IMG/VR virus record: IMGVR_UViG_3300025018_000001
Length of the DNA stretch: 64,000 bases
From: a virus
Taxonomy: Duplodnaviria > Caudoviricetes
Direction: 5' to 3' (one strand)
In this document: piece after piece, positions 1-64,000 of the stretch
Layout: every line of letters begins with the position of its first letter
How positions within the stretch are numbered: the first letter of the stretch is position 1
Translations under genes and position numbers: made by a program
The notes under the pieces: generated by a model
Told to the model about the DNA's origin: nothing
Databases searched by the model: none
Seen by the model: only the letters and a program-made list of their open reading frames with translations

Positions 1-29
1 TACTTAATGTATATGACTTTAAAGATGTA

Positions 30-302
30 ATGAAGTGTCCAGAATTTATAAGAGACTATTTATTAGATAAATATAATAATAGCTGTTCTCTTTGTGGTTG
101 GAAAGAAGTAAATCCATTGCTAAAAAGACCAATATTAGAAATAGAGCATATAGATGGTAATTGTATGGATCATTCTTATAAGAATGTTACATTACTGTGT
201 CCAAACTGTCATACTTTAACCCCAACTTATAGAGGATTAAATATAAATAATCCAAAAAGAGATAAACGTATAACTTACGGTGGACGTTCTTTTAAAAAAT
301 AA
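30..302 (+). CDS. HNH endonuclease (possibly 5'-truncated by window edge)
   Basis: CSLCG...LEIEHIDGN...N..LLCPNCH motif. Confidence 0.8.
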   Translation: MKCPEFIRDYLLDKYNNSCSLCGWKEVNPLLKRPILEIEHIDGNCMDHSYKNVTLLCPNCHTLTPTYRGLNINNPKRDKRITYGGRSFKK

Positions 303-328
303 CAATAAAAATTAATCATTGGTGCTTT

Positions 329-640
329 ATGAAGACTAAATACAGTAATCTTCTAGGGTTTAGAGTGATAGAGAAAGCGTCTTTAGTTGAAGACGGGCCA
401 TTAGTAATTGTAAAAAGATCAATGATTAACAGATTATTTTCCTGGCCTTGGCGACCTATGGTCAAAGAGGAAGCGGTGGTAAGTAAAAGGCCGTCTAAAA
501 TAATACATAAAGCTGGTGATTTTTTAATAATGCACCCGCTTGTGGCAAAGAAACTAAGATTTTACATAAGATGTAACAAATACTCTCTCGTAAGAATTTA
601 TTTATTACAATACATGAAAGAACACGATAGTAAAATATAG
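329..640 (+). CDS. hypothetical protein
   Basis: ORF in co-oriented run. Confidence 0.55.
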   Translation: MKTKYSNLLGFRVIEKASLVEDGPLVIVKRSMINRLFSWPWRPMVKEEAVVSKRPSKIIHKAGDFLIMHPLVAKKLRFYIRCNKYSLVRIYLLQYMKEHDSKI

Positions 641-649
641 GGAGATACT

Positions 650-1114
650 ATGAATTTCAATGTAACTTTTTCAACTAATACTTCTGATGAAAGTCTTGTC
701 GAAAAAATGGGACGTCCAGGGTTAGATTTACTGGATGTTGTTAGAGAAGAAAATCCAGAAACTAAAACATTACCTGCTCACAGCTTCTATATTAATAATG
801 GGTGTCCAATAAACGGGTCAGACCTTTGTGTAGAGTTGACAGAAGCACAGGCTAGAGCTTCTGGGCATTTTAATGCAGACACAAGTGTGGATGTGCAGGT
901 AGAGGAACATGCATTCTCGAAATATGTAATTAATACATTAGAAAAGAATTATAGTGAATCTGCTTCAGAGTTACGTATATGTGGTATTAATACTGGCATG
1001 TTTAAAGAGAAAACAAAACGGCTTGACCATGTGCGGGTCGATAACAAGTTTGATTATGACGCACTTAGAAGTGATTGGGCAGCTGCTGGACATCCTCTTA
1101 ATTGGAAACAGTAG
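650..1114 (+). CDS. hypothetical protein
   Basis: 154 aa ORF with GGAG SD. Confidence 0.7.
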   Translation: MNFNVTFSTNTSDESLVEKMGRPGLDLLDVVREENPETKTLPAHSFYINNGCPINGSDLCVELTEAQARASGHFNADTSVDVQVEEHAFSKYVINTLEKNYSESASELRICGINTGMFKEKTKRLDHVRVDNKFDYDALRSDWAAAGHPLNWKQ

Positions 1115-1635
1115 CCATGATATTTAATCCAAGAATACATACAAGTAAAATGAGTCATCCAAAAAGTGCTGACCATAAAAGATACTTTGTATATAAAGAA
1201 GGTAAATGTTACTTGGAAGGTGCTTGTTTAGACACAATGCATACCTTTGTATCACAAAGACGTGAATCACTTGGTATAGATAAAAAAGTAGTAGTATTAA
1301 GAACAAACCTTTTTACTACACTCAGAGATGCTGGTTACATAGTTGAGTCTGTGACGGCTTCTTATGATGCTTTGGTAAAAGAATTTTTAGAAGACAAAGA
1401 AAAATGTAGACAAAAGTATAAAGATGATTTATACTCTTGGTTAGGTATACTCGATATGAGTAAAGAAACTTTTGAAAAGTTTTATGACTTAGCTAAACTA
1501 CTAGGCGATATCGAAACCTTTGAATTTGGTTATGAAGAAAGTAGATACGATGAAAAACACAAAGCATTTGAAGAAGATTTAAAAGAGCTTGTAGGTGTAG
1601 GATTGTCCTTAGTTAAGGATTTAAGACAACGATAA
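1102..1635 (+). CDS. hypothetical protein
   Basis: 177 aa ORF; true start probably a few codons downstream. Confidence 0.65.
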   Translation: METVAMIFNPRIHTSKMSHPKSADHKRYFVYKEGKCYLEGACLDTMHTFVSQRRESLGIDKKVVVLRTNLFTTLRDAGYIVESVTASYDALVKEFLEDKEKCRQKYKDDLYSWLGILDMSKETFEKFYDLAKLLGDIETFEFGYEESRYDEKHKAFEEDLKELVGVGLSLVKDLRQR

Positions 1636-1819
1636 TAGGTAAAGGTGACACATGAGAAGAACTAGTACAAAGAAGATAAAGAATCGTAAAATTAATCAAA
1701 TGTCAAAAGCAACTTTAACTGAGTTCATAAAAGATCTTGAAAAAGATAATCAAGTAAACAGTAAAGTGTATGCAATGGCTAAAAACCAGTTGCTGAATAA
1801 ATAACACCAAAACACTTAG

Positions 1820-2461
1820 GTGACCCTTATGAGAGTACTTTATATTGTCTTTCTATTTTTATTGCTGTCTTGTCAACAAGTATTTGCAACTATAATTCGT
1901 GAAAATGGTTGTACTTATGACTGCCATGAAGAGTCAAGAACTTATGAGCAGCACTACACAACGTACAAGGAAATAAAACATCTTGACTTTGTTAAAGAGA
2001 TGCAGTATTTTGAAAGAACATCAACCCCTGTTATAGGGCCAAATGAAGTACTCCATGATTGTAAAGATTATAAAGACTGGGATAACATAGTAGAAGACAC
2101 TAACAGAGGTAAATCTACTGGTTATAAAGTTGTAGATAATAAACTTTTTACCAATGAAGGTAAGAGATATCTACGTTGTAATGACCCAGCTAACGAGAAG
2201 TGGATTAAAAGATGGACAGAAGAAGTAGAGATTGTTAAACCTATTGAATGGTCTGAATTTATACCTATTGATAATATAGACTATCTTACTATCAGTAAAT
2301 GGGTATGTGTTCCTATTCCTAACTACTTTCACAGTAGTGGTGGTGGATATCATCATGGTGGAGGTGGTGGTGGAACACAACCTGTGCCTGAGCCAGCAAC
2401 TATGCTTTTGTTCGGTACTGGGCTTGTAGGTCTTGCATCTATTAAAAAATTTGGTAAGTGA
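1820..2461 (+). CDS. PEP-CTERM sorting domain protein
   Basis: N-terminal signal peptide; Gly/His linker; C-terminal VPEPATMLLFGTGLVGLA + basic tail. Confidence 0.9.
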   Translation: MTLMRVLYIVFLFLLLSCQQVFATIIRENGCTYDCHEESRTYEQHYTTYKEIKHLDFVKEMQYFERTSTPVIGPNEVLHDCKDYKDWDNIVEDTNRGKSTGYKVVDNKLFTNEGKRYLRCNDPANEKWIKRWTEEVEIVKPIEWSEFIPIDNIDYLTISKWVCVPIPNYFHSSGGGYHHGGGGGGTQPVPEPATMLLFGTGLVGLASIKKFGK

Positions 2462-2505
2462 GGTTTTTTGGGTGGTGGCTTACCGAAAAATAAAAAGGAT
2501 TAAAA

Positions 2506-2982
2506 ATGTATAGTAAGGCACTACGTAAAATTTATATAGTAACATGTGGCTTTTTAATTGGTATACTTGGCATCATCGGAACGTATTATGGTATAGCCAA
2601 ATACAATAAACTACACACAGAATTTTTGTTTGTATATAAAGTACTACCTGTATTAATTATACTAGACCCAGATCATTATATTATACATGGTGATACTTCC
2701 GTGGGTAGTCAGATGGGTGCAGTGTTACTTATAGAAGATGTTAATGATCCAAATACACTCAGGCATGAGTTAATTCATGTAAAACAACAATATCGTACCT
2801 TATTTATGTATAGCAGTTTTATGTATTGGACAAATGCAGAATACAGATTACGTGCAGAATATGAAGCTTACGCCGCAGAACAAAATACTTCCCAAGATGT
2901 AATAATAGATTCACTTTATAATTACTACAACTTAGGTATGACAAAGGAACAAATAACTTCTTTTATAAGTAGTTACAATTAA
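2506..2982 (+). CDS. membrane-anchored HExxH metallopeptidase-like protein
   Basis: N-terminal TM helix; LRHELIHVKQ...E.EAY. Confidence 0.6.
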   Translation: MYSKALRKIYIVTCGFLIGILGIIGTYYGIAKYNKLHTEFLFVYKVLPVLIILDPDHYIIHGDTSVGSQMGAVLLIEDVNDPNTLRHELIHVKQQYRTLFMYSSFMYWTNAEYRLRAEYEAYAAEQNTSQDVIIDSLYNYYNLGMTKEQITSFISSYN

Positions 2983-3013
2983 CCATAAAATATTAACAAC
3001 GAGGAGTAAAGGC

Positions 3014-3286
3014 ATGGCAAAGGAACAGAAACCAACTACACTGAGAGACATGGCCGCAGGATTATTCGTATCGGCACCGCCTAAAAAGAAAACGTATTCT
3101 CAGATTGTATCGAAGTTCAACGAGACTCGTGTTGAATTACAGGAACTTGTTGCTGACAGTGAAGCAGCTATTATACAAATTGAAGAAGACATCAAAGAGC
3201 TTGAAGTTGAGAAAACTGAAGTTCTTGAAGAAAAAAGTAACGCCATTACTACACTTGACTTTCTTGACAAGTTTGTAAAAGGTTAA
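3014..3286 (+). CDS. hypothetical coiled-coil protein
   Basis: GAGGAG SD; heptad-rich acidic sequence. Confidence 0.65.
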   Translation: MAKEQKPTTLRDMAAGLFVSAPPKKKTYSQIVSKFNETRVELQELVADSEAAIIQIEEDIKELEVEKTEVLEEKSNAITTLDFLDKFVKG

Positions 3287-3289
3287 TAC

Positions 3290-3484
3290 ATGTCTGATGA
3301 GCTACATACTGATGATATAGTATTTAGGCTTACCAAGAGAGCAGAGATTCGAAGACAAATAACAACGCGTAAAAGTGTAATTGAAGGTAAACCAGACCGT
3401 ATTTCAGACATATTGGAAGAGGCTGCAAAAGAAATTGTAGCTTTAAGATCTCACATATTGCTTTTAACCGCTGAAAAGCATTAA
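3290..3484 (+). CDS. hypothetical protein
   Basis: short ORF in operon. Confidence 0.6.
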   Translation: MSDELHTDDIVFRLTKRAEIRRQITTRKSVIEGKPDRISDILEEAAKEIVALRSHILLLTAEKH

Positions 3485-3489
3485 AAATG

Positions 3490-3850
3490 ATTGTCGTGGG
3501 TGGGGAAAGGATTGTATAAGGACTTTAAATCCGAAGGAAGTTTTCCATTTAGTAGACGCTAATAACTACTTGTATAAGTATGGAACGGCTAGTCACCGCG
3601 TGTGTATCGGCACACAACAATCCTGTATTACCACAACTAGTATGGTTACTCTGCTAGTTGTGTAAAAATGAGGAGTAACTATATAAAGTTTTAGTTTATA
3701 GTACATAAGCGATAATGCCTTAAAACTTTATGAAATAACTTAATAAATGACGCGACATATAAACTAGCGTAAGTCTTTGGCATTAGAGGCGATTGGTAAC
3801 AGTAGCCACCCTGCGACGCGTGAACTGGGTGGCTACTAACCAATTTTTAA
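3490..3850 (+). ncRNA. candidate large structured ncRNA
   Basis: ORF-free; pairings AGGATTGT 3508/ACAATCCT 3617, CACAACTAG/CTAGTTGTG, ATAAAGTTTTA/TAAAACTTTAT, TAATGCC/GGCATTA; strong terminal hairpin AGTAGCCACC/GGTGGCTACT. Confidence 0.4.
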
Positions 3851-3953
3851 TATTTGTACTAAGTGGTTTATGTTTCATAGCCATATAATGGGCCGGGACT
3901 CTCATTAACACTGCTGAACACTTTGATAAACTATTAAATATGAACCACTTATT

Positions 3954-4187
3954 ATGAATATTAAAAAATTAGATCTACATGGTATTAGACATGCAGATGT
4001 TAAGCAACTAGTTATACACTTCATTGAAGATAACTGGGGGTCAGAGGAAGATTTTGAAATAGTTACAGGACATAGTGCTAACATGAAGAGTATAGTTCTT
4101 AATGTACTAGATGAATACAAACTTCCATATACAGTTGGAGAAATATTCAACTCACTGGCACCTAAAATAACATTTTGGATGAAATAA
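3954..4187 (+). CDS. stand-alone Smr domain protein
   Basis: LDLHG...IVTGHS motif. Confidence 0.75.
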   Translation: MNIKKLDLHGIRHADVKQLVIHFIEDNWGSEEDFEIVTGHSANMKSIVLNVLDEYKLPYTVGEIFNSLAPKITFWMK

Positions 4188-4307
4188 TGAAAATAAAAGA
4201 TGTATGTTACACATGTGGTTATTTTGACCCAGACCTTGGTAAAGGAAAACGTTATAAATGTTTTACAGATAAGTGTCCAGTTAAAACGTTAGGGTCAGCC
4301 AAAGTAA

Positions 4308-4592
4308 GTGCTTTACTACGGGAGCACAAAAAGAATGCCAAAAAATAATTATATAGTATACGATTGGCTAGAAGTAAGAGATGCTACTGATTCTTTGTAC
4401 AAAAGATTATTTAATGTAAAAATAGATAATTTTGTTAAAGATGTCTGTAGCAATGGGTTGCCACATGCAATGACCTCCGTATTAGCTGCAGCTTTTGTAC
4501 ATGGTTTAATCAAAGAAGATGCAGATGTTGATAAAGTTATTAATGCTTATTTACAGTTAGAAGATGTGGGATTTATCGGTGTGAAAGAGTAA
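4308..4592 (+). CDS. hypothetical protein
   Basis: ORF track. Confidence 0.5.
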   Translation: MLYYGSTKRMPKNNYIVYDWLEVRDATDSLYKRLFNVKIDNFVKDVCSNGLPHAMTSVLAAAFVHGLIKEDADVDKVINAYLQLEDVGFIGVKE

Positions 4593-4706
4593 AGATTTGT
4601 TGTGGTTAAAGATTATTTGTGCAGCTTGTGGCTGGGTTTTGTGGTCATTAATTAACTAACCTTACTAACTTACACTTAAAAGAGGTGACGTCATGTAACA
4701 TTTTAC

Positions 4707-4735
4707 TTGCATAATTAATAGAAATAGATTATAAT
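4707..4735 (+). promoter_or_regulatory. sigma70-type promoter upstream of the RNA cluster
   Basis: TTGCAT-17 nt-TATAAT. Confidence 0.7.
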
Positions 4736-4778
4736 AGAGGATATAAATGATAGTTAGAAGTAGTAGATAGTTTTAAAT

Positions 4779-4860
4779 TTCGTATTACAGGTAGTGTTAA
4801 ACATGGTTACTTCAATTGGTGAAAAATACACCTTGTTTGTTAGTTCTCCTGTAATACGAG
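4779..4860 (+). ncRNA. free-standing Y-RNA-like module RNA (F0)
   Basis: 12-bp terminal stem TCGTATTACAGG/CCTGTAATACGA; 22-nt strand TAGTGTT-AAACATGGT-TACTTC; partner ACCTTGTTT-GTTAGTTCT; small hairpin TTCA-ATTGG-TGAA. Confidence 0.7.
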
Positions 4861-4863
4861 TTC

Positions 4864-4947
4864 GCGGGGGTGGTGGAATAGGTAGACACAAGGGACTTAA
4901 AATCCCTCGGCTGCAATGCCATGAGAGTTCAAGTCTCTCCCTCCGCA
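4864..4947 (+). tRNA. trnL: tRNA-Leu(TAA)
   Basis: cloverleaf with long variable arm; AGGGA-CTTAAAA-TCCCT. Confidence 0.92.
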
Positions 4948-4960
4948 TACAATTAATAAT

Positions 4961-5033
4961 GCCGGTGTAGCTCAGTTGGAAGAGCGCCTCCCTTGTAAGG
5001 AGGATGTCACGGGTTCGATTCCTGTTACCGGCT
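4961..5033 (+). tRNA. trnT: tRNA-Thr(TGT)
   Basis: canonical cloverleaf; CCTCC-CTTGTAA-GGAGG. Confidence 0.93.
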
Positions 5034-5054
5034 CAGTATATAAAGGTGAATTCA

Positions 5055-5267
5055 ATGGGTGTTTTGAGTTGTGATAGACCTGGTTGCGATAACATAATGT
5101 GTGATAGGTATTCAGGTAAACATGGTTATTTATGTTGGGAATGTTTTAATGAATTGGTTGCTAAAAAAATACCTGTAAGCGAGTTCATGCGTACAATAAG
5201 AGCAGAAGAAGATGAGAATCCTTATACTGAAGAATTTTATAATGAAATTTTTCCAATACGAAATTAA
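5055..5267 (+). CDS. Cys-rich hypothetical protein
   Basis: ATG at 5055 (track start overlaps the tRNA); CDRPGC..CD..CWEC. Confidence 0.6.
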   Translation: MGVLSCDRPGCDNIMCDRYSGKHGYLCWECFNELVAKKIPVSEFMRTIRAEEDENPYTEEFYNEIFPIRN

Positions 5268-5270
5268 TTA

Positions 5271-5356
5271 CTGGGTGTAGCTCAGTCCGGTAGAGTACGT
5301 GCCTTGGACGCACGGAGTCGTTGGTTCGAATCCTACCTTAGGAGCAATATACCCAT
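5271..5356 (+). pseudogene. tRNA-Pro(TGG)-like element with displaced 3' acceptor strand
   Basis: D arm, anticodon arm CGTGC-CTTGGAC-GCACG and T loop present; acceptor partner TACCCAT lies 13 nt after the T arm. Confidence 0.6.
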
Positions 5357-5398
5357 AACAATAATAACAATAAGTGTATTTAAACAACAGGAGTTACC

Positions 5399-5995
5399 AT
5401 GTTTAGAATTGGTTTGGAGTTAGAAGAATTTTGTGTCAATGGAGAAAAAGAAGTTATCTTAATACCGAAAGAGTCAAATATACCACATGATGGTTGTGGC
5501 TGGCTCATCGAATACAGAAGTGATGCAAGTAAAGATATTGTTGATGCCGTGTTTAGTTTACGTGCACATGAGTATAAAACAATTGAAACGCTAAAGAAAT
5601 TTAATGTATCCGGCGCTAGAATACCTGTAATGAAACCAAATAAAACTGTACGTATGGCTGCAAGAAAACGGTTCATTAAAGGCCTTGTACAATTTAACAA
5701 CATTTATGGTCATCAGTGTCATAAGAATACTCTAGCTGAAGCAGTTGCTGCTATACATATTTCTGTAACCTTTAGTGTTGAAGGTAAACATGGTAGTATA
5801 AATAAAGTATGGGACTTTCCTGATTTTATACGTCATATGGATAAAAAATTTGCTGAAGAGATATCAGCTGCGAAAAGACGTCCAGGTTTTTATGAAATTA
5901 AAAGTGACGGTAGAGTAGAGTATAGATCTTTACCAAATAATGTTGATTTAACAAAACTGATGTATGAAGTAAATGCATATAAGTTTAAATATTAA
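5399..5995 (+). CDS. putative amidoligase / glutamine-synthetase-fold (COOH-NH2 ligase-like) protein
   Basis: IGLELE..DG.G.LIEYRS..HIS..R.PG.YE.K..G.VEYRSL pattern. Confidence 0.55.
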   Translation: MFRIGLELEEFCVNGEKEVILIPKESNIPHDGCGWLIEYRSDASKDIVDAVFSLRAHEYKTIETLKKFNVSGARIPVMKPNKTVRMAARKRFIKGLVQFNNIYGHQCHKNTLAEAVAAIHISVTFSVEGKHGSINKVWDFPDFIRHMDKKFAEEISAAKRRPGFYEIKSDGRVEYRSLPNNVDLTKLMYEVNAYKFKY

Positions 5996-6004
5996 AAGTT
6001 GTAA

Positions 6005-6139
6005 TGCTATTTAGTGTAACGGCAAGCATGCTAAAATCTCCTTATCTGTTAGTTCCCTTACGTAAAAGTAAGTGGTGTAAGATATGGTTACTTCATATCA
6101 TAAATGAGAAGACTGGTTCGACTCCAGAAATAGCTACCA
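6005..6139 (+). ncRNA. tRNA-Met(CAT)-like RNA with inserted Y-like module (element A)
   Basis: acceptor GCTATT/AATAGC + encoded CCA, D arm, T arm; ~60-nt insert 5' of TTCAT-ATCATAA-ATGAG. Confidence 0.75.
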
Positions 6140-6156
6140 AAAATTAAAATAAGGAT

Positions 6157-6304
6157 TTGATCTGTAGCTCAGTTGGCTAGAGCAGCTGTTTAAAAAAGCC
6201 TGTTTTTGTTTGTTCCTCCTTTCTCCTCCTTCGTTGTGGATGGTGTAGAAAACAGATACTTCATATGGCACAGCGGGTCGTCAGTTCGAGTCTGACCAGA
6301 TCAA
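6157..6304 (+). ncRNA. tRNA-like RNA (His-like loop remnant) with Y-like module in the anticodon loop (element B)
   Basis: TGATCTG/CAGATCA acceptor, GCTC/GAGC D stem, GCTGT/ACAGC anticodon stem enclosing ~80 nt, GTCAG-TTCGAGT-CTGAC T arm. Confidence 0.75.
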
Positions 6305-6314
6305 CAATAAAGTT

Positions 6315-6416
6315 TAAAAACATACCAGATACTAGGGTGCGGTTGGTTTCGAAAGCCAATGAATCTAGTAGAGAGCGGCGGAAAATACAGCGAGATGAGT
6401 TCGAGGTATGTTTTTA
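6315..6416 (+). ncRNA. candidate small structured RNA between elements B and C
   Basis: 12-bp perfect closing stem TAAAAACATACC/GGTATGTTTTTA; inner TACTAG/CTAGTA and TTGGTT/AGCCAA helices; GC-rich relative to flanks. Confidence 0.45.
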
Positions 6417-6429
6417 TTTAATATGTATA

Positions 6430-6563
6430 GCGGATGTAGCTCAGCTGGGAGAGCGCCTTCATCATAGACACTGTATTAGCTTATTCCCTATTTTAAATAG
6501 TGGTGTATAACACAGATACTTCAACCAAGAAGGAAGTCGATAGTTCAAGCCTATCCATCCGCG
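6430..6563 (+). ncRNA. tRNA-like RNA (Gly-like) with Y-like module in the anticodon loop (element C)
   Basis: GCGGATG/CATCCGC acceptor, D arm, CCTTC/GAAGG stem enclosing ~68 nt, GATAG-TTCAAGC-CTATC T arm. Confidence 0.75.
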
Positions 6564-6583
6564 ACTTTAAAAGGAAATATTAT

Positions 6584-6754
6584 ATGAGATACGATGAAAA
6601 TTTAACGAAAGAAGCTGTACATGAGTGGGCTATTAAACATTTTAAAGGGCCTATAGAAGTGTATGCATTTAGAAAAACTTTTGTAGCAGTATGCAAAGAA
6701 GAAGTTGTAAATGTCCACTGTGATACTGGTTCAGTTGAAGTGGAAGATAGATGA
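6584..6754 (+). CDS. small hypothetical protein
   Basis: ATG at 6584 after AAGGA; track start lies inside element C. Confidence 0.5.
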   Translation: MRYDENLTKEAVHEWAIKHFKGPIEVYAFRKTFVAVCKEEVVNVHCDTGSVEVEDR

Positions 6755-6759
6755 TATAT

Positions 6760-6832
6760 TGCGGGTTAGAGAAACGGCCATCTCGCTAGGCTCATATCCT
6801 GGAAACAACCGGTTCAACTCCGGTACCCGCTA
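6760..6832 (+). tRNA. trnM: tRNA-Met(CAT), initiator-like
   Basis: cloverleaf; 1:72 mismatch; CTAGG-CTCATAT-CCTGG. Confidence 0.85.
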
Positions 6833-6835
6833 AAT

Positions 6836-6926
6836 TTAAAACTTGAATGGTGAATAGTATGGTTACTTCTATAGACTCTTAATCTAACCAAAAACAACCT
6901 TACTAGTATGTTCCTTCAAGTTTTAA
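6836..6926 (+). ncRNA. free-standing Y-like module RNA carrying a Lys(CTT) anticodon stem-loop (F1)
   Basis: 12-bp terminal stem TTAAAACTTGAA/TTCAAGTTTTAA; TGGTGAA-TAGTATGGT-TACTTC; TAGA-CTCTTAA-TCTA; AACCTTACTA-GTATGTTCC. Confidence 0.75.
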
Positions 6927-6953
6927 TACTTGCTGATGATGTAGTTGATTTGT

Positions 6954-7027
6954 AACTAGGGTGGTGAATAGAACAGTTACTTCACTGTAAATGAAAAAAC
7001 GACTGTTCTAGTCTGTTCCCTCTAATT
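6954..7027 (+). ncRNA. free-standing Y-like module RNA carrying a Tyr(GTA) anticodon stem-loop (F2)
   Basis: TGGTGAA-TAGAACAGT-TACTTC; TTCA-CTGTAAA-TGAA; 10-bp helix TAGAACAGTT/GACTGTTCTA; GTCTGTTCC; ends ~20 nt before the ro60 start. Confidence 0.75.
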
Positions 7028-7048
7028 CGTGTTAAAGGAGAAAACACA

Positions 7049-8455
7049 ATGGCAAAGTTAAACAAAGTACCCCAGTCCCTTAGAACTCATAATGGTGCAG
7101 TAGCTAAACACATCTCCCCTGAAAACATGCTTAGACGTTCTATTATGTCTTGCTTGCTTTGGGAAAAAGAGTACTACGAAGATGGTGTTACTATCGCACA
7201 ACGAATCGAAAAATTAGTACCACTAGTTGACCCAATGGTTGTTGCAGACTTGGCGATACTTGCTCGTACTAATATGAACCTCAGGCATGTACCACTGTTA
7301 CTGGTAAACACCATGCTAAAGTTCCCTGAACACAAGAAATATGCACGAGAAGTAATAGGTAAAGTTGTTAATCGTCCTGATGAACTTGGCGAACTTCTTA
7401 CTATGTACTTTGGTGGCGGAACCAAGAATAAACCATTGGCTAACTCTTTAAAGAAGGGTCTTGCTGATGCGTTTTGTAAATTCAATGAGTACCAGTTAGC
7501 TAAGTACAACAGGGAAGAAGCAATAAAACTCCGTGATGTACTGTTCCTGACTCATGCAAAACCAGTAGACAACACTCAGGCAGTGTTGTGGAAAAAGCTT
7601 ATCGGTGGCTTCTGTAAAAATTGTGGTGAAAGTCACTATAGCAAAGATACAAAACGAGTAGAGCCTAAAACAGAGGCTTGTTCACAGTATGAAGAGCTTA
7701 CGTTGGCTACACCTGACACTTGGGAAGTCGCTTTATCTTCTGGTGGAAACAAGCGTGAACACTGGACAAGACTACTTAAAGAAGGAAAGCTTGGTGCACT
7801 GGCACTGCTTCGTAACTTACGTAATATGCTTACTGCCGGTATTGATAAACAACAAATAGCAGAAGCTTTTACAAAGACTGACCTTAGTAAAGTTCTACCT
7901 TACAGGTACATAGCTGCTGCAAAGTATGCTCCAGGTTTGGAAAATATACTGGAAGATGGTATGTTCAAGAGCTTGAAAAATGCACCTCGTATGGAAGGAC
8001 GCACAACGCTGCTTATAGATGTTTCTGGTAGCATGGATTGGGCCTTATCTGCTAAGTCTGATCTTAAGAGATTGGATGCTGCTTGTGGTTTAGCTATGCT
8101 ACTTCGTGAAATCTGTGAAGACGTAGATATATTCACATTCAGTACCAGGCTTGTGCAGGTACCACCAAGAAGAGGGTTTGCTTTAAAAGAAGCCATAGAG
8201 CGTAGTCAAGGTCATAGCTCAACTTACCTTGGTAGGTCTTTAAAAGAGTTACAAAGTAAAACAAAATGTGATAGACTTATTGTTATCACAGATGAACAAT
8301 CGAACGACGCCGTACCAGATCCAAAAGGTACTGGCTATATGATAAACGTAGCTTCTGCCAGAAATGGTGTTGGTTACGGTGCTTGGACTCATGTAGATGG
8401 TTTTAGTGAGTCTGTAGTACGTTGGATTCAGGAATTGGAAAATGATAAAAAATAA
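7049..8455 (+). CDS. rsr: Ro60/Rsr RNA-binding protein (TROVE + vWA)
   Basis: TROVE motifs (R.P.LLL, FNEYQLAKY, LRDVLFLTH, TWE..LS, ALLRNLRN, LPYRY) and vWA MIDAS DVSGSM...IVITDEQ. Confidence 0.93.
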   Translation: MAKLNKVPQSLRTHNGAVAKHISPENMLRRSIMSCLLWEKEYYEDGVTIAQRIEKLVPLVDPMVVADLAILARTNMNLRHVPLLLVNTMLKFPEHKKYAREVIGKVVNRPDELGELLTMYFGGGTKNKPLANSLKKGLADAFCKFNEYQLAKYNREEAIKLRDVLFLTHAKPVDNTQAVLWKKLIGGFCKNCGESHYSKDTKRVEPKTEACSQYEELTLATPDTWEVALSSGGNKREHWTRLLKEGKLGALALLRNLRNMLTAGIDKQQIAEAFTKTDLSKVLPYRYIAAAKYAPGLENILEDGMFKSLKNAPRMEGRTTLLIDVSGSMDWALSAKSDLKRLDAACGLAMLLREICEDVDIFTFSTRLVQVPPRRGFALKEAIERSQGHSSTYLGRSLKELQSKTKCDRLIVITDEQSNDAVPDPKGTGYMINVASARNGVGYGAWTHVDGFSESVVRWIQELENDKK

Positions 8456-8477
8456 GTTATGGTAGATGTGTAATACT

Positions 8478-8515
8478 AGTAGCTAGAAACTGGCAATTTT
8501 TAGCTACTTTAATTT
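8478..8515 (+). terminator. intrinsic terminator after ro60
   Basis: AGTAGCTA/TAGCTACT hairpin followed by T-rich tract. Confidence 0.6.
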
Positions 8516-8532
8516 TTGTGTAGTCAACATGG

Positions 8533-8561
8533 TTGACAATCATTGATTATGTGTGTATTAT
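8533..8561 (+). promoter_or_regulatory. sigma70-type promoter with inverted repeat over -35
   Basis: TTGACA-17-TATTAT; GTCAAC-ATG-GTTGAC palindrome 8523-8537. Confidence 0.65.
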
Positions 8562-8572
8562 GTATTTACTAT

Positions 8573-8712
8573 TTTAGTATTTCTGCTGGCAACAGATTTA
8601 CTAAGCTTTTTAAGACTGGAAAACAATATAACAAGATGGCCGTCCCTTTTATCGAATAGCTGCATCGCGCTGCGAAAGATCCGGGACCTCCTAGTTTGAG
8701 TTCGAAAGTTTA
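8573..8712 (+). ncRNA. candidate structured leader or small RNA
   Basis: hairpins TTAGTA/TACTAA, GTCCC/GGGAC, CCTAGTT/AACTAGG directly after the promoter. Confidence 0.35.
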
Positions 8713-8783
8713 AGCAACTAGGTTGAATGGGTAGGGGTGGGGATTTTTTATCATTTATTATTAATTTAAATATTTGGGGGTGT

Positions 8784-9110
8784 ATGGAAAGAGATCTTTG
8801 TGACTTGATGGCGAACGGTGGTGATGACTTTGGTAGCCAGTATGACTATAATTCAGATGAATGTACTTCAAGAGAATTTGGTAGTCGAGATCTAGGTACA
8901 GCAATGACTTTTGCAGAGATGCTCGCAGAAGAAGAATCATTGTCCGGTTTAATGGAGTCAATGGATGCACACGACCCAGAAGAATTGTTGGAAGCTATGG
9001 AAATAGCCCAAGACAAAGATAAAGTAACACGTGTTAGTCTTAAGAGTAGGAATACGGATGCTCCTGCTTTTGAACAATACGTTTATGCAAAATGTGGACT
9101 AGTTAGATAA
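8784..9110 (+). CDS. acidic hypothetical protein
   Basis: likely ATG 8784 after GGGGG SD. Confidence 0.6.
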   Translation: MERDLCDLMANGGDDFGSQYDYNSDECTSREFGSRDLGTAMTFAEMLAEEESLSGLMESMDAHDPEELLEAMEIAQDKDKVTRVSLKSRNTDAPAFEQYVYAKCGLVR

Positions 9111-9295
9111 TGCCTATTTACAATTACGAGTGTTCTGTCTGTAAAAAAAAGTATGAATCTATACAACCGATGGACACTAAAACAATACAATGTACTTGTG
9201 GTGAAACAGCTAAAAAAGTACCGTCTCTAACTAATTTTCAACTAAAAGGTGGAGGTTGGGCAAAAGATGGATACAGTAGCGGTGGTAAAAAGTAG
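9110..9295 (+). CDS. FmdB-family zinc ribbon protein
   Basis: MPIYNYECSVC...C.CG..A.K...F.LKG.GW..DGY. Confidence 0.85.
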   Translation: MPIYNYECSVCKKKYESIQPMDTKTIQCTCGETAKKVPSLTNFQLKGGGWAKDGYSSGGKK

Positions 9296-9584
9296 TTGCG
9301 AATTTGAAAATAATATGTTAAACTTACTTATCGGTAAGAGGTATTCAATAACACTATTCGCACATGACACGCCAATGGTTGGTACAATTAAATCAAAAGA
9401 AGCTAAGGATAAATCAAATCATACTTATTGGTTTTCTTGGTGGGATGAAGCACGAAAACAAAATGTAGGACATTACATATTTGATAGAGGTTATGCTAAT
9501 ACCAAAAGAACAATTGTATATAATCAATATAGTATACGTACATGTAAAGAAGTATGTCCTAACATTGACCCTAAAAAAGATTAA
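9249..9584 (+). CDS. hypothetical protein
   Basis: ORF; true start probably downstream of 9295. Confidence 0.5.
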   Translation: MEVGQKMDTVAVVKSSCEFENNMLNLLIGKRYSITLFAHDTPMVGTIKSKEAKDKSNHTYWFSWWDEARKQNVGHYIFDRGYANTKRTIVYNQYSIRTCKEVCPNIDPKKD

Positions 9585-9590
9585 GGAGAC

Positions 9591-10115
9591 GTGATGTTGC
9601 TCGTCGAAAAAGCAATGCTATTTGCTATTGAAGCACATAAAGGTACATTTAGAAAATTTGATGGTACAGCTTATATAAAACATCCTTTTTCTGTCATGGG
9701 GATTATGACTGAATACTCGGATGACCCTGCTGTACTAGCGGCTTGTCTACTACATGACACAGTCGAAGATATTGATGATATTACATTAGAAACAATGCAC
9801 GATACATTTGGTGAACGAGTGGCGAGTAACGTTTTTTATGTTACAGAAAAAGCTACTAAAGCTGACGGTAGTCGTAGAGTACGAAAAGAAATTGACCGTA
9901 TTCATTACAGTAAAGGTACAGTAGATTCACAAAATATAAAAGTAGCGGATATGTTGGATAATATTCCTGGTATTGTATTATGCGACCCTAAATTTGCACC
10001 TATATACTTAGAAGAAAAAAGACAGCTTTTATGGAGCTTAACAAAAGCAGTTCCAGATATAAAAGCTAAAGCAGAAAGACTAATAAACCAGATGTACTTA
10101 ATTCTAGGTAATTAG
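9591..10115 (+). CDS. HD-domain hydrolase, Mesh1/SpoT (p)ppGpp-hydrolase-like
   Basis: A..FA..AH.G..RK..G..YI.HP..V...LLHDTVED...KVADMLDN. Confidence 0.85.
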   Translation: MMLLVEKAMLFAIEAHKGTFRKFDGTAYIKHPFSVMGIMTEYSDDPAVLAACLLHDTVEDIDDITLETMHDTFGERVASNVFYVTEKATKADGSRRVRKEIDRIHYSKGTVDSQNIKVADMLDNIPGIVLCDPKFAPIYLEEKRQLLWSLTKAVPDIKAKAERLINQMYLILGN

Positions 10116-10121
10116 TTTATA

Positions 10122-10257
10122 GGCCTGTTAGCTCAATCGGTTAGAGCATTAAGCTAAACCTTATTAGCTAGTTCCCTATTTAATTATAGCGGTGTATAAT
10201 ATGGTTACTTCTCTTATGATAAAAGAAAGATGGTAGGTTCGAATCCTCCACAGGCCA
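10122..10257 (+). ncRNA. tRNA-Ile(GAT)-like RNA with inserted Y-like module (element D)
   Basis: GGCCTGT/ACAGGCC acceptor, D arm, T arm; insert with CGGTGTA-TAATATGGT-TACTTC before TCTT-ATGATAA-AAGA. Confidence 0.75.
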
Positions 10258-10476
10258 AATTAAATTATTAACAAATGAATAAGGTCTCTGGTTGAGTAAT
10301 TCTAGATAGGGTGGTTCAATTCCGCCCGCCTTGAAAAATGTTGGGGTTGATGTGTTAGTCCTCCATGTATAGCTCCTAGGTAAGCTTACAGAAGCACTCA
10401 AGTGTAAACTGCAACTCTTCGTGGTTATCAGACTAAACCACGTTAACTTAATAGGGAGATTCCAAATAAGAAAAAC

Positions 10477-11199
10477 ATGAAAGAACCAAATGAGATAGAT
10501 ATTCTCGACTTGAATTATCCTTTACTTGTGAAATTTAAGGAGAAGTGTCCTGGTACTTTTGCACATAGCAAGAAATTAGCAGAAGTATTAGAAAAAATAG
10601 GTACTGCGCTTGGTCTTGATTCCAAAGTATTAAAAACTATAGGTCTGTATCATGATGTAGGTAAAATGGTAACACCTGTTTTATATTCTGAGAATCAACC
10701 AATAGATTTTAATCCACATGATAACCTGGAGCCTTGGATTTCATTTGCTCTAGTAGCTGGTCATGTAGCGCACTCAGTACAAATACTACTAAACGACCCT
10801 AACTTTGATGATGAGTTGGTAAAAGTATGCTCTCAACATCATGGCACAACTCTAGCTTTGTGCTTCTTTAAGAAAAGTGGTAGTGAAAATGAAGAGGAGT
10901 ATAGATACACAACACTTCGTCCACAATCTTTTGAAGCCGCATTACTAATGATTTGTGACCATCTAGAAGCACGTATTCGTTCTGAAATGAATAGCGGTAG
11001 GATAACAGATAAAGAGGGTATTGAAAATATAGTAGAGATAGTTTTCAATAGTTTAGTAGACGATGGTCAATTCGATGATGTAGCCGTACCGAGTTTTAAA
11101 ATATTACGGACACTGAAAAGTACACTGAAATTAGAATTTTCAGAGTTGTTCGAAGACCATAAGCGTATAGACTACGCACAAGATACAGTAAAGAAATAA
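10477..11199 (+). CDS. stand-alone HDIG-type HD domain protein (PgpH/YqfF-like catalytic domain)
   Basis: PGTFAHS...YHDVGK...ENQ...NPHD.L.P..S...HV...QHHGT...YRY...P.S.EAALLMICD. Confidence 0.8.
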   Translation: MKEPNEIDILDLNYPLLVKFKEKCPGTFAHSKKLAEVLEKIGTALGLDSKVLKTIGLYHDVGKMVTPVLYSENQPIDFNPHDNLEPWISFALVAGHVAHSVQILLNDPNFDDELVKVCSQHHGTTLALCFFKKSGSENEEEYRYTTLRPQSFEAALLMICDHLEARIRSEMNSGRITDKEGIENIVEIVFNSLVDDGQFDDVAVPSFKILRTLKSTLKLEFSELFEDHKRIDYAQDTVKK

Positions 11200-11216
11200 C
11201 TTTTGGTTAAGCTACT

Positions 11217-11429
11217 ATGACAATGAAAGTTTACAAAGTTGGCGAAAAATCTAAAGCCATATGTCACATCTGCAAAGCGATTAAAGAAACAACTTTTGAT
11301 TTAAGAGACGTTCCTCTTTCTGATGGTACAGCTATTGCTAAAGAAGCATTGGTAGGTATTTGTGATACTTGTAATACTATTGTGTCAATGCCAGCGCAGC
11401 ACATACATTATAAAAAATTGAGTTTGTAA
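11217..11429 (+). CDS. YgiT/MqsA-type zinc finger protein
   Basis: CHIC...GICDTC pattern. Confidence 0.6.
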   Translation: MTMKVYKVGEKSKAICHICKAIKETTFDLRDVPLSDGTAIAKEALVGICDTCNTIVSMPAQHIHYKKLSL

Positions 11430-11597
11430 TACTAATAGTATCAAACTGCTTCCGCAAAGAAGTGTAAGTGAAAGAAAGCAGCCTGTGAATAGGCCTAAGA
11501 CGACTATATGTACCGCACGTAAAGTGGCTGACATGGTAGCGTGGTTGCCATCGTAAGGACGAAAACCCTAAGTGCAAATCTTGTAAAACTATTAGTA
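11430..11597 (+). ncRNA. candidate structured ncRNA
   Basis: 10-bp closing stem TACTAATAGT/ACTATTAGTA around several GC-rich hairpins. Confidence 0.4.
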
Positions 11598-11622
11598 CTA
11601 CTTTTACCTACATACAGGAGTA

Positions 11623-11808
11623 ATGATGGAGAAAAATGAAACTGTTTGTGTAATAACCACTGTAAATATGTGTGCTAAATGCCCAAACTTTGTTGATAAT
11701 TATGGTTGGGATAACGATTGGTGTAAGCATAAAGACGCTTCATGTATGTGGATTTATGATGCTAGTATAATTGATCCAAATTGTCCTATTAGGAAAAAAA
11801 AATGTTGA
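11623..11808 (+). CDS. Cys-rich hypothetical protein
   Basis: GGAG SD; CAKCP..WC..C..CP. Confidence 0.55.
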   Translation: MMEKNETVCVITTVNMCAKCPNFVDNYGWDNDWCKHKDASCMWIYDASIIDPNCPIRKKKC

Positions 11809-12017
11809 ACAAACTGAGACGTAATTCATTAGGCATAGCTCTTAGGAGTAATCAACCGGAGTTAGTTGGTCGTTTATTAGTGGTTATTGACAATCTAAAA
11901 GATAATTGGTTAAGAGTACGTCTAATGCAACTTGGAAGTCATTGTAATGTAGACTGGGCTAAAGATGATTTTGTGATACCTAGAGAACATTTTTTATTTA
12001 TAAACAAAAGGTTATGA
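11802..12017 (+). CDS. hypothetical protein
   Basis: ORF overlapping upstream stop. Confidence 0.5.
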   Translation: MLNKLRRNSLGIALRSNQPELVGRLLVVIDNLKDNWLRVRLMQLGSHCNVDWAKDDFVIPREHFLFINKRL

Positions 12018-12396
12018 TATGAAAGTCAAGGATGCAAAAGCATTATTAGATACCTTCGATGATGAAGCTGAATTAGTATTACTAGGAGAAGACTCAACAA
12101 CCTATGATATTAAAAACTGCGACACTGCTAAAGACTCCAAACTGGTTTGGTTTGAAATAAAAGAAACCGGAATGTGTGATGGCTGTTAAGTAAATATTAA
12201 TGTAACTAGTAATTTTATAACTCGTATTAACGTATTATTATAGTATGAGTTAGCGCAACTTAGACCAGTGAATTGAGATACGGCGTTCAGCAGTAACTGG
12301 TTACTTCAATGTAGATACGCCGTTGGTCCTAACTTGTACTATAGTAGTATAATTATTACTAATCCTTAGATGCTATGATGCGATAGGAGAAGTGAA

Positions 12397-13290
12397 ATGA
12401 AAGAACAATCCGCAAATGTAGGCGTTGTAATTGGTCGTTTCCACGTAGACGATCTCCACGAAGGTCACCTAAATCTACTTTCTACAGTAGAGAACTCACA
12501 CAGTAGACTTATTATTTTTGTAGGTCTATCTCACAACAAATGTACTTATAATAACCCTTTAGATTTTGAATCAAGGCGGTCTATGTTACAAGCACATTAT
12601 CCAAAAGCAACTATTCTTTATATTAGAGACGTACATGACGATGTGATCTGGTCCAAAGATCTCGATAATAAAATATTGAACTTAATAGGGCCTAATCAAA
12701 CCGTATGTCTTTATGGTAGTAGGGATTCTTTTATTCCGTATTATCATGGAAAATTTCCAGTTAAAGAACTTGTACAAGAAACTTATTTCTCAGGCACCGA
12801 AGTACGCAAACAAGTAGCTATTAGATCCAATTCTACTAGAGACTTTAGAGCAGGTGCTATATGGGCGTTAGGTAATCAGTATGCATCCCCTAATTTTACT
12901 ATTGATGTTGCTATATTCAATGATGATTTTACTCGTGTCCTTCTCGGTCGCAAAATAAGAGAATCAAAATATAGATTCATTGGCGGCTTTATTCAAAACT
13001 CAGAGAAGATATCTGATGCCGTTGCAAGGGAAGCGTTGGAAGAAACTCATCTCGTACTTAATAATATTACTTACATTGATAGTTTCCCGTCTACTGACTG
13101 GCGTTACAAAGGTGAAAGAGATAAGATTACTACTATACTCCATACTGCTACAATTAAATCAGGCACACCTGAACCAGATGATGATATACATGAGCTTCGT
13201 TGGTTTGACTTCAACGGTGAAGTAATGGAACATCTCGTCCCAGAGCATCTTGAAATGATGAATCAGTTGTTACTCAAATCACGGAGTTAA
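12397..13290 (+). CDS. nadM: bifunctional NMN adenylyltransferase / ADP-ribose pyrophosphatase (NadM-Nudix)
   Basis: GRF...HEGH, NPLDFE.R, GSRDSF, SGTEVR; Nudix box GG...E....AVAREALEET. Confidence 0.92.
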   Translation: MKEQSANVGVVIGRFHVDDLHEGHLNLLSTVENSHSRLIIFVGLSHNKCTYNNPLDFESRRSMLQAHYPKATILYIRDVHDDVIWSKDLDNKILNLIGPNQTVCLYGSRDSFIPYYHGKFPVKELVQETYFSGTEVRKQVAIRSNSTRDFRAGAIWALGNQYASPNFTIDVAIFNDDFTRVLLGRKIRESKYRFIGGFIQNSEKISDAVAREALEETHLVLNNITYIDSFPSTDWRYKGERDKITTILHTATIKSGTPEPDDDIHELRWFDFNGEVMEHLVPEHLEMMNQLLLKSRS

Positions 13291-13298
13291 TTATAATA

Positions 13299-13496
13299 AT
13301 GATAAGAAAAACTGTATGCTTACCTATAAAAGTACCAGAAGGTAAGTACTGTTGGGAATATAACGTAGCTGGTACCTGTGATTACCATGATAATGAAGGT
13401 GGTACATCTGTATGTACATTACACTTTGATGTTAAAGAAACAAAGAAAGGCGTTATTAAGGACCCACTTTGCGCCTCATTAACATTGGTGAAATGA
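13299..13496 (+). CDS. Cys-rich hypothetical protein
   Basis: short ORF. Confidence 0.5.
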   Translation: MIRKTVCLPIKVPEGKYCWEYNVAGTCDYHDNEGGTSVCTLHFDVKETKKGVIKDPLCASLTLVK

Positions 13497-13559
13497 CTGG
13501 CAAAAGACATATATGGTCATGAAATAACAGCAGATAGTGCCACAGAACTTGAAGGGCTT

Positions 13560-13772
13560 ATGTGTTGGAATAATCATAGGGTATTCAGCCTTATAAAAGA
13601 TAGACATGGTGTATTCTGGTCTGGATGGGATATAAACAGACATTATCCACACACATGGGAGCATCATGCTGACAATCTTGGTAGCGACCCTGAAGAAGCT
13701 AAAAGGTTACACAAAATAGAAACAGATAGAATACGAGCTAAGATTGATGAAGATCCATCAAGATGCTGGTAA
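13560..13772 (+). CDS. hypothetical protein
   Basis: short ORF; start uncertain. Confidence 0.45.
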   Translation: MCWNNHRVFSLIKDRHGVFWSGWDINRHYPHTWEHHADNLGSDPEEAKRLHKIETDRIRAKIDEDPSRCW

Positions 13773-13802
13773 TAGAGTAGTATAATATAAATCCTAGATG
13801 CG

Positions 13803-15170
13803 TTGATGCAAGGGAGAAACAACATGAAAAGAAGAAGCTTAGTATTTAAAACGGATTCCTATAAATCAAGTCACTGGTTACAGTTCCCTGAGAATAGAGG
13901 AAGTTACTACTACATAGAATCACGTGGTGGTGCAGAAGAAGTACTCTTCTTTGGTCTACAAGCAGTCATCAAAAGAATACTTTCAAAAATGCCTACAAAG
14001 AAAGAAGTTAAAAAAGCTGCTAAATTCTGGGCAAACCACGGAGTTGCTTTCAATAAGAAAGGTTGGATGAAACTTGTTAAACTTGGTTATTATCCGATTG
14101 AAATTCACGCTGTGGAAGAAGGTAAATTAATAAAAACAAAAGAAGTACAAGTAACAATTGAGTCTACTGATGACCGATTTGGTTGGCTTCCTGGTTGGAT
14201 TGAGACGACGTTGCTCCAGCTATGGTATCCTACTACAGTTGCGACGAAGCAATTCGAGTGTAAGAAAGTTATACTTGAGTACTTAAAGAAAACTGGTACC
14301 CCTGAAGATGCACCATTCAAACTACACTCATTTGGTTATAGAGGTGTTAGTTCTGAGGAGTCTGCTGGCATAGGTGGATCTGCTGAGTTACTTACATCCA
14401 TGGGTACTGACACTGTTGCTGGTATACTTGAAGCACAAGACATGTACAATACTAACGCTATGCTTGGCTTTAGTATAAATGCAGCGGAACACAGTACTAT
14501 TACTGCCTGGGGAAGAGAGTTTGAGCGTGATGCATACGAGAATATGCTCAATCAATTTCTTAAGCCTGGGGCTATTGTAGCAGTTGTGTCTGATAGCTAT
14601 GACCTAAGTAATGCTGTACTGAAGTATTGGGGTGGTGAGTTTAAAGAACGTATAATTCAATCAGGTGGTACATTGGTAGTGCGGCCTGATTCCGGTGAGC
14701 CATCTGAGATAGTACTTAGAACTCTTGAACAACTTGGCGAATGCTTTGGTACTGAAGTAAATGCTAAAGGATATAAAGTTCTTCCAAGTTACGTAAGAGT
14801 GATCCAAGGCGATGGCCTTAATGGTGCTGACGATATACGTAAAGTATTAGAAGTTATAACAGAGGCCGGTTGGTCCGCTGACAACGTAGCATTTGGTATG
14901 GGTGGTGGATCATTACAACAAGTCAACCGTGACACCTACAAATATGCTATGAAGATGTCTGCCATTTTCAAAAAGAACAAGGATGGCCAATTTGCTTGGT
15001 CTGATGTATTTAAAGAACCTGCTGATGCACCGTGGAAAAATAGTAAGAAAGGTAGATTTGATAAATTAAATCTACCACTTATTTGGAAAGATGGTAAGTT
15101 TTTTAAACAGTACACATTTGAAGAAGTGCGTGCTAACGCAATGGGTGAGCTTGAACGTAAGACAAGTTAA
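13803..15170 (+). CDS. nadV: nicotinamide phosphoribosyltransferase
   Basis: TDSYK.SH, LWYP.TVAT, LH.FG.RG, AAEHS, VSDSYD, VRPDSG, IQGDG, FGMGG. Confidence 0.95.
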   Translation: MMQGRNNMKRRSLVFKTDSYKSSHWLQFPENRGSYYYIESRGGAEEVLFFGLQAVIKRILSKMPTKKEVKKAAKFWANHGVAFNKKGWMKLVKLGYYPIEIHAVEEGKLIKTKEVQVTIESTDDRFGWLPGWIETTLLQLWYPTTVATKQFECKKVILEYLKKTGTPEDAPFKLHSFGYRGVSSEESAGIGGSAELLTSMGTDTVAGILEAQDMYNTNAMLGFSINAAEHSTITAWGREFERDAYENMLNQFLKPGAIVAVVSDSYDLSNAVLKYWGGEFKERIIQSGGTLVVRPDSGEPSEIVLRTLEQLGECFGTEVNAKGYKVLPSYVRVIQGDGLNGADDIRKVLEVITEAGWSADNVAFGMGGGSLQQVNRDTYKYAMKMSAIFKKNKDGQFAWSDVFKEPADAPWKNSKKGRFDKLNLPLIWKDGKFFKQYTFEEVRANAMGELERKTS

Positions 15171-15319
15171 CTCAGAGGGTGCAGAAGGACTATAGTAACT
15201 GACAAGATTATATGAATTCGAGTGCCTGATGGTGTTGCCGTGGAGGTTATGTATTATGGGAGTCTGTCAAACTCTTTAACTGAGGATAACGGTAACACCA
15301 CATTTTTTAAGGAGACTAT

Positions 15320-15526
15320 ATGGGATTTGCAACATTGCCAGAAAAGAAAAAGATAAAACCACGATATAAGAATACGCTTGTATGTCAAGAGTGTGGTACT
15401 GAATTTGGAGCCAACGTTACGTTTGTGCGAGGTATATCAGAGATACGTGGAACAGACTTTGAAAGATTTACACCACTAACTAAGATAGAAAAAGGCACAT
15501 GTCCCATGTGTAGTAATAATGTATAA
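15320..15526 (+). CDS. zinc-ribbon hypothetical protein
   Basis: CQECG...CPMC; AGGAG SD. Confidence 0.6.
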   Translation: MGFATLPEKKKIKPRYKNTLVCQECGTEFGANVTFVRGISEIRGTDFERFTPLTKIEKGTCPMCSNNV

Positions 15527-15716
15527 GCGTAGCGGTGGGACTACAGACATAGAAGTAGTAAATCATATTGACTATATTGTTGTTGAGCCAAAAGTTAACC
15601 CTAAAAAGAAAATAAAAACATCTATGTATAAAGAGTCTAAAATAGCCCGTCACACAACAGTTGGTGGAAAGGGTATCGTAGGTAGGATATACAATAAAAA
15701 AGGTAAGAAGCTATGA
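15519..15716 (+). CDS. basic hypothetical protein
   Basis: translationally coupled ORF. Confidence 0.5.
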   Translation: MYKRSGGTTDIEVVNHIDYIVVEPKVNPKKKIKTSMYKESKIARHTTVGGKGIVGRIYNKKGKKL

Positions 15717-16162
15717 TGCAGACATTAAATTGTGATATACTACACGGCTTAAAAGCAGACCAAAAAACAGTTATACTGCACGGTTGTAATTGTTTTAATA
15801 CGATGGGTGCAGGTATTGCAAAGTATTTACGTGGTAAATTTCCAAACGTATATGCAGTAGATTGTGCAACAAAGCGTGGCGACAAGAATAAATTAGGCAC
15901 ATGTAGTAGGGCAGTAATAAGTCATAACTTACATATTCTAAATTGTTATACTCAGTACAACTACGGAAGAGAGAAGAAGCTATATGCAAATTATATAGCT
16001 ATTGATGAATGTTTTAAAAGAATTGCTGCTGATTATGACACTACTTGGGAAATACGTATGCCTAGAATAGGTTGTGGCCTTGCCGGTGGTGATTGGGAAG
16101 TAATTGGTGCTTTGGTTGTTAATAATTTTAATAAGCATAACACAAACATATATTTTAAATAG
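15713..16162 (+). CDS. macrodomain protein (ADP-ribose binding/hydrolase)
   Basis: ILHGCNCFNTMGAGIA...MPRIGCGLAGG.W. Confidence 0.9.
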   Translation: MMQTLNCDILHGLKADQKTVILHGCNCFNTMGAGIAKYLRGKFPNVYAVDCATKRGDKNKLGTCSRAVISHNLHILNCYTQYNYGREKKLYANYIAIDECFKRIAADYDTTWEIRMPRIGCGLAGGDWEVIGALVVNNFNKHNTNIYFK

Positions 16163-16170
16163 GACTTAAC

Positions 16171-16983
16171 ATGTTGACAGAAATTAAAAAGAAAGAATTT
16201 GCTAATGGTTGTGTATATCTTTATGAGACTAAAGATAATTACCCCTTAGAAGTTACAGATACATTTTTACCAGCTTATACAAAAGATTCTATAGGTACTC
16301 ATCAAAATTTCCTTAAGGATGGTAACCTTGGTAGTAGAGATGAACGTTGGATGATTGGTGTATCAACTATGTCAGGATGTCCAGTAGGATGTAGATTTTG
16401 CGCAACAGCTAGTATGAAAAGATGTAGGAATCTTAAATCCCCTGAGATAGTAGCGCAAGTAGTTGAAATGGTGGCAAAACAAAAGAAAGAGTTAGTTGAA
16501 GGTTTGGTACTTGGTAAACGTGAAGGAGAGTTTAAAATAAACTACACACGTATGGGCGAACCATTTCTAAATATAGATGAAGTTAAAGCTGCTATTAAAG
16601 CAATTGATACTATACTTGCTGGTACTAAAGTACATCATTACATTTCCACTATTGGTGTAAAAGGCGCCGATTATTCATGGATTAAAGATAATATTACCTT
16701 ACAATTCTCTGTACATTCTTTTAATGAAGAGTACCGTGACTGGTTAATTCCTTTCAAGAACAAAATATCTTTGGAAGAAATGGGAAAGGTCAGGACAGGA
16801 AGTAAACTAAAAACAACTATCAACCTTACTCTAGCTAGAGCACGCGATTTTGATATTGATGCTTTGAAAAAGTATTTTGACCCTGAATATTTTTTTATTA
16901 AGATAAGCCCTATCAATGAAAATGATGTGTCAAAAAGTAATCAAATGGGTAGCGGGATTATTGGTCAGCATAATATAGTTTAA
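16171..16983 (+). CDS. RlmN/Cfr-like radical SAM enzyme lacking the C-terminal ACGQL segment
   Basis: VSTMSGCPVGCRFCAT, RMGEPFLN, ISTIG, SVHS motifs align with RlmN; ends ~25 aa after KISPIN. Confidence 0.8.
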   Translation: MLTEIKKKEFANGCVYLYETKDNYPLEVTDTFLPAYTKDSIGTHQNFLKDGNLGSRDERWMIGVSTMSGCPVGCRFCATASMKRCRNLKSPEIVAQVVEMVAKQKKELVEGLVLGKREGEFKINYTRMGEPFLNIDEVKAAIKAIDTILAGTKVHHYISTIGVKGADYSWIKDNITLQFSVHSFNEEYRDWLIPFKNKISLEEMGKVRTGSKLKTTINLTLARARDFDIDALKKYFDPEYFFIKISPINENDVSKSNQMGSGIIGQHNIV

Positions 16984-16988
16984 TATTA

Positions 16989-17294
16989 TTGGAGGGTACA
17001 TGTATGGCAATAGATCTTAAATCAGAAGTAGCCTTATTAAAAAAGTTAAAGAAAAGATTTTCGAGCAACGACTTATATTTTATGTCAATACAAGACATGT
17101 ATGAGGAGGGCTTGATTACACAAAAAGCTTTTAGATCAATTACTAATTGGTTAGCTAATATAGGTCAACCTAAAACAAGTGTAAGTATAAAAAGTAATGT
17201 AGGTCGAAATAGGGTAATACCTAGAAAAGAAATTGTACAAGAAGTTGACCCATGTAGTCATGGTGGAGGAAGCTTTAGAAATACATCATGTTAA
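16989..17294 (+). CDS. hypothetical protein with Cys/Gly-rich C-terminus
   Basis: ends DPCSHGGGSFRNTSC. Confidence 0.6.
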   Translation: MEGTCMAIDLKSEVALLKKLKKRFSSNDLYFMSIQDMYEEGLITQKAFRSITNWLANIGQPKTSVSIKSNVGRNRVIPRKEIVQEVDPCSHGGGSFRNTSC

Positions 17295-18174
17295 ATACAA
17301 CGTTTACAAATAAGTTACAGTTTAGAAAAAAGAGTTGTAGTTTAAATGAAAAAAATGGTATTGATATACCTCACAATTACGTTAATATTTATGTAAAAAT
17401 TACAAGTAATTGTAATGCTAAATGTAACTTTTGTGTATATCGTAACAAAACACATAATACAAAGGAACAGTTTGACTTTATTAAGTTTGAAAACATGTTA
17501 TTGTTATTAGAAGCAGAAGACATACACATACATAAAGTGTCTTTTACGGGTGGTGAACCTTCAATGTATTGTAATAGGCTTGCAAAATGTTTAAACAGTA
17601 TAGCAAAGTTAAAATACAAACCATTTATTGTAGTAAATTCTAACGGATTTAGACTTAATTTGTTACAGCAATTCAAAGAGATTGACAGTATATCCCTTTC
17701 AAGGCATACACTAACTGACATAAGTAACTGTAGTGTATTTGGTACATTATCTGTTGCAAAAATCGCAGATATGAAACAAAATGTTAGTAACAAGATACAC
17801 TTGACCTGTAATCTAATAAAAGGACGTGTTGACTCAGAAAAAACTATAATTGATTACTTAGAAAAAGCGGCATCTCTTGGTATATATATGATGTTGGTTT
17901 TGTTAGTCTTATGAAGGTAAATGATTTTTGTACTAAACACCACGTAGATTTCAACGATATAGAATTTAAAGATCCATCCATAGTATGTAATAAGGAATGG
18001 ACTTATTCCGATATATGTAGGTGTAAAAATTTTATATACTTACCTGAGGAAGGAACTAAAGTAGTTAAATTTTACTCGCGCTACAGGTGTAGGAATGACG
18101 CAGAAGCTGAGAGTAACTACGTCTTTGATGATGGATACTTAAAAGATAATTTTAGTGGTAAAATAATTTACTGA
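17288..18174 (+). pseudogene. radical SAM protein split by a 2-nt slip in an (AT)n tract
   Basis: CNAKCNFC, SFTGGEP in 17288..17914; removing AT at ~17881-17889 fuses ..LGIY-DVGFVSLMKVND.. to ORF 17911..18174. Confidence 0.7.
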
Positions 18175-18184
18175 GGAGGCTATT

Positions 18185-18382
18185 ATGGCAGAAGAAATAA
18201 GAAGACAAACTACTGATGGTAGGATGGTTACCAAAGAAGAATACATTAAAGAAGTTAAAGAAGCACTTATAAAAATTCAACTAGCTGAAGCTGGTTATGA
18301 CTATGCTATAGCTGTTGCTACGGATGCTGAGGTTAAAGCTGGTGCAGCTTGTGGACAATTAGCTATCATTAATGAGAGTTAA
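18185..18382 (+). CDS. small protein equivalent to the RlmN C-terminal catalytic-Cys segment
   Basis: own GAGGAGG SD; ends LAEAGYDYAIAV...AGAACGQLAII (cf. RlmN DAACGQL). Confidence 0.75.
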   Translation: MAEEIRRQTTDGRMVTKEEYIKEVKEALIKIQLAEAGYDYAIAVATDAEVKAGAACGQLAIINES

Positions 18383-18707
18383 TATGAAAAAAGTTTATAT
18401 ATCTTCTAAATACAGCGAAGGTGACAAAGATACTAATGTACAAGCACAAGTAACAGCTGGAAACTTACTAATAGATCGAGGTTTTAATCCCTTTGTACCA
18501 CTTTTGACACATTATTTAGATAAAGACCAGCCAAGACCTTATAATTACTGGCTAGGTGCCTTGATTGAGTGGTTAAAATTGTGTGATTGTTTATTAAGAC
18601 TTGAAGGAGCAAGCCCAGGAGCTGATATAGAAGTAATGATGGCAAAGCGTTTAGGTATACCAGTCTTCTATTCTATTGAAGAACTACTTAGCCATTATAA
18701 AAAGTAA
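18372..18707 (+). CDS. DUF4406/nucleoside deoxyribosyltransferase-like protein
   Basis: KVYISS.Y...GFNPFVP...L..CD.L..L.G.S.GA..E. Confidence 0.65.
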   Translation: MRVNMKKVYISSKYSEGDKDTNVQAQVTAGNLLIDRGFNPFVPLLTHYLDKDQPRPYNYWLGALIEWLKLCDCLLRLEGASPGADIEVMMAKRLGIPVFYSIEELLSHYKK

Positions 18708-18718
18708 AGGAGGAGGCC

Positions 18719-19342
18719 ATGTTTAAATACCCAAGGACGTATCATTTACCATGGTCTCCTGGCGTAACAAAAGATGATAAGATAATAAAATCTACAGAGC
18801 ACTTTGTAGGTAAAAGAGTAATAGTAACAGAAAAATTAGATGGTGAATGTACTACAATTAAAAGAGGTCGTATACATGCACGCTCTATGGATTCTAAAGA
18901 TCATATATCAAGACACTGGATTAAAAATCAGTATGGTTATTTAACTAACGTTTTGAATACTGCTACTAGGGTATGTGGTGAGAATGTATTTGCTGAACAT
19001 TCTATTGCTTATCAAAATCTTATCAGTTTTTTTTACGCCTTCTCAGTATGGAATTTTTCAACTTGTTTATCATGGGATACTACACTTGAAGAATTAAAAT
19101 TTTTAAACATAGCACATGTACCAGTTATATATGATGGTATTTGGGACGAAGACCTTATAAAAAATATACCTGTTACCCCTACTGAAAAAGGTGATATGGA
19201 GGGGTATGTTGTAAGAATGGCTAGTTCTTTTGATATAATAGATTTTGACTATAATATTGCTAAGTATGTTAGAGCCGGGCATGTACAAACAGATGAGCAC
19301 TGGTTAAGTAAACCTGTTGTAAAAAATAAATTAAAGATATAA
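18719..19342 (+). CDS. ATP-dependent RNA ligase (Rnl2-like)
   Basis: KYPRT.HLPWS, TEKLDGE, CGEN, EGYVVR, KYVR. Confidence 0.88.
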   Translation: MFKYPRTYHLPWSPGVTKDDKIIKSTEHFVGKRVIVTEKLDGECTTIKRGRIHARSMDSKDHISRHWIKNQYGYLTNVLNTATRVCGENVFAEHSIAYQNLISFFYAFSVWNFSTCLSWDTTLEELKFLNIAHVPVIYDGIWDEDLIKNIPVTPTEKGDMEGYVVRMASSFDIIDFDYNIAKYVRAGHVQTDEHWLSKPVVKNKLKI

Positions 19343-19353
19343 AGGAATTTAAT

Positions 19354-19788
19354 ATGTCAGATATACCAGCTGGTTACCAGCTTCGGGTCACTACGTGGGA
19401 AAATGATGGTGACCACTATAGTACAGAAATAACCTCTGGGTTAACTAAGGAAGACACAAGGTTTCTTATTTCTATTGCAGAACAGTTTAGTAAAAAAGGT
19501 AAATATGGGAATGACTTCATAAAAGACACTGATTTAATTGAAGTTATATCAAATGCTTTAGAAAGTAGCTCAGGTATAACATTACTAATGCGAGCTGATT
19601 GGCAAGAAGCTTTACAAAATAGTATTGATGAGGGTGATGGTGCTTATTATTTACATGAAATACTAAGTGATACTTTACTAAGCTGCCCTCAAGAGGACTA
19701 TGGTTCTGGGTTCTGTAGAAATGTGGAAACAATAGAAGTTTATTATATACCTGAAGATATTACTGAGGTAACAAAAGAATTTATTTAA
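19354..19788 (+). CDS. hypothetical protein
   Basis: acidic 144 aa ORF. Confidence 0.65.
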   Translation: MSDIPAGYQLRVTTWENDGDHYSTEITSGLTKEDTRFLISIAEQFSKKGKYGNDFIKDTDLIEVISNALESSSGITLLMRADWQEALQNSIDEGDGAYYLHEILSDTLLSCPQEDYGSGFCRNVETIEVYYIPEDITEVTKEFI

Positions 19789-19796
19789 AGGAGTTA

Positions 19797-20942
19797 ATGA
19801 TGGAAAGGCAATTAGCATCTATCCAAAAAATCGTAGATTTACAACCTATCGCTGGCGCGGACAGAATTGAAGTTGCCTTTGTATTAGGTTGGCAATGTGT
19901 TGTAAAGAAAGGTGAATTTAATGTGGGTGACTTATGTGTATATTTTGAAATAGATTCTCAATTACCACCACATAAAGCCTTTGATTTTATGGCAGACCGT
20001 AAGTATAGAGTACGTACTATTAAGCTACGAAAACAAATTGCGCAGGGATTGGCATTACCAATAAGTGTACTAACTCATTTTAGTAGTAAGCTTCTTAATA
20101 AATACAAAGAAGGTGATGATGTTACTACTTTAATAGGCGTTACTAAATATGAACCACGTCCTGATAATGTAGATCCAAGTAGTAAAAAGAAACTAAAGCC
20201 AGTAGTTAATTATTTGATGGACTACTTCTGGTTCAGGAAGCTGTACAATATTATTATGCCAGGTAAGACTAAAGGTAACTTTCCTGAGTTTATTAATAAG
20301 ACTGACGAGACACGTATACAAAGTTGTCCTATACTTCTGAGAAAGAATATTGGTAAGTCCTTCTACTTTACTGAAAAACTTGATGGCAGTTCGGCATCTT
20401 ACTTCTTTAATACTGCTTTAGTTGGCAAAAAGCTAGGCTTATTCAATAAAGATAAAGGTAATGGCTTTGGTGTTTGCTCTAGAAATCTAAGGCTTGTTAC
20501 ACCGGATAATAGATACTGGTGGAAGTATGCTAAAGACCATGAGCTTGAAGATAAGATAACATGTATGTCAAAGTACTTAGGATTCAGTATTGCTGTACAA
20601 GGAGAATTAATAGGTCCAGGTATTCAGAAGAATAAGTACTGTCTTGATGACTTAGACTTCTATTGTTTCAATATCTTTAATATAGATGATAAAGTATATG
20701 TGTCTATAGAAAAGAAAGAAGAGGTATGTAAACTATTTGGTATAAAAACTGTACCGCGTGATGATACTGTAGTTGTTCTTACTGAAGATCATGACGTAAA
20801 CTTTTTTGTTAATCTTTCTAAGAGAAAGAGTAAATTAAACAAGAAAGTTACGGCTGAGGGTATTGTTGGTAGATGCACTGATGATGATACTATAAGTTTT
20901 AAAGTTATAAATCCCGAATGGTTATTGAAGAACGATGAGTAA
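19797..20942 (+). CDS. RNA ligase, DRB0094 family
   Basis: N-terminal LASIQ.I..L.PI.GADRIE..V.GWQCVV; KTDETRIQ; TEKLDGSS; QGELIGPGIQKN; EGIV; SFKVIN. Confidence 0.9.
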   Translation: MMERQLASIQKIVDLQPIAGADRIEVAFVLGWQCVVKKGEFNVGDLCVYFEIDSQLPPHKAFDFMADRKYRVRTIKLRKQIAQGLALPISVLTHFSSKLLNKYKEGDDVTTLIGVTKYEPRPDNVDPSSKKKLKPVVNYLMDYFWFRKLYNIIMPGKTKGNFPEFINKTDETRIQSCPILLRKNIGKSFYFTEKLDGSSASYFFNTALVGKKLGLFNKDKGNGFGVCSRNLRLVTPDNRYWWKYAKDHELEDKITCMSKYLGFSIAVQGELIGPGIQKNKYCLDDLDFYCFNIFNIDDKVYVSIEKKEEVCKLFGIKTVPRDDTVVVLTEDHDVNFFVNLSKRKSKLNKKVTAEGIVGRCTDDDTISFKVINPEWLLKNDE

Positions 20943-20964
20943 TAAATCTTAATTGTGAGGTATT

Positions 20965-21303
20965 ATGAGTTTATATTTAGAGTTGTATCATGGTAGAGAT
21001 AATGTAGATGATAACCTTGATGACTGGGGATTTGACGGGCCAGTAATAGGTCCATTAGAACATATGACGTTCACCTATATGAATGTTATAAGAATATTTT
21101 TTGCTAAGGAAGCAGTGGCTAAGGCATGTGGTTTTGAAGGTAAGGAAGACAACTGGATAACATTTGAAGATGACTTACTATCATTTCAAGGCAAGTACTA
21201 TGGTGATTTCTCACTTATTGATTTACCGGCTGCCAAAGTTAAGGCTATGCGTAAAGAAATAAATAGAGTAAACGCTATTCCTTTTAACAAATACAATAAA
21301 TAG
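20965..21303 (+). CDS. hypothetical phage protein
   Basis: ORF in operon. Confidence 0.65.
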   Translation: MSLYLELYHGRDNVDDNLDDWGFDGPVIGPLEHMTFTYMNVIRIFFAKEAVAKACGFEGKEDNWITFEDDLLSFQGKYYGDFSLIDLPAAKVKAMRKEINRVNAIPFNKYNK

Positions 21304-21305
21304 CT

Positions 21306-21584
21306 ATGAAAAGAATACCAGTTATAGTTTGTGCTGCTCTACGTAAAGACGACCTAATTATAGCTGGTCCAAGACACTTTGATGGTATTATGCGTGCCCA
21401 AATAAGAGCGATCTTAGGGGATGAGGCAAAGAAATTTGCTTATGCTGAACAAGGTTTTGTGGATCAGTTTGGTACTTTTTGGAATCGTATTGATGCTATG
21501 ATGTTAGCAAGAGCATCTGGACAACCGTTAGATATGAAAAGGAACGGCTCTAAAACAGAATTATTTAGTGAGGGTTTATATTAA
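21306..21584 (+). CDS. hypothetical phage protein
   Basis: IVCAA..GPRH..EQGFVDQ.G.F..R..A..LFSE.LY pattern. Confidence 0.7.
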   Translation: MKRIPVIVCAALRKDDLIIAGPRHFDGIMRAQIRAILGDEAKKFAYAEQGFVDQFGTFWNRIDAMMLARASGQPLDMKRNGSKTELFSEGLY

Positions 21585-21589
21585 AAGAG

Positions 21590-21835
21590 GTGTTAATGGA
21601 CAAAACAACTGTAAGAATACATAATGAGATACCTGACTTATTGAAGCCAGCCTTTCATGTAGATAGACCTTGGGATGTTATTGCTGCTTATCCAGAGGCT
21701 GCTTGGAAAGCATTAAAAATTATTCATGATGAAAATATTCAATTAAAAGAAGAGATTGCACAAATGCAAAGTGCAGCTAAAGTAACAGAAGTAATACAAA
21801 ACTGCGGTGAAAATCGTTGTAGGGTTGATAAATGA
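21590..21835 (+). CDS. hypothetical protein
   Basis: ORF in operon. Confidence 0.55.
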   Translation: MLMDKTTVRIHNEIPDLLKPAFHVDRPWDVIAAYPEAAWKALKIIHDENIQLKEEIAQMQSAAKVTEVIQNCGENRCRVDK

Positions 21836-22131
21836 TCGCGTACAAATTAGTACGTAAAAGAAAAGACGGTACATTAGCACCACTGTTTATAAACAGAAAG
21901 CTAACTTTTAAACTCAACGAATGGCTGCAAGCGGAATGTGTCCCTACTAAAGGATACGCAGTACGTCAAGGATGGCACACTACAAGCGCTCCTGAAGCAC
22001 CACACCTAAGTAATAAGGGCAGAGTATGGGTAAGGGTAGAAATTGATGACTACGACGAACTACAGCGTCCTATAGCTCAAGGTGGTTTATGGTTTATAGC
22101 TCAAAAAATGAAGGTACTAAACGAACTATGA
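21832..22131 (+). CDS. hypothetical phage protein
   Basis: coupled ORF. Confidence 0.6.
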   Translation: MIAYKLVRKRKDGTLAPLFINRKLTFKLNEWLQAECVPTKGYAVRQGWHTTSAPEAPHLSNKGRVWVRVEIDDYDELQRPIAQGGLWFIAQKMKVLNEL

Positions 22132-22445
22132 AAATTAAAGCTAGGCAAATCAAACCAGGAATGGTGATTGACAAAAAATTCAAGGGTGACCATGATTACA
22201 TGCTTGTTACTTCAGTTAAAGGTTATAAAGAAGTAGAGTGTGCTCACTTTAATCATTGTGATGGTTATATGGGACGTATGATTGGTTTCTATGATGGTAA
22301 AGAAAAAGTAAAAGTCATTACCAATAAAAAGAAAAGGGCTAAGATAATTAAAGATATCCTTGATGATGTATTCAAACTTCTTCATGATACTGAAGATAAT
22401 GTGGCTCTTATAAAACTTATTCAAGCTATGGATAAAGGTATATGA
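22089..22445 (+). CDS. hypothetical protein
   Basis: likely start at MKIKAR. Confidence 0.55.
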   Translation: MVYSSKNEGTKRTMKIKARQIKPGMVIDKKFKGDHDYMLVTSVKGYKEVECAHFNHCDGYMGRMIGFYDGKEKVKVITNKKKRAKIIKDILDDVFKLLHDTEDNVALIKLIQAMDKGI

Positions 22446-23029
22446 ATATAAATCAGACAATTATAAGAAGTATACTTAAACACCCATTACTATACAAAGA
22501 CGTAAACTTTGAACTGTCTCGTGACAAAGTTCTTAATCACCTATTCTTTACTAATGGTAATGGATTTGATTGGTGTAATGGAGAACTTGTTGATGTTTTT
22601 GAAGGTGACAAGCATGAGCCTATGCAAATACCAGAAAATTACTTTAGTACTCCTATAATGAGTACAGAGAAAGATGAAAGTGCATTGTTCAAAAAATTTC
22701 GTGAACAAGATGGTGAAGCGTATAAACCACATGAGATATGTTCCAAAGAGGCACTTACAATTTATCCTATTTGTCAGTATGCTGCTATAATGAATTTACC
22801 AAAGGATTTAAAACTCGATTGGTTAGAAGCTGGCGAGGATGCGTGTTACTTAGCTTTAGACTACTTTACTAACCCTTATAAACATTGCCGTGATCATTAT
22901 ATAAAGCAGTGGATGGTGCGTAGAGAGTATGATAAAATAAAAGCTTTTTTAAAGGAGCAAGTACATTTTATTAGCTTAAGTATTTTAGAACTAAGTAGAA
23001 TTAAAAATGGTTGGTATAAGCACAACTGA
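22442..23029 (+). CDS. hypothetical protein
   Basis: 195 aa coupled ORF. Confidence 0.65.
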   Translation: MNINQTIIRSILKHPLLYKDVNFELSRDKVLNHLFFTNGNGFDWCNGELVDVFEGDKHEPMQIPENYFSTPIMSTEKDESALFKKFREQDGEAYKPHEICSKEALTIYPICQYAAIMNLPKDLKLDWLEAGEDACYLALDYFTNPYKHCRDHYIKQWMVRREYDKIKAFLKEQVHFISLSILELSRIKNGWYKHN

Positions 23030-23049
23030 TGAACTAGGAGGATTTAACT

Positions 23050-23289
23050 TTGGTAGATGCTAAATGGATACCTATAACAGATATGGTTTTGGGGGGAAGA
23101 TACGTCTGTATAGCTCGCAACTTTGATATTGGTACTTGGAATGGTAAAGAATTTAAATATAGGCGTGCAGGACAGCTTGGTACAGAACTACATTGGGATA
23201 ATGGGGAACCGCACGGCACTGTAAAACCTTTCGTGTTACTGTCTTTAGATAATGACGTAATCAATACTTATAAAAGTAGGGTAGGCTAA
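23050..23289 (+). CDS. hypothetical protein, paralog of 52248..52499
   Basis: ARNF.IG.WNGK.F.Y...HWD.G.P.GTVKP shared. Confidence 0.65.
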   Translation: MVDAKWIPITDMVLGGRYVCIARNFDIGTWNGKEFKYRRAGQLGTELHWDNGEPHGTVKPFVLLSLDNDVINTYKSRVG

Positions 23290-23439
23290 TGAAATTTCAT
23301 AGATTCATGTCACAAGAAGAAGTACAAGAACAAGTGTCTAAAGCTATGGTACCTCATATAATACGATTTGTAATAAAAATAATGTGCTTAGCTGTACTAA
23401 CACTTATACTAATTAATTATTAACGTAGAAGGAATTAAA

Positions 23440-24066
23440 ATGAAAACAAAACTGTTATTGTGCATTGCTGTATTAATGTTAAGTGTAACATGTGCATTTG
23501 CTGCTGCACCTACAGACACGGTAATATCACAAGAAGCATTACTTAATATGAACTCAAATGAACGAAACGCTATATTTGACGCTTTAAAAGAACAGAATAA
23601 ATTGAAAGCAAAAGCCATTGCTTCTGTTAATACAGAAACTGTACAAGCACTTGCCAATATGGATGTTGAAACATTTAAAGGTAAGGCTGTAGCTGTAGCT
23701 GATACTCTTGTGGTGTTCTTTGATAAGCTCGGTGTCAAAGCAAATGAGTTTGTTAAAACTGATGTTGGTCTACTTGCAGCTATAGGTATTATATATAAGA
23801 TGGGTGTATTTGGATCTTTATGGGACGCTACTGTCGGTACTATAGGTATTGGTATTTTTCTTATTATTCTGTATAAACTTAACACAAGAAAAATTATAGT
23901 AGTAAAAAAATATGGTATGGATGGTAAAGAAGTGTCCTCACAGGAAACTTTAGTACCTAAGTTTTCAGCAGTCGGTACAGATGACGATAATGATAGAACT
24001 ATATACTCTGTAATAGGTTCTATAATTTGCGTTGTTATGATAGTAATATTCTTAGCGTGTATGTAA
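23440..24066 (+). CDS. membrane protein with signal peptide
   Basis: signal peptide plus hydrophobic segments. Confidence 0.7.
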   Translation: MKTKLLLCIAVLMLSVTCAFAAAPTDTVISQEALLNMNSNERNAIFDALKEQNKLKAKAIASVNTETVQALANMDVETFKGKAVAVADTLVVFFDKLGVKANEFVKTDVGLLAAIGIIYKMGVFGSLWDATVGTIGIGIFLIILYKLNTRKIIVVKKYGMDGKEVSSQETLVPKFSAVGTDDDNDRTIYSVIGSIICVVMIVIFLACM

Positions 24067-24067
24067 T

Positions 24068-24328
24068 ATGATGAAATTTAATAGACAAAAATGTAGCAAT
24101 ATATTTTGGATATGGGCGGGTATAGGTAGTATATTTTTTGTTATATGGGGTTTTACTTTTTTGCATTTAGCTACATTAGAGAATGTAACTCCAATAGCCT
24201 TGTCTGCAAGATCTCCAATTGCTTTTGGTACATTAATATTTATATCAGGGCCACTAGTGTGGATTGCTATATGTATTGTATTAGTAGGTATATTATGTAG
24301 TAACATACTTCCCTTCTTATTCACCTAA
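24068..24328 (+). CDS. small two-TM membrane protein
   Basis: two hydrophobic helices. Confidence 0.6.
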   Translation: MMKFNRQKCSNIFWIWAGIGSIFFVIWGFTFLHLATLENVTPIALSARSPIAFGTLIFISGPLVWIAICIVLVGILCSNILPFLFT

Positions 24329-24331
24329 CTA

Positions 24332-24375
24332 CAATAGCTAGTACAATAGAGTCATAACTATTGTACTAGCTATTG
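24332..24375. terminator. perfect 18-bp hairpin at the convergence of the two gene blocks
   Basis: CAATAGCTAGTACAATAG-8 nt-CTATTGTACTAGCTATTG. Confidence 0.75.
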
Positions 24376-24537
24376 GTCACACATAGCAGTAGTGGTTTAT
24401 ATATCTATATTCAATTCTATCTTTAGGGTCTTTTGGTTTAACTCCATATACTCTATATTTATATTCATTTTCTTGTCCACAAACAGGACACATTTCAAAC
24501 ACAGTTATATACCAATATTTCCCCATAGTACAACTCC

Positions 24538-25281
24538 TTAAATAGTTATAATCTCTGCATGATCTTTATGTATTATTACTTGGTGCTCTACATGACAACT
24601 TAATCTACCAGAATCAGTAACTACAGTCCAACCGTCAGATAGCCTGTGATTATCCGCAGGACCATCTACTAACATTGGTTCTATACAGATGCACATACCA
24701 GCTTTTAATTTTATACCTTCTATATCCCTACCAAAGTTATGTATAGCAGGTTCCATATGTAAATCTCTACCTATACCATGACCTATATAGTTCTTTACTA
24801 CAGAGTAGCCATATTCTGTCGCGTATGACTCGATTACTCTACCTATGGTACCAGTAGTCACCCCTTCTTTAGCTTCCAATATAGCCCCATTTAAAGCCAT
24901 TTGGGACACATCTATTAAATCTTGTTTGTTCTCGTCAATACTACCTACACCAACAGTAAATGCCGCATCACCATAAAACCCATCTTTAAGCACACCCACA
25001 TCTACACTAAGTATATCACCATCCTCAAGTTTCCTAACGTTCGGAAAGCCATGTACTATAACTTCATTAGTACTACAGCAAGTACAAAAAGGAAAGCCTC
25101 TATAACCCTTAAAAGCGGGTACACCTCCTTCAGCTAGTATTATTTTTTCAGCTACGCTGTCTAACTCTAGAGTAGATATTCCTGGAGCTACTAGTTTCTG
25201 TAGTTCTTTATGCACTAGGGCTACTATTCTACCACTCTCTCTCAACTTGTACAAGTCACTACTAGTATGTGTAACTACCAA
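24538..25281 (-). CDS. map: methionine aminopeptidase type I
   Basis: GY.GFP..CC.S.NE.IVHG.P, D.G...DG.YGD.A, GHGIG..LH, IEPM, HVEHQV. Confidence 0.95.
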   Translation of the reverse strand: MVVTHTSSDLYKLRESGRIVALVHKELQKLVAPGISTLELDSVAEKIILAEGGVPAFKGYRGFPFCTCCSTNEVIVHGFPNVRKLEDGDILSVDVGVLKDGFYGDAAFTVGVGSIDENKQDLIDVSQMALNGAILEAKEGVTTGTIGRVIESYATEYGYSVVKNYIGHGIGRDLHMEPAIHNFGRDIEGIKLKAGMCICIEPMLVDGPADNHRLSDGWTVVTDSGRLSCHVEHQVIIHKDHAEIITI

Positions 25282-25409
25282 GGTACTCTCCTTATGTCTG
25301 TTTTTTCGCCCCCTAAGTACTACTCAGTAAGTAAGTAAGTACTACTTATACGTTAGTTTGTTTTTGTTTGTTTGGGGTGTTTCTCCCCAGTTTTTTTTTT
25401 AATTTTACT

Positions 25410-25460
25410 GCGAAGCGAGCCGCCTATTGAACCGGTATACTTTTCATACCTGTGAATATT
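25410..25460. repeat. copy 1 of ~50-nt imperfect intergenic repeat
   Basis: GCGAAGCGAGCC..TTGAACCGG..CTTTTCATACCT; copy 2 at 26762. Confidence 0.7.
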
Positions 25461-25748
25461 TTAAGACGTTACTATTTTAATAAGTTGATCATGAAACTGA
25501 CTACTTTCTGTACTACATAAATTAGTCATCTCATGTTCTATAACAGCTTTTTTATTAGATAAGGATTTAATTTTACCTTTCATAAGCCCCCTATAATGGA
25601 TCTGCATAAAAACCACTTCATCTCCTATATTAAGCTCACTACCTAGAAAATCTTTTTTCATTTCTGCCACCTCATTCACACTACATTCTACAAATCTTAT
25701 TGGAAATAACTTTCGCCACAATCTTATAAATATATTTCTTTCAGGCAT
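25461..25748 (-). CDS. hypothetical protein
   Basis: ORF track. Confidence 0.55.
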   Translation of the reverse strand: MPERNIFIRLWRKLFPIRFVECSVNEVAEMKKDFLGSELNIGDEVVFMQIHYRGLMKGKIKSLSNKKAVIEHEMTNLCSTESSQFHDQLIKIVTS

Positions 25749-25871
25749 TATTATTTCGGCAAAATCACCATTTAGTTTCTCATTAAGATGTGTTGGTTAA
25801 AAGCTATTTCCCAATAGTTATTACCAAGTCTTCTGAATCTGATTACCTTCATGACAACCTCTTATTTAATT

Positions 25872-26729
25872 TTACGATACAAACACTATCCCATCGCATA
25901 CTTGGTCTTCACTTGTTATTGTAATAACCTCCTTCTCTAAAGGTTTAATTTTAATATAATGATCAGAAAATTTTACAGGCATAAAGCCTAAAAAAGCATC
26001 AGTCGAAAATAAGAACTTACCATCCCAAAACCATGTTTCATTTTTGTCTTTCTTTGGTTGCAGCATAGTGCCAGGTTTTAGTGAAGATAGTAAAGCTTTT
26101 CTACCTATGTTACTAAAACTAGTTATATAACTTTGTAAATTAACAGTTTTTGATACTTCATTAAATATATCTGGAAAAAATTCTTTTAGATGTTTAACAA
26201 ATAATGGTACTTCCTTTAATCTATAATCAGTAATCTCTCCACCAAACATAGCCATAGGTCTATGTCGTAATAACATCTCTATAGTTTTTACATTGAAATC
26301 TTTTTCATGTATAAATGGGCTGCCGGAAGACATGAAAGTAGCGTTAGATATAAAAGGTGCTTTAGATTCATAACTCATATGGGGATAAGGTAAATAGTAG
26401 TAATCACCTACCTTAGCTATTAATTTTTCAGTAGTTGTTAATTTGTTTAAAAACTCTGCATACCTAGTTTGTCTTTCAGAGATCCATGTTCTAAAAGCCC
26501 TAGCACGCTTAGTAGGCCCGTATTCATGACTTACCTTACCATTGGGACAACGGCAATTAAACATATCTTTTTGTACACATTTACCAAAAGAATATAGGCT
26601 GCAAGTGTCTTTAGAAGAACAAGAGTAAATCCAACATTCTGCTCTATCAGATGCTTTAGATTTAAAAATAGATTTAGTTGGGTCATATACACGTACATCT
26701 ATTATTTCATACTTTTTATTATCTACCAT
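25872..26729 (-). CDS. hypothetical phage protein
   Basis: 285 aa ORF with GGAG SD. Confidence 0.7.
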   Translation of the reverse strand: MVDNKKYEIIDVRVYDPTKSIFKSKASDRAECWIYSCSSKDTCSLYSFGKCVQKDMFNCRCPNGKVSHEYGPTKRARAFRTWISERQTRYAEFLNKLTTTEKLIAKVGDYYYLPYPHMSYESKAPFISNATFMSSGSPFIHEKDFNVKTIEMLLRHRPMAMFGGEITDYRLKEVPLFVKHLKEFFPDIFNEVSKTVNLQSYITSFSNIGRKALLSSLKPGTMLQPKKDKNETWFWDGKFLFSTDAFLGFMPVKFSDHYIKIKPLEKEVITITSEDQVCDGIVFVS

Positions 26730-26761
26730 ATTATAATTCTCCTTTAACTCCCGGCCCTCTG

Positions 26762-26812
26762 GCGAAGCGAGCCAGCCCTTGAACCGGCTCTCTTTTCATA
26801 CCTACGAAATTT
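26762..26812. repeat. copy 2 of ~50-nt imperfect intergenic repeat
   Basis: GCGAAGCGAGCC..TTGAACCGG..CTTTTCATACCT. Confidence 0.7.
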
Positions 26813-26975
26813 TACAAACTAAAATGGTATTTCGTCCCAATTATATGGCCTTTTAAACGCGAGTTGCTGTATGTGTGGGCATCTTGAGCATTTAGTAGTT
26901 ACTACCAATGCGTTGTTACCTGTCCATACAGGTTCTTGTAGTGTAAGTCTGTGACCAAATATTTTACAAAGTAAT

Positions 26976-27179
26976 TTAGATATCATAAAAAGGCTCCTTA
27001 GGGTGGTTACCGTAGTTTTTACACTTAGGATTTATACAATTAAATGCACCAATAAAGGTGTATTTTTTAAAAGAAGTACTACCACATACAGAACATAGCC
27101 TTGTAGGGAACGGAGACTCTCTTAAAAATCTTATTAATGGTGGTTCTGGTGGATGTTTCATAATATTATTAACTATCAA
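26976..27179 (-). CDS. Cys-rich hypothetical protein
   Basis: CSVCG...CINPKC. Confidence 0.5.
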   Translation of the reverse strand: MIVNNIMKHPPEPPLIRFLRESPFPTRLCSVCGSTSFKKYTFIGAFNCINPKCKNYGNHPKEPFYDI

Positions 27180-28110
27180 ATAAGTAACTTAAACTCTGCT
27201 CGTTATGAATACCTTCAATAGCTTCTGCAAAAAGAGTGGCTGAAGAAAGTACTTCTATCTTAGAGGATAATTTTATACTTGTATTGCATATAGTATCAGT
27301 CACATATAGCTTTCCAATTGATGACCTTTCTAAAGTATTTATTGCTTTTCCGCTAAGTACGGGGTGAGTACAATAACATTCTACGGAAGCAGCACCATTA
27401 TTCAATAACACATTAGCTGCTTTTACTAAGGTACCTCCTGAATCTACCATATCATCAGCTATAATACAGTTCTTACCTTTTACCTCACCTATCAAAAACA
27501 TTTCTCCTATTTCTGAAGGCCCTGTACGTTGCTTATATATCATAGCTACACCACAACCTAACTTACCTGCATAACTCTTTGCCACTTTTATAGACCCCGC
27601 GTCTGGAGCTACAATACATATTTCATTATTAGGGTGGTTAGCACTTATATGGGGTACAAATACATTAAACATATGTAAATTATCTACAGGGATATCGAAA
27701 AATCCAGCTATCTGTGGGCTATGTAACTCGGAAGTTAATAGTCTATCAGTACCTGCTGTCATTATTAAATTAGCCACTAATTTAGCTGATATAGGTACAC
27801 GTGAAATAACTTTTCTATCTTGTCTACTATAAGGGTAACAAGGAAGCACAGTGGTAACTCTATAACAGCTAGACCTTTTAAGGGCATCAAGTATAAGTAG
27901 TAACTCCATTATATGAGTATCTGTTGTATTGCTTGCACCCTGTATCACAAATACATCTTTGTTACGTACATTTTCTTGTATTTCTACTCTACACTCCCCA
28001 TTACCAAATGTGCCTGTCATTACAGAAGTTAAAGGGACACCCAATAATTCAGCTATGTTAGTAGCTAAAAATGGGTTTGAACTACCGGAAATAATCGCTA
28101 ATTCTTTCAT
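27169..28110 (-). CDS. prs: ribose-phosphate pyrophosphokinase
   Basis: F.NGE..V.I.ENVR..DVF, PYSRQDRK, LHSPQI.GFF, VAPDAG, DDMVDSGGTL. Confidence 0.95.
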   Translation of the reverse strand: MKELAIISGSSNPFLATNIAELLGVPLTSVMTGTFGNGECRVEIQENVRNKDVFVIQGASNTTDTHIMELLLILDALKRSSCYRVTTVLPCYPYSRQDRKVISRVPISAKLVANLIMTAGTDRLLTSELHSPQIAGFFDIPVDNLHMFNVFVPHISANHPNNEICIVAPDAGSIKVAKSYAGKLGCGVAMIYKQRTGPSEIGEMFLIGEVKGKNCIIADDMVDSGGTLVKAANVLLNNGAASVECYCTHPVLSGKAINTLERSSIGKLYVTDTICNTSIKLSSKIEVLSSATLFAEAIEGIHNEQSLSYLFDS

Positions 28111-28382
28111 ATTAATTCCTCAATTTTTTGTTTTTGTAGGTTGCTCATGTAGTTTTTAAGGTTATGCTTTGCTTCAGCAGCATAGTGTTCAAGTATAATT
28201 GCCTTATCAACCATAAGATTCTTAGTGGAAAAAGTGCGTTGAAAGAATATCTCCTCTCCTGATATCTCGTCAAAGGTTTTAACACGTAAAGAACATCCAT
28301 AATTCTCGCATATCACGCCAACAATACAGTCGTAACCTATCAGATATTCAATTCTTAAAAGGTCTCTTGATGTAATCAACAT
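28107..28382 (-). CDS. hypothetical protein
   Basis: coupled to prs. Confidence 0.55.
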   Translation of the reverse strand: MLITSRDLLRIEYLIGYDCIVGVICENYGCSLRVKTFDEISGEEIFFQRTFSTKNLMVDKAIILEHYAAEAKHNLKNYMSNLQKQKIEELI

Positions 28383-28424
28383 AATTGCTCTCCTTTATTT
28401 TTAAGTATTTTTTAATTATTACTA

Positions 28425-28453
28425 ATTATACATTATTATATAAAGGAAAGCAA
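28425..28453 (-). promoter_or_regulatory. sigma70-type promoter for prs operon
   Basis: TTGCTT-17-TATAAT. Confidence 0.6.
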
Positions 28454-28465
28454 GTAAAATGTTAA

Positions 28466-29329
28466 TTATTTATTTTGTCCCTTAAACCTGTGGTACATTA
28501 AAGCCTGATACCATTCAGTATGCCAATTACGATCAAAATTTGCCCTAGAGTTACAAGATCTACAAACTGTTATTAAATTATTAGGATCACAATTCTTTTT
28601 ATTATAATCTATGTGATGAATATTTAAAACATTATCAGTTTTAAAGCAGTATGGGTTCTGACAAATATTATTATCTCGTGTCCTGATGGCTGCTTTGTAA
28701 TATTTATCAGACCAGATTGGGCAGTACTTCTGAAAAGATAAGCCACCTTTCCAGTTCCAATGCCCTTCTCCACACTGTTTTATTATAGCACAAGTTGGGC
28801 ATCTGTATCCAAAGTTGAAGTTTCCTAAAGTAGTACTATGATTATGGCCATTAGGACATTTATATTTTAATTTGGAGTTACTATTTACATAGCTTTTGGA
28901 TAATAAAGTATAGCTCTCCTTTTCAAAAATATTTCGAACGTCAGTATAATTTAGTAAGACATTTCCAGCACATACACCACATCGTTTACCTTGCTGAAAA
29001 TTTGCCCATGAAATAGATGTATTATGTTCTTTATCACAGAGATAGTTTAGCTTAATATGTGCATTTATATATTTTTTAGATAATAAAATATATCCTTCTT
29101 TTTCAAAAGCTTCTTTAATTTGCTTGTAAGTCTTCTTAATTTTATTAGAGCAATAGGGACACCTATTTCCTCCTTGAAAACCGTGCCAGCTAATAAAATG
29201 CTTATGTCCATTACAACAAACATATTCAAGTAATTGCTTATTATTTTTATATTCTTTAGTTATTAATATAAAACCTGCACTGAAAAAAGCTTTGGCTATA
29301 AAAGCTATATTTAATGGTACCTTACCCAT
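28466..29329 (-). CDS. HNH homing endonuclease with repeated zinc-ribbon domains
   Basis: three C..GH.H...F..G.RC..C repeats; C-terminal IHHIDYNK.NC...NL..VC.SCN. Confidence 0.85.
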   Translation of the reverse strand: MGKVPLNIAFIAKAFFSAGFILITKEYKNNKQLLEYVCCNGHKHFISWHGFQGGNRCPYCSNKIKKTYKQIKEAFEKEGYILLSKKYINAHIKLNYLCDKEHNTSISWANFQQGKRCGVCAGNVLLNYTDVRNIFEKESYTLLSKSYVNSNSKLKYKCPNGHNHSTTLGNFNFGYRCPTCAIIKQCGEGHWNWKGGLSFQKYCPIWSDKYYKAAIRTRDNNICQNPYCFKTDNVLNIHHIDYNKKNCDPNNLITVCRSCNSRANFDRNWHTEWYQALMYHRFKGQNK

Positions 29330-29330
29330 A

Positions 29331-29894
29331 TTATTGTATATCTGCCATAGAACTTTCTAGTTTTAAATGTATACCAGTTTCATCTACTCTAAAAGTCTCA
29401 AACCTTACTTTACCTTTTCCTACTAAATCTCTAACTTTTCTTTGACTGGCACTTAGTTTTGCTTTACCAGACTTAAATTCTATAAAAATTATAGCATCTT
29501 CTTCTATTTGTAACCCATCACAAGGCCAGCCTAAAAAATGAAAAGATTTGTGGTCATACATGTACCCGTTAGTAAAAGGTAATAGTTGTTCTGAAATTTG
29601 TCCTAAGCGTACCTCACTAGATTTCTTTTGGCTAATAACCGTATTATTCTTTGTCTTAAGCCTCTCTATGCCAATGTTTTGTGTATTAATTTCTGAACGT
29701 TGGCTTAGTATAAGATTTTTCTGCTGCTCAACCAACTCATTCAAATCTAATAACTCTGCTTTTGTTTGTTCAGAAAGCTCCAGTGCATTTTGTAACTTCT
29801 TGTTATTTTTGCTTACTAACCTTTTAAAGAATATATAACACAACAAAACTATAGCTAGTATAATAGTTATGTTCATAAGTGCAATTGATGTCAT
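29331..29894 (-). CDS. membrane-anchored Holliday junction resolvase-like (PD-(D/E)xK) endonuclease
   Basis: N-terminal TM, coiled coil, GQ.SEQL.PF...FLG.P.D...F.E.KSG...L...QR. Confidence 0.7.
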   Translation of the reverse strand: MTSIALMNITIILAIVLLCYIFFKRLVSKNNKKLQNALELSEQTKAELLDLNELVEQQKNLILSQRSEINTQNIGIERLKTKNNTVISQKKSSEVRLGQISEQLLPFTNGYMYDHKSFHFLGWPCDGLQIEEDAIIFIEFKSGKAKLSASQRKVRDLVGKGKVRFETFRVDETGIHLKLESSMADIQ

Positions 29895-29896
29895 TG

Positions 29897-30487
29897 TTAA
29901 TTCTCATTCCTTACACAAGATACGTAAGAAGTCATAGCATCATACCCTTCCTGCACACCCCTTGTTGTAGCAGCAAAAGAGAATGTAGACTTGGTTTCAA
30001 ATGAGTAAGTTTTTGCTGTTTTAAACACATCTTGATTAGCACCAATGAATACAAACTCCCAACCAAACTGCTCTTTACGTTGCTCAATCAAAGCCTTGAC
30101 CTGTGCAGCTGTAAACTCTTTAGATGAGTTCTCCTCACCATCAGTTATAACACATACAATAACTTTGGCTGGTCGGTCTTTAGCCTTCATAGCCAACATC
30201 TGCTGACCAACTTTGTTGATAACATTACCAAGAGTGTCATTCAAAGCTGTAGAACCGTTAGGTGAGTAGTTAGCAAAACTTAGTAAGCTAATATCCTCTA
30301 AAGGCTCATTGTCTGCAAGGTACTCATAAGTATTGTCAAATAAACAAACTGTAGCTAGTGCCTTACCTTTTATTTCACGTTGCGCTTTTACAAAATTATT
30401 AAAGCCGTCAATAGCTCCCTGCTTAATTGCTGACATGGAACCACTCTTGTCTACTACCATTGCGATAAATGTTAAATTCTTTTTCAT
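29897..30487 (-). CDS. vWA domain protein
   Basis: VDKSGSM, T.L.D, VITDG.EN.S; likely ATG 30487. Confidence 0.85.
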   Translation of the reverse strand: MKKNLTFIAMVVDKSGSMSAIKQGAIDGFNNFVKAQREIKGKALATVCLFDNTYEYLADNEPLEDISLLSFANYSPNGSTALNDTLGNVINKVGQQMLAMKAKDRPAKVIVCVITDGEENSSKEFTAAQVKALIEQRKEQFGWEFVFIGANQDVFKTAKTYSFETKSTFSFAATTRGVQEGYDAMTSYVSCVRNEN

Positions 30488-30492
30488 TGTAC

Positions 30493-30795
30493 TTACCCCC
30501 GTTGGAATATTGTATTTATTGTTTTTTCTTGCTTCTCTTTTAGTATATAGTATATCATAATACCTAACCATATTGCGTTGGCTACGGCTATAAAAATACC
30601 TCCTAAAAAAGATGCCCATTGACCAAGATGTGGATAATAATATAGATTCCATATGGACCAAGTACTAAAGAATGCCACAGCTCTCCAATCCACACCTTTA
30701 ACCTTTTTTTCTTTTAGTAAATTTAAAATACTTAGTAGTATAAATGGTGCACCTAGTAGTTCATAAGTACCATTTATAACGTCTTGCCAAGTCAT
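30493..30795 (-). CDS. small membrane protein (PQ-loop-like)
   Basis: three hydrophobic helices. Confidence 0.6.
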   Translation of the reverse strand: MTWQDVINGTYELLGAPFILLSILNLLKEKKVKGVDWRAVAFFSTWSIWNLYYYPHLGQWASFLGGIFIAVANAIWLGIMIYYILKEKQEKTINTIFQRG

Positions 30796-30817
30796 TATAA
30801 CCCCCCCCCCCTAATAG

Positions 30818-31519
30818 TTATTCCTGCGCTGCGTCCTCTTCATAGTCTAATCTTTTATGATATATATTAGATATTTCTGATGTCAGAATTTTCCTTATTA
30901 CTCTTAATTGCCCAAGTGATAATATATCTAACTGTTCATCCTCTATCATACCATTTATGAGTCTATCTATTGTTGCCTTGTAGTCATTTAGTTTTCCACC
31001 ATTAGCTAAGGCCCTACAAGCGCTTTCTACAACATCACAACACATCAATATACATGATTCTACCGAAGTAGGTTTGGAAGACCTATACTTAAAATGGTCC
31101 TCCACAATTACACCTTCGTATAATTCTTTAGCTTTTAGATATATAGATTTTATAGTACTATTACCATGATGCTCACTCACTATTTTTATAACTTCTTGTG
31201 GCACATCTAACTGTATCAACTTTAACACACTGTCAGACAAATGCCTAGATATAAACTGGAACGAAACTTGTGGGTCTAATTTGTCATGTGGATTTATACC
31301 ATTTGATTGATTCTCTATAAAATTATCAGGGTTTAAACATTTACCAATATCATGTAAAGTAGCTGCTAATATTAAAGCATCTGTATTTAAATCCAACTCT
31401 TTGGATAAAGGTTCACATAATTGTGCTACATTTTGGCAGTGTCTGAATGTACCAGGTGCTATCTCTTTAAATCTATCCAGTACATGTACACTACTTAGTA
31501 AAAACTCTTTAGTATCCAT
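30818..31519 (-). CDS. second stand-alone HDIG-type HD domain protein (PgpH-like)
   Basis: PGTFRHC...LHDIGK..F.ENQ...NPHD.L.P..S...EHHG...Y...P.S.E..ILM..D. Confidence 0.8.
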   Translation of the reverse strand: MDTKEFLLSSVHVLDRFKEIAPGTFRHCQNVAQLCEPLSKELDLNTDALILAATLHDIGKCLNPDNFIENQSNGINPHDKLDPQVSFQFISRHLSDSVLKLIQLDVPQEVIKIVSEHHGNSTIKSIYLKAKELYEGVIVEDHFKYRSSKPTSVESCILMCCDVVESACRALANGGKLNDYKATIDRLINGMIEDEQLDILSLGQLRVIRKILTSEISNIYHKRLDYEEDAAQE

Positions 31520-31586
31520 TTTATTGCCTATTATGAAGAATTATTTATTAATTACTGATATATTATTACCAGCCATTGAAGGTACC

Positions 31587-31615
31587 ATTATACCAAATAT
31601 ACAATAGAGTGTCAA
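31587..31615 (-). promoter_or_regulatory. consensus sigma70 promoter
   Basis: TTGACA-17-TATAAT. Confidence 0.8.
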
Positions 31616-31671
31616 TACTAATAATGCGTATAAATAAAGCTAATAAAATCCCTCATACCTGTTATCTTGGT

Positions 31672-32175
31672 TTAATTACTTAAAGCCACCTCATATTTTT
31701 TACAAGGTAGTTCACAGAATATAGATAGTTCACAAGCTATTTCTACTGCTTTATCTACATCGTGCCCTAAGTGGAGAGCAGCAAGAGCGAAGTCCATCCC
31801 AGCACCTATAGCAGAAAAGTTGAATATTTCTTCTACAAAGAAGCTCTGGACTCCGAACACGTGGCTATCAACAATAAATATATAATCATTGTTAATAGTA
31901 GGGGAGTTGGTTTTCTTGTTTTTCCAATCCGAGAACTCTGATAAAAAATTAATCAGTGCCGCTTCAGATGCTTGCTCTGGTCTACGTGTACTACAAAATA
32001 CATATAATAATGCACTCTCTTCTGCAGTACCTGTACTACCAATAGTCATACCATTAACTTGTGTTAGTTTAGAGTAGCTATTAGTTGACTTACTTTGTGT
32101 CCACCCCCGTACAGTAATACTATCGGAGGCTATTTCTATTACATCAGGTAAAATTTTAACAGCAATAACACTCAT
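31672..32175 (-). CDS. HslV/proteasome-like Ntn hydrolase
   Basis: N-terminal (M)SVIAV..ASDS; AIGAG..FALAAL. Confidence 0.65.
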   Translation of the reverse strand: MSVIAVKILPDVIEIASDSITVRGWTQSKSTNSYSKLTQVNGMTIGSTGTAEESALLYVFCSTRRPEQASEAALINFLSEFSDWKNKKTNSPTINNDYIFIVDSHVFGVQSFFVEEIFNFSAIGAGMDFALAALHLGHDVDKAVEIACELSIFCELPCKKYEVALSN

Positions 32176-32191
32176 ATTTGCTCCTTATAAA

Positions 32192-32725
32192 TCATAAGTT
32201 AAGTAAGTCGGTATAAATCTCATCTGAAGAACGGATAAGTTTATAAGGTATTTTATATTCTTCAAATATCTCAAGCATAGCATCATTAACACTACTACGA
32301 AAAGTGTCATCAGTATCCCTAACACCATCAACTACGTTCCAAGAAAAGAAGTTGGGATCTAATAAGTATATAGCCTTGTAATATTTTTTAATATGTTCTG
32401 ATAAGTAGTTAGCTTGTAGTAAACTAATCCAATCTGGTTTACCCACCACCCTACCGTAACATACAGAGTCTAATACACTTCTGTCTACAATTATATAGTC
32501 ATACCTATCCATCTTTTCGATTTCTTTTGTAACTTGTTTAGTAGATATCCATGCTTGAGTCCTATCATCCGCCTCCCTATTTATAGGAAAAGGGCTTTCT
32601 CTAGCTAGTTCATTAATTATAGCTACATTCTTACCTAGTTTCTTTAAGAACGTAGCTATACTATAAACTATAGTTGTTTTACCACACCCATGTGTGGCAC
32701 TCACAGCAATAATTTTTTTGTCCAT
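32192..32725 (-). CDS. P-loop nucleotide kinase-like (NadR/AAA_28 type)
   Basis: THGCGKTT; E.AR; VDRS.LD. Confidence 0.7.
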   Translation of the reverse strand: MDKKIIAVSATHGCGKTTIVYSIATFLKKLGKNVAIINELARESPFPINREADDRTQAWISTKQVTKEIEKMDRYDYIIVDRSVLDSVCYGRVVGKPDWISLLQANYLSEHIKKYYKAIYLLDPNFFSWNVVDGVRDTDDTFRSSVNDAMLEIFEEYKIPYKLIRSSDEIYTDLLNL

Positions 32726-32938
32726 ATAAACTCCTTGTAATACAATAAATCAGTTTACACTACTTTTCATATCAAGTAGTTTCCATAATTCAATATAACA
32801 TTCATTTTCATAAAAATTACATTCCTTATCTGAACACCAGACAGTCTGACTTTTTAGATCGTAGTTACCGTGGTCACTACCACATAAAGGGCACTTTGGT
32901 ATATCTTCTGTAGTATAAGTTGTAGTCATAAATTATCC

Positions 32939-33277
32939 TTAATTAGAATGCCCCATAGTTCTGGAGTATTTTTGTCTTCTTTCCTGTATTACCTTATCTC
33001 TTTTTCTAATACTACCAAGAAATTTTTGTGCACACCTAGCACAACAGAAATCTTTTGTTTGATATATAAAAGAAAAGGGCTGGCGATACTCTTTCACAAC
33101 CAGGGTTATCCACAAGAAGTCATTATCATCCGCGTAAAGGTCATTTTGGCCTTTTTTCGCATACTCATCTGTAGCATGGTAGCGTTCTAGTTCAAGGTCT
33201 TTTCGTTCATGCCTCTTCATAGATACATTACAATTATCACACACATACTTATCTGTCTTATAGGTTAGCTTACTCAT
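32939..33277 (-). CDS. hypothetical protein
   Basis: CDNC...CC.RC. Confidence 0.55.
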   Translation of the reverse strand: MSKLTYKTDKYVCDNCNVSMKRHERKDLELERYHATDEYAKKGQNDLYADDNDFLWITLVVKEYRQPFSFIYQTKDFCCARCAQKFLGSIRKRDKVIQERRQKYSRTMGHSN

Positions 33278-33484
33278 GGATAACTCCAGTATAATTCTTT
33301 AATTAAGCTTGGTCAAACTGTACATTTTCAGATGCACATTTAGTGCATGTAAAAACTTCACCAAAAGTCTTATGACCGTCTGCCTCTTCAAACCCACAAT
33401 CCATACAAACGGCTTTGATTTTTACTTCTTTCTTTTTAGCTGTCTCTTTATTTTGTTTTAGTCTTCCGTTAGTACTATACATTA

Positions 33485-34000
33485 TTAACCTCCGTTATTT
33501 AGTAGTAAAGGGTCTTCAGGCATAAAATCAAAGAAAGCTGGATCTTGAGACACTAAATAAGGGGCAGATACGTCTAAGCATCTGACATTTTCAGACGCCA
33601 AGTATTTATATTTTGGATCTTTCCCCCATATGCGTAATCTCTCAGTGATAATCTTCCTTCCAAGACCTTGCTGTATCATATTATTAAACTGTCTCTGATA
33701 CTTATATCTTATGTACCGTATGTAACCACTACGCATAAATTCCCAGATAATTTCATCTTTTTTATCAAGCATACTATCTGCTGTAGTTATAACTATATAA
33801 CGATACCCTGCAAATAGGTCGTACAATTTTTGCATTGCATAGCTATAATCAAGTGGGTCTATACCTATAATAACAATACCTAATTCACCCACCTCAAAAC
33901 AATCAGGTAAGTTACTACCTAATGGTACCCGCTTATGGGGTACCATGAAGGTAGTTAACATTATAGAAATCTCAGTTGGTAGTTCTTCTAAACTATACAT
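33485..34000 (-). CDS. hypothetical protein
   Basis: coupled to Clp-like gene. Confidence 0.6.
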   Translation of the reverse strand: MYSLEELPTEISIMLTTFMVPHKRVPLGSNLPDCFEVGELGIVIIGIDPLDYSYAMQKLYDLFAGYRYIVITTADSMLDKKDEIIWEFMRSGYIRYIRYKYQRQFNNMIQQGLGRKIITERLRIWGKDPKYKYLASENVRCLDVSAPYLVSQDPAFFDFMPEDPLLLNNGG

Positions 34001-35936
34001 TAGCTATTTCCTTTAAATTCCCTTTAGTGTCGCTTTCCAAGTAAGTAGGTGCCTTGCTTGGTTTTTTAGTAAACTTAAAAGTAACTCCACCTTTAGCTGT
34101 AGTAACTGTAACTATAGTATTAATAGCTGTAACACCCTTCAACAACTGTACGGCTAAAGGGGTAGATATATATCGCTCAATCGCTCTTTTCAAAGGACGG
34201 GCGCCATATTCTTTAGTAATACCTTTCTCGTATATGAACTCACAAACCTTTTTATCAAATAGTATTTCGATATCTTTATACTTAGTTTTGTTACTCTGAA
34301 GATTAGTATTCAATTTAAAAAGTTCTATATCAATAATTCTAAAATAATCCTCTTTAGTAAGGTCGTTAAAATAAATTACTTCGTCTAATCTATTTAAGAA
34401 TTCTGGTTTAAATTTTTGCTTTAAAGCCTTCTCTATTGCACGCTCTTTTTTATCCTCAGTAACTACACTAACGTCACCAAAGCCAATGGTTTTAGATATA
34501 CTAGCAATATTTTCAACACCTACGTTAGAGGTCATAATAATTACAGTGTCTTTAAATGATACCTTAGTACCTTTATTGTCTGTAAGTCGCCCCTCCTCTA
34601 ATACCTGTAAAAGTAGTTGATATATTTTAGAAGACGCTTTCTCAATCTCATCAAACACTACTACGCTAAAGGGATTTTCAATAATAGCATTAGTTAATAA
34701 GCCACCATTTTCATAGCCTTGATAACCATTAGGGGAACCAATTAACTTAGAATACTCGTGGTCTGCGGAATACTCTGAGCAGTCTATAGTAATTAAGTTA
34801 TCCCTATCCTTTATCAACTCATTGGCTAATATTTTACCAGTTAAACTCTTACCACAACCTGTAGAGCCAGCGAATAAGAAAGAACCTATAGGTTTTACAG
34901 GGTCTTTTAAACCAACACTTGCTCTTTGTATTGCTTCAGTTAAGCTGTTAACTACCTTATCCTGCCCTATTAGGGACACCTTCATGTTAGTAGCTAAATT
35001 TAATAGGTCTTCCTCAGGAACGTCAGCAAAGACTTTCTTCTTCTTGTCCACTTTGTTTGCAAATTGGTCCATAGCGGTAGCTCCTGAAGACATAGTTTTT
35101 TTTCCGGTACCACAGTCAGTACACTCTGACTGTTTCTTATCCTTATTAGAAAGCTCTTGTGCATTTTCATAAGTTAAAAATGTATTACAAGAATGACATA
35201 TATCATATAACTCTTTCATCAACAGAGGGGGCGACACTCTGGCAGGTACACCCATATTCTCAAGGGTCTGAAAAAGGACTTCAAAATCTTCAATGCATAA
35301 TGTTACAATAAATGTATTAAAACTAACACTGCTATGAAAAAAGCGATTACCAATTAGTTTTGCTAAATCCTTTTCTTTAAACACTTTAACTGAAACATAC
35401 CTACCTATACGCTTCCACCACTTATCTTTAGTATCATAAACAGGGACATCACTAACTTTTTCTATAGGGTTACCTTGCGCGTCAACAAAACCATCTACCA
35501 GTTCTTGGTCCGGTGTTACACCCATTTCAGGTATGTAATCCCATAAAGGATTATCAGCCAAAGCTATAGTATCCTCTGGGTCTGTAATCAAAGATTTTAA
35601 TTTTAAAATATGATTTTTATTAATAATAATATTGTCATAAGCAAGGCTAGGATTTTTATCCATAATGGCATTGATTATACTATTACGAAGCTCATGAAAA
35701 TCTAAAGTAGACGCAAGAACTTCTTCACTTATCTTATGAAGTATCTGATTAATATTGGCTACACATGTAGCAATTAAGTAGTCGTCAAACAAAATTTTAG
35801 CTACTAACCCATCATCCTTAGCAAAAAAGGCTAATTTATCTTCTATATCTTCTTCTTTGATTTCAAGAATGAGTAGATTAAATTCAATCAAGTCACAGAA
35901 AACTTCATGTACTTCATAATTAACATTGTCAGTCAT
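33993..35936 (-). CDS. Clp/Hsp100-family AAA+ ATPase (single D2-type domain, novel N-terminus)
   Basis: LIGQD, P.GSFLFAGSTGCGKS, IDCSEY, LIGSP.GY.G, FDEIEKA, MTSN.G, FKPEFLNRLD, GARPL.R. Confidence 0.9.
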   Translation of the reverse strand: MTDNVNYEVHEVFCDLIEFNLLILEIKEEDIEDKLAFFAKDDGLVAKILFDDYLIATCVANINQILHKISEEVLASTLDFHELRNSIINAIMDKNPSLAYDNIIINKNHILKLKSLITDPEDTIALADNPLWDYIPEMGVTPDQELVDGFVDAQGNPIEKVSDVPVYDTKDKWWKRIGRYVSVKVFKEKDLAKLIGNRFFHSSVSFNTFIVTLCIEDFEVLFQTLENMGVPARVSPPLLMKELYDICHSCNTFLTYENAQELSNKDKKQSECTDCGTGKKTMSSGATAMDQFANKVDKKKKVFADVPEEDLLNLATNMKVSLIGQDKVVNSLTEAIQRASVGLKDPVKPIGSFLFAGSTGCGKSLTGKILANELIKDRDNLITIDCSEYSADHEYSKLIGSPNGYQGYENGGLLTNAIIENPFSVVVFDEIEKASSKIYQLLLQVLEEGRLTDNKGTKVSFKDTVIIMTSNVGVENIASISKTIGFGDVSVVTEDKKERAIEKALKQKFKPEFLNRLDEVIYFNDLTKEDYFRIIDIELFKLNTNLQSNKTKYKDIEILFDKKVCEFIYEKGITKEYGARPLKRAIERYISTPLAVQLLKGVTAINTIVTVTTAKGGVTFKFTKKPSKAPTYLESDTKGNLKEIANV

Positions 35937-35950
35937 TAATAATGCCTCAC

Positions 35951-36871
35951 TTATTTAGAATTTAAAAATGTTACCATGTCGAGAGCGTCTGAGTATAACA
36001 TAGTATCTAGTGATTCTGGTATGCTGCTTTCTCTTGTAGCATAAAATTCTTTGGCTGCTTCTTCAAAAGAAACATTCTTTGCAGAAAGCCTAGTATTAAT
36101 TGCTACTTTTTGTACCATAGTCAAAGCGTGTTCTGCACCTTTTTCTGAGCTAGGTGTATTAGGAGTACTGGGCATAGACCCTGGCACTGCTGTCATTTTA
36201 GGTAACACACTTGGTCCACTTGGTACACTTGGTACACTTGGTACACTTGGTACACTACCACTTGTGGGTGTTAACACTTTAGCTACTTCCTCTGCAACTG
36301 ATTCTATAGCTGTATTACTCATACCACCTGGAACATTTGGAGTACTTTGCTTGCCTGTTGGTGGTGTCGGTGGTGTAGATGAAAAAGATGGTGGAGTATC
36401 CACCGATGCCGTTGCCCCCATTGGGAAAGCGGTACCTGTTGTAGAATTAGGCATTGCTGTCTTTGGCATAGACGGAGTAAATGATGTACTCGTTGAACTA
36501 TCTGATTCATCATCATCCCCTTCCTCAAGAAATAAGCCTACGCCCCAGTTTCTGGCGGCACTTTTTATAGCCTTTGAAGTTGCTGATTTAAAAACATTAC
36601 CTAAGTCAACACCTCTAAATTTTTTAGCTGAGCCAAACCCATCTTGTTTTGCTAATACTCTACCTTCATCATCATATACTCTAAGTGATGCCAGTACTAA
36701 TACTTCGTCATCAATTACCTTATGTTCTAAAATTTCTAATCCCCAATTACAATTGAAAGCTTTGTTCAACCTATCAAGTACATATTTTGTTTTAACATAC
36801 TTAAACCCCTGTCCTGGTTTTTGGTCAACTTTCAAGTCTTCGTATAATTTATCTATAACATGTTGTTCCAT
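35951..36871 (-). CDS. Rad52/Sak-like ssDNA annealing protein with Pro/Ser/Thr-rich tail
   Basis: Y.....V.DRLN.AF..NW...K.A.S.A.K.AA..WGVG..L; VPSVPSVPS repeat. Confidence 0.8.
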   Translation of the reverse strand: MEQHVIDKLYEDLKVDQKPGQGFKYVKTKYVLDRLNKAFNCNWGLEILEHKVIDDEVLVLASLRVYDDEGRVLAKQDGFGSAKKFRGVDLGNVFKSATSKAIKSAARNWGVGLFLEEGDDDESDSSTSTSFTPSMPKTAMPNSTTGTAFPMGATASVDTPPSFSSTPPTPPTGKQSTPNVPGGMSNTAIESVAEEVAKVLTPTSGSVPSVPSVPSVPSGPSVLPKMTAVPGSMPSTPNTPSSEKGAEHALTMVQKVAINTRLSAKNVSFEEAAKEFYATRESSIPESLDTMLYSDALDMVTFLNSK

Positions 36872-36906
36872 AATAACTCCTTTTGGTTAAATTTCAATTA
36901 TGGTTA

Positions 36907-36935
36907 ATTATAACTCACTAGTTTGTGTTTGTCAA
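36907..36935 (-). promoter_or_regulatory. consensus sigma70 promoter
   Basis: TTGACA-17-TATAAT. Confidence 0.8.
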
Positions 36936-36938
36936 CCA

Positions 36939-37268
36939 TTAATCAGTCTTTCTACTTGGATGTTTCTTTTTTCTACAATAAATAGTTTTATCTTTAACTA
37001 CTTTTGTTTGTGTATTATACTCTAAAAATTCTTTACGTGCAAGCTTTTTTATTAACTTTGTTCTTCTTTTTACTAAGTCATCCTTTTTGTTTGACACGGC
37101 ATACTACCCCCAAAATGTTCCAGGTATAAGCTCACAGTCAAAGTAATCCTTCAAGATATAAATATCTCTTTCAGAAAGGCCAGCATCTTTAATTTCATTC
37201 ACTAATAAGCTTATACGCTTTTTTATTATTTTTAATTTTTCAATTTCTTTTTTATCTTGTTTATCCAC
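36939..37268 (-). CDS. two in-frame 54-codon ORFs separated by one TAG (37104-37106)
   Basis: manual translation VDKQDKK..GTFWG*YAVSNKK..RKTD*; missing from ORF track. Confidence 0.45.
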
Positions 37269-37304
37269 ATATACTCCTATAATTGAAATTAAAAAACTAC
37301 ACTA

Positions 37305-37505
37305 CTAAAAGCTAGTGGTGTAGTTTTCCTCTGTAGAGTTCTGTATAAACTCGTCTGGGTCAATGAGCTTGTAGCTTATAACCTTATTACCATCTTCATC
37401 AAAAGCATCCACAAAAAGAAAAGCGGACTCGAATGCATCTTCCGACGAAAAATATATTGCTTCAGGTCCATCTTCGGACGATGCAACAAAGTAAACGGCC
37501 TCCAT
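37305..37505 (-). CDS. acidic hypothetical protein
   Basis: AGGAG SD. Confidence 0.55.
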   Translation of the reverse strand: MEAVYFVASSEDGPEAIYFSSEDAFESAFLFVDAFDEDGNKVISYKLIDPDEFIQNSTEENYTTSF

Positions 37506-37570
37506 AAATATCTCCTGTATAAATTTTTAAACTGAATACTACCTCTATTGTATACAAGAAACATTATTAG

Positions 37571-38290
37571 TTATTTTGCTGTAGCCATTACATTGTCTAC
37601 TACTTGTTCATACCCAGGCCAATTATCTACACCACTGCCTTCTAAAGCTATAAGAAAATTATTGTTTTTAATTAACATAGCATATTCTTCTTTTGATATA
37701 GTTACTGATTTTGATGCTAACCATTGCCTTAATCCAGCTAACATATAGGAAAAATCATCAAAAAATAAAACCCCGTACACATTTTCGTTATATGGATACC
37801 TTATAGACATTACAGGTAAACCTATACTAACAGCATATTGCTGACTTGAAGGGCTATCATCTATAAATAAATCAGCATCTTGCAACAAAGGGTGTTTATC
37901 ATCAACTGTATGAAGTTCATCAAAGAATATATTATGTTTATTAAGCCAAGCTTTAGTTGCTGCCTTAGATTTATATGTTCTATGAGAAGCTATTTTAACA
38001 TAGAAGCCAGAATTATGCAACATATTTGTCAGCTTACCCGCGCCTTCAAAACAACCAAACTCCTCTTGACGCATATGTACCGCGTCAATAGTCTGTTGAA
38101 AAATATGATCATCCATAAAACCCTCACCAAAATTCCAGCTATTCGTACTTCCTGGGAAGGGTATATCCGGGTTTATCTTTATAAGTTCTTCATACCAAGC
38201 AGGTGCCATAGACCATAGAATACCATCAATATCTACAACCGCTATTCTTTTATACATAGTGTCTCTTTGGAAAAAATCTTTTTTAACCAT
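37571..38290 (-). CDS. HAD-family 5'(3')-deoxyribonucleotidase-like protein
   Basis: VDIDG.L, ASHR, ..WL..H, FIDDSP. Confidence 0.75.
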   Translation of the reverse strand: MVKKDFFQRDTMYKRIAVVDIDGILWSMAPAWYEELIKINPDIPFPGSTNSWNFGEGFMDDHIFQQTIDAVHMRQEEFGCFEGAGKLTNMLHNSGFYVKIASHRTYKSKAATKAWLNKHNIFFDELHTVDDKHPLLQDADLFIDDSPSSQQYAVSIGLPVMSIRYPYNENVYGVLFFDDFSYMLAGLRQWLASKSVTISKEEYAMLIKNNNFLIALEGSGVDNWPGYEQVVDNVMATAK

Positions 38291-38326
38291 GTTAGTAATC
38301 CTTTATTTTTCTTTTTAGTTTATATA

Positions 38327-38413
38327 CGGATAGAGAGGGATTTGAACCCTCGGTGGCTTTTATACCACACTTGTTTAGCAGACAAGCACCATAGGCCTCT
38401 CGGTCATCTATCC
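38327..38413 (-). tRNA. trnS: tRNA-Ser(GCT)
   Basis: CTTGT-CTGCTAA-ACAAG, long variable arm. Confidence 0.9.
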
Positions 38414-38418
38414 TTAAA

Positions 38419-38604
38419 TTAGGAATTAGTAGATAGTAGTTCTGGTATAATAGTACTAGTTACTAAGCTTTTGTTTTTAACGCCAGAGTACATCTCTCTC
38501 AATAATGACATCTTAGCGTGACGTCGCTCATCAAACGTTACTTCTGATACTGGTTTCTTAAACATTCTGGCTGCCAATGATTTATAAAAGTCATATTCTT
38601 CCAT
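38419..38604 (-). CDS. hypothetical protein
   Basis: short ORF with GAGG SD. Confidence 0.5.
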   Translation of the reverse strand: MEEYDFYKSLAARMFKKPVSEVTFDERRHAKMSLLREMYSGVKNKSLVTSTIIPELLSTNS

Positions 38605-38615
38605 TAATTATTACC

Positions 38616-38918
38616 TCAGTATTTAATTTTATGTGCCTTTTTGTGGCACTTACTACATATGGTTACTAAATTTTTAGCTGGCTCGTTCCATGGGTATTTC
38701 CTGGTGTACTTTAAGTGATGAAGGTGTAGCATTGTTTCTGTGTCGCCACACTCTTTACATTTCCAACCATCTCTTTCAAATATCTTAAGTCTTTTCTTTT
38801 GCCATTTTGGGTGTTGCAAAGCTAAAGCATACTGCTCTTTAGTGAGTTTGACATAGGGTTTTCCTATAACTTTGGCTTGGGCTTTCTTTTTTATTTGTTT
38901 GGTCTTTGGTTTTTTCAT
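38616..38918 (-). CDS. HNH endonuclease
   Basis: W...R..IFERDG..C..CG...LHLHH..Y...L.T.C..CH. Confidence 0.85.
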   Translation of the reverse strand: MKKPKTKQIKKKAQAKVIGKPYVKLTKEQYALALQHPKWQKKRLKIFERDGWKCKECGDTETMLHLHHLKYTRKYPWNEPAKNLVTICSKCHKKAHKIKY

Positions 38919-38922
38919 ATAC

Positions 38923-39225
38923 TTAGTACACTCTTAAACTATTATTATAGATTTCAAATACGCCAGAGTTACCTGTTCTCAAATGTACAATTGTAAACTC
39001 ATCGCCCTCGTAAACCCATTCTTGGCCAAAGGCCGTAAAAGTTGTACAACTATTACCATCAATAACATCATTATACTCTGGTGCTACGTGTATTTTGTAG
39101 TCATCTAATTTCCAATGATAAAATTCATTAATATAAATAGAGTGAGTATTATTATACATAGTGTCACAATTAAAATATCTCATTAATTCTTCTCTAGCCG
39201 TGAAGTAGTCATAAAATAATTTCAT
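38923..39225 (-). CDS. hypothetical protein
   Basis: ORF track. Confidence 0.55.
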   Translation of the reverse strand: MKLFYDYFTAREELMRYFNCDTMYNNTHSIYINEFYHWKLDDYKIHVAPEYNDVIDGNSCTTFTAFGQEWVYEGDEFTIVHLRTGNSGVFEIYNNSLRVY

Positions 39226-39235
39226 ACAGACCTCC

Positions 39236-39631
39236 TTATAAAAGTTTTAAATCCCCTGTTATTTTATCAATATCTTCACTAACCCAAGGACCTATACCGA
39301 CACAAGTGTATGTGGGTACACCACCAAATTCTGTTCGACCAGCGTCTCTTATTAAAGCACAAGGAATACAAGCTTCTTTAGACCTAATGTATATATCCAT
39401 GAGAGCCTCTTCACTATCCACACTTACAACAATTTTGGTAAAGGAGCTATCCAACCAATGTTTTATAGGATCTGGTGCAAAAATAGGGTCTACATCATCA
39501 TCTCTTATTGCTTGATTTATGTCAAGCTCAGCAAGTATTACAGCTAAACTTGCATGGGCGCCTTGCGCAATCATCTTACCTTTACGCATATTTAAATCTT
39601 TACGCATAACAATAACTTGTTTTGTTTCCAT
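39236..39631 (-). CDS. pth2: peptidyl-tRNA hydrolase, Pth2 type
   Basis: KQVIVMRKDL.M.KGK.IAQ.AHA..KIVV..DAGRTE..T..GIGP..ID.ITG.LKLL. Confidence 0.92.
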   Translation of the reverse strand: METKQVIVMRKDLNMRKGKMIAQGAHASLAVILAELDINQAIRDDDVDPIFAPDPIKHWLDSSFTKIVVSVDSEEALMDIYIRSKEACIPCALIRDAGRTEFGGVPTYTCVGIGPWVSEDIDKITGDLKLL

Positions 39632-39852
39632 TAAAAAATCTCCATACGTATTGTAGCATCAGAAACAAATGCTTCTGAGTATTTGTGACCCATTGTTCTT
39701 GTATAAACCATATCTATATCTATAGAATGTTCTGCACAACGTATGCCTGACTTCTCTTTAAAGTCTTCTAAGATTCTAGATACTTCTTTTGCTATCTCAC
39801 TTTCTGCTTCTTTTTTCATTTTAGAAAGTTCTTTTACTGTTATGTCGTACAT
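39631..39852 (-). CDS. hypothetical protein
   Basis: ATG 39852 after AGGAG; track start overlaps tRNA. Confidence 0.55.
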   Translation of the reverse strand: MYDITVKELSKMKKEAESEIAKEVSRILEDFKEKSGIRCAEHSIDIDMVYTRTMGHKYSEAFVSDATIRMEIF

Positions 39853-39864
39853 ATTAACTCCTTT

Positions 39865-39936
39865 TGCCTCCAGAGGGAATCGAACCCCCGTCACACTATT
39901 TTAGAGGTAGTTGTTCCACCATTGAACTATGAAGGC
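39865..39936 (-). tRNA. amber suppressor tRNA (anticodon CTA)
   Basis: GCCTTCA/TGGAGGC acceptor, GTTC/GAAC D stem, loop CT-CTA-AA, GGGGG-TTCGATT-CCCTC T arm; 31:39 mismatch. Confidence 0.8.
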
Positions 39937-39986
39937 TTCTAATTTAAATAGAGCCGTACATAAATAGTTAGGTACGGCTCTAAGTT

Positions 39987-40289
39987 TTATAATAAAGACA
40001 TGTTAGCAAAATAATCGTTACTGCCTAGGCTTGCTATAGCAGTAAGTTGATTGTTAAAATCAGGCTCTTTAAAACTTGTATAATGGATCTTACCATGTTT
40101 AAGAAGCGCTGTCAAGGATTTTAATTCATCCTCATCATTTACTTTTAAGTACACTAAAGTACCATTAGACCAATGAGTATTATTTTTTAACAAATACTCG
40201 GCTAAGGCGTGGCCAGCTTGGACCGCTTGCTGGGATTTAGATAAATCTTTTCTTGTAACTACATATAACTTATCCTGCATTTGCAACAA
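39987..40289 (-). CDS. Pth2-like peptidyl-tRNA hydrolase (short variant)
   Basis: LYVVTRKDL...Q.AVQAGHA..E...EPD...QLTAIA. Confidence 0.75.
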   Translation of the reverse strand: MLQMQDKLYVVTRKDLSKSQQAVQAGHALAEYLLKNNTHWSNGTLVYLKVNDEDELKSLTALLKHGKIHYTSFKEPDFNNQLTAIASLGSNDYFANMSLL

Positions 40290-40590
40290 GCTCCTGCTTT
40301 TTAAGATTTTCCCAATGAAGGATGATAGGTTTCATAATCCTATCTACGTAGTACGTGTCAGGCTTGTTATCGTCTGCACACTTACGTTCTATTTCCTCCA
40401 TAGATCTACCTCTTATCAAACAGTAAGCTATGTGGTGGTGCCTATAATCATATCGTAGATCATCTAATCCAGCTACTACACCGTAAAGAGAACCCTTACG
40501 TTTAGATTTTTTATTTCTAATCTCTACCGCTGCTTCTTTTAATGCTACTTTTAGTTCTTTTAATGTTTCTATTTTAGTATTAATTTTCAT
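40270..40590 (-). CDS. hypothetical protein coupled to Pth-like gene
   Basis: YRHHHIAYCLIRGRS.EEIE. Confidence 0.65.
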   Translation of the reverse strand: MKINTKIETLKELKVALKEAAVEIRNKKSKRKGSLYGVVAGLDDLRYDYRHHHIAYCLIRGRSMEEIERKCADDNKPDTYYVDRIMKPIILHWENLKKQELVANAG

Positions 40591-40657
40591 AATTTTTTCT
40601 CCGTATTTATTTATTAGTATAGTAATAATAGTAGTAACAATTATAGTACCAATAAAT

Positions 40658-40699
40658 TTACGGTGACCTAACTACCTAGACGAATCCTGATTTTGTCAT
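40658..40699 (-). promoter_or_regulatory. candidate leader peptide MTKSGFV(amber)VVRSP(ochre)
   Basis: AAGGAGG SD 6 nt before ATG; TAG at codon 8; readthrough ends Pro-TAA. Confidence 0.5.
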
Positions 40700-40712
40700 A
40701 GTCCCTCCTTTG

Positions 40713-40961
40713 TTAATTGTATTTAGTTTGTACTATCTCCGCATCAGTGAAAACATGGGTATCTTTATCAGCACATACCCACAGGGGAAAACTTTCCCCA
40801 CTATTATCATGTAAGTGAAGACCACATAACTCACCATTTTTTATTTGCACCCATTTATACATGTAATGCTTCTTCCTGCGTACAGCACCTATAAAGTGGA
40901 ATACTTTGAGAACATCAAATTCACGTATCTCATTCCCTTTCTTATCTAGAACCTTCTTCAT
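40713..40961 (-). CDS. hypothetical protein
   Basis: ORF track. Confidence 0.6.
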   Translation of the reverse strand: MKKVLDKKGNEIREFDVLKVFHFIGAVRRKKHYMYKWVQIKNGELCGLHLHDNSGESFPLWVCADKDTHVFTDAEIVQTKYN

Positions 40962-40970
40962 GCTTAGACC

Positions 40971-41153
40971 TTACTTCTCTTCTTTAGGGCCACTAGTATC
41001 AGTAGTGTATCTACTTACTCTATCGTGACAAACTATACAGTGTACAAGCCCTTCAAAATTGTCAATTATATTGGAGTCTCTATATACACCGCCGCAACCA
41101 TTTTCACAGGGTCTATCTAGTCTATCCTTTACGTTGTTAAAAGGTTTAATCAA
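40971..41153 (-). CDS. Cys-rich hypothetical protein
   Basis: CENGCG..C..C. Confidence 0.5.
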   Translation of the reverse strand: MIKPFNNVKDRLDRPCENGCGGVYRDSNIIDNFEGLVHCIVCHDRVSRYTTDTSGPKEEK

Positions 41154-41179
41154 AGTAAATCTCCTAGTTGTTAAATAAA

Positions 41180-41803
41180 TTAAATAGTATCCCTATTAAG
41201 GACTACTGCCAATACACCTTTAGAATCATAAATATGAGTACTATTCAAAACAGTTTCTAAATTATAATCATATTTAGCAAATAAGTCAAGCCACCATTGC
41301 TTAGAATGTATCTGAATGTGTGTTTTGTCATTCTTGCTTACTTCTAAAACAAAATCCTCCCCTTCAATAGCTGCTACAGGTATACGTACAATAATAGTAT
41401 TAGCTACTGTAATACTACCTAATAAACTATGCAGAGCATCTTCTGGTATATGTTCTAATACATCTAAGAATAAAACAACATCAAACATTCCTGACAATAG
41501 GCCAGGGTCATAGTGGTGCAGTAAGTTAGCTAAATTATAATGCTTTTTACCAAACTCTACAGCCCAGTGACTTATATCTGTGCCTTCACAATATACATAT
41601 CTCTCAGTTAATTCATATATTAAACCGCCAGTAGCGGCACCGTAGTCTAAAACGCATTTATGTTTTAAATAAGGTAATAAATCATCAGCTAAACCAGAGA
41701 ACTTCTTCTCACGGTAGTCATCATAATTACTGATGGTACTTTTTACATAATAGTTTTTATCAAAAGGCATAGTATAATCCTTAAATAAATTTAAAATGCT
41801 CAC
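41180..41803 (-). CDS. class I SAM-dependent methyltransferase
   Basis: VLDYGAATG, G.DIS..A, FD....DVLEHI. Confidence 0.85.
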   Translation of the reverse strand: MSILNLFKDYTMPFDKNYYVKSTISNYDDYREKKFSGLADDLLPYLKHKCVLDYGAATGGLIYELTERYVYCEGTDISHWAVEFGKKHYNLANLLHHYDPGLLSGMFDVVLFLDVLEHIPEDALHSLLGSITVANTIIVRIPVAAIEGEDFVLEVSKNDKTHIQIHSKQWWLDLFAKYDYNLETVLNSTHIYDSKGVLAVVLNRDTI

Positions 41804-42707
41804 AAGGTAAAATCACTTGCTCTATCAAATCATTGTGCTCATTAAAAAAACATTTTCCTTCTTGGCATAAATTAGTAGCAAAAGCTTTTGGTGGGCTTAG
41901 CCAATGTCTAGTTATGTCTTCTATAGCGCACATTCTAAAATTTGGGTTAAACTTTCTATCTATCAATGGATTAGCTGAACAATGATACACAAAGCCGTCA
42001 GTATTTACGAACGGTTTCAAAAGGCCCATCCAACAACGGTTAGGTACTGTATATTTCTTCTGTTGAAAAAAGAAACCTGGGTATTTATTTAAAAAAGGTT
42101 TTATAGCCTCAGTTGCAGCATCAATGTCATCTATCGACAGACAGTTTGGCACCACCCTAACATAACTTGCGTTGTACTTATTATAATAGTCAGCAATTTT
42201 AATTAGCTTTTCCTCAGAAGAAAGTTCAGTCCAGACGTATGAAAATCCTAATGTTACATTACTTGGTATATCTATAGTAATATCTTCTACGTAGTCTAAA
42301 CAATTTAAACTAATTCTAAGCCACTCTAACTTGGTTAAGTTCTCTTGTGAAATATTAATTAACTTAACCCCGTTTGTTATCATACCTATATTATACCCTA
42401 AGCTAAATGAAAAGTCAATAGCTTCATTTATATATGAGTACATTGTTGGATCTCCGCCGCCGGTAAACTCTACTGTCTGTGCACCTAGGCCTTTAAAATC
42501 TTTTAATATTTGCTTACACTGTTCTAATGTGAGTGTATTACCCTCACGTGCTTTTACTGAGCACATAGTACAATTTAAGTTACAGGTATCAGTAGGGGCG
42601 AGTTGTATAGATATTGGCTTAAAGATACCATTTTGCATCTCCTGAAGCCTATCAAGATTGTGTAGTAGTTTTGTTTGGGTACTAGTATATAATTTCTCTT
42701 TACTCAT
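41781..42707 (-). CDS. radical SAM protein with SPASM/Twitch-like C-terminal Cys cluster
   Basis: CNLNCTMC, FTGGGDP, TNG, C....K.FV..DG.VY.C. Confidence 0.85.
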   Translation of the reverse strand: MSKEKLYTSTQTKLLHNLDRLQEMQNGIFKPISIQLAPTDTCNLNCTMCSVKAREGNTLTLEQCKQILKDFKGLGAQTVEFTGGGDPTMYSYINEAIDFSFSLGYNIGMITNGVKLINISQENLTKLEWLRISLNCLDYVEDITIDIPSNVTLGFSYVWTELSSEEKLIKIADYYNKYNASYVRVVPNCLSIDDIDAATEAIKPFLNKYPGFFFQQKKYTVPNRCWMGLLKPFVNTDGFVYHCSANPLIDRKFNPNFRMCAIEDITRHWLSPPKAFATNLCQEGKCFFNEHNDLIEQVILPCEHFKFI

Positions 42708-43431
42708 AAGTATAGTCCTCTATTATTAGGTCTGTATTCCATTTTAGATTAGCAAAAGCCTTGTCATGCCATTCATGACTACAACAAGTTCCCATATCTC
42801 TACCTCTATGGTTTGTTCTAGAGTAAGAAGGGAAGATTTCATACAGATTATTTTTTTTACAACAAGCAGCTATTGCCCAATCCCAACCATAAGAATTAAA
42901 ATACTTTAGTGCAAGCTCATCATTAAACCAATGGTGTTTAAATACACCCTCAATGTTATCTTTAAAAGCACACCAACCTAAGCCTGTGAATGTACCACAT
43001 CTAGTTAATAACTTACTAGGCTCACTAGGGTTACTATCATAATTAAATAAACCATAACTATTGAAGGTTAAGGGTTTATCTCTAAAAGTTCTTTCATAGT
43101 AATCAGCAAGTTTTAATGCGTCAGGTGAGATGAATATATCATCATCCATATGACAATTAAATGTACTACCTGCATTAAAAGCCATAGCAATAGCTGCAAA
43201 CTGATTTAATCTATGATTTTTTCTAGTAGTATTAATAGTAACAGTCATTGAAGCAAAGCCATAATTATTTTCTAGTACTTTTTTTATCTCGTTAGTTTTT
43301 TCAGATGGGTCAACACTTATAAAGAAATGCCAATCTTTTGGATTACATTTAGCAATGTCTAGTAAGGTTTCTTTTAAGTAGTCAGGTCTATTGTATGCAG
43401 TCATACTTATTGTTTTCATAGTAGACTCCAA
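42700..43431 (-). CDS. GT-A fold glycosyltransferase
   Basis: TAYNRPDYLKE.L, DDD motif, GWD. Confidence 0.7.
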   Translation of the reverse strand: MESTMKTISMTAYNRPDYLKETLLDIAKCNPKDWHFFISVDPSEKTNEIKKVLENNYGFASMTVTINTTRKNHRLNQFAAIAMAFNAGSTFNCHMDDDIFISPDALKLADYYERTFRDKPLTFNSYGLFNYDSNPSEPSKLLTRCGTFTGLGWCAFKDNIEGVFKHHWFNDELALKYFNSYGWDWAIAACCKKNNLYEIFPSYSRTNHRGRDMGTCCSHEWHDKAFANLKWNTDLIIEDYTYE

Positions 43432-43830
43432 TTATAAATATTTTCTATATTCTGGGGTTGTTATACACAAGTGCTTAAACATATACCTTGCTATGGTTGT
43501 AGATATATCTTCTACTACAAGCTGTGTAACCTCCTCACGGGACTCGAAACGACAGTTAGTATTTATCTTACCAAATATTTCTTCCCCATTAAGACTACAC
43601 TTGTATAGAATAATTTCACCTACGGATGCCCAATTTTGTGAAACTGTTACGGCAATGTCTATGACAGTGTTAGATATTTTAAATGAATCAATTGTAGATT
43701 TCTGTGCTTTTTGTACAAACTCATGATATAAACGAATACTGTCGTCTGTTGGGGCTTTATGCTCAGTTATTGTTCTAGCATAAGGTACTGCAGTTTCTCT
43801 AACTGTTCCTGTATGATAAGTGTCAAACAT
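43432..43830 (-). CDS. hypothetical protein
   Basis: ORF with GGAG SD. Confidence 0.6.
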   Translation of the reverse strand: MFDTYHTGTVRETAVPYARTITEHKAPTDDSIRLYHEFVQKAQKSTIDSFKISNTVIDIAVTVSQNWASVGEIILYKCSLNGEEIFGKINTNCRFESREEVTQLVVEDISTTIARYMFKHLCITTPEYRKYL

Positions 43831-43862
43831 ATAATTCTCCTTTAATTCTTTAGATAATGCTT

Positions 43863-44303
43863 TTATTCACACCAGTCTTTTACTTTTGTCCCTCCATTAT
43901 ACTTAACTGCCAGGCCTTTGTCAAGTAAAATTTCAGCTAAGTTGCCTTCTGATGTAATAACATCTGCAACGATTCTAAAATACTTGCCTCGGCGTGTATT
44001 AAGTAAAGATAGGTATTTGGTATCTCTTAAAGTAACATATACAAGTTCTTTGGCTTCTATAGCTAAATGACGCTCTTTGTCACACTTACCATGTATCTCA
44101 GGTGTATCTATACCATAAACCCTTATGCTTATCTCTTTACCCAAAATGTCCGGTACATCGTCTATATTAACAGTAATAGTGTCACCATCATAATTTCTAA
44201 CCACATGTACAGCATGAAAATCTCCATACGTTTTATCTGTAGCTTGAGCGTTGGTATAGCTTAGTAGTAATATTGTTGTTAGTAAAACTAATAATCTATT
44301 CAT
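43863..44303 (-). CDS. secreted thermonuclease (SNase-like)
   Basis: signal peptide; DGDTI, IR.YGIDTPE, GKY.R..A.V. Confidence 0.88.
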   Translation of the reverse strand: MNRLLVLLTTILLLSYTNAQATDKTYGDFHAVHVVRNYDGDTITVNIDDVPDILGKEISIRVYGIDTPEIHGKCDKERHLAIEAKELVYVTLRDTKYLSLLNTRRGKYFRIVADVITSEGNLAEILLDKGLAVKYNGGTKVKDWCE

Positions 44304-44310
44304 ATAAAGC

Positions 44311-44883
44311 CTATTGTAAACGTATAAAATTAGGAGTAGAAAACTTTAGATCCACTTCTCCTATGTCTAGGTGACAGTGCGTATGATGGTTATAAACAGT
44401 ACCAGTGTTTTCTGATAATCTAATACCTGTTAAGTCAAGCTTATATTTCCTAGCTACTGTTCTAAGTTCACTAATTAATACATCATTAACCCTAAAAACT
44501 GTACCTGGAATTATTTGAGATACTCTTAAACAATATATTAAAAATCTTTCAGCATCAAACACACCTCTTTTCAATTTTGTACCTGGGATATCCCACATGT
44601 CTGTGGATTGTCTTCCAGCGGTGCTGTTAGTTTCAAAAGTATAATATCCTTTATCCACTGATATAAACTGTTTATGACTAGCACCAGGATGCCTATCATC
44701 TACGTTTTTATACGTAGAAAAGTCATAGTAACAAGCAACCCTATCTTTTCTGTCTGGGAAATCAAAATATATACTAGCATCAACCAACCATAGGGCTATA
44801 AATCTATTAGCCTCAATGTATCTGTAATCTATATGTCCTATACAACTTTGATACGCCGAATCTCTACAACCTATTACTTTCAT
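44311..44883 (-). CDS. possible MepA/M15 (LAS-type) murein endopeptidase
   Basis: HPGASH....SVD and HHTHCHL resemble LAS metal-binding motifs. Confidence 0.45.
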   Translation of the reverse strand: MKVIGCRDSAYQSCIGHIDYRYIEANRFIALWLVDASIYFDFPDRKDRVACYYDFSTYKNVDDRHPGASHKQFISVDKGYYTFETNSTAGRQSTDMWDIPGTKLKRGVFDAERFLIYCLRVSQIIPGTVFRVNDVLISELRTVARKYKLDLTGIRLSENTGTVYNHHTHCHLDIGEVDLKFSTPNFIRLQ

Positions 44884-45212
44884 GTTCCTACCACCCTTGC
44901 AATAGTAAAATGTGGAGAACCGTATTGGTCAACAAGCATTTCGTCAGGTCCTAATATTTTCATTTTATAACGCCAACTTTTTATATTGGGGTGATCAGTA
45001 GGTAGTATTAAATGCCCTTGTTCAGGTGCCAGTGTTATCTCTTGTGTTTTTATAATCTTAGAACCATCAGGCCATTCATACCAATGTACAGTAATTTTAT
45101 TTTCTACGCCAGAAGGGTTATCCAAAACAAAGGCTACCCATTGTGGTTTATCATCCTTTATATTTGGGTCTTTTGGGCGACTTGCAAAATAAGGTATCTG
45201 AAATATTTTCAT
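44880..45212 (-). CDS. hypothetical protein
   Basis: AGGAG SD. Confidence 0.6.
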   Translation of the reverse strand: MKIFQIPYFASRPKDPNIKDDKPQWVAFVLDNPSGVENKITVHWYEWPDGSKIIKTQEITLAPEQGHLILPTDHPNIKSWRYKMKILGPDEMLVDQYGSPHFTIARVVGT

Positions 45213-45265
45213 TTATTTTCTCCTTTAAATTTTAATTAGTCTTATTATATACAAGACACTTTATT

Positions 45266-45337
45266 AGCGGATACTCGGACTCGAACCGAGATCTTAAGCT
45301 TGGAAGGCTTCAATGCTAACCATTACACCATACCCGC
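45266..45337 (-). tRNA. trnG: tRNA-Gly(TCC)
   Basis: loop CT-TCC-AA; cloverleaf. Confidence 0.88.
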
Positions 45338-45340
45338 ATT

Positions 45341-45423
45341 CGGAGAGCGTAGGATTTGAACCCACGGGGCTTTCGCCCTTCAGTTTTCAAGACTGATGTC
45401 ATAAGCCACTCGACCAGCTCTCC
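45341..45423 (-). tRNA. trnS: tRNA-Ser(TGA)
   Basis: TCAGT-CTTGAAA-ACTGA; long variable arm. Confidence 0.9.
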
Positions 45424-45430
45424 TGTTGTT

Positions 45431-45514
45431 TGGATGCGGTAGGACTCGAACCTACGAAGACCCTAAGGCCGGGAGATTTACAGTCTCCAGCAATTGCCAC
45501 TATGCGACACATCC
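45431..45514 (-). tRNA. trnY: tRNA-Tyr(GTA)
   Basis: GGAGA-CTGTAAA-TCTCC. Confidence 0.9.
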
Positions 45515-45521
45515 ATGTATT

Positions 45522-45595
45522 TGGTGCTAGAGGGATTTGAACCCTCGCTGCCGACGTGAAAGGCCGGTGTCCTAACCTAGCTAGACGATAGCACC
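45522..45595 (-). tRNA. trnE: tRNA-Glu(TTC)
   Basis: CCGGC-CTTTCAC-GTCGG. Confidence 0.9.
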
Positions 45596-45600
45596 ATGTG

Positions 45601-45673
45601 TTGACCCAGAGAGACTTGAACTCTCGACCTCGGAGTTAAAAGCTCCTTGCTCTACCAACTGAGCTATGGATCA
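45601..45673 (-). tRNA. trnK: tRNA-Lys(TTT)
   Basis: GGAG-CTTTTAA-CTCC. Confidence 0.9.
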
Positions 45674-45679
45674 TTAATT

Positions 45680-45751
45680 TGGACTCGGATGGGATTGAAC
45701 CACCGACGCTCGCCTCTTCAGGGCGACGCTCTACGACTGAGCTACAAGTCC
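45680..45751 (-). tRNA. trnF: tRNA-Phe(GAA)
   Basis: TCGCC-CTGAAGA-GGCGA. Confidence 0.9.
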
Positions 45752-45757
45752 AGTGTT

Positions 45758-45830
45758 TAGTTCCAACTGGCATCGAACCAATGTCTCACGATTATCAGTC
45801 GTGTGCTCTAACCAACTGAGCTATGGAACC
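45758..45830 (-). tRNA. trnI: tRNA-Ile(GAT)
   Basis: CACGA-CTGATAA-TCGTG. Confidence 0.9.
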
Positions 45831-45841
45831 ACTAAAAACTA

Positions 45842-46042
45842 TTAAGATATTAATGCTAATTGTTGTCTAATATATCTCATAAATATTATTGCCTTTTCTC
45901 TTGCGGGAAAAGTAGCCTCACCACAATCTACTATAGGCACAGTAAATATAAAATCGGTGTCTTCAACGTGATAGTGAAGATAACCAGCCCTATAGAAATC
46001 AAAACAAACGTACCTATCCTTAACTAATTCTTTAATGTTCAT
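45842..46042 (-). CDS. hypothetical phage protein
   Basis: ATG 46042 after AGGAG. Confidence 0.6.
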   Translation of the reverse strand: MNIKELVKDRYVCFDFYRAGYLHYHVEDTDFIFTVPIVDCGEATFPAREKAIIFMRYIRQQLALIS

Positions 46043-46062
46043 AAATTCTCCTTTAAGTTGTG

Positions 46063-46134
46063 TAGGTAAAGTAGGGGTTGAACCTACGACTTCTAGCATA
46101 TGAGGCTAGCGTTCTACCACTGAACTATTTACCC
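46063..46134 (-). tRNA. tRNA-Met/Ile2(CAT)
   Basis: CTAGC-CTCATAT-GCTAG. Confidence 0.88.
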
Positions 46135-46147
46135 TTTTTAAAACAAA

Positions 46148-46182
46148 AAAGGCGACTTAGAGTGTTATCCCTAGTCGCCTTT
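46148..46182 (-). terminator. intrinsic terminator
   Basis: AAAGGCGACT/AGTCGCCTTT hairpin + T tract on minus strand. Confidence 0.65.
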
Positions 46183-46373
46183 AGTATATATTTATACTTA
46201 GTTCAACTAGACATAGCAGTACATTCCCTCAATTTTTGAGGAGCCATAAAAGAAAATCTTTTCATAGTTTGTACTAATCATAGTTGTTTACCTAATTTAA
46301 GTTTATTATTACTGCTTATAATATGTATAAGCGAGATATATTATTAATACTACTCCAAGACCACCTAGCAATC

Positions 46374-46679
46374 TTACATAAAAATTACTGAAATAGGGCC
46401 AGGAGCTGCTGGTGCCAAAAAATCCACTGATACGTCCTCTATAATGGAGGGTTCAGACTCGTTAGCTGCGTCATCAATTGCTACAATAGAGAATGTATAA
46501 GTACCATCAAGTGCCGGAGCAATGTTGTTAAGTACGAACTCTATATTACCATCAGCATCAGTAACTAATTCATCCAACAAAAATAGCTTACTATCTGCAG
46601 GATCAGGTCCCCAGGATAGTTTGTATGAAACTACATCTGTTGATGTAGACGGAGCAAAAACTAATTTAACTGTATTCAT
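46374..46679 (-). CDS. fibronectin type III-like protein
   Basis: V.L.F..S...V.SY...Y.F.IVAID.A.NES.PS. Confidence 0.65.
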   Translation of the reverse strand: MNTVKLVFAPSTSTDVVSYKLSWGPDPADSKLFLLDELVTDADGNIEFVLNNIAPALDGTYTFSIVAIDDAANESEPSIIEDVSVDFLAPAAPGPISVIFM

Positions 46680-46730
46680 TATTATTCTCCTTACTATTTA
46701 TTTTTAATTATACAATATTATCTAGGTTAG

Positions 46731-47492
46731 TTAATTAGTAGTATGGCAGTTAGTACATGCTATGCGTTTTTCAGCATGTTTTTTATGGCTTTCACTTACC
46801 CAACTCTTAGAGGAGTGGCAGTTATTACATAAATTTTGCCATGGCATCTCTTTAAAACCTGTTGGATTAACTTCACCTGTAGGTGGTACTGGTGTGTTAT
46901 CCTCATCATTACTACCTATTAAATCACCAGAACCTACCCTTACATGACACTCTAAACAGCCCTGATGTACTAAATAATCTTCAGCTTTAAACCCAGGTGT
47001 AGCGTGTGGGTAATGACAAGTTTTACATTTAATTATGTCACCCTTAAGTAATACTGCTATACCAGTACCTGAAGTAATTTCATTACCACTCATAGGGTCT
47101 TTTACAAAACCCCCATTACCATCAGACACTTTACGTCCAACAGGCTGAAAATCATATTGAGAACATATAAATCTATCCGAAACTACTACAGCATCCTTAC
47201 CATTATGGCAAGGCGTACATGCAGTTATTCCTTCTCTCTTAACTCTATTACCATGGTTAACACCATGAGCATTACCTGGAGAAGGTAAAAATTCAACTAC
47301 TGGTGGCTCAGGGTCTGGGCATACTATCGGATCTGGACATATAGTTGGATCTTCACAAGGTGTACATAGTGGTGGACTATCCAGAGTAAGTGTTTGTCCC
47401 TCTTCAGCACTAAACCATACCTTATCAGCAGCACTAGCTATTGATAAACATAAAAGTGTTAATACAAAAGCGATGCCAATGATCTTCTTCAT
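46731..47492 (-). CDS. secreted multiheme c-type cytochrome (5 CxxCH)
   Basis: signal peptide; CTPCH, CKTCH(YPH), CLECH, CNNCH, CTNCH; extra distal His. Confidence 0.85.
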   Translation of the reverse strand: MKKIIGIAFVLTLLCLSIASAADKVWFSAEEGQTLTLDSPPLCTPCEDPTICPDPIVCPDPEPPVVEFLPSPGNAHGVNHGNRVKREGITACTPCHNGKDAVVVSDRFICSQYDFQPVGRKVSDGNGGFVKDPMSGNEITSGTGIAVLLKGDIIKCKTCHYPHATPGFKAEDYLVHQGCLECHVRVGSGDLIGSNDEDNTPVPPTGEVNPTGFKEMPWQNLCNNCHSSKSWVSESHKKHAEKRIACTNCHTTN

Positions 47493-47526
47493 TTTTTTTT
47501 ATCCTTTAATTTAAGTTAGTAAAACA

Positions 47527-47555
47527 ATTATACTACATTATTTAAACACTGTCAA
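47527..47555 (-). promoter_or_regulatory. consensus sigma70 promoter for the cytochrome gene
   Basis: TTGACA-17-TATAAT. Confidence 0.8.
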
Positions 47556-47559
47556 TAAA

Positions 47560-48441
47560 TTAAATCTGAATAAATGGTTTATTAAGGTTATCCTCACTAC
47601 AAATAAGCTGAGGAGTTTGCTCAAATCTGCGCTTTCTTAAAAGTTCTTCTGCTTTATCACGTAAAGTTTTCAAATCAATTGTTGGATTTTGTAGTAGTAA
47701 TCCTTGTACTACGTAAGATAAAGCTCCCTGATACCTATTAGTAAAGTAAGCATCAGCAGATGTTTGGTCGTCACTACAACCAGTTATAATAGAAATATTA
47801 TGTTTACTATAACTAGGTGGGCTTATAGGTATAATAGGCTCTGGTTGAAATAGGAAGTCAAAAAAGTTTTTATTTAAATCATCCTCGCCAAAAGATGATG
47901 TTGGATCAAATAAATCTTTTGTTAAAGTTGCGTCCGATACACGGGACATTAAATCTAAAGGTGTAGGAATTTGTTTTACTAACCTATCTTTAGGTATAGC
48001 AGCTCTGTCAATAGAACCACTATGACATGCATCTACAACCATAGCTATATGGTGATTATCTTTCAATTTTTTCATTAACCTGGCTATCTGGTTATCCAAA
48101 ATGTAGTTACCTTCCCAATTAAAGTCAACTGGGCACATAAGTTCATCCATAGAGTCAGGTTCATAGTTATCTTCCGAGTAATCTTGTGTAGGAATTTGTG
48201 CTCCATGACCTGAGTAGTAGAACATTTTATTCTCAGCATCATTTGTTATCAACCATTCCATTCTTTCCATTATATTATCTTTTGTAGCACGCTCATCTAA
48301 TATTAATCTTATCTGGTTTGCAGGAACTTTATAAATCTTAACTAATATATCCCGCATTATGATAACATCGTTAACACAACCGTTGAGTGGGCAATCAGGG
48401 TATTTATTAATACCTACAAGAACTGCACTAAAATTAGACAT
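47560..48441 (-). CDS. metacaspase/caspase-family peptidase (C14)
   Basis: GIN.Y..L.GCVND, YSGHG, DACHSG, GC.D.QTSAD, GAL..Q.PQL. Confidence 0.9.
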   Translation of the reverse strand: MSNFSAVLVGINKYPDCPLNGCVNDVIIMRDILVKIYKVPANQIRLILDERATKDNIMERMEWLITNDAENKMFYYSGHGAQIPTQDYSEDNYEPDSMDELMCPVDFNWEGNYILDNQIARLMKKLKDNHHIAMVVDACHSGSIDRAAIPKDRLVKQIPTPLDLMSRVSDATLTKDLFDPTSSFGEDDLNKNFFDFLFQPEPIIPISPPSYSKHNISIITGCSDDQTSADAYFTNRYQGALSYVVQGLLLQNPTIDLKTLRDKAEELLRKRRFEQTPQLICSEDNLNKPFIQI

Positions 48442-48456
48442 CTAATTTCTCCTTAT

Positions 48457-48966
48457 TTAAATATTTTTATTTCTTCTTAAACCTAATTCTTTAAACGCAC
48501 TTTTAAATCCACCTTTTCTGTAACCATTCCAAGCAACCCAGCCAAATAAACGTAGTACAAACCAAGCAGCGTCATTTAGGAAAAATCTACCATTTACATA
48601 TGTGTTTATAGCACGTATTTGTCTATCAAAAAAAGATCGTTTTTCTCTATTAAAAACTTTATTATTATTGACGTCTAGTAAATAACCATACTGATAGCCA
48701 AAGTCATGAAAAATACTACCTATAAGTAATATACCGACTGGATCTAGAATAGGCCAAAAGACTCTTGGTACTGATGCGCCATCAAAAGTAAAACCTTTTG
48801 GTATAAATAAAGTAGTATTCAACCAAGGTATATATAATGTATAGTCAACATCAATAATCCACATACGTCTACTAAAAGCATGTTTAACCTTTTTAAGCCA
48901 GGGTAGCCCACGTGTGGGTATACGTAAAGGACTAAATGAAGGCATCCTTATAGTGGTATCTATCAT
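48457..48966 (-). CDS. DUF1353-like protein
   Basis: IPKGF.FDGASVPR..W....HD..Y. Confidence 0.75.
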   Translation of the reverse strand: MIDTTIRMPSFSPLRIPTRGLPWLKKVKHAFSRRMWIIDVDYTLYIPWLNTTLFIPKGFTFDGASVPRVFWPILDPVGILLIGSIFHDFGYQYGYLLDVNNNKVFNREKRSFFDRQIRAINTYVNGRFFLNDAAWFVLRLFGWVAWNGYRKGGFKSAFKELGLRRNKNI

Positions 48967-49148
48967 TTTATATCCCCTTTCTTAAAAGATACACTCATGT
49001 TAGTAGAAGAAATATTTCTATGTATCTGTGTATTAAATTCTTTTACATTATTTGGTGACTTGCCATGAAGCCTAAAAAGAAACATAATTGTAATAGAAGC
49101 TAAAGCAAGTACATGAAGTCCTTTACAAAAAATTACCATAATATCCAT
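48963..49148 (-). CDS. small membrane protein
   Basis: one hydrophobic helix. Confidence 0.4.
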   Translation of the reverse strand: MDIMVIFCKGLHVLALASITIMFLFRLHGKSPNNVKEFNTQIHRNISSTNMSVSFKKGDIK

Positions 49149-49394
49149 AGAAGTTACCTGAGTATATATTAATTATAATTAGGAGCCTAATGGCCCCTCC
49201 CTTACATCCACAAGAGTGACCCTTAATTCACCTTTTTATAATCTGATATAGATACCCAACTGTACGAAAAACCGTTTCTACTTGTAATATTTAAGTTACT
49301 ACAATAAAATAGGAAATCCAAACACCAGTTTTTTGTTAATGTGTATAAGGTTTCTAGATCAGTAATAAAGCACTGAGGGTCAAGTTTTTTCACA

Positions 49395-49736
49395 CTAATC
49401 TTCCCTAGGAGCTTTATTTCTTAAAGCTTCTTTTTTTAACTCTGTTCTTGAGTCTAAAAATCTTGTATAAAGTTTATACATAAAAAATAGAATTATACCT
49501 GATTTACCTGTACTAGTTAAAGCAGTTAAGTCAGGCATATTACTAGCATGTACTGAGGCTACAACATCTTGTACGGTTGTTGCATATTTAGCCATATCCT
49601 CTGGTGATACAATCTTAGTAACATCACCACCTAAAACTTCTTTTAGTAGATACAAACCTCCTAATAATACACCTGCTAAAGATTGTCCTTCTAAGGATTG
49701 ATAGGCTGGTTTTACATCTGGAATCTCTTTTGCCAT
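49395..49736 (-). CDS. small membrane protein (possible holin)
   Basis: two hydrophobic segments, charged C-terminus. Confidence 0.4.
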   Translation of the reverse strand: MAKEIPDVKPAYQSLEGQSLAGVLLGGLYLLKEVLGGDVTKIVSPEDMAKYATTVQDVVASVHASNMPDLTALTSTGKSGIILFFMYKLYTRFLDSRTELKKEALRNKAPRED

Positions 49737-49752
49737 AATGTGTGTCTCCTAT

Positions 49753-50298
49753 TTAAAGTACTACTACTGCGATACTTAATATTTTAATAGCTAAACCTAG
49801 TACATTGGCCACTAAAGTCAAAGTTGTATTAACTTTAGTATTTGAATTAGCATCTATTAGAATACTAATTTTTTTAGATGCCTCAACAGCTTGTCTATCG
49901 AAACTCTCAAATAACATTTTTGTATCTGCATCAAAAGCATTTTCATGTGCTTTAACTACACTACGTGCTGCAATGTAGCTATTTTTAGTCATATCCCACA
50001 TGGTACTAACGTCATACATATTAAAATTAGTTGTATCTAACCTAAGCAACATATCATACTTCATAAGTAGTAATTTTATTGTTGCGTCTACATCTATAAG
50101 TCTGTCCCACTCTAATGGTGTGAATATTTTATTTTCTTCTTGTTTAAAGTTTAATAAATTTTTAACCTGTACGTAAGAGTCACTGAGAGAAATAACTTCT
50201 AGCTGTAAAGTTGTGCTATCTATAGGAGGCTGTGCTTGCGTAGCACAACCCCCTATAAGCAAAATTGTTAAAAGTATACTAAAGAACAATTTTTTCAT
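49753..50298 (-). CDS. lipoprotein
   Basis: lipobox LIGGC; C-terminal hydrophobic helix. Confidence 0.7.
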   Translation of the reverse strand: MKKLFFSILLTILLIGGCATQAQPPIDSTTLQLEVISLSDSYVQVKNLLNFKQEENKIFTPLEWDRLIDVDATIKLLLMKYDMLLRLDTTNFNMYDVSTMWDMTKNSYIAARSVVKAHENAFDADTKMLFESFDRQAVEASKKISILIDANSNTKVNTTLTLVANVLGLAIKILSIAVVVL

Positions 50299-50314
50299 GT
50301 GTACTCCCGTTCAG

Positions 50315-50905
50315 TTAATCTGTAGCAACTATGTCTCCTTCTAATGAAGCGGCACCCTCTAAAGCAGCGTCACCATTATTAGTCTTATAACTATCGGTAT
50401 TAGTGGTATTATAAGAGTCATGCACACCTGCACCATTAATGCCCGTCTTAGCAACATCAGCTAAATTGTTTGATTGTACAATACCTAAAGCTATGCCACC
50501 TATTCCTAGTATTGTGCTTCCCATTTTTCTTACAGAATCTCCAACAGACTCCGGCGCCTCAATCTTATTCAAGGCTACTGTAGGTTTAGTAGCGTCGCCT
50601 AGAGTTTTTGTTGTTTGCCACTTATCTTCTAATACCATTACCATGATCGGTGCAATAACATCATCAGATGTATCCGGTGTTTTCGCAACCGCTTGCATTA
50701 CGTTGCCAGTCAAAGTCAACATTTTTTCTTCATGTTTTCGCTGGGCTTCTTCCCGCTTGGTTGTTTCTTTTTCTGCCATCAGTTGTAACGTGATGTTCTG
50801 CTCTTTCACGGCTTGGGCGTAGTCACCATAACCGATAGTACATCCTGTAAAAGACATACATAAGAGTAATGCCACTGCTGTTAAAACCAATTTGTTGATT
50901 TTCAT
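50315..50905 (-). CDS. lipoprotein
   Basis: lipobox FTGC. Confidence 0.65.
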   Translation of the reverse strand: MKINKLVLTAVALLLCMSFTGCTIGYGDYAQAVKEQNITLQLMAEKETTKREEAQRKHEEKMLTLTGNVMQAVAKTPDTSDDVIAPIMVMVLEDKWQTTKTLGDATKPTVALNKIEAPESVGDSVRKMGSTILGIGGIALGIVQSNNLADVAKTGINGAGVHDSYNTTNTDSYKTNNGDAALEGAASLEGDIVATD

Positions 50906-51038
50906 AATTCTTGCTCTCCTAAATAAGCATTGACGATTGGACTAATTGCTCTCCTGTAATAGTGTAGTCAGTTTATTAGTAAATATAAAACCCCTGACTA
51001 ATACAAGATTAGTAGGGGTTTTATCTAAAAAATTATAT

Positions 51039-51632
51039 TTATTTTAGGCTGAAAAGATTAATAAACTTAGTATAAAATTCTAGTGGTGTATGTGGGTCTA
51101 ACCAACCAGATATTATACCTCCTTTATTTAAACATAGTTTAGCTGCTGCCACCATATCCTCAATTTCAGGTAAGGTGTCCTCATCTATATGTTTATAGAA
51201 ATCCATAAATATAAAATCATATTTATTCTTTGTACGCAACATGAATTTCAAACCGTCTTGATTCACTATTTCATGTCTTTCTGGGTCATATACGGACCAT
51301 TTTTCTAATTTATTATCAAGTAATTTTATAGTATCGTTATGTGAATTTATTACATCTTTACGTAATTCTACAGTAGTTAATGATTTAACTTGTGGATATG
51401 TTAAAATACATCTTGAAGCTACACCTAAACCTAAACCTATTTCTAAACAACGTCCTCTAGGTTTATCCCCTAACTGTTCCATATAAACTGTGTATTCACT
51501 TTCCAAAGCCCATAGGTTGTGCCCTGGTCCCACCTCTAAAAATAGTTCTCCGTGCATTTCATAAACAGTAACATTACCATGATTACTCACGACCTTTCCG
51601 TCCTTAAAATAAATACCTGTTGCTGTCTGCAT
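51039..51632 (-). CDS. spermidine-synthase-like SAM-dependent methyltransferase
   Basis: LEIGLGLG, VE...DVI, D..K..YDFIFMD. Confidence 0.75.
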   Translation of the reverse strand: MQTATGIYFKDGKVVSNHGNVTVYEMHGELFLEVGPGHNLWALESEYTVYMEQLGDKPRGRCLEIGLGLGVASRCILTYPQVKSLTTVELRKDVINSHNDTIKLLDNKLEKWSVYDPERHEIVNQDGLKFMLRTKNKYDFIFMDFYKHIDEDTLPEIEDMVAAAKLCLNKGGIISGWLDPHTPLEFYTKFINLFSLK

Positions 51633-51674
51633 TGTATCCTCCAGATGTGTGTTTACTCCATTAGCTAGTATAAA

Positions 51675-52148
51675 TTACAAAATTACATCTCCCTGCTGTT
51701 GGTCTTCTTGTTGTTCGTAAACAGCTAGGGTCAACTCTGTTAATTTAGATGCCCAATTAGGGTCATCAGCATTTTTTTGGAGTTCTGCTGCAAAATCTTC
51801 TACATCGTGTCCAACTAATTTTAATTTTCCCTTTTCATTAAATACAATATGATTAAGTTCATGTGAAATTATTCTCTTCCTATCCTGTTCAGAAGCATAC
51901 TGCCAAGCTAGTGCGTCAATAATAACTATACAGTCATAACCCTCTGGAATACCGTCATCAGTTGTAAAGAATTTTACCTTTTCATTAGCTAATTCTACAG
52001 AGGCTAATGTAATATTACCTTTGTACACCCGCTTTTTAGTATCAAAAATAAGTTTAAAATTTAAACCTTCCAACCAGTTAAACTCGGTGTTTAAAACGTT
52101 GGCAAAGGTGGTCTCTAAAAGCTCGTCGGAATCAAGGTATCTGTTCAT
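51675..52148 (-). CDS. putative phage metallopeptidase
   Basis: IISHEL.H...L.GHDVEDF. Confidence 0.7.
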   Translation of the reverse strand: MNRYLDSDELLETTFANVLNTEFNWLEGLNFKLIFDTKKRVYKGNITLASVELANEKVKFFTTDDGIPEGYDCIVIIDALAWQYASEQDRKRIISHELNHIVFNEKGKLKLVGHDVEDFAAELQKNADDPNWASKLTELTLAVYEQQEDQQQGDVIL

Positions 52149-52212
52149 TGTAATTCTCCTAAATGTAAATTAATAATAGCTAACACTATGTTAGCATTTT
52201 TAAACTTCATAC

Positions 52213-52241
52213 ATTATACAACAACTGTATAAATAATGCAA
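52213..52241 (-). promoter_or_regulatory. sigma70-type promoter
   Basis: TTGCAT-17-TATAAT. Confidence 0.65.
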
Positions 52242-52247
52242 CTATTT

Positions 52248-52499
52248 TTATATTTCTTGTAAAGGTTTCACTGTACCATATGGCGCACCGTCATCCCAAT
52301 GATATTCTACATCAGGAAAAACGCTACCAAATTTACGACGCATATAATCAAAACCTTTACCATTCCATTTACCTATATAAAAGTTTCTAGCTTTACATAA
52401 ATAGGTCATGCCTACAACTAACTCTTCTCTAGGTATCCAATTGTCGAATGGGATGTGCCTAAAATATAACTCACGTATTTCTTCTTCTGTAAATTCCAT
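52248..52499 (-). CDS. hypothetical protein, paralog of 23050..23289
   Basis: shared ARNF.IG.WNG..HWD.G.P.GTVKP. Confidence 0.65.
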   Translation of the reverse strand: MEFTEEEIRELYFRHIPFDNWIPREELVVGMTYLCKARNFYIGKWNGKGFDYMRRKFGSVFPDVEYHWDDGAPYGTVKPLQEI

Positions 52500-52502
52500 A
52501 AA

Positions 52503-52799
52503 TCACTCCACAAACATTTTAAACTCACCTGTGTTTTCATCTACAGCATAGAAAACCTTAGTAGCTCCTTCATAGTAGCCAATACATCTCCGCTCAATCC
52601 TAAATGATTCCTGTGACCCTGGCACTACTGATGCAGTATTACGAATAAAGTATGCAGCCTTACCAGTTAGATCCCATCTTCGTGTATCAAATAATAATGA
52701 TAGTTGTTTAATCTGTATTTTTGGTACCTCACGCCACTCGTGTGTATCTTCAGTCATTCTGCTACCGTCATACAACAGTACTTCCCAACCTCTCTGCAT
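52503..52799 (-). CDS. hypothetical protein
   Basis: ATG 52799; the track TTG start is the -35 box. Confidence 0.6.
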   Translation of the reverse strand: MQRGWEVLLYDGSRMTEDTHEWREVPKIQIKQLSLLFDTRRWDLTGKAAYFIRNTASVVPGSQESFRIERRCIGYYEGATKVFYAVDENTGEFKMFVE

Positions 52800-52824
52800 A
52801 ATGTTATTCCCCTTATTTCCCTTT

Positions 52825-52853
52825 ATTATACTATAAATTACTATGTGTGTCAA
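52825..52853 (-). promoter_or_regulatory. consensus sigma70 promoter
   Basis: TTGACA-17-TATAAT. Confidence 0.8.
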
Positions 52854-52858
52854 TCATT

Positions 52859-53047
52859 TTATTCACTTAATAATTTATGACCACAAAAAGGACAAAATTT
52901 AATAGGTATTCCATAATTATGAGTTTTATGAAATGTTCCTTCATCTGATATTTCCATCCATGCTATTATTATACCATAGTTAGAATATTTTTGAAACAAA
53001 AAAGGGTGGTCTATAATAACATTTTTAAAATCTTCGCAACATTCCAT
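52859..53047 (-). CDS. Cys-rich hypothetical protein
   Basis: CC...FCPFCG. Confidence 0.55.
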   Translation of the reverse strand: MECCEDFKNVIIDHPFLFQKYSNYGIIIAWMEISDEGTFHKTHNYGIPIKFCPFCGHKLLSE

Positions 53048-53112
53048 AAAAAATAAGGGCCTACAAACAGTAGGCCCTTCCTCCTTAAATTAAGTTTTAG
53101 GTGGGTGTCTAC

Positions 53113-54972
53113 TTAATTAGAAGCAGATGCTTCCTCTTCAGGTGGCACTGGAGGCGTATCCATAGGAGGTGCCTGTGCATAAATCTTTTCTGCCACGGGA
53201 TGAAAAGTAGCATTTAATTCTTCTACCTTCTGATTTAGTTCTTCCACAGAAGTAGTTGTTGTAAGAATCTCACGAAGTTCCTTAATTTTAGTTTCTATAG
53301 ACTCCTTTTCTTCATCAGATACTTTATCACTACTCTCCTTTAAAGTTTTCTCCATTTGATAGGCAGTGTTCTCTGCTTGATTTTTTGCTTCAATCAAGCT
53401 ACGTTTAGCCTTATCAGCCTCAGCATGTTCTGCTGCTTCATCAACCATACGAGCAATATCTTCTTTAGACAATCCTGAAGAGGACTCTATCTTAATAGAC
53501 TGCTCTTTACCTGTACCTAAATCCTTAGCAGCTACTGTTAAAATACCGTTAGCATCAATATTGAAACTAACTTCTATTTGTGGTACACCACGTGGGGCTG
53601 GGGGTATACCAACTAAATCAAACCTACCTAAAGTTTTGTTATCCTGAGCCATCTCTCGCTCCCCTTGAATAACATGTATTGACACTGCATTTTGATTATC
53701 TGCAGCAGTACTAAATACTTGCGTCCTTAACACAGGTATAGATGTGTTCTTTTCTATAACTTTAGTAGCAATACCCCCAAGAGTCTCAATACTAAATGAC
53801 AGAGCGGTCACATCAAGCAACAGAACATCTGTTGTAACACCAGCTATAATACTTGCTTGGATAGCAGCTCCCTGAGCAACAACCTCATCGGGATTAACAG
53901 ATTTATTTACTTTCTTACCGAAGAAGTCTTCAACCGCTTTCTGTATAGCAGGTATACGAGTAGAACCACCTACTAAAATTACTTCATCAATATCCTTAAT
54001 ATCAACTCCTGAGTCCCGTAATACCGTTTTACAAGGCACTAAAATTCTTTCTACTAGATGAGCTGTCATAGCGTCAAACTTAGACCTAGATAATTTCATA
54101 GTTAAATGCTTAGGGCCAGAGGCTGTAGCAGTTATAAAAGGCAGATTAATAGTAGTCTCCGAGGATGAAGATAATTCCTTCTTAGCCGATTCAGCTTCAT
54201 CTTTTAATCTCTGTAAAGCCATATTATCTTTTGACAGGTCAATGCCTTCTGATTTTTTAAACTCATCTACTAACCAGTTAACAATAATTTGGTCAAAATC
54301 TGTGCCCCCCAGAAAACTATCACCACTAGTTGCTTTAGTCTCTACAACCCCTCCACCTAACTCAAGTAAACTTACGTCATGTGTACCCGCGCCAGTGTCA
54401 ACGATTAAAACCTTTTCTTCCTTCTTGCCCTCAAAACCATAAGCTAGTGCAGCTGAAGTTGGTTCTGAAATAATACGTTTAACATCTAGTCCTGCAATTT
54501 TTCCTGCGTCCTTTGTTGCTTGCCTCTGTGCATCCGTGAAATAAGCAGGTACAGTAATAACCGCTTCTGTAACAGCTTCGCCTAAGTAATCTTCAGCGTA
54601 TTTCTTCATTTCAGCTAAAACAGCTGCTGATATCTCTACTGGAGAAAGCGTTTTACCAGCTACATCAATAAGCACCTCACCATTAGTACCTTCCTTCAAC
54701 TTAAAAGGTGCGGTTTTTGCAAAATCTTGCACTTCTTTATCTTTATAGAGTCTTCCTATAAGCCGTTTTGCTTCGTAAATAGTTCTTTCAGCATTAGTGG
54801 CTGCTTGTCGCTTAGCTGCACCGCCTACTAGTTTACCTTCATCAGTGAAAGCAACTACTGATGGAGTTGTTCTATTTCCATCACTATTTACTATGATCTT
54901 TGAAGACCCATTCTCCATAACTGATACAACCGAAAAACCGGTTCCAAGGTCAATGCCTACAATCTTTCCCAT
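53113..54972 (-). CDS. dnaK: Hsp70 chaperone DnaK
   Basis: [44 protein letters not shown]. Confidence 0.97.
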
Positions 54973-55002
54973 TCTAAACTCTCCTTTAAATTTGTTAATT
55001 AT

Positions 55003-55572
55003 TTATACTACCTTAAACTTATTCCAAATATTTAAATCATAATCAGCTGGGGTTTTCCCTGCTTCCTGTGCTAAAGTAAGCACTATTTTTTCTAATGTCA
55101 AGTATAATTTTTTATTACTTGGTGTATTTTTAGGTACTTCATATCCTAGTAATTTCAAATGTTTCAACATATGTGTGTCAAGACCTGCATAGGGTGCATT
55201 TTCTCTACTATGTATCAAGAAACACCTAGCAGTTTTCATACCTATACCATAGATACTTTCCAAGTCTTCAGATGTACAGGTCTTTAAATTTAACCCTGCT
55301 CTAGCTAACTGTGATAAAGTGCGTGCTTTTATATTGTGACACCCTGTTTTATTAGCTGCTAGAAAGTCAGCAAGCTGTTCAGTGGTGTAATGCATTATAG
55401 CGTCAAACGGTGGTAATGTCATACCGAAACTTTGCCAAAAACTAACCATATTATTTGTACATTCAGCAGCGCGGGTGCCATTTTTTCCCGCCGCTAGAAC
55501 CCAAAATATAATTCGTTCTTCAAGCTCAAAGTCTGTTAAGTTATAGTTAGTTATATTAGCAGCATCTATCAT
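55003..55572 (-). CDS. HhH-GPD / endonuclease III-like DNA glycosylase
   Basis: L..I.GIG.KTA.CFL...LDTH. Confidence 0.7.
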   Translation of the reverse strand: MIDAANITNYNLTDFELEERIIFWVLAAGKNGTRAAECTNNMVSFWQSFGMTLPPFDAIMHYTTEQLADFLAANKTGCHNIKARTLSQLARAGLNLKTCTSEDLESIYGIGMKTARCFLIHSRENAPYAGLDTHMLKHLKLLGYEVPKNTPSNKKLYLTLEKIVLTLAQEAGKTPADYDLNIWNKFKVV

Positions 55573-55683
55573 AATTTCTCCTTGTTTATTTAACCATCAT
55601 TATTATATAGCATGAATTATATACCACCAATTATAACACATATCGCAAGATAGTCAAGATAAAAATAAAGGAGTATAAATATT

Positions 55684-57846
55684 ATGGCAGATTATTATGT
55701 GGACTTCACCAGGGGTACTAATGGTACTGGAACTGCAGCGGCCCCATGGAATGTGTTTACCTCAACACAAAATGCAGGTGTTTCCGCTGGAGATAAGGTA
55801 TGGTTCAGACGTTGTACTGTGGCAGTCAATACTAAGGTTATTGCATTTAAAGCAGGTACTGATAACTTAAATAGAATTACTTATATAGGATGGCCTCTAG
55901 TGGGTGATGAATTTTATGATAGTAGAGAACCCACTTTACAAGCTGCTTGGGATGTTGATGGTGCTTTATGGACAATGCAATCTAATAATTCAACAACAGT
56001 ATCAGTCGCAGCAGTAGACAGTAATATTAATATACATAGATTTGATGTTTACTCAGAGTATGCTGGTAATACCACCCAAACTTGCTTTAAGATGGATGGT
56101 TTAAGTAACATTACACTGAATAATTGTAGGTCAGGTATGTACGCAGTACCTCTTAATACCTCTTATACAGCAGGACAATTCTATATAAATAATAGCAGTA
56201 ATATTAAAGTAAACAATTCTTATATAAATGGGCAATCACAAGGAAACACTGTTACTTCCAACCGGGAGCACACACTAACTATACTAAATAGTGATGTTGT
56301 ATTTACAAACTGTGATTTTATTCATGGTAGTTCAGCGGCTACTGTATGGACACAAAACTACATGTCTGCATATAGAGCCGGGTCTTTCATTCAAAACTCT
56401 AATATAAGTTTTTATGGCTGCGATTGGAAGGATCAGTTTAACATGTCAATGAGTGTGCAAGTAGTTACAGGCCCAGCACATGTTTATTATTTTGAAAATT
56501 CCCAAGTAACTATATCAGGTTGTACATATCAATCTATGAACACTGTCGGTCTACAAAGTTTAGTAGCTTATGAAAATGGTTATGGTTGGTTACCTTTCTT
56601 TAGATTTATGGGTGCCCTAACCAATGTAAATATAGCTAGTACTGATTTCTCTTCAATTACCCATAAATCTAATCCTTTGATGGTTGATGAAAATGCAAAT
56701 TTAGTTATGACCAACTGTACTTGGGATGTACTTACAGGTTTTACACAAAATGTACTTATGGGTCTATATAATGTCGGTACAATAAGTATAGATGGTGTTA
56801 CATTAACATTACCAACAGCCACGCAAGAAAATTGGAACTATTATAATTGGTTTGCCTACATAAAAGACTGGGAGGCCATTACTGACTCGGCACGTTGTAG
56901 TTTTACTAATATTACTGGATCTGGTCACTTACTCGACGTAAGTTGGGAGGCTAGTGATAAACTAACTCTTACATTAACTCCTGCAAATAGTAATATATTT
57001 GGAGTAGGCCCTTTAGTAGTTTCTCATATAGCCAATATAATAGCCGATGACTGCTCATTAAATAGTTTTATTTTTTATAATAAAATATATGTGACTAATC
57101 AAGTCGTCCCAGGAGGGTCAGCACCAACAAATACTGTAAGATGTAACAACTGTAGTTTTTATAATAAGCCCATAGTACTACACGAAAGTTATGCGGCATA
57201 TATTAAAGCCACCTTATACGGCTGTGTTGGTACAGGCACCAATATAATAGACGTTAAAACAGCATTAGCATACACATCAGACATAAAAGCTCTAAGAACT
57301 AGAGGTTTTATAGGTACCGGTAATTTGAGTGCTACAGGCGAAAATGTGTTACTACAAGTACTTAATAGTTATAATGGGGGTGTATCTTCTTATACAAATA
57401 ATATAATGAGTATATCTTCATCTAGTGTAGCTAGAGCAGGTGGTGCTGGTTATACCAACGCTATATCCAAACTCAATGCTAATGGGGTTAAACTCAGATA
57501 CCCAGCTATAGGTGAGGATTCCATTTGGGTATATTTCCCGACTGCTGGTAACTACGTAGTAACTGCTTATATGTGTTACGAGAGTATTTCAGGGGCGTTT
57601 ATTCAGGGAGATATAGATCTTGGTCTAGAAATAATGGACTCTTATTCATATCCTTTTAGGGGAGGTACCCTAAGTGAAGATGTTCTAAGTGTATGGACAG
57701 GTATAAGTGGCGCTACAAATATAACGGTATCTGATGTTGTTACTATACCTAAGCCTCAATACTGTCCTATATTTTTAAATATATACCCCTCACTTCCTGG
57801 GCAAATTATATACTTTGATCCTAAAATATTAATAACTGCTGTATAA
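55684..57846 (+). CDS. beta-helix-like virion/tail spike protein
   Basis: YYVD...G.GT...PW N-terminus; Asn/Thr/Ser-rich parallel beta-helix character. Confidence 0.6.
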   Translation: MADYYVDFTRGTNGTGTAAAPWNVFTSTQNAGVSAGDKVWFRRCTVAVNTKVIAFKAGTDNLNRITYIGWPLVGDEFYDSREPTLQAAWDVDGALWTMQSNNSTTVSVAAVDSNINIHRFDVYSEYAGNTTQTCFKMDGLSNITLNNCRSGMYAVPLNTSYTAGQFYINNSSNIKVNNSYINGQSQGNTVTSNREHTLTILNSDVVFTNCDFIHGSSAATVWTQNYMSAYRAGSFIQNSNISFYGCDWKDQFNMSMSVQVVTGPAHVYYFENSQVTISGCTYQSMNTVGLQSLVAYENGYGWLPFFRFMGALTNVNIASTDFSSITHKSNPLMVDENANLVMTNCTWDVLTGFTQNVLMGLYNVGTISIDGVTLTLPTATQENWNYYNWFAYIKDWEAITDSARCSFTNITGSGHLLDVSWEASDKLTLTLTPANSNIFGVGPLVVSHIANIIADDCSLNSFIFYNKIYVTNQVVPGGSAPTNTVRCNNCSFYNKPIVLHESYAAYIKATLYGCVGTGTNIIDVKTALAYTSDIKALRTRGFIGTGNLSATGENVLLQVLNSYNGGVSSYTNNIMSISSSSVARAGGAGYTNAISKLNANGVKLRYPAIGEDSIWVYFPTAGNYVVTAYMCYESISGAFIQGDIDLGLEIMDSYSYPFRGGTLSEDVLSVWTGISGATNITVSDVVTIPKPQYCPIFLNIYPSLPGQIIYFDPKILITAV

Positions 57847-57847
57847 T

Positions 57848-59032
57848 ATGGTAATTCATGCTTCATATCCAGTTTACTATACTCCTGATAGTACTAATAG
57901 TGGTATAGTAAACGTATATGGTCCTATAGTTCATGGGCCAACTACTTCTGGTTTTGTTGGTCCACAATTACCTGCAGGTGGTGTAGGTGCGTACTTTCCA
58001 GACGCTACAATTAACCCTATAGTGTACCTGGAACCACTTATGGGTGGGTATACTACAGGGCCAACCATAATTCCAGAGCTTTCTAAAGATTTTATACCTA
58101 GTATACAATATATTAGTGAATCAATACAAAGTACAAACAACGAGGCAGTACAACCACTAGGCTTTACATACTTTGTATATGTAGAACAAAACGTATACAC
58201 AATAGCTATTAACTTATCTGCATTTGTAAATGTAATATCTATAGAAGATATAGTAGGTTATATAACACCAACACAACAGTCCCTAGATGATTTATCAAGT
58301 TTTATTAGAAGTTCTACAAACAGTAATGAAAGTTTTGAAGCAGGTATTGGTGTTGTTGTTCCACAACTATTATTTCAAATATTTACTAAAGGTGAATTTA
58401 TTTATGCAGCCGTACAAAAAGGTATAGAGATATTTGATGTTCACACAGGTAATTCTTTATATCTAAAAGATGTTCCTTATACACGAATTAAAACCTTATG
58501 GGGTAATGATACTACTTTATACTTTGGTGGTATTGGCGGAATTTTCTCAATAGATTATGCAGATCTTCACGCCGATTTGGAAAACTCAGTTATCAGCAAT
58601 AGTTTCTCATTAAAATCAAATGTAGTAAATTATATACATGGTAGCGGTAATTCATTATTAGTATCAACAACCTCAGGAGTAGAGTATTTTAACTGGTCAG
58701 GAAATCCTGTAATTAAAAGTAGGGCTTATATAGAAAATGTTAGTAAATGTTTCTTAGTAGACGACTCAGCTTATTATATAACTAATACTACTATATCAGG
58801 GGAAACTACCTGGACGTTAAATAAAAAATATAATCTAATAACAGATTGGACCTTACCTACAGCTACATATAGTAATGGTGATACATTCACATTAAGTACT
58901 GCATTAACTGATATATTCGTAACAAAAGGGACTGCAGCGGCTGGTGGTAATACTATATTTTGTGCAACTACTAGCGGTATCTATGTTATAGACGAAGATA
59001 CAAATAATAAAGCAATATATTACACGAGGTAA
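57848..59032 (+). CDS. putative structural protein (beta-propeller-like)
   Basis: coupled ORF in tail-like island. Confidence 0.55.
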   Translation: MVIHASYPVYYTPDSTNSGIVNVYGPIVHGPTTSGFVGPQLPAGGVGAYFPDATINPIVYLEPLMGGYTTGPTIIPELSKDFIPSIQYISESIQSTNNEAVQPLGFTYFVYVEQNVYTIAINLSAFVNVISIEDIVGYITPTQQSLDDLSSFIRSSTNSNESFEAGIGVVVPQLLFQIFTKGEFIYAAVQKGIEIFDVHTGNSLYLKDVPYTRIKTLWGNDTTLYFGGIGGIFSIDYADLHADLENSVISNSFSLKSNVVNYIHGSGNSLLVSTTSGVEYFNWSGNPVIKSRAYIENVSKCFLVDDSAYYITNTTISGETTWTLNKKYNLITDWTLPTATYSNGDTFTLSTALTDIFVTKGTAAAGGNTIFCATTSGIYVIDEDTNNKAIYYTR

Positions 59033-59034
59033 TA

Positions 59035-61017
59035 ATGGCCGATATAATGAATTGGGACAAGACTAAAATATTAAAGTTCAGTATAGACAATACCTTGATA
59101 GACGAAGAACTTACTGATTTTCCTGTACTTCTAAATATAAGTGAGACTGCAGGGATAAATAGGTTTGACTGTTCGCCTTTATTCAATAACTTAATGGATG
59201 CGACCGGTAAAGATGATACTTCTAACTATAGTCTTATACTTAATTTTGAAAATGGTTTTGTAGATCTTTCTGAACAAGAACTGCTTATTTCCTCTGGTGG
59301 TACTCCTGGGTTAACTTCCGGCATATCAAAATTCGGTAACAAAGCTTTATCACTGAATGGGGCTTCTTGGCTAATAGTAAACATGACTGATGCGTTAGTG
59401 CCAGGAACGGGTGATTTTACCATTCATAGTTGGTACTACGTAAGTGCTATTACAACTTACATACCCTTCTTTTACTTAGGATTTTACACTCTAGGTATAT
59501 TTTTATATTACAATGGAGGGAAACTAACATGTATTGTAAATGGTACGATTATAAATGACACTACTGTAGCATTACCTTTAAGCAGTTGGTTCCATATAGC
59601 TTTAGTAATTAGTTCATCCATGATAATGATATTTCTAAACGGGGTACAACAAGGCACTGCTTACGGACCTTACATGAGTGGTATAGTTCCAACTAATCCC
59701 TTGTTAATAGGTAAAGATGAGGGGTATGCTAATTCATATTTCACAGGTTATATAGATGAATTTATTATTGTAAAAGGGGAAGCTTTGTGGACAACAAACT
59801 TTACGCCACCCTCAACAGGTATAAACCCTGCTAAACTAGAAATTAAAAAAATAGCAGCCATCTACCCAAGTGTACAAGAACATTGGGTAGATGGTGTTTT
59901 AAAGAACTACATACACGGTAGTACAGATGAATTATTCTGTGAAATAGAAAGTTATAGTTCAACAAATAAATCAATACAATTGTGGGTTAAAGTACCTAAA
60001 GTATTAGTAGACCAACCAACAGATATATTATTATATTATGATATAACTCAAGAAGATAACAACGACTATGTGGGGTTTACTAAGGAATACCCAGCCACAC
60101 AAGTTTGGACAAATAACTATGCAGCTGTTTACCATATGGCACAAATACCCCAAGCTGGCCTAACTAGTACACTGGATTCAACAAGTAATGCCAATCATGG
60201 TGTACCTTATTCACTTCTTACTACAGATAGAGTTGCTGGTTTAATAGGCTATGCTATAAATTTTGATGGTGCAAATGATCATATTAACGTGCCTAATCAT
60301 ACTTCATTAATGTTAACAGGCAGCTTGACTATGGAAGCCTTTGCAAAAGTTTTGGATAACGGTACTGCTAGAGGTTTAATGCTGAAGGGTGTAATATCTA
60401 GCTGGGGTGATTACCATTTATCAAGATCAGGAGTAGATGATAAAAGTATGTTTGTACTTAATAAAAGCTCTTCTAGTGATAATGGTACAGGTAGAATAAC
60501 AGGGGGTCCTATATATAAAGATGAGTGGTTCAGTCTTAGCGCAGTATATGACAAGTCATCTCAGTATTTATTTACAGATGGTATTGTGACTGCGTCTGGG
60601 ACTTTTACCTCAGACGTTACTACAGATACTAACTCCTTATTTTTAGGTAGGTCCTATAATGCTTATTTTTATGGTCCTATACAAAGTTTAATATTGTCTA
60701 ACACAGCTAGAAGTGCTGCTTGGATAAAAGCAGGAAGTTATATGCAAAGAGATGCGCTAATAAATATAGATTTAGGTAAACGATATAAGATATCTGGGCA
60801 TGTAGCAGCTTTTGGTTCCCCTGTAAGAAGAACTATTTTTCTATATGATAGGGTGTCAGGAGTATTACTAGATAAGATTATTTCCGATGATGCTGGTTAT
60901 TACACTTTATATGCAAATACAGGTGACAGGTATAACGTAGTATGCTTAGATGATGACACAGGTATGGATTTAAGTGATATACTTATAAGCAAAATAGTTC
61001 CAGTGGAGGTAGTATAG
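59035..61017 (+). CDS. LamG/concanavalin and DUF2341-like domain tail protein
   Basis: LTDFPVLL, GDFTI..W, W.H.A, WVKVP, R...W.KA motifs. Confidence 0.7.
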   Translation: MADIMNWDKTKILKFSIDNTLIDEELTDFPVLLNISETAGINRFDCSPLFNNLMDATGKDDTSNYSLILNFENGFVDLSEQELLISSGGTPGLTSGISKFGNKALSLNGASWLIVNMTDALVPGTGDFTIHSWYYVSAITTYIPFFYLGFYTLGIFLYYNGGKLTCIVNGTIINDTTVALPLSSWFHIALVISSSMIMIFLNGVQQGTAYGPYMSGIVPTNPLLIGKDEGYANSYFTGYIDEFIIVKGEALWTTNFTPPSTGINPAKLEIKKIAAIYPSVQEHWVDGVLKNYIHGSTDELFCEIESYSSTNKSIQLWVKVPKVLVDQPTDILLYYDITQEDNNDYVGFTKEYPATQVWTNNYAAVYHMAQIPQAGLTSTLDSTSNANHGVPYSLLTTDRVAGLIGYAINFDGANDHINVPNHTSLMLTGSLTMEAFAKVLDNGTARGLMLKGVISSWGDYHLSRSGVDDKSMFVLNKSSSSDNGTGRITGGPIYKDEWFSLSAVYDKSSQYLFTDGIVTASGTFTSDVTTDTNSLFLGRSYNAYFYGPIQSLILSNTARSAAWIKAGSYMQRDALINIDLGKRYKISGHVAAFGSPVRRTIFLYDRVSGVLLDKIISDDAGYYTLYANTGDRYNVVCLDDDTGMDLSDILISKIVPVEVV

Positions 61018-61018
61018 T

Positions 61019-61357
61019 ATGGAATGGGTGCCAGGACTGTCAGGCGAAAATTTAGATATTGTATTTTCAGAAGAAGATATTAGGGAAATACGCACTGAAT
61101 ATAACTTTGACTTTTTACAAAGCCCCGATAGTGTTTATATACTAAAGGATGCTAATGTATTTTCATCTATATATGCAGACCCAGACGCCTCATTAACTAA
61201 TGGTAGTTTTTATATAGGAACGAATAAAAGCCTGACAATAGTAAAAGTTACTAATGGTCAGGCTTTTATAAAAGATTACTATAGTAATACAATTTCAGGT
61301 TCCACAGGTGCAGCACTCATAAATGACACTGCTGTGGATGTGGTGGTTAATTTTTAA
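61019..61357 (+). CDS. hypothetical structural protein
   Basis: coupled ORF. Confidence 0.55.
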   Translation: MEWVPGLSGENLDIVFSEEDIREIRTEYNFDFLQSPDSVYILKDANVFSSIYADPDASLTNGSFYIGTNKSLTIVKVTNGQAFIKDYYSNTISGSTGAALINDTAVDVVVNF

Positions 61358-61581
61358 CCTAGCAACCAGCTAAAGAAACTTCCTGATTCTTTTGGCATAT
61401 CTTCAGGATTTCTATTAGCCCTCTCTATTGCATCATTTATTTGGTCTATTGTAAATAGTGCAGGAACTTCATTTCCATCTACCCTAATAATGTATGAAGG
61501 GTAATAAGAAGGACAGCTGCCAAATTTACGGTCCATATTATCAACTTGCTCCTCCATATAAATCTTAGAATCTACTTTCAT
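61354..61581 (-). CDS. hypothetical protein
   Basis: GAGG SD. Confidence 0.6.
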   Translation of the reverse strand: MKVDSKIYMEEQVDNMDRKFGSCPSYYPSYIIRVDGNEVPALFTIDQINDAIERANRNPEDMPKESGSFFSWLLG

Positions 61582-61591
61582 AATTACCTCG

Positions 61592-62662
61592 TTAATTATA
61601 TTTGGCTACAATTTTAGCAATAGCTTTCAAGTCATTCTCGAAATCAGGTGCTATATAAACAACTTTTTCCAAAGAACCATAATGAGTTTCTAAGCAATTA
61701 ATTAAAAGTTCCTTAATTTTGGCCTCATTAGGTTTGTACTGAAGAGTACTTTTAGCATATAATTCCTCCAGCTGCTTTTCTTTACTTTCAAAATAATCTG
61801 ATATTTGCTGTAGTGTCCACTCACCCCGCCGTATAGATTTAAGTTGTTCGTTATTCCTCTGTAAGTCTATGTCATGTTCAACTAGTATTTGTTCACATTC
61901 AGAAAGTAATCTTACTATGTGATAAGAAAATTTAGAATCATAGCCTAAAATCTTACTACCTATAGCTCTTTTACCAGCAAGCGAAAATAAGTTATTATAA
62001 TTCTTTAGTTGATCGTCTGTTAAATAACCTAAAAAAGACTTTCCTCTATTTGCAAGTTCAAATTCTACATCATGTATATCTGTAGATTTAGGTATAGCAA
62101 ATTCAATCTCATAGTCAATTAACTCTTGTAAACCTTTTGGGTCTTTTATATTCATCTTATGCATCTGTGAATAAGCGTATCCTTTAAACTTATGAAAGGC
62201 ACCTCTATGCAAAAATAACTTCCTATTCTCTCTTACAAGTTCACTAATAGCAGTACTATGTAAAATACATGTCCTAGGCACAAACAAGGAATCAATCATA
62301 TTGGGATTATTATCCATACATAATTGGAAATATTTAACAATACTAAAAATAGAGAAGTCATACTCCTTATCAGAAGAAGCATCTTTTATATGGTGTTGCT
62401 GCCATTGGTCAAACCTGGGTGAGGGTTTTCCAAAACCAGCTATATCACCAGCTAAATGTGGAAATACTTGGTCTTTTGGTGGTAGACAAAAACCATAAAT
62501 GTCAATATCACTACCTAAATTTGCAACACCATAAGCCACCGACCCCATATAGGTAGCATACATAACATTATCAAGTAAAAACTTAGGTGCTGTAAGTTTA
62601 CCTAGCTTATTTAATTTCTTTAATAACTCCATAAGACCTCCAAAAACAAGAGTTCTAAACAA
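61592..62662 (-). CDS. Pol-beta superfamily nucleotidyltransferase (RlaP/Nuc-transf type)
   Basis: GS.AYG....SD.D..G, NPN..D.LF, F.GYA..Q, GYD.KF.YH..RL. Confidence 0.85.
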   Translation of the reverse strand: MFRTLVFGGLMELLKKLNKLGKLTAPKFLLDNVMYATYMGSVAYGVANLGSDIDIYGFCLPPKDQVFPHLAGDIAGFGKPSPRFDQWQQHHIKDASSDKEYDFSIFSIVKYFQLCMDNNPNMIDSLFVPRTCILHSTAISELVRENRKLFLHRGAFHKFKGYAYSQMHKMNIKDPKGLQELIDYEIEFAIPKSTDIHDVEFELANRGKSFLGYLTDDQLKNYNNLFSLAGKRAIGSKILGYDSKFSYHIVRLLSECEQILVEHDIDLQRNNEQLKSIRRGEWTLQQISDYFESKEKQLEELYAKSTLQYKPNEAKIKELLINCLETHYGSLEKVVYIAPDFENDLKAIAKIVAKYN

Positions 62663-62702
62663 ACATAGTTTAGAACTCTAATTACTTTAGCATAGTAAAA
62701 TT

Positions 62703-63065
62703 TTACTTCTTACTTTTATTAAAATTGAAACCACGTTTAACTTCTTTAACTTCTTCTTTAGCTGGTTTAGGTTCCACCTTAACTTCCTCAACCTTAACTT
62801 CTTCAACAACAGGCTCTACTACAGTCTCTACTACAGGTTCAACAACCTCTGGTACTACTTGTTCAGCAGTACTGATCATTAAGTCAGCTTCTTTTATTGA
62901 TGTTTCAATGTAAGGTTTCATAGCAGTCATAATTTTTTTAGCATAACTTCTTGACTTAGCTACAGAACCAAGATCATCATCTTCACACCATTTATTGCCA
63001 AGTGTTTCAAACTCTTTTACATACGTCATAATTTCTTTAAAAATTTTCTTAGATACTTTTTCCAT
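62703..63065 (-). CDS. hypothetical protein with Glu/Val/Pro-rich low-complexity tail
   Basis: EPVVETVVEPVVEEVKVEEVKVE. Confidence 0.65.
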   Translation of the reverse strand: MEKVSKKIFKEIMTYVKEFETLGNKWCEDDDLGSVAKSRSYAKKIMTAMKPYIETSIKEADLMISTAEQVVPEVVEPVVETVVEPVVEEVKVEEVKVEPKPAKEEVKEVKRGFNFNKSKK

Positions 63066-63085
63066 GATGGCTCCTTATATTTATT

Positions 63086-63376
63086 TTAGTCAGTCACATT
63101 AGCTCTGAAATTAGCCAAGCAATCTGGGGTCACACTTTGGCTAACGGCTTGTACGTAAGCATTCTTAGATGCCTCTTTTTGGGTCTTTTTATATTCTTTC
63201 CTTGTCCTTATATTATAGGGTACATAAATAGCTTCCATTTTATTAGGCTTTTTAACCTTTTCAGGGGCATACGAAAATAGCTCACATAATCTAGATTTAT
63301 TTTGAGCAACTTTATTACCTTTGACTAAACATATAATACCATCCGTATTTTCACAAACTTTACATCTTACTTTCAT
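63086..63376 (-). CDS. hypothetical protein
   Basis: CKVC..C..C. Confidence 0.6.
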   Translation of the reverse strand: MKVRCKVCENTDGIICLVKGNKVAQNKSRLCELFSYAPEKVKKPNKMEAIYVPYNIRTRKEYKKTQKEASKNAYVQAVSQSVTPDCLANFRANVTD

Positions 63377-63392
63377 AATATCTCTCCTTTAG

Positions 63393-63776
63393 TTACCAAG
63401 AAACACACATATCTCTTATTTCATCTGTACAACCCCAGTAGTCAATATCAATTTTTCCCATATCTACATCCCTAGAATCACACTCAACCTTAAACCCTTT
63501 AGCTCTTAGCTCTTTCTTTATAGCATCCATATAACTACTATTTAGTGTACATACATCTAAGTAAGAACCACCATATGTAATATGCCGTATCCCAGAAGAG
63601 GCTGCTTTTTTAATATCCTTATCTAGATTTTTTCTAATGTGTTCTGATAAACTAGTAGCTTGCATTTTCAATACATTCTGATGCTGTTCTTCTTTTTTCT
63701 TCTTTTCGGCCCAACGTTTTTTATTTATAGCCTCAGTGGTTTTGTTTGTTAATCTTTGAGCACTTTTTGCATCCAT
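63393..63776 (-). CDS. hypothetical protein
   Basis: GAGG SD. Confidence 0.6.
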   Translation of the reverse strand: MDAKSAQRLTNKTTEAINKKRWAEKKKKEEQHQNVLKMQATSLSEHIRKNLDKDIKKAASSGIRHITYGGSYLDVCTLNSSYMDAIKKELRAKGFKVECDSRDVDMGKIDIDYWGCTDEIRDMCVSW

Positions 63777-63788
63777 ATAGTTACCTCG

Positions 63789-63974
63789 CTAGTTAAGATA
63801 AAAAAATTCACAACAAGGGTACTTTCTTCCCTTGTCGTCTAAAGGTTCTTCCCAATTAGATGGATCTGAGTTTTCATGATCACCGTCTTTAGGTTCCATA
63901 TTACAACTACATCCTCTCGGTACACAATCATCACAATAAAAGTCATTTGTTTCTGGACCTTCATGGCTTGGCAT
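63789..63974 (-). CDS. Cys-rich hypothetical protein
   Basis: YCDDCVPRGCSCN..PCCEF. Confidence 0.55.
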   Translation of the reverse strand: MPSHEGPETNDFYCDDCVPRGCSCNMEPKDGDHENSDPSNWEEPLDDKGRKYPCCEFFYLN

Positions 63975-64000
63975 ATATACCCAAACTGCTATTCTACCAC

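Follow-up and report, generated by a model that had tools for sequence, protein, structure and literature searches.

The only class A radical SAM methylases characterised so far are, to our knowledge, RlmN and Cfr, and the mechanism of these enzymes, which makes use of two cysteines, is considered to be defining. RlmN (PDB 3RFA, 4PL1, 5HR7, 6FZ6) is the C2-methyltransferase of A2503 in 23S rRNA and of A37 in tRNA, and Cfr (PDB 9P0P) methylates A2503 of 23S rRNA at C8. In RlmN, one of the two cysteines (C355) is the methyl carrier and is held on a C-terminal loop with the sequence ..AACGQL... The other, C118, has been described as the general base of the reaction, and mutants of C118 trap the Cys-linked adduct (PMC9692996).

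These elements are arranged differently in the window analysed here, a stretch of 64,000 nucleotides of phage DNA. The locus probably encodes a two-subunit class A (RlmN/Cfr-type) radical SAM enzyme, in which a 270-aa protein would be the catalytic core with the [4Fe-4S] cluster and the SAM site, and a 65-aa protein would be its detached C-terminal module. In a large clade of phages the methyl-carrier loop is kept on such a detachable peptide, and the second cysteine has been lost. All the features of the window described below lie on the plus (+) strand, and the two ORFs of the original prediction are found where it had placed them.

A radical SAM core and its separate tail

The large subunit, rSAM1 (16171..16983, 270 aa), contains a radical SAM core of the RlmN/Cfr class A type. 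It matches the Pfam family Radical_SAM (PF04055) with an E value of 6e-10, and its top match in NCBIfam is RlmN (TIGR00048, E 3e-21), with residues 57-204 aligned to positions 102-244 of the 355 in the model. On NF011040, residues 57-253 align to positions 94-286 of 338; since this alignment stops at about position 286, rSAM1 must terminate before the RlmN tail, just as the original prediction had it. The alignment to RlmN includes the MGEP, ISTIG and SVHS motifs and the CX3CX2C motif of the radical SAM [4Fe-4S] cluster (16378..16401; Cys70, Cys74 and Cys77), and these three are the sole invariant cysteines among 22 aligned relatives. The bit scores, at 75.7 for TIGR00048 against a family cut-off of 290 and at 41-44 for the Cfr models against cut-offs of 468-550, suggest at the level of sequence that rSAM1 is a relative of RlmN and Cfr and not an equivalog. 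When PDB sequences were searched with a profile of the rSAM1 family, the only matches were RlmN (1e-16) and Cfr (8e-12). A Foldseek search with the AF2 model (pLDDT 81.8) returned RlmN or Cfr as all of its top 11 matches (E 1.6e-9 to 8e-6), followed by TYW1 at 1e-3. Apart from RlmN and Cfr, rSAM1 has no significant relative that is named or solved, whether in sequence or in fold.

At its other end, rSAM1 is without the N-terminal helical domain of RlmN (about 60 residues), and the alignments begin at model positions 94-102. The RlmN-matching part is preceded by 56 residues, which form a beta-sheet and loop in the AF2 model. Residues 33-58 make up a conserved loop of low model confidence; as judged from residue counts between anchor columns, which are noisy, this loop is long in the close relatives and in some, not all, of the fused proteins without C118 that are described below.

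The methyl-carrier loop that is absent from the 270-aa chain is present on a separate 65-aa product, and is available in trans only. The gene for this small subunit (18185..18382) has a Shine-Dalgarno sequence of its own, GAGGAGG (18173..18179), which can be read directly 5 nt before the ATG at 18185. The peptide consists of a helix, a beta-strand (GYDYAIAVAT) and the AACGQL loop; it ends in ..AGAACGQLAIINES, and its sole cysteine is Cys56 (codon 18350..18352). There are 12 invariant residues common to 31 aligned peptides, and a median dN/dS of about 0.11 over 92 pairs shows purifying selection on the peptide core. In hhalign comparisons, residues 51-256 of the large ORF align to residues 32-239 of fused phage homologs, and the match of the peptide begins directly after, with its residues 24-65 aligned to residues 247-290 (P 0.0024, at a probability of only 12%). 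A search of PDB sequences with the peptide profile, at E up to 10, did not bring up RlmN. Because the profile by itself misses RlmN, the case for homology is built from the hhalign colinearity, the motif and the synteny taken together. The likeness to the RlmN tail goes beyond chance, since, of 85 related phage loci, 82 have a separate small ORF with the loop downstream of the same enzyme. The evidence supports the peptide as a detached RlmN-type C-terminal module with the methyl-carrier cysteine, and the tail-like small ORF of the original prediction stands.

The docking of the peptide in trans, which had also been proposed, is reproduced in a predicted complex of rSAM1 and the peptide. The complex scored 0.82, while the best of three controls reached 0.01; in the calibration of this score, 58 of 80 solved complexes attained the mark, as did 2 of 110 mismatched pairs. 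Three runs agreed in at least 82% of contacts, with a partner pLDDT of at least 72. The peptide docks as RlmN's own tail does: its strand residues 38-41 would add to the edge strand of the core (241-245), and the AACGQL loop would set Cys56 beside the cluster loop (residues 76-79). It is worth pointing out that the model may draw on solved RlmN structures, which the two halves of such a split gene resemble, and the score is best read as showing the likeness to RlmN and not binding by this particular copy.

The 85 loci represent 36 lineages at 85% identity plus one unclustered locus, and phages with the split pair include crAss-like phages, Ounavirinae, and phages of Vibrio and Moorella. The objection that homologs might always be fused does not hold, as the small ORF was fused to rSAM1 in none of the loci checked, though the two genes are often adjacent. 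In the tree, all split-type representatives fall on one side of a branch with support of 93/91, and they make up about 28 of the 86 classified representative clusters (50% identity). The tree also has a deeper Gly-type subclade of 14 representatives (P0176, P0182 and P0212 among them), whose context, where genes were listed, looked cellular, beside a pyruvate-kinase-like gene. The split is ancient and clade-wide, and not an artefact. The window has a CTA suppressor tRNA, and for this reason a read-through fusion of the halves by stop-codon recoding was considered. It was rejected: the stop codon of both rSAM1 and the peptide is TAA, and relatives have the two genes in different frames. No account of an RlmN-like system that is split, or borne by a phage, came up in a literature search. 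Our verdict is that the pair is a real, widespread and undescribed variant of the class A radical SAM methylases.

The genes between the two halves

Three ORFs that were absent from the original prediction lie between the two halves (17004..17294, 17288..17914 and 17911..18174). The first encodes a precursor-like protein of 96 aa with a helical N-terminal part and the C-terminus ..DPCSHGGGSFRNTSC (DPC-x10-C). It had no family match in searches that included Pfam and NCBIfam, and it has homologs at three related loci (L007, L009 and L010). Precursor-like ORFs that end in C-x8-12-C precede the second radical SAM gene, rSAM2, at 10 loci and in two megaphages without rSAM1. The 96-aa ORF resembles a RiPP precursor and is likely the substrate of rSAM2; it is outside the split enzyme.

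The other two ORFs are the parts of rSAM2. The N-terminal 208 aa (17288..17914) are MoaA/viperin/SPASM-like and match PF04055 and Fer4_12 in Pfam; in NCBIfam the protein has weak matches to MoaA, viperin and peptide maturases, and no named family reaches its cut-off. This part is ended by a frameshift: in a DNA alignment with L007, a (TA)4 run at 17881..17889 has two extra bases, which divide rSAM2 into 208 and 87 aa. The same sequence is found, identical, in five other assemblies of the phage (Logan, JGI, ENA). The C-terminal 87 aa (17911..18174) form a Cys-rich domain whose start overlaps the stop of the N-terminal part in ATGA, and they have 68% identity to residues 208-294 of the intact, 294-aa orthologue in L007 (5085..5969). 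The AF2 model of that orthologue has a pLDDT of 89.4, and its best PDB match is MoaA (E 2.6e-10). The extra conserved cysteines of rSAM2 are C17, C174, C243 and C245, and the C-terminal part has conserved cysteines in C-x-C-x-N-[YF]. As a measure of co-inheritance, the pairwise identities of rSAM1 and rSAM2 gave a Spearman coefficient of 0.26 (p 0.08). The three ORFs (17004..18174) appear to form a separate RiPP-like module, made of a precursor-like ORF and a MoaA-like radical SAM gene.

The second cysteine and the fate of the peptide

In an HMM alignment to RlmN chains, the residue-118 column, where RlmN has its resolving or general-base cysteine, falls on Gly63 of rSAM1 (codon 16357..16359) in the context ..miGvs..Gc... 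The loss of cysteine from this site, read correctly in the original prediction, extends well beyond this phage: Gly63 is invariant in 22 of 22 aligned close relatives, and across all split-type representatives the residue is Gly, rarely N, H or A, and never Cys. Among aligned relatives, no conserved cysteine beyond the cluster motif and Cys56 was found in either subunit. Cys85 of rSAM1 is specific to the lineage, being Cys in 77 of 102 close homologs and mostly an aromatic residue in the others. Because C118 is replaced by Gly throughout the clade, the last step of the RlmN route is excluded for the split enzymes.

The earlier steps can be proposed by homology to RlmN, using the mechanism of C355 and C118 given in PMC9692996. 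One SAM would methylate Cys56, a second SAM would give rise to a 5'-deoxyadenosyl radical that abstracts hydrogen from the Cys56 methyl, and the resulting thiomethylene radical would add to an sp2 carbon of the substrate. The target of this addition is, as our guess, most likely a nucleic-acid adenine. Quite plausibly, if at something short of an even chance, the covalent intermediate is then resolved by another group that releases the methylated product; a somewhat less plausible outcome is that the reaction uses up the small protein as a stoichiometric co-substrate. If the enzyme turns over, it would have a new way to resolve a covalent intermediate; if it does not, the adduct of peptide and substrate would be a novel type of modification. 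The pair, being small, is easily expressed, and it occurs in phages of culturable hosts (Pectobacterium, Yersinia, Bacteroides cellulosilyticus and Moorella).

Taken to its end, consumption of the peptide would make it a suicide co-substrate that is left joined through Cys-S-CH2- to an adenine of tRNA or rRNA, an RNA peptidylation that would protect or disable the RNA. We consider this unlikely. Exactly such an adduct is trapped by the RlmN mutants mentioned above (PMC9692996), and both the clade-wide Gly and the lack of any further conserved cysteine in the two subunits speak for it. So does the fact that none of the 82 loci has the small ORF re-fused to rSAM1, despite frequent adjacency, which suggests that separate dosage matters, and the peptide of Vibrio phage D479, with two tandem copies of the module, fits as well. 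However, a distinct clade of fused enzymes (16 representative clusters) is also without cysteine at this site, and there a dead-end adduct would kill the whole enzyme. Thus enzymes can lose C118 without being split, and a dead-end adduct need not follow from the loss. As C118 serves as a base, its role could in principle be filled by another residue (PMC9692996). The peptide is acidic, with a median pI of 4.4, and the RNA-binding N-terminal domain of RlmN is missing; the median pI of the core is 8.5, so close to the 8.6 of the canonical enzymes that it does not discriminate between substrates. Just as improbable is a wider form of the idea, in which the small protein would be a single-use reagent welded through Cys-S-CH2- to a nucleic-acid base or to some other host or phage target, and the nested radical SAM modules would process or diversify the tag.

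The peptide might also be an end product, namely a RiPP or cofactor precursor modified at or near Cys56 by rSAM1 and, where present, by the nested radical SAM enzyme; rSAM1 would then descend from RlmN with its own tail turned into a substrate. A second radical SAM gene sits between rSAM1 and the peptide in 13 of the 36 lineages, and these genes belong to two non-orthologous families, the rSAM2 type and the type of L030, which is accompanied by a SAM methyltransferase. At L009 it is rSAM2, not rSAM1, that has the peptide fused to its C-terminus. These nested genes and the tandem core of D479 are explained no less well by a consumable or substrate peptide than by a fixed subunit. Even so, we doubt that the peptide is an end product. 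As described above, rSAM2 has a precursor-like ORF of its own, and both occur in megaphages that have neither rSAM1 nor the peptide, while 17 lineages, and all five GenBank phages, have rSAM1 and the peptide alone. Conservation extends over all 34 residues of the peptide core, and the loop hardly differs from the catalytic loop of RlmN and Cfr; in a RiPP, one would expect the leader to be conserved and the core to vary. The surroundings showed no protease or exporter.

The idea of a decaying remnant, an RlmN-like gene broken by the insertion of foreign genes into two non-functional pieces, could draw on the frameshift of the nested rSAM2, on a relative that has lost the CGQL motif (L022) and on a GIY-YIG/NUMOD-like ORF between the halves at L008, but it is very improbable: the split is kept in 36 lineages of very distant phages, both genes are intact with invariant catalytic motifs and the low dN/dS of the peptide, and, of 1912 rSAM1 homologs at E up to 1e-5, the best 120 are uniformly 241-288 aa.

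The phage pair among known systems

The two-subunit enzyme that we favour has its best match in both sequence and fold in RlmN. The two have in common the CX3CX2C core, the MGEP, ISTxG and SxHS motifs, a beta-hairpin before the cluster strand, and a C-terminal helix-strand-AACGQL loop with the methyl-carrier cysteine. The phage pair is unlike RlmN in that the tail is encoded by a gene of its own, Gly takes the place of C118, the N-terminal helical domain is missing and the loop at residues 33-58 is present. The class A mechanism and both motifs are shared with Cfr as well (profile 8e-12, Foldseek 8e-6). The pair differs from Cfr in the same ways as from RlmN, with the second conserved cysteine (C118 in RlmN, C105 in Cfr) missing from the phage enzyme, and there is no sign of a role in antibiotic resistance.

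Among phage proteins, there are short, fused RlmN-like proteins of 308-319 aa in Salmonella phage Arash, Stenotrophomonas phage ANB28, Vibrio phage 166E36-1 and Aeromonas phage Ahp1. They match the phage core by hhalign (E 3e-33) and are also without the RlmN N-terminal domain. Unlike the split pair, they are single polypeptides that have kept both cysteines (..MC[VI]STQ.GC.. and ..GGGCGQLW..), and their reaction is probably ordinary class A methylation. The fused clade without C118 (294-363 aa, with tails ..SNCGQ.. or ..AACGQA..) has kept the tail cysteine. It forms a separate clade with support of 100/100, its matches to RlmN and Cfr are sub-threshold only, and it is undescribed. A protein of Bacteroides phage Versailles (tail ..TCGNA.., outside the tree) probably belongs to it.

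Genes in pieces are known from other large phages, such as the split nrdA of Aeromonas phage Aeh1 and the T4 topoisomerase gp39/gp60. As in those cases, the phage enzyme would be reassembled from two polypeptides, and foreign genes are found at the site of the split, including the endonuclease-like one at L008. The phage pair is unlike them in that its split is ancient and clade-wide, goes together with the loss of a catalytic residue, and detaches only a loop module of 40-65 residues.

The split pair and its conservation

The + strand of the window carries five ORFs between 16171 and 18382. The original prediction had described the outer two correctly, as ORF reading confirms: the large ORF (rSAM1, a 270-aa RlmN/Cfr-type radical SAM core; 16171..16983) and the small ORF (18185..18382), which has its own Shine-Dalgarno sequence, GAGGAGG, at 18173..18179 and encodes a 65-aa peptide with an AACGQL loop containing Cys56. 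It had left unmentioned the three ORFs between them, all on the same strand: a precursor-like ORF of 96 aa (17004..17294) and the two pieces of a second radical SAM gene (rSAM2), namely an N-part of 208 aa (17288..17914) and a C-part of 87 aa (17911..18174) whose start codon overlaps the stop of the 208-aa ORF as ATGA.

When searched against GenBank phages by tblastn, the 65-aa peptide was found only in phages with the closest rSAM1 relatives, where it is a separate small ORF, annotated or open, directly downstream. They are Kehishuvirus tikkala (crAss-like), Moorella phage MTATph1, Vibrio phage D479, Pectobacterium phages Wc4 and Arno, and Yersinia phage P778. Altogether 85 rSAM1 loci were compared, 80 of them taken from IMG/VR, and dereplication at 85% identity gave 36 lineages plus one locus left unclustered. 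A downstream small ORF on the same strand with the motif ..G[YF]D[YF]A[VI]A[IV]AT.[AS]E[IV]...AACGQ[LM]... is present in 82 of the 85 loci, and in none is it fused to the large ORF; the three exceptions are L022, which has lost CGQL, one truncated locus and one locus with no motif ORF within 4 kb. Twelve residues, including A54-A55-C56-G57-Q58, are invariant among 31 aligned peptides, and the median dN/dS over a 34-codon core is 0.11. The natural split proposed in the original prediction is thus no artefact of one genome with homologs that are always fused; it is real, old and kept by selection. No description of a split RlmN-like phage system was found in the literature.

Three features hint at a peptide that is consumed or passed on. 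Its gene is never re-fused to rSAM1, though the two genes are often adjacent. In Vibrio phage D479, a single 93-aa ORF (L002 3303..3584) holds two tandem copies of the module, and in one locus (L009 5127..6119) the peptide is fused in frame to the C-terminus of rSAM2, not of rSAM1. Each copy in D479 is a whole strand-plus-AACGQM module; the L009 fusion involves the loss of a stop codon four codons ahead of the peptide ATG.

In the window, the genes near rSAM1 encode NAMPT, a macro domain, DUF7768 and two RNA ligases. Of the 85 loci, 8 have NAMPT within 4 kb of rSAM1, and in Vibrio phage 166E36-1 NAMPT adjoins the fused homolog; in the window it is just upstream of rSAM1 (NAMPT/macro-domain regions at 13803..15170 and 15713..16162, and at 1..1307 in L088), and a macro domain gene is upstream of rSAM1 here and in four loci. 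Among the 13 tRNA genes of the window is one with anticodon CTA (39865..39936). This predicted TAG suppressor may mean that stop codons are recoded in part of the phage.

Radical SAM genes at the gap

Together, the 208-aa and 87-aa ORFs make up one MoaA/viperin/SPASM-like radical SAM gene, whose orthologue in L007 is intact (294 aa). Compared with that orthologue, the gene in the window has two extra bases in a (TA)4 run (17881..17889), which break it. Five other assemblies of the same phage have exactly this broken sequence, so the break is no one-off assembly error; it may have left a pseudogene or a two-piece enzyme, or may act as a slippage switch. The model of the intact orthologue (pLDDT 89.4) has MoaA as its closest solved structure. 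The 96-aa ORF, whose C-terminus reads ..DPCSHGGGSFRNTSC, is one of a set of small ORFs preceding rSAM2 whose N-part is helical and whose C-terminus ends in Cys. These small ORFs (window 17004..17294; L102 3084..3473; L103 3209..3469) have a Gly/Ser-rich C-terminus ending C-x8-12-C and always lie directly upstream of a MoaA-like radical SAM gene. The pair also occurs in 630-735-kb megaphages without rSAM1 or the peptide, and none of the GenBank phages carrying rSAM1 and the peptide has rSAM2. Given this distribution, the small ORF and its MoaA-like gene look like an undescribed phage RiPP-like module, one that is independent of the split pair and nested within it.

Radical SAM genes recur at the gap between the halves. 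An insert is present in 19 of the 36 lineages. In 11 it is of the rSAM2 type, in 2 it pairs another radical SAM gene with a SAM methyltransferase, and in the remaining 6 it is other cargo, such as the endonuclease-like ORF of L008. The methyltransferase type, represented by L030, is polymorphic for presence or absence among phages with rSAM1 at least 85% identical. In L030 (4780..5968) and about 30 similar crAss-like loci, it consists of a 255-aa MoaA-like radical SAM ORF and a 148-aa SAM methyltransferase.

The second cysteine

In RlmN, C355 carries the methyl group and forms a covalent RNA adduct; C118 is required for its resolution, most likely as a general base, and the C118A mutant traps an RlmN-tRNA cross-link (PMC9692996). 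Profile alignment against PDB sequences places Gly63 of rSAM1 in the 118 column, in keeping with the missing cysteine of the original prediction, and among 22 relatives no cysteine is invariant apart from the cluster ligands Cys70, Cys74 and Cys77. From the missing resolving cysteine, the original prediction had proposed that the product could be a stable peptide-adenosine adduct on tRNA or rRNA.

From a search of 1.8 billion cluster representatives, 86 full-length ones were classified. The split type, with Gly at site 118 and no CGQ tail, accounts for 26, and two more, with Asn or Ala, nest among them in the tree; 34 have Cys and a tail. In a further 16 the tail is fused (..SNCGQ.. or ..AACGQA..) and position 118 holds I, N, T, M or V. 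Support is high both for the Cys clade (100/99) and for the main fused Cys-less clade (100/100), and all split-type rows fall on one side of a branch with support 93/91. Given the 16 fused representatives, C118 loss is not unique to split enzymes. An adduct that could not be resolved would be suicidal for an enzyme with a fused tail, so the permanent-adduct idea is weakened, and the fused Cys-less clade argues for some other way to finish the reaction.

The fused Cys-less clade (P0191, P0193, P0186, P0204 and 12 more representatives) is separate, keeps the tail Cys (..SNCGQ..) and matches no named family; Bacteroides phage Versailles (L089 1354..2361), left out of the tree, resembles it. P0182 and P0212 belong to a deeper Gly-type, tail-less subclade beside a pyruvate-kinase-like gene, in cellular-looking contexts.

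An extra cysteine of rSAM1, Cys85 (codon 16423..16425), is present in 77/102 close homologs, and the residue is mostly aromatic in the rest. Where the peptide tails were compared with residue 85 (L026, L030, L013, L083), lineages with Cys85 have a peptide without a second Cys, and many with Tyr have a second peptide Cys seven residues past the first (..CGQLAIICE), in counts dominated by near-identical genomes.

Likeness to RlmN

The sole Pfam match of rSAM1 is Radical_SAM. Its best NCBIfam match is RlmN TIGR00048 (E 3e-21; residues 57-204 on model positions 102-244 of 355), followed by other models of RlmN and Cfr, of which NF011040 aligns over the longest stretch, up to position 286 of 338; every score falls far short of its family cut-off, e.g., 75.7 vs 290 bits. 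Among all PDB sequences, a profile from 22 relatives matched RlmN (1e-16) and Cfr (8e-12) and nothing else, and with the AlphaFold2 model (pLDDT 81.8) the top 11 Foldseek matches were RlmN and Cfr (E 1.6e-9 to 8e-6), the next fold being TYW1 (1e-3). By these matches, rSAM1 is a class A-type radical SAM core.

The distant phage homologs Arash, ANB28, 166E36-1 and Ahp1 are fused (308-319 aa) and carry both cysteines, in ..MC[VI]STQ.GC.. and ..GGGCGQLW.. motifs. By hhalign, rSAM1 falls on their residues 32-239 (E 3e-33) and the peptide on residues 247-290 (P 0.0024, probability only 12%), colinear with rSAM1 and beginning just past its end; the peptide profile did not retrieve RlmN from PDB sequences. 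Modelled with alignments of both chains, the cluster and SAM, the peptide is predicted to dock on rSAM1 (score 0.82; contact agreement between runs at least 82%, partner pLDDT at least 72), whereas none of 3 controls scored above 0.01; in calibration, the mark was met by 58/80 solved complexes and 2/110 mismatched pairs. In the model, strand 241-245 of rSAM1 pairs with peptide residues 38-41, and peptide residues 54-59 contact cluster-loop residues 76-79 and Asn249. It is worth pointing out that the score may reflect a memory of the RlmN fold, since RlmN structures are already solved, and we would take it as evidence of likeness to RlmN rather than of binding.

At E up to 1e-5, 1912 rSAM1 homologs are listed, and the lengths of the top 120 all lie within 241-288 aa. 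Compared with RlmN, rSAM1 is without the N-terminal domain and without the last ~50 C-terminal residues.
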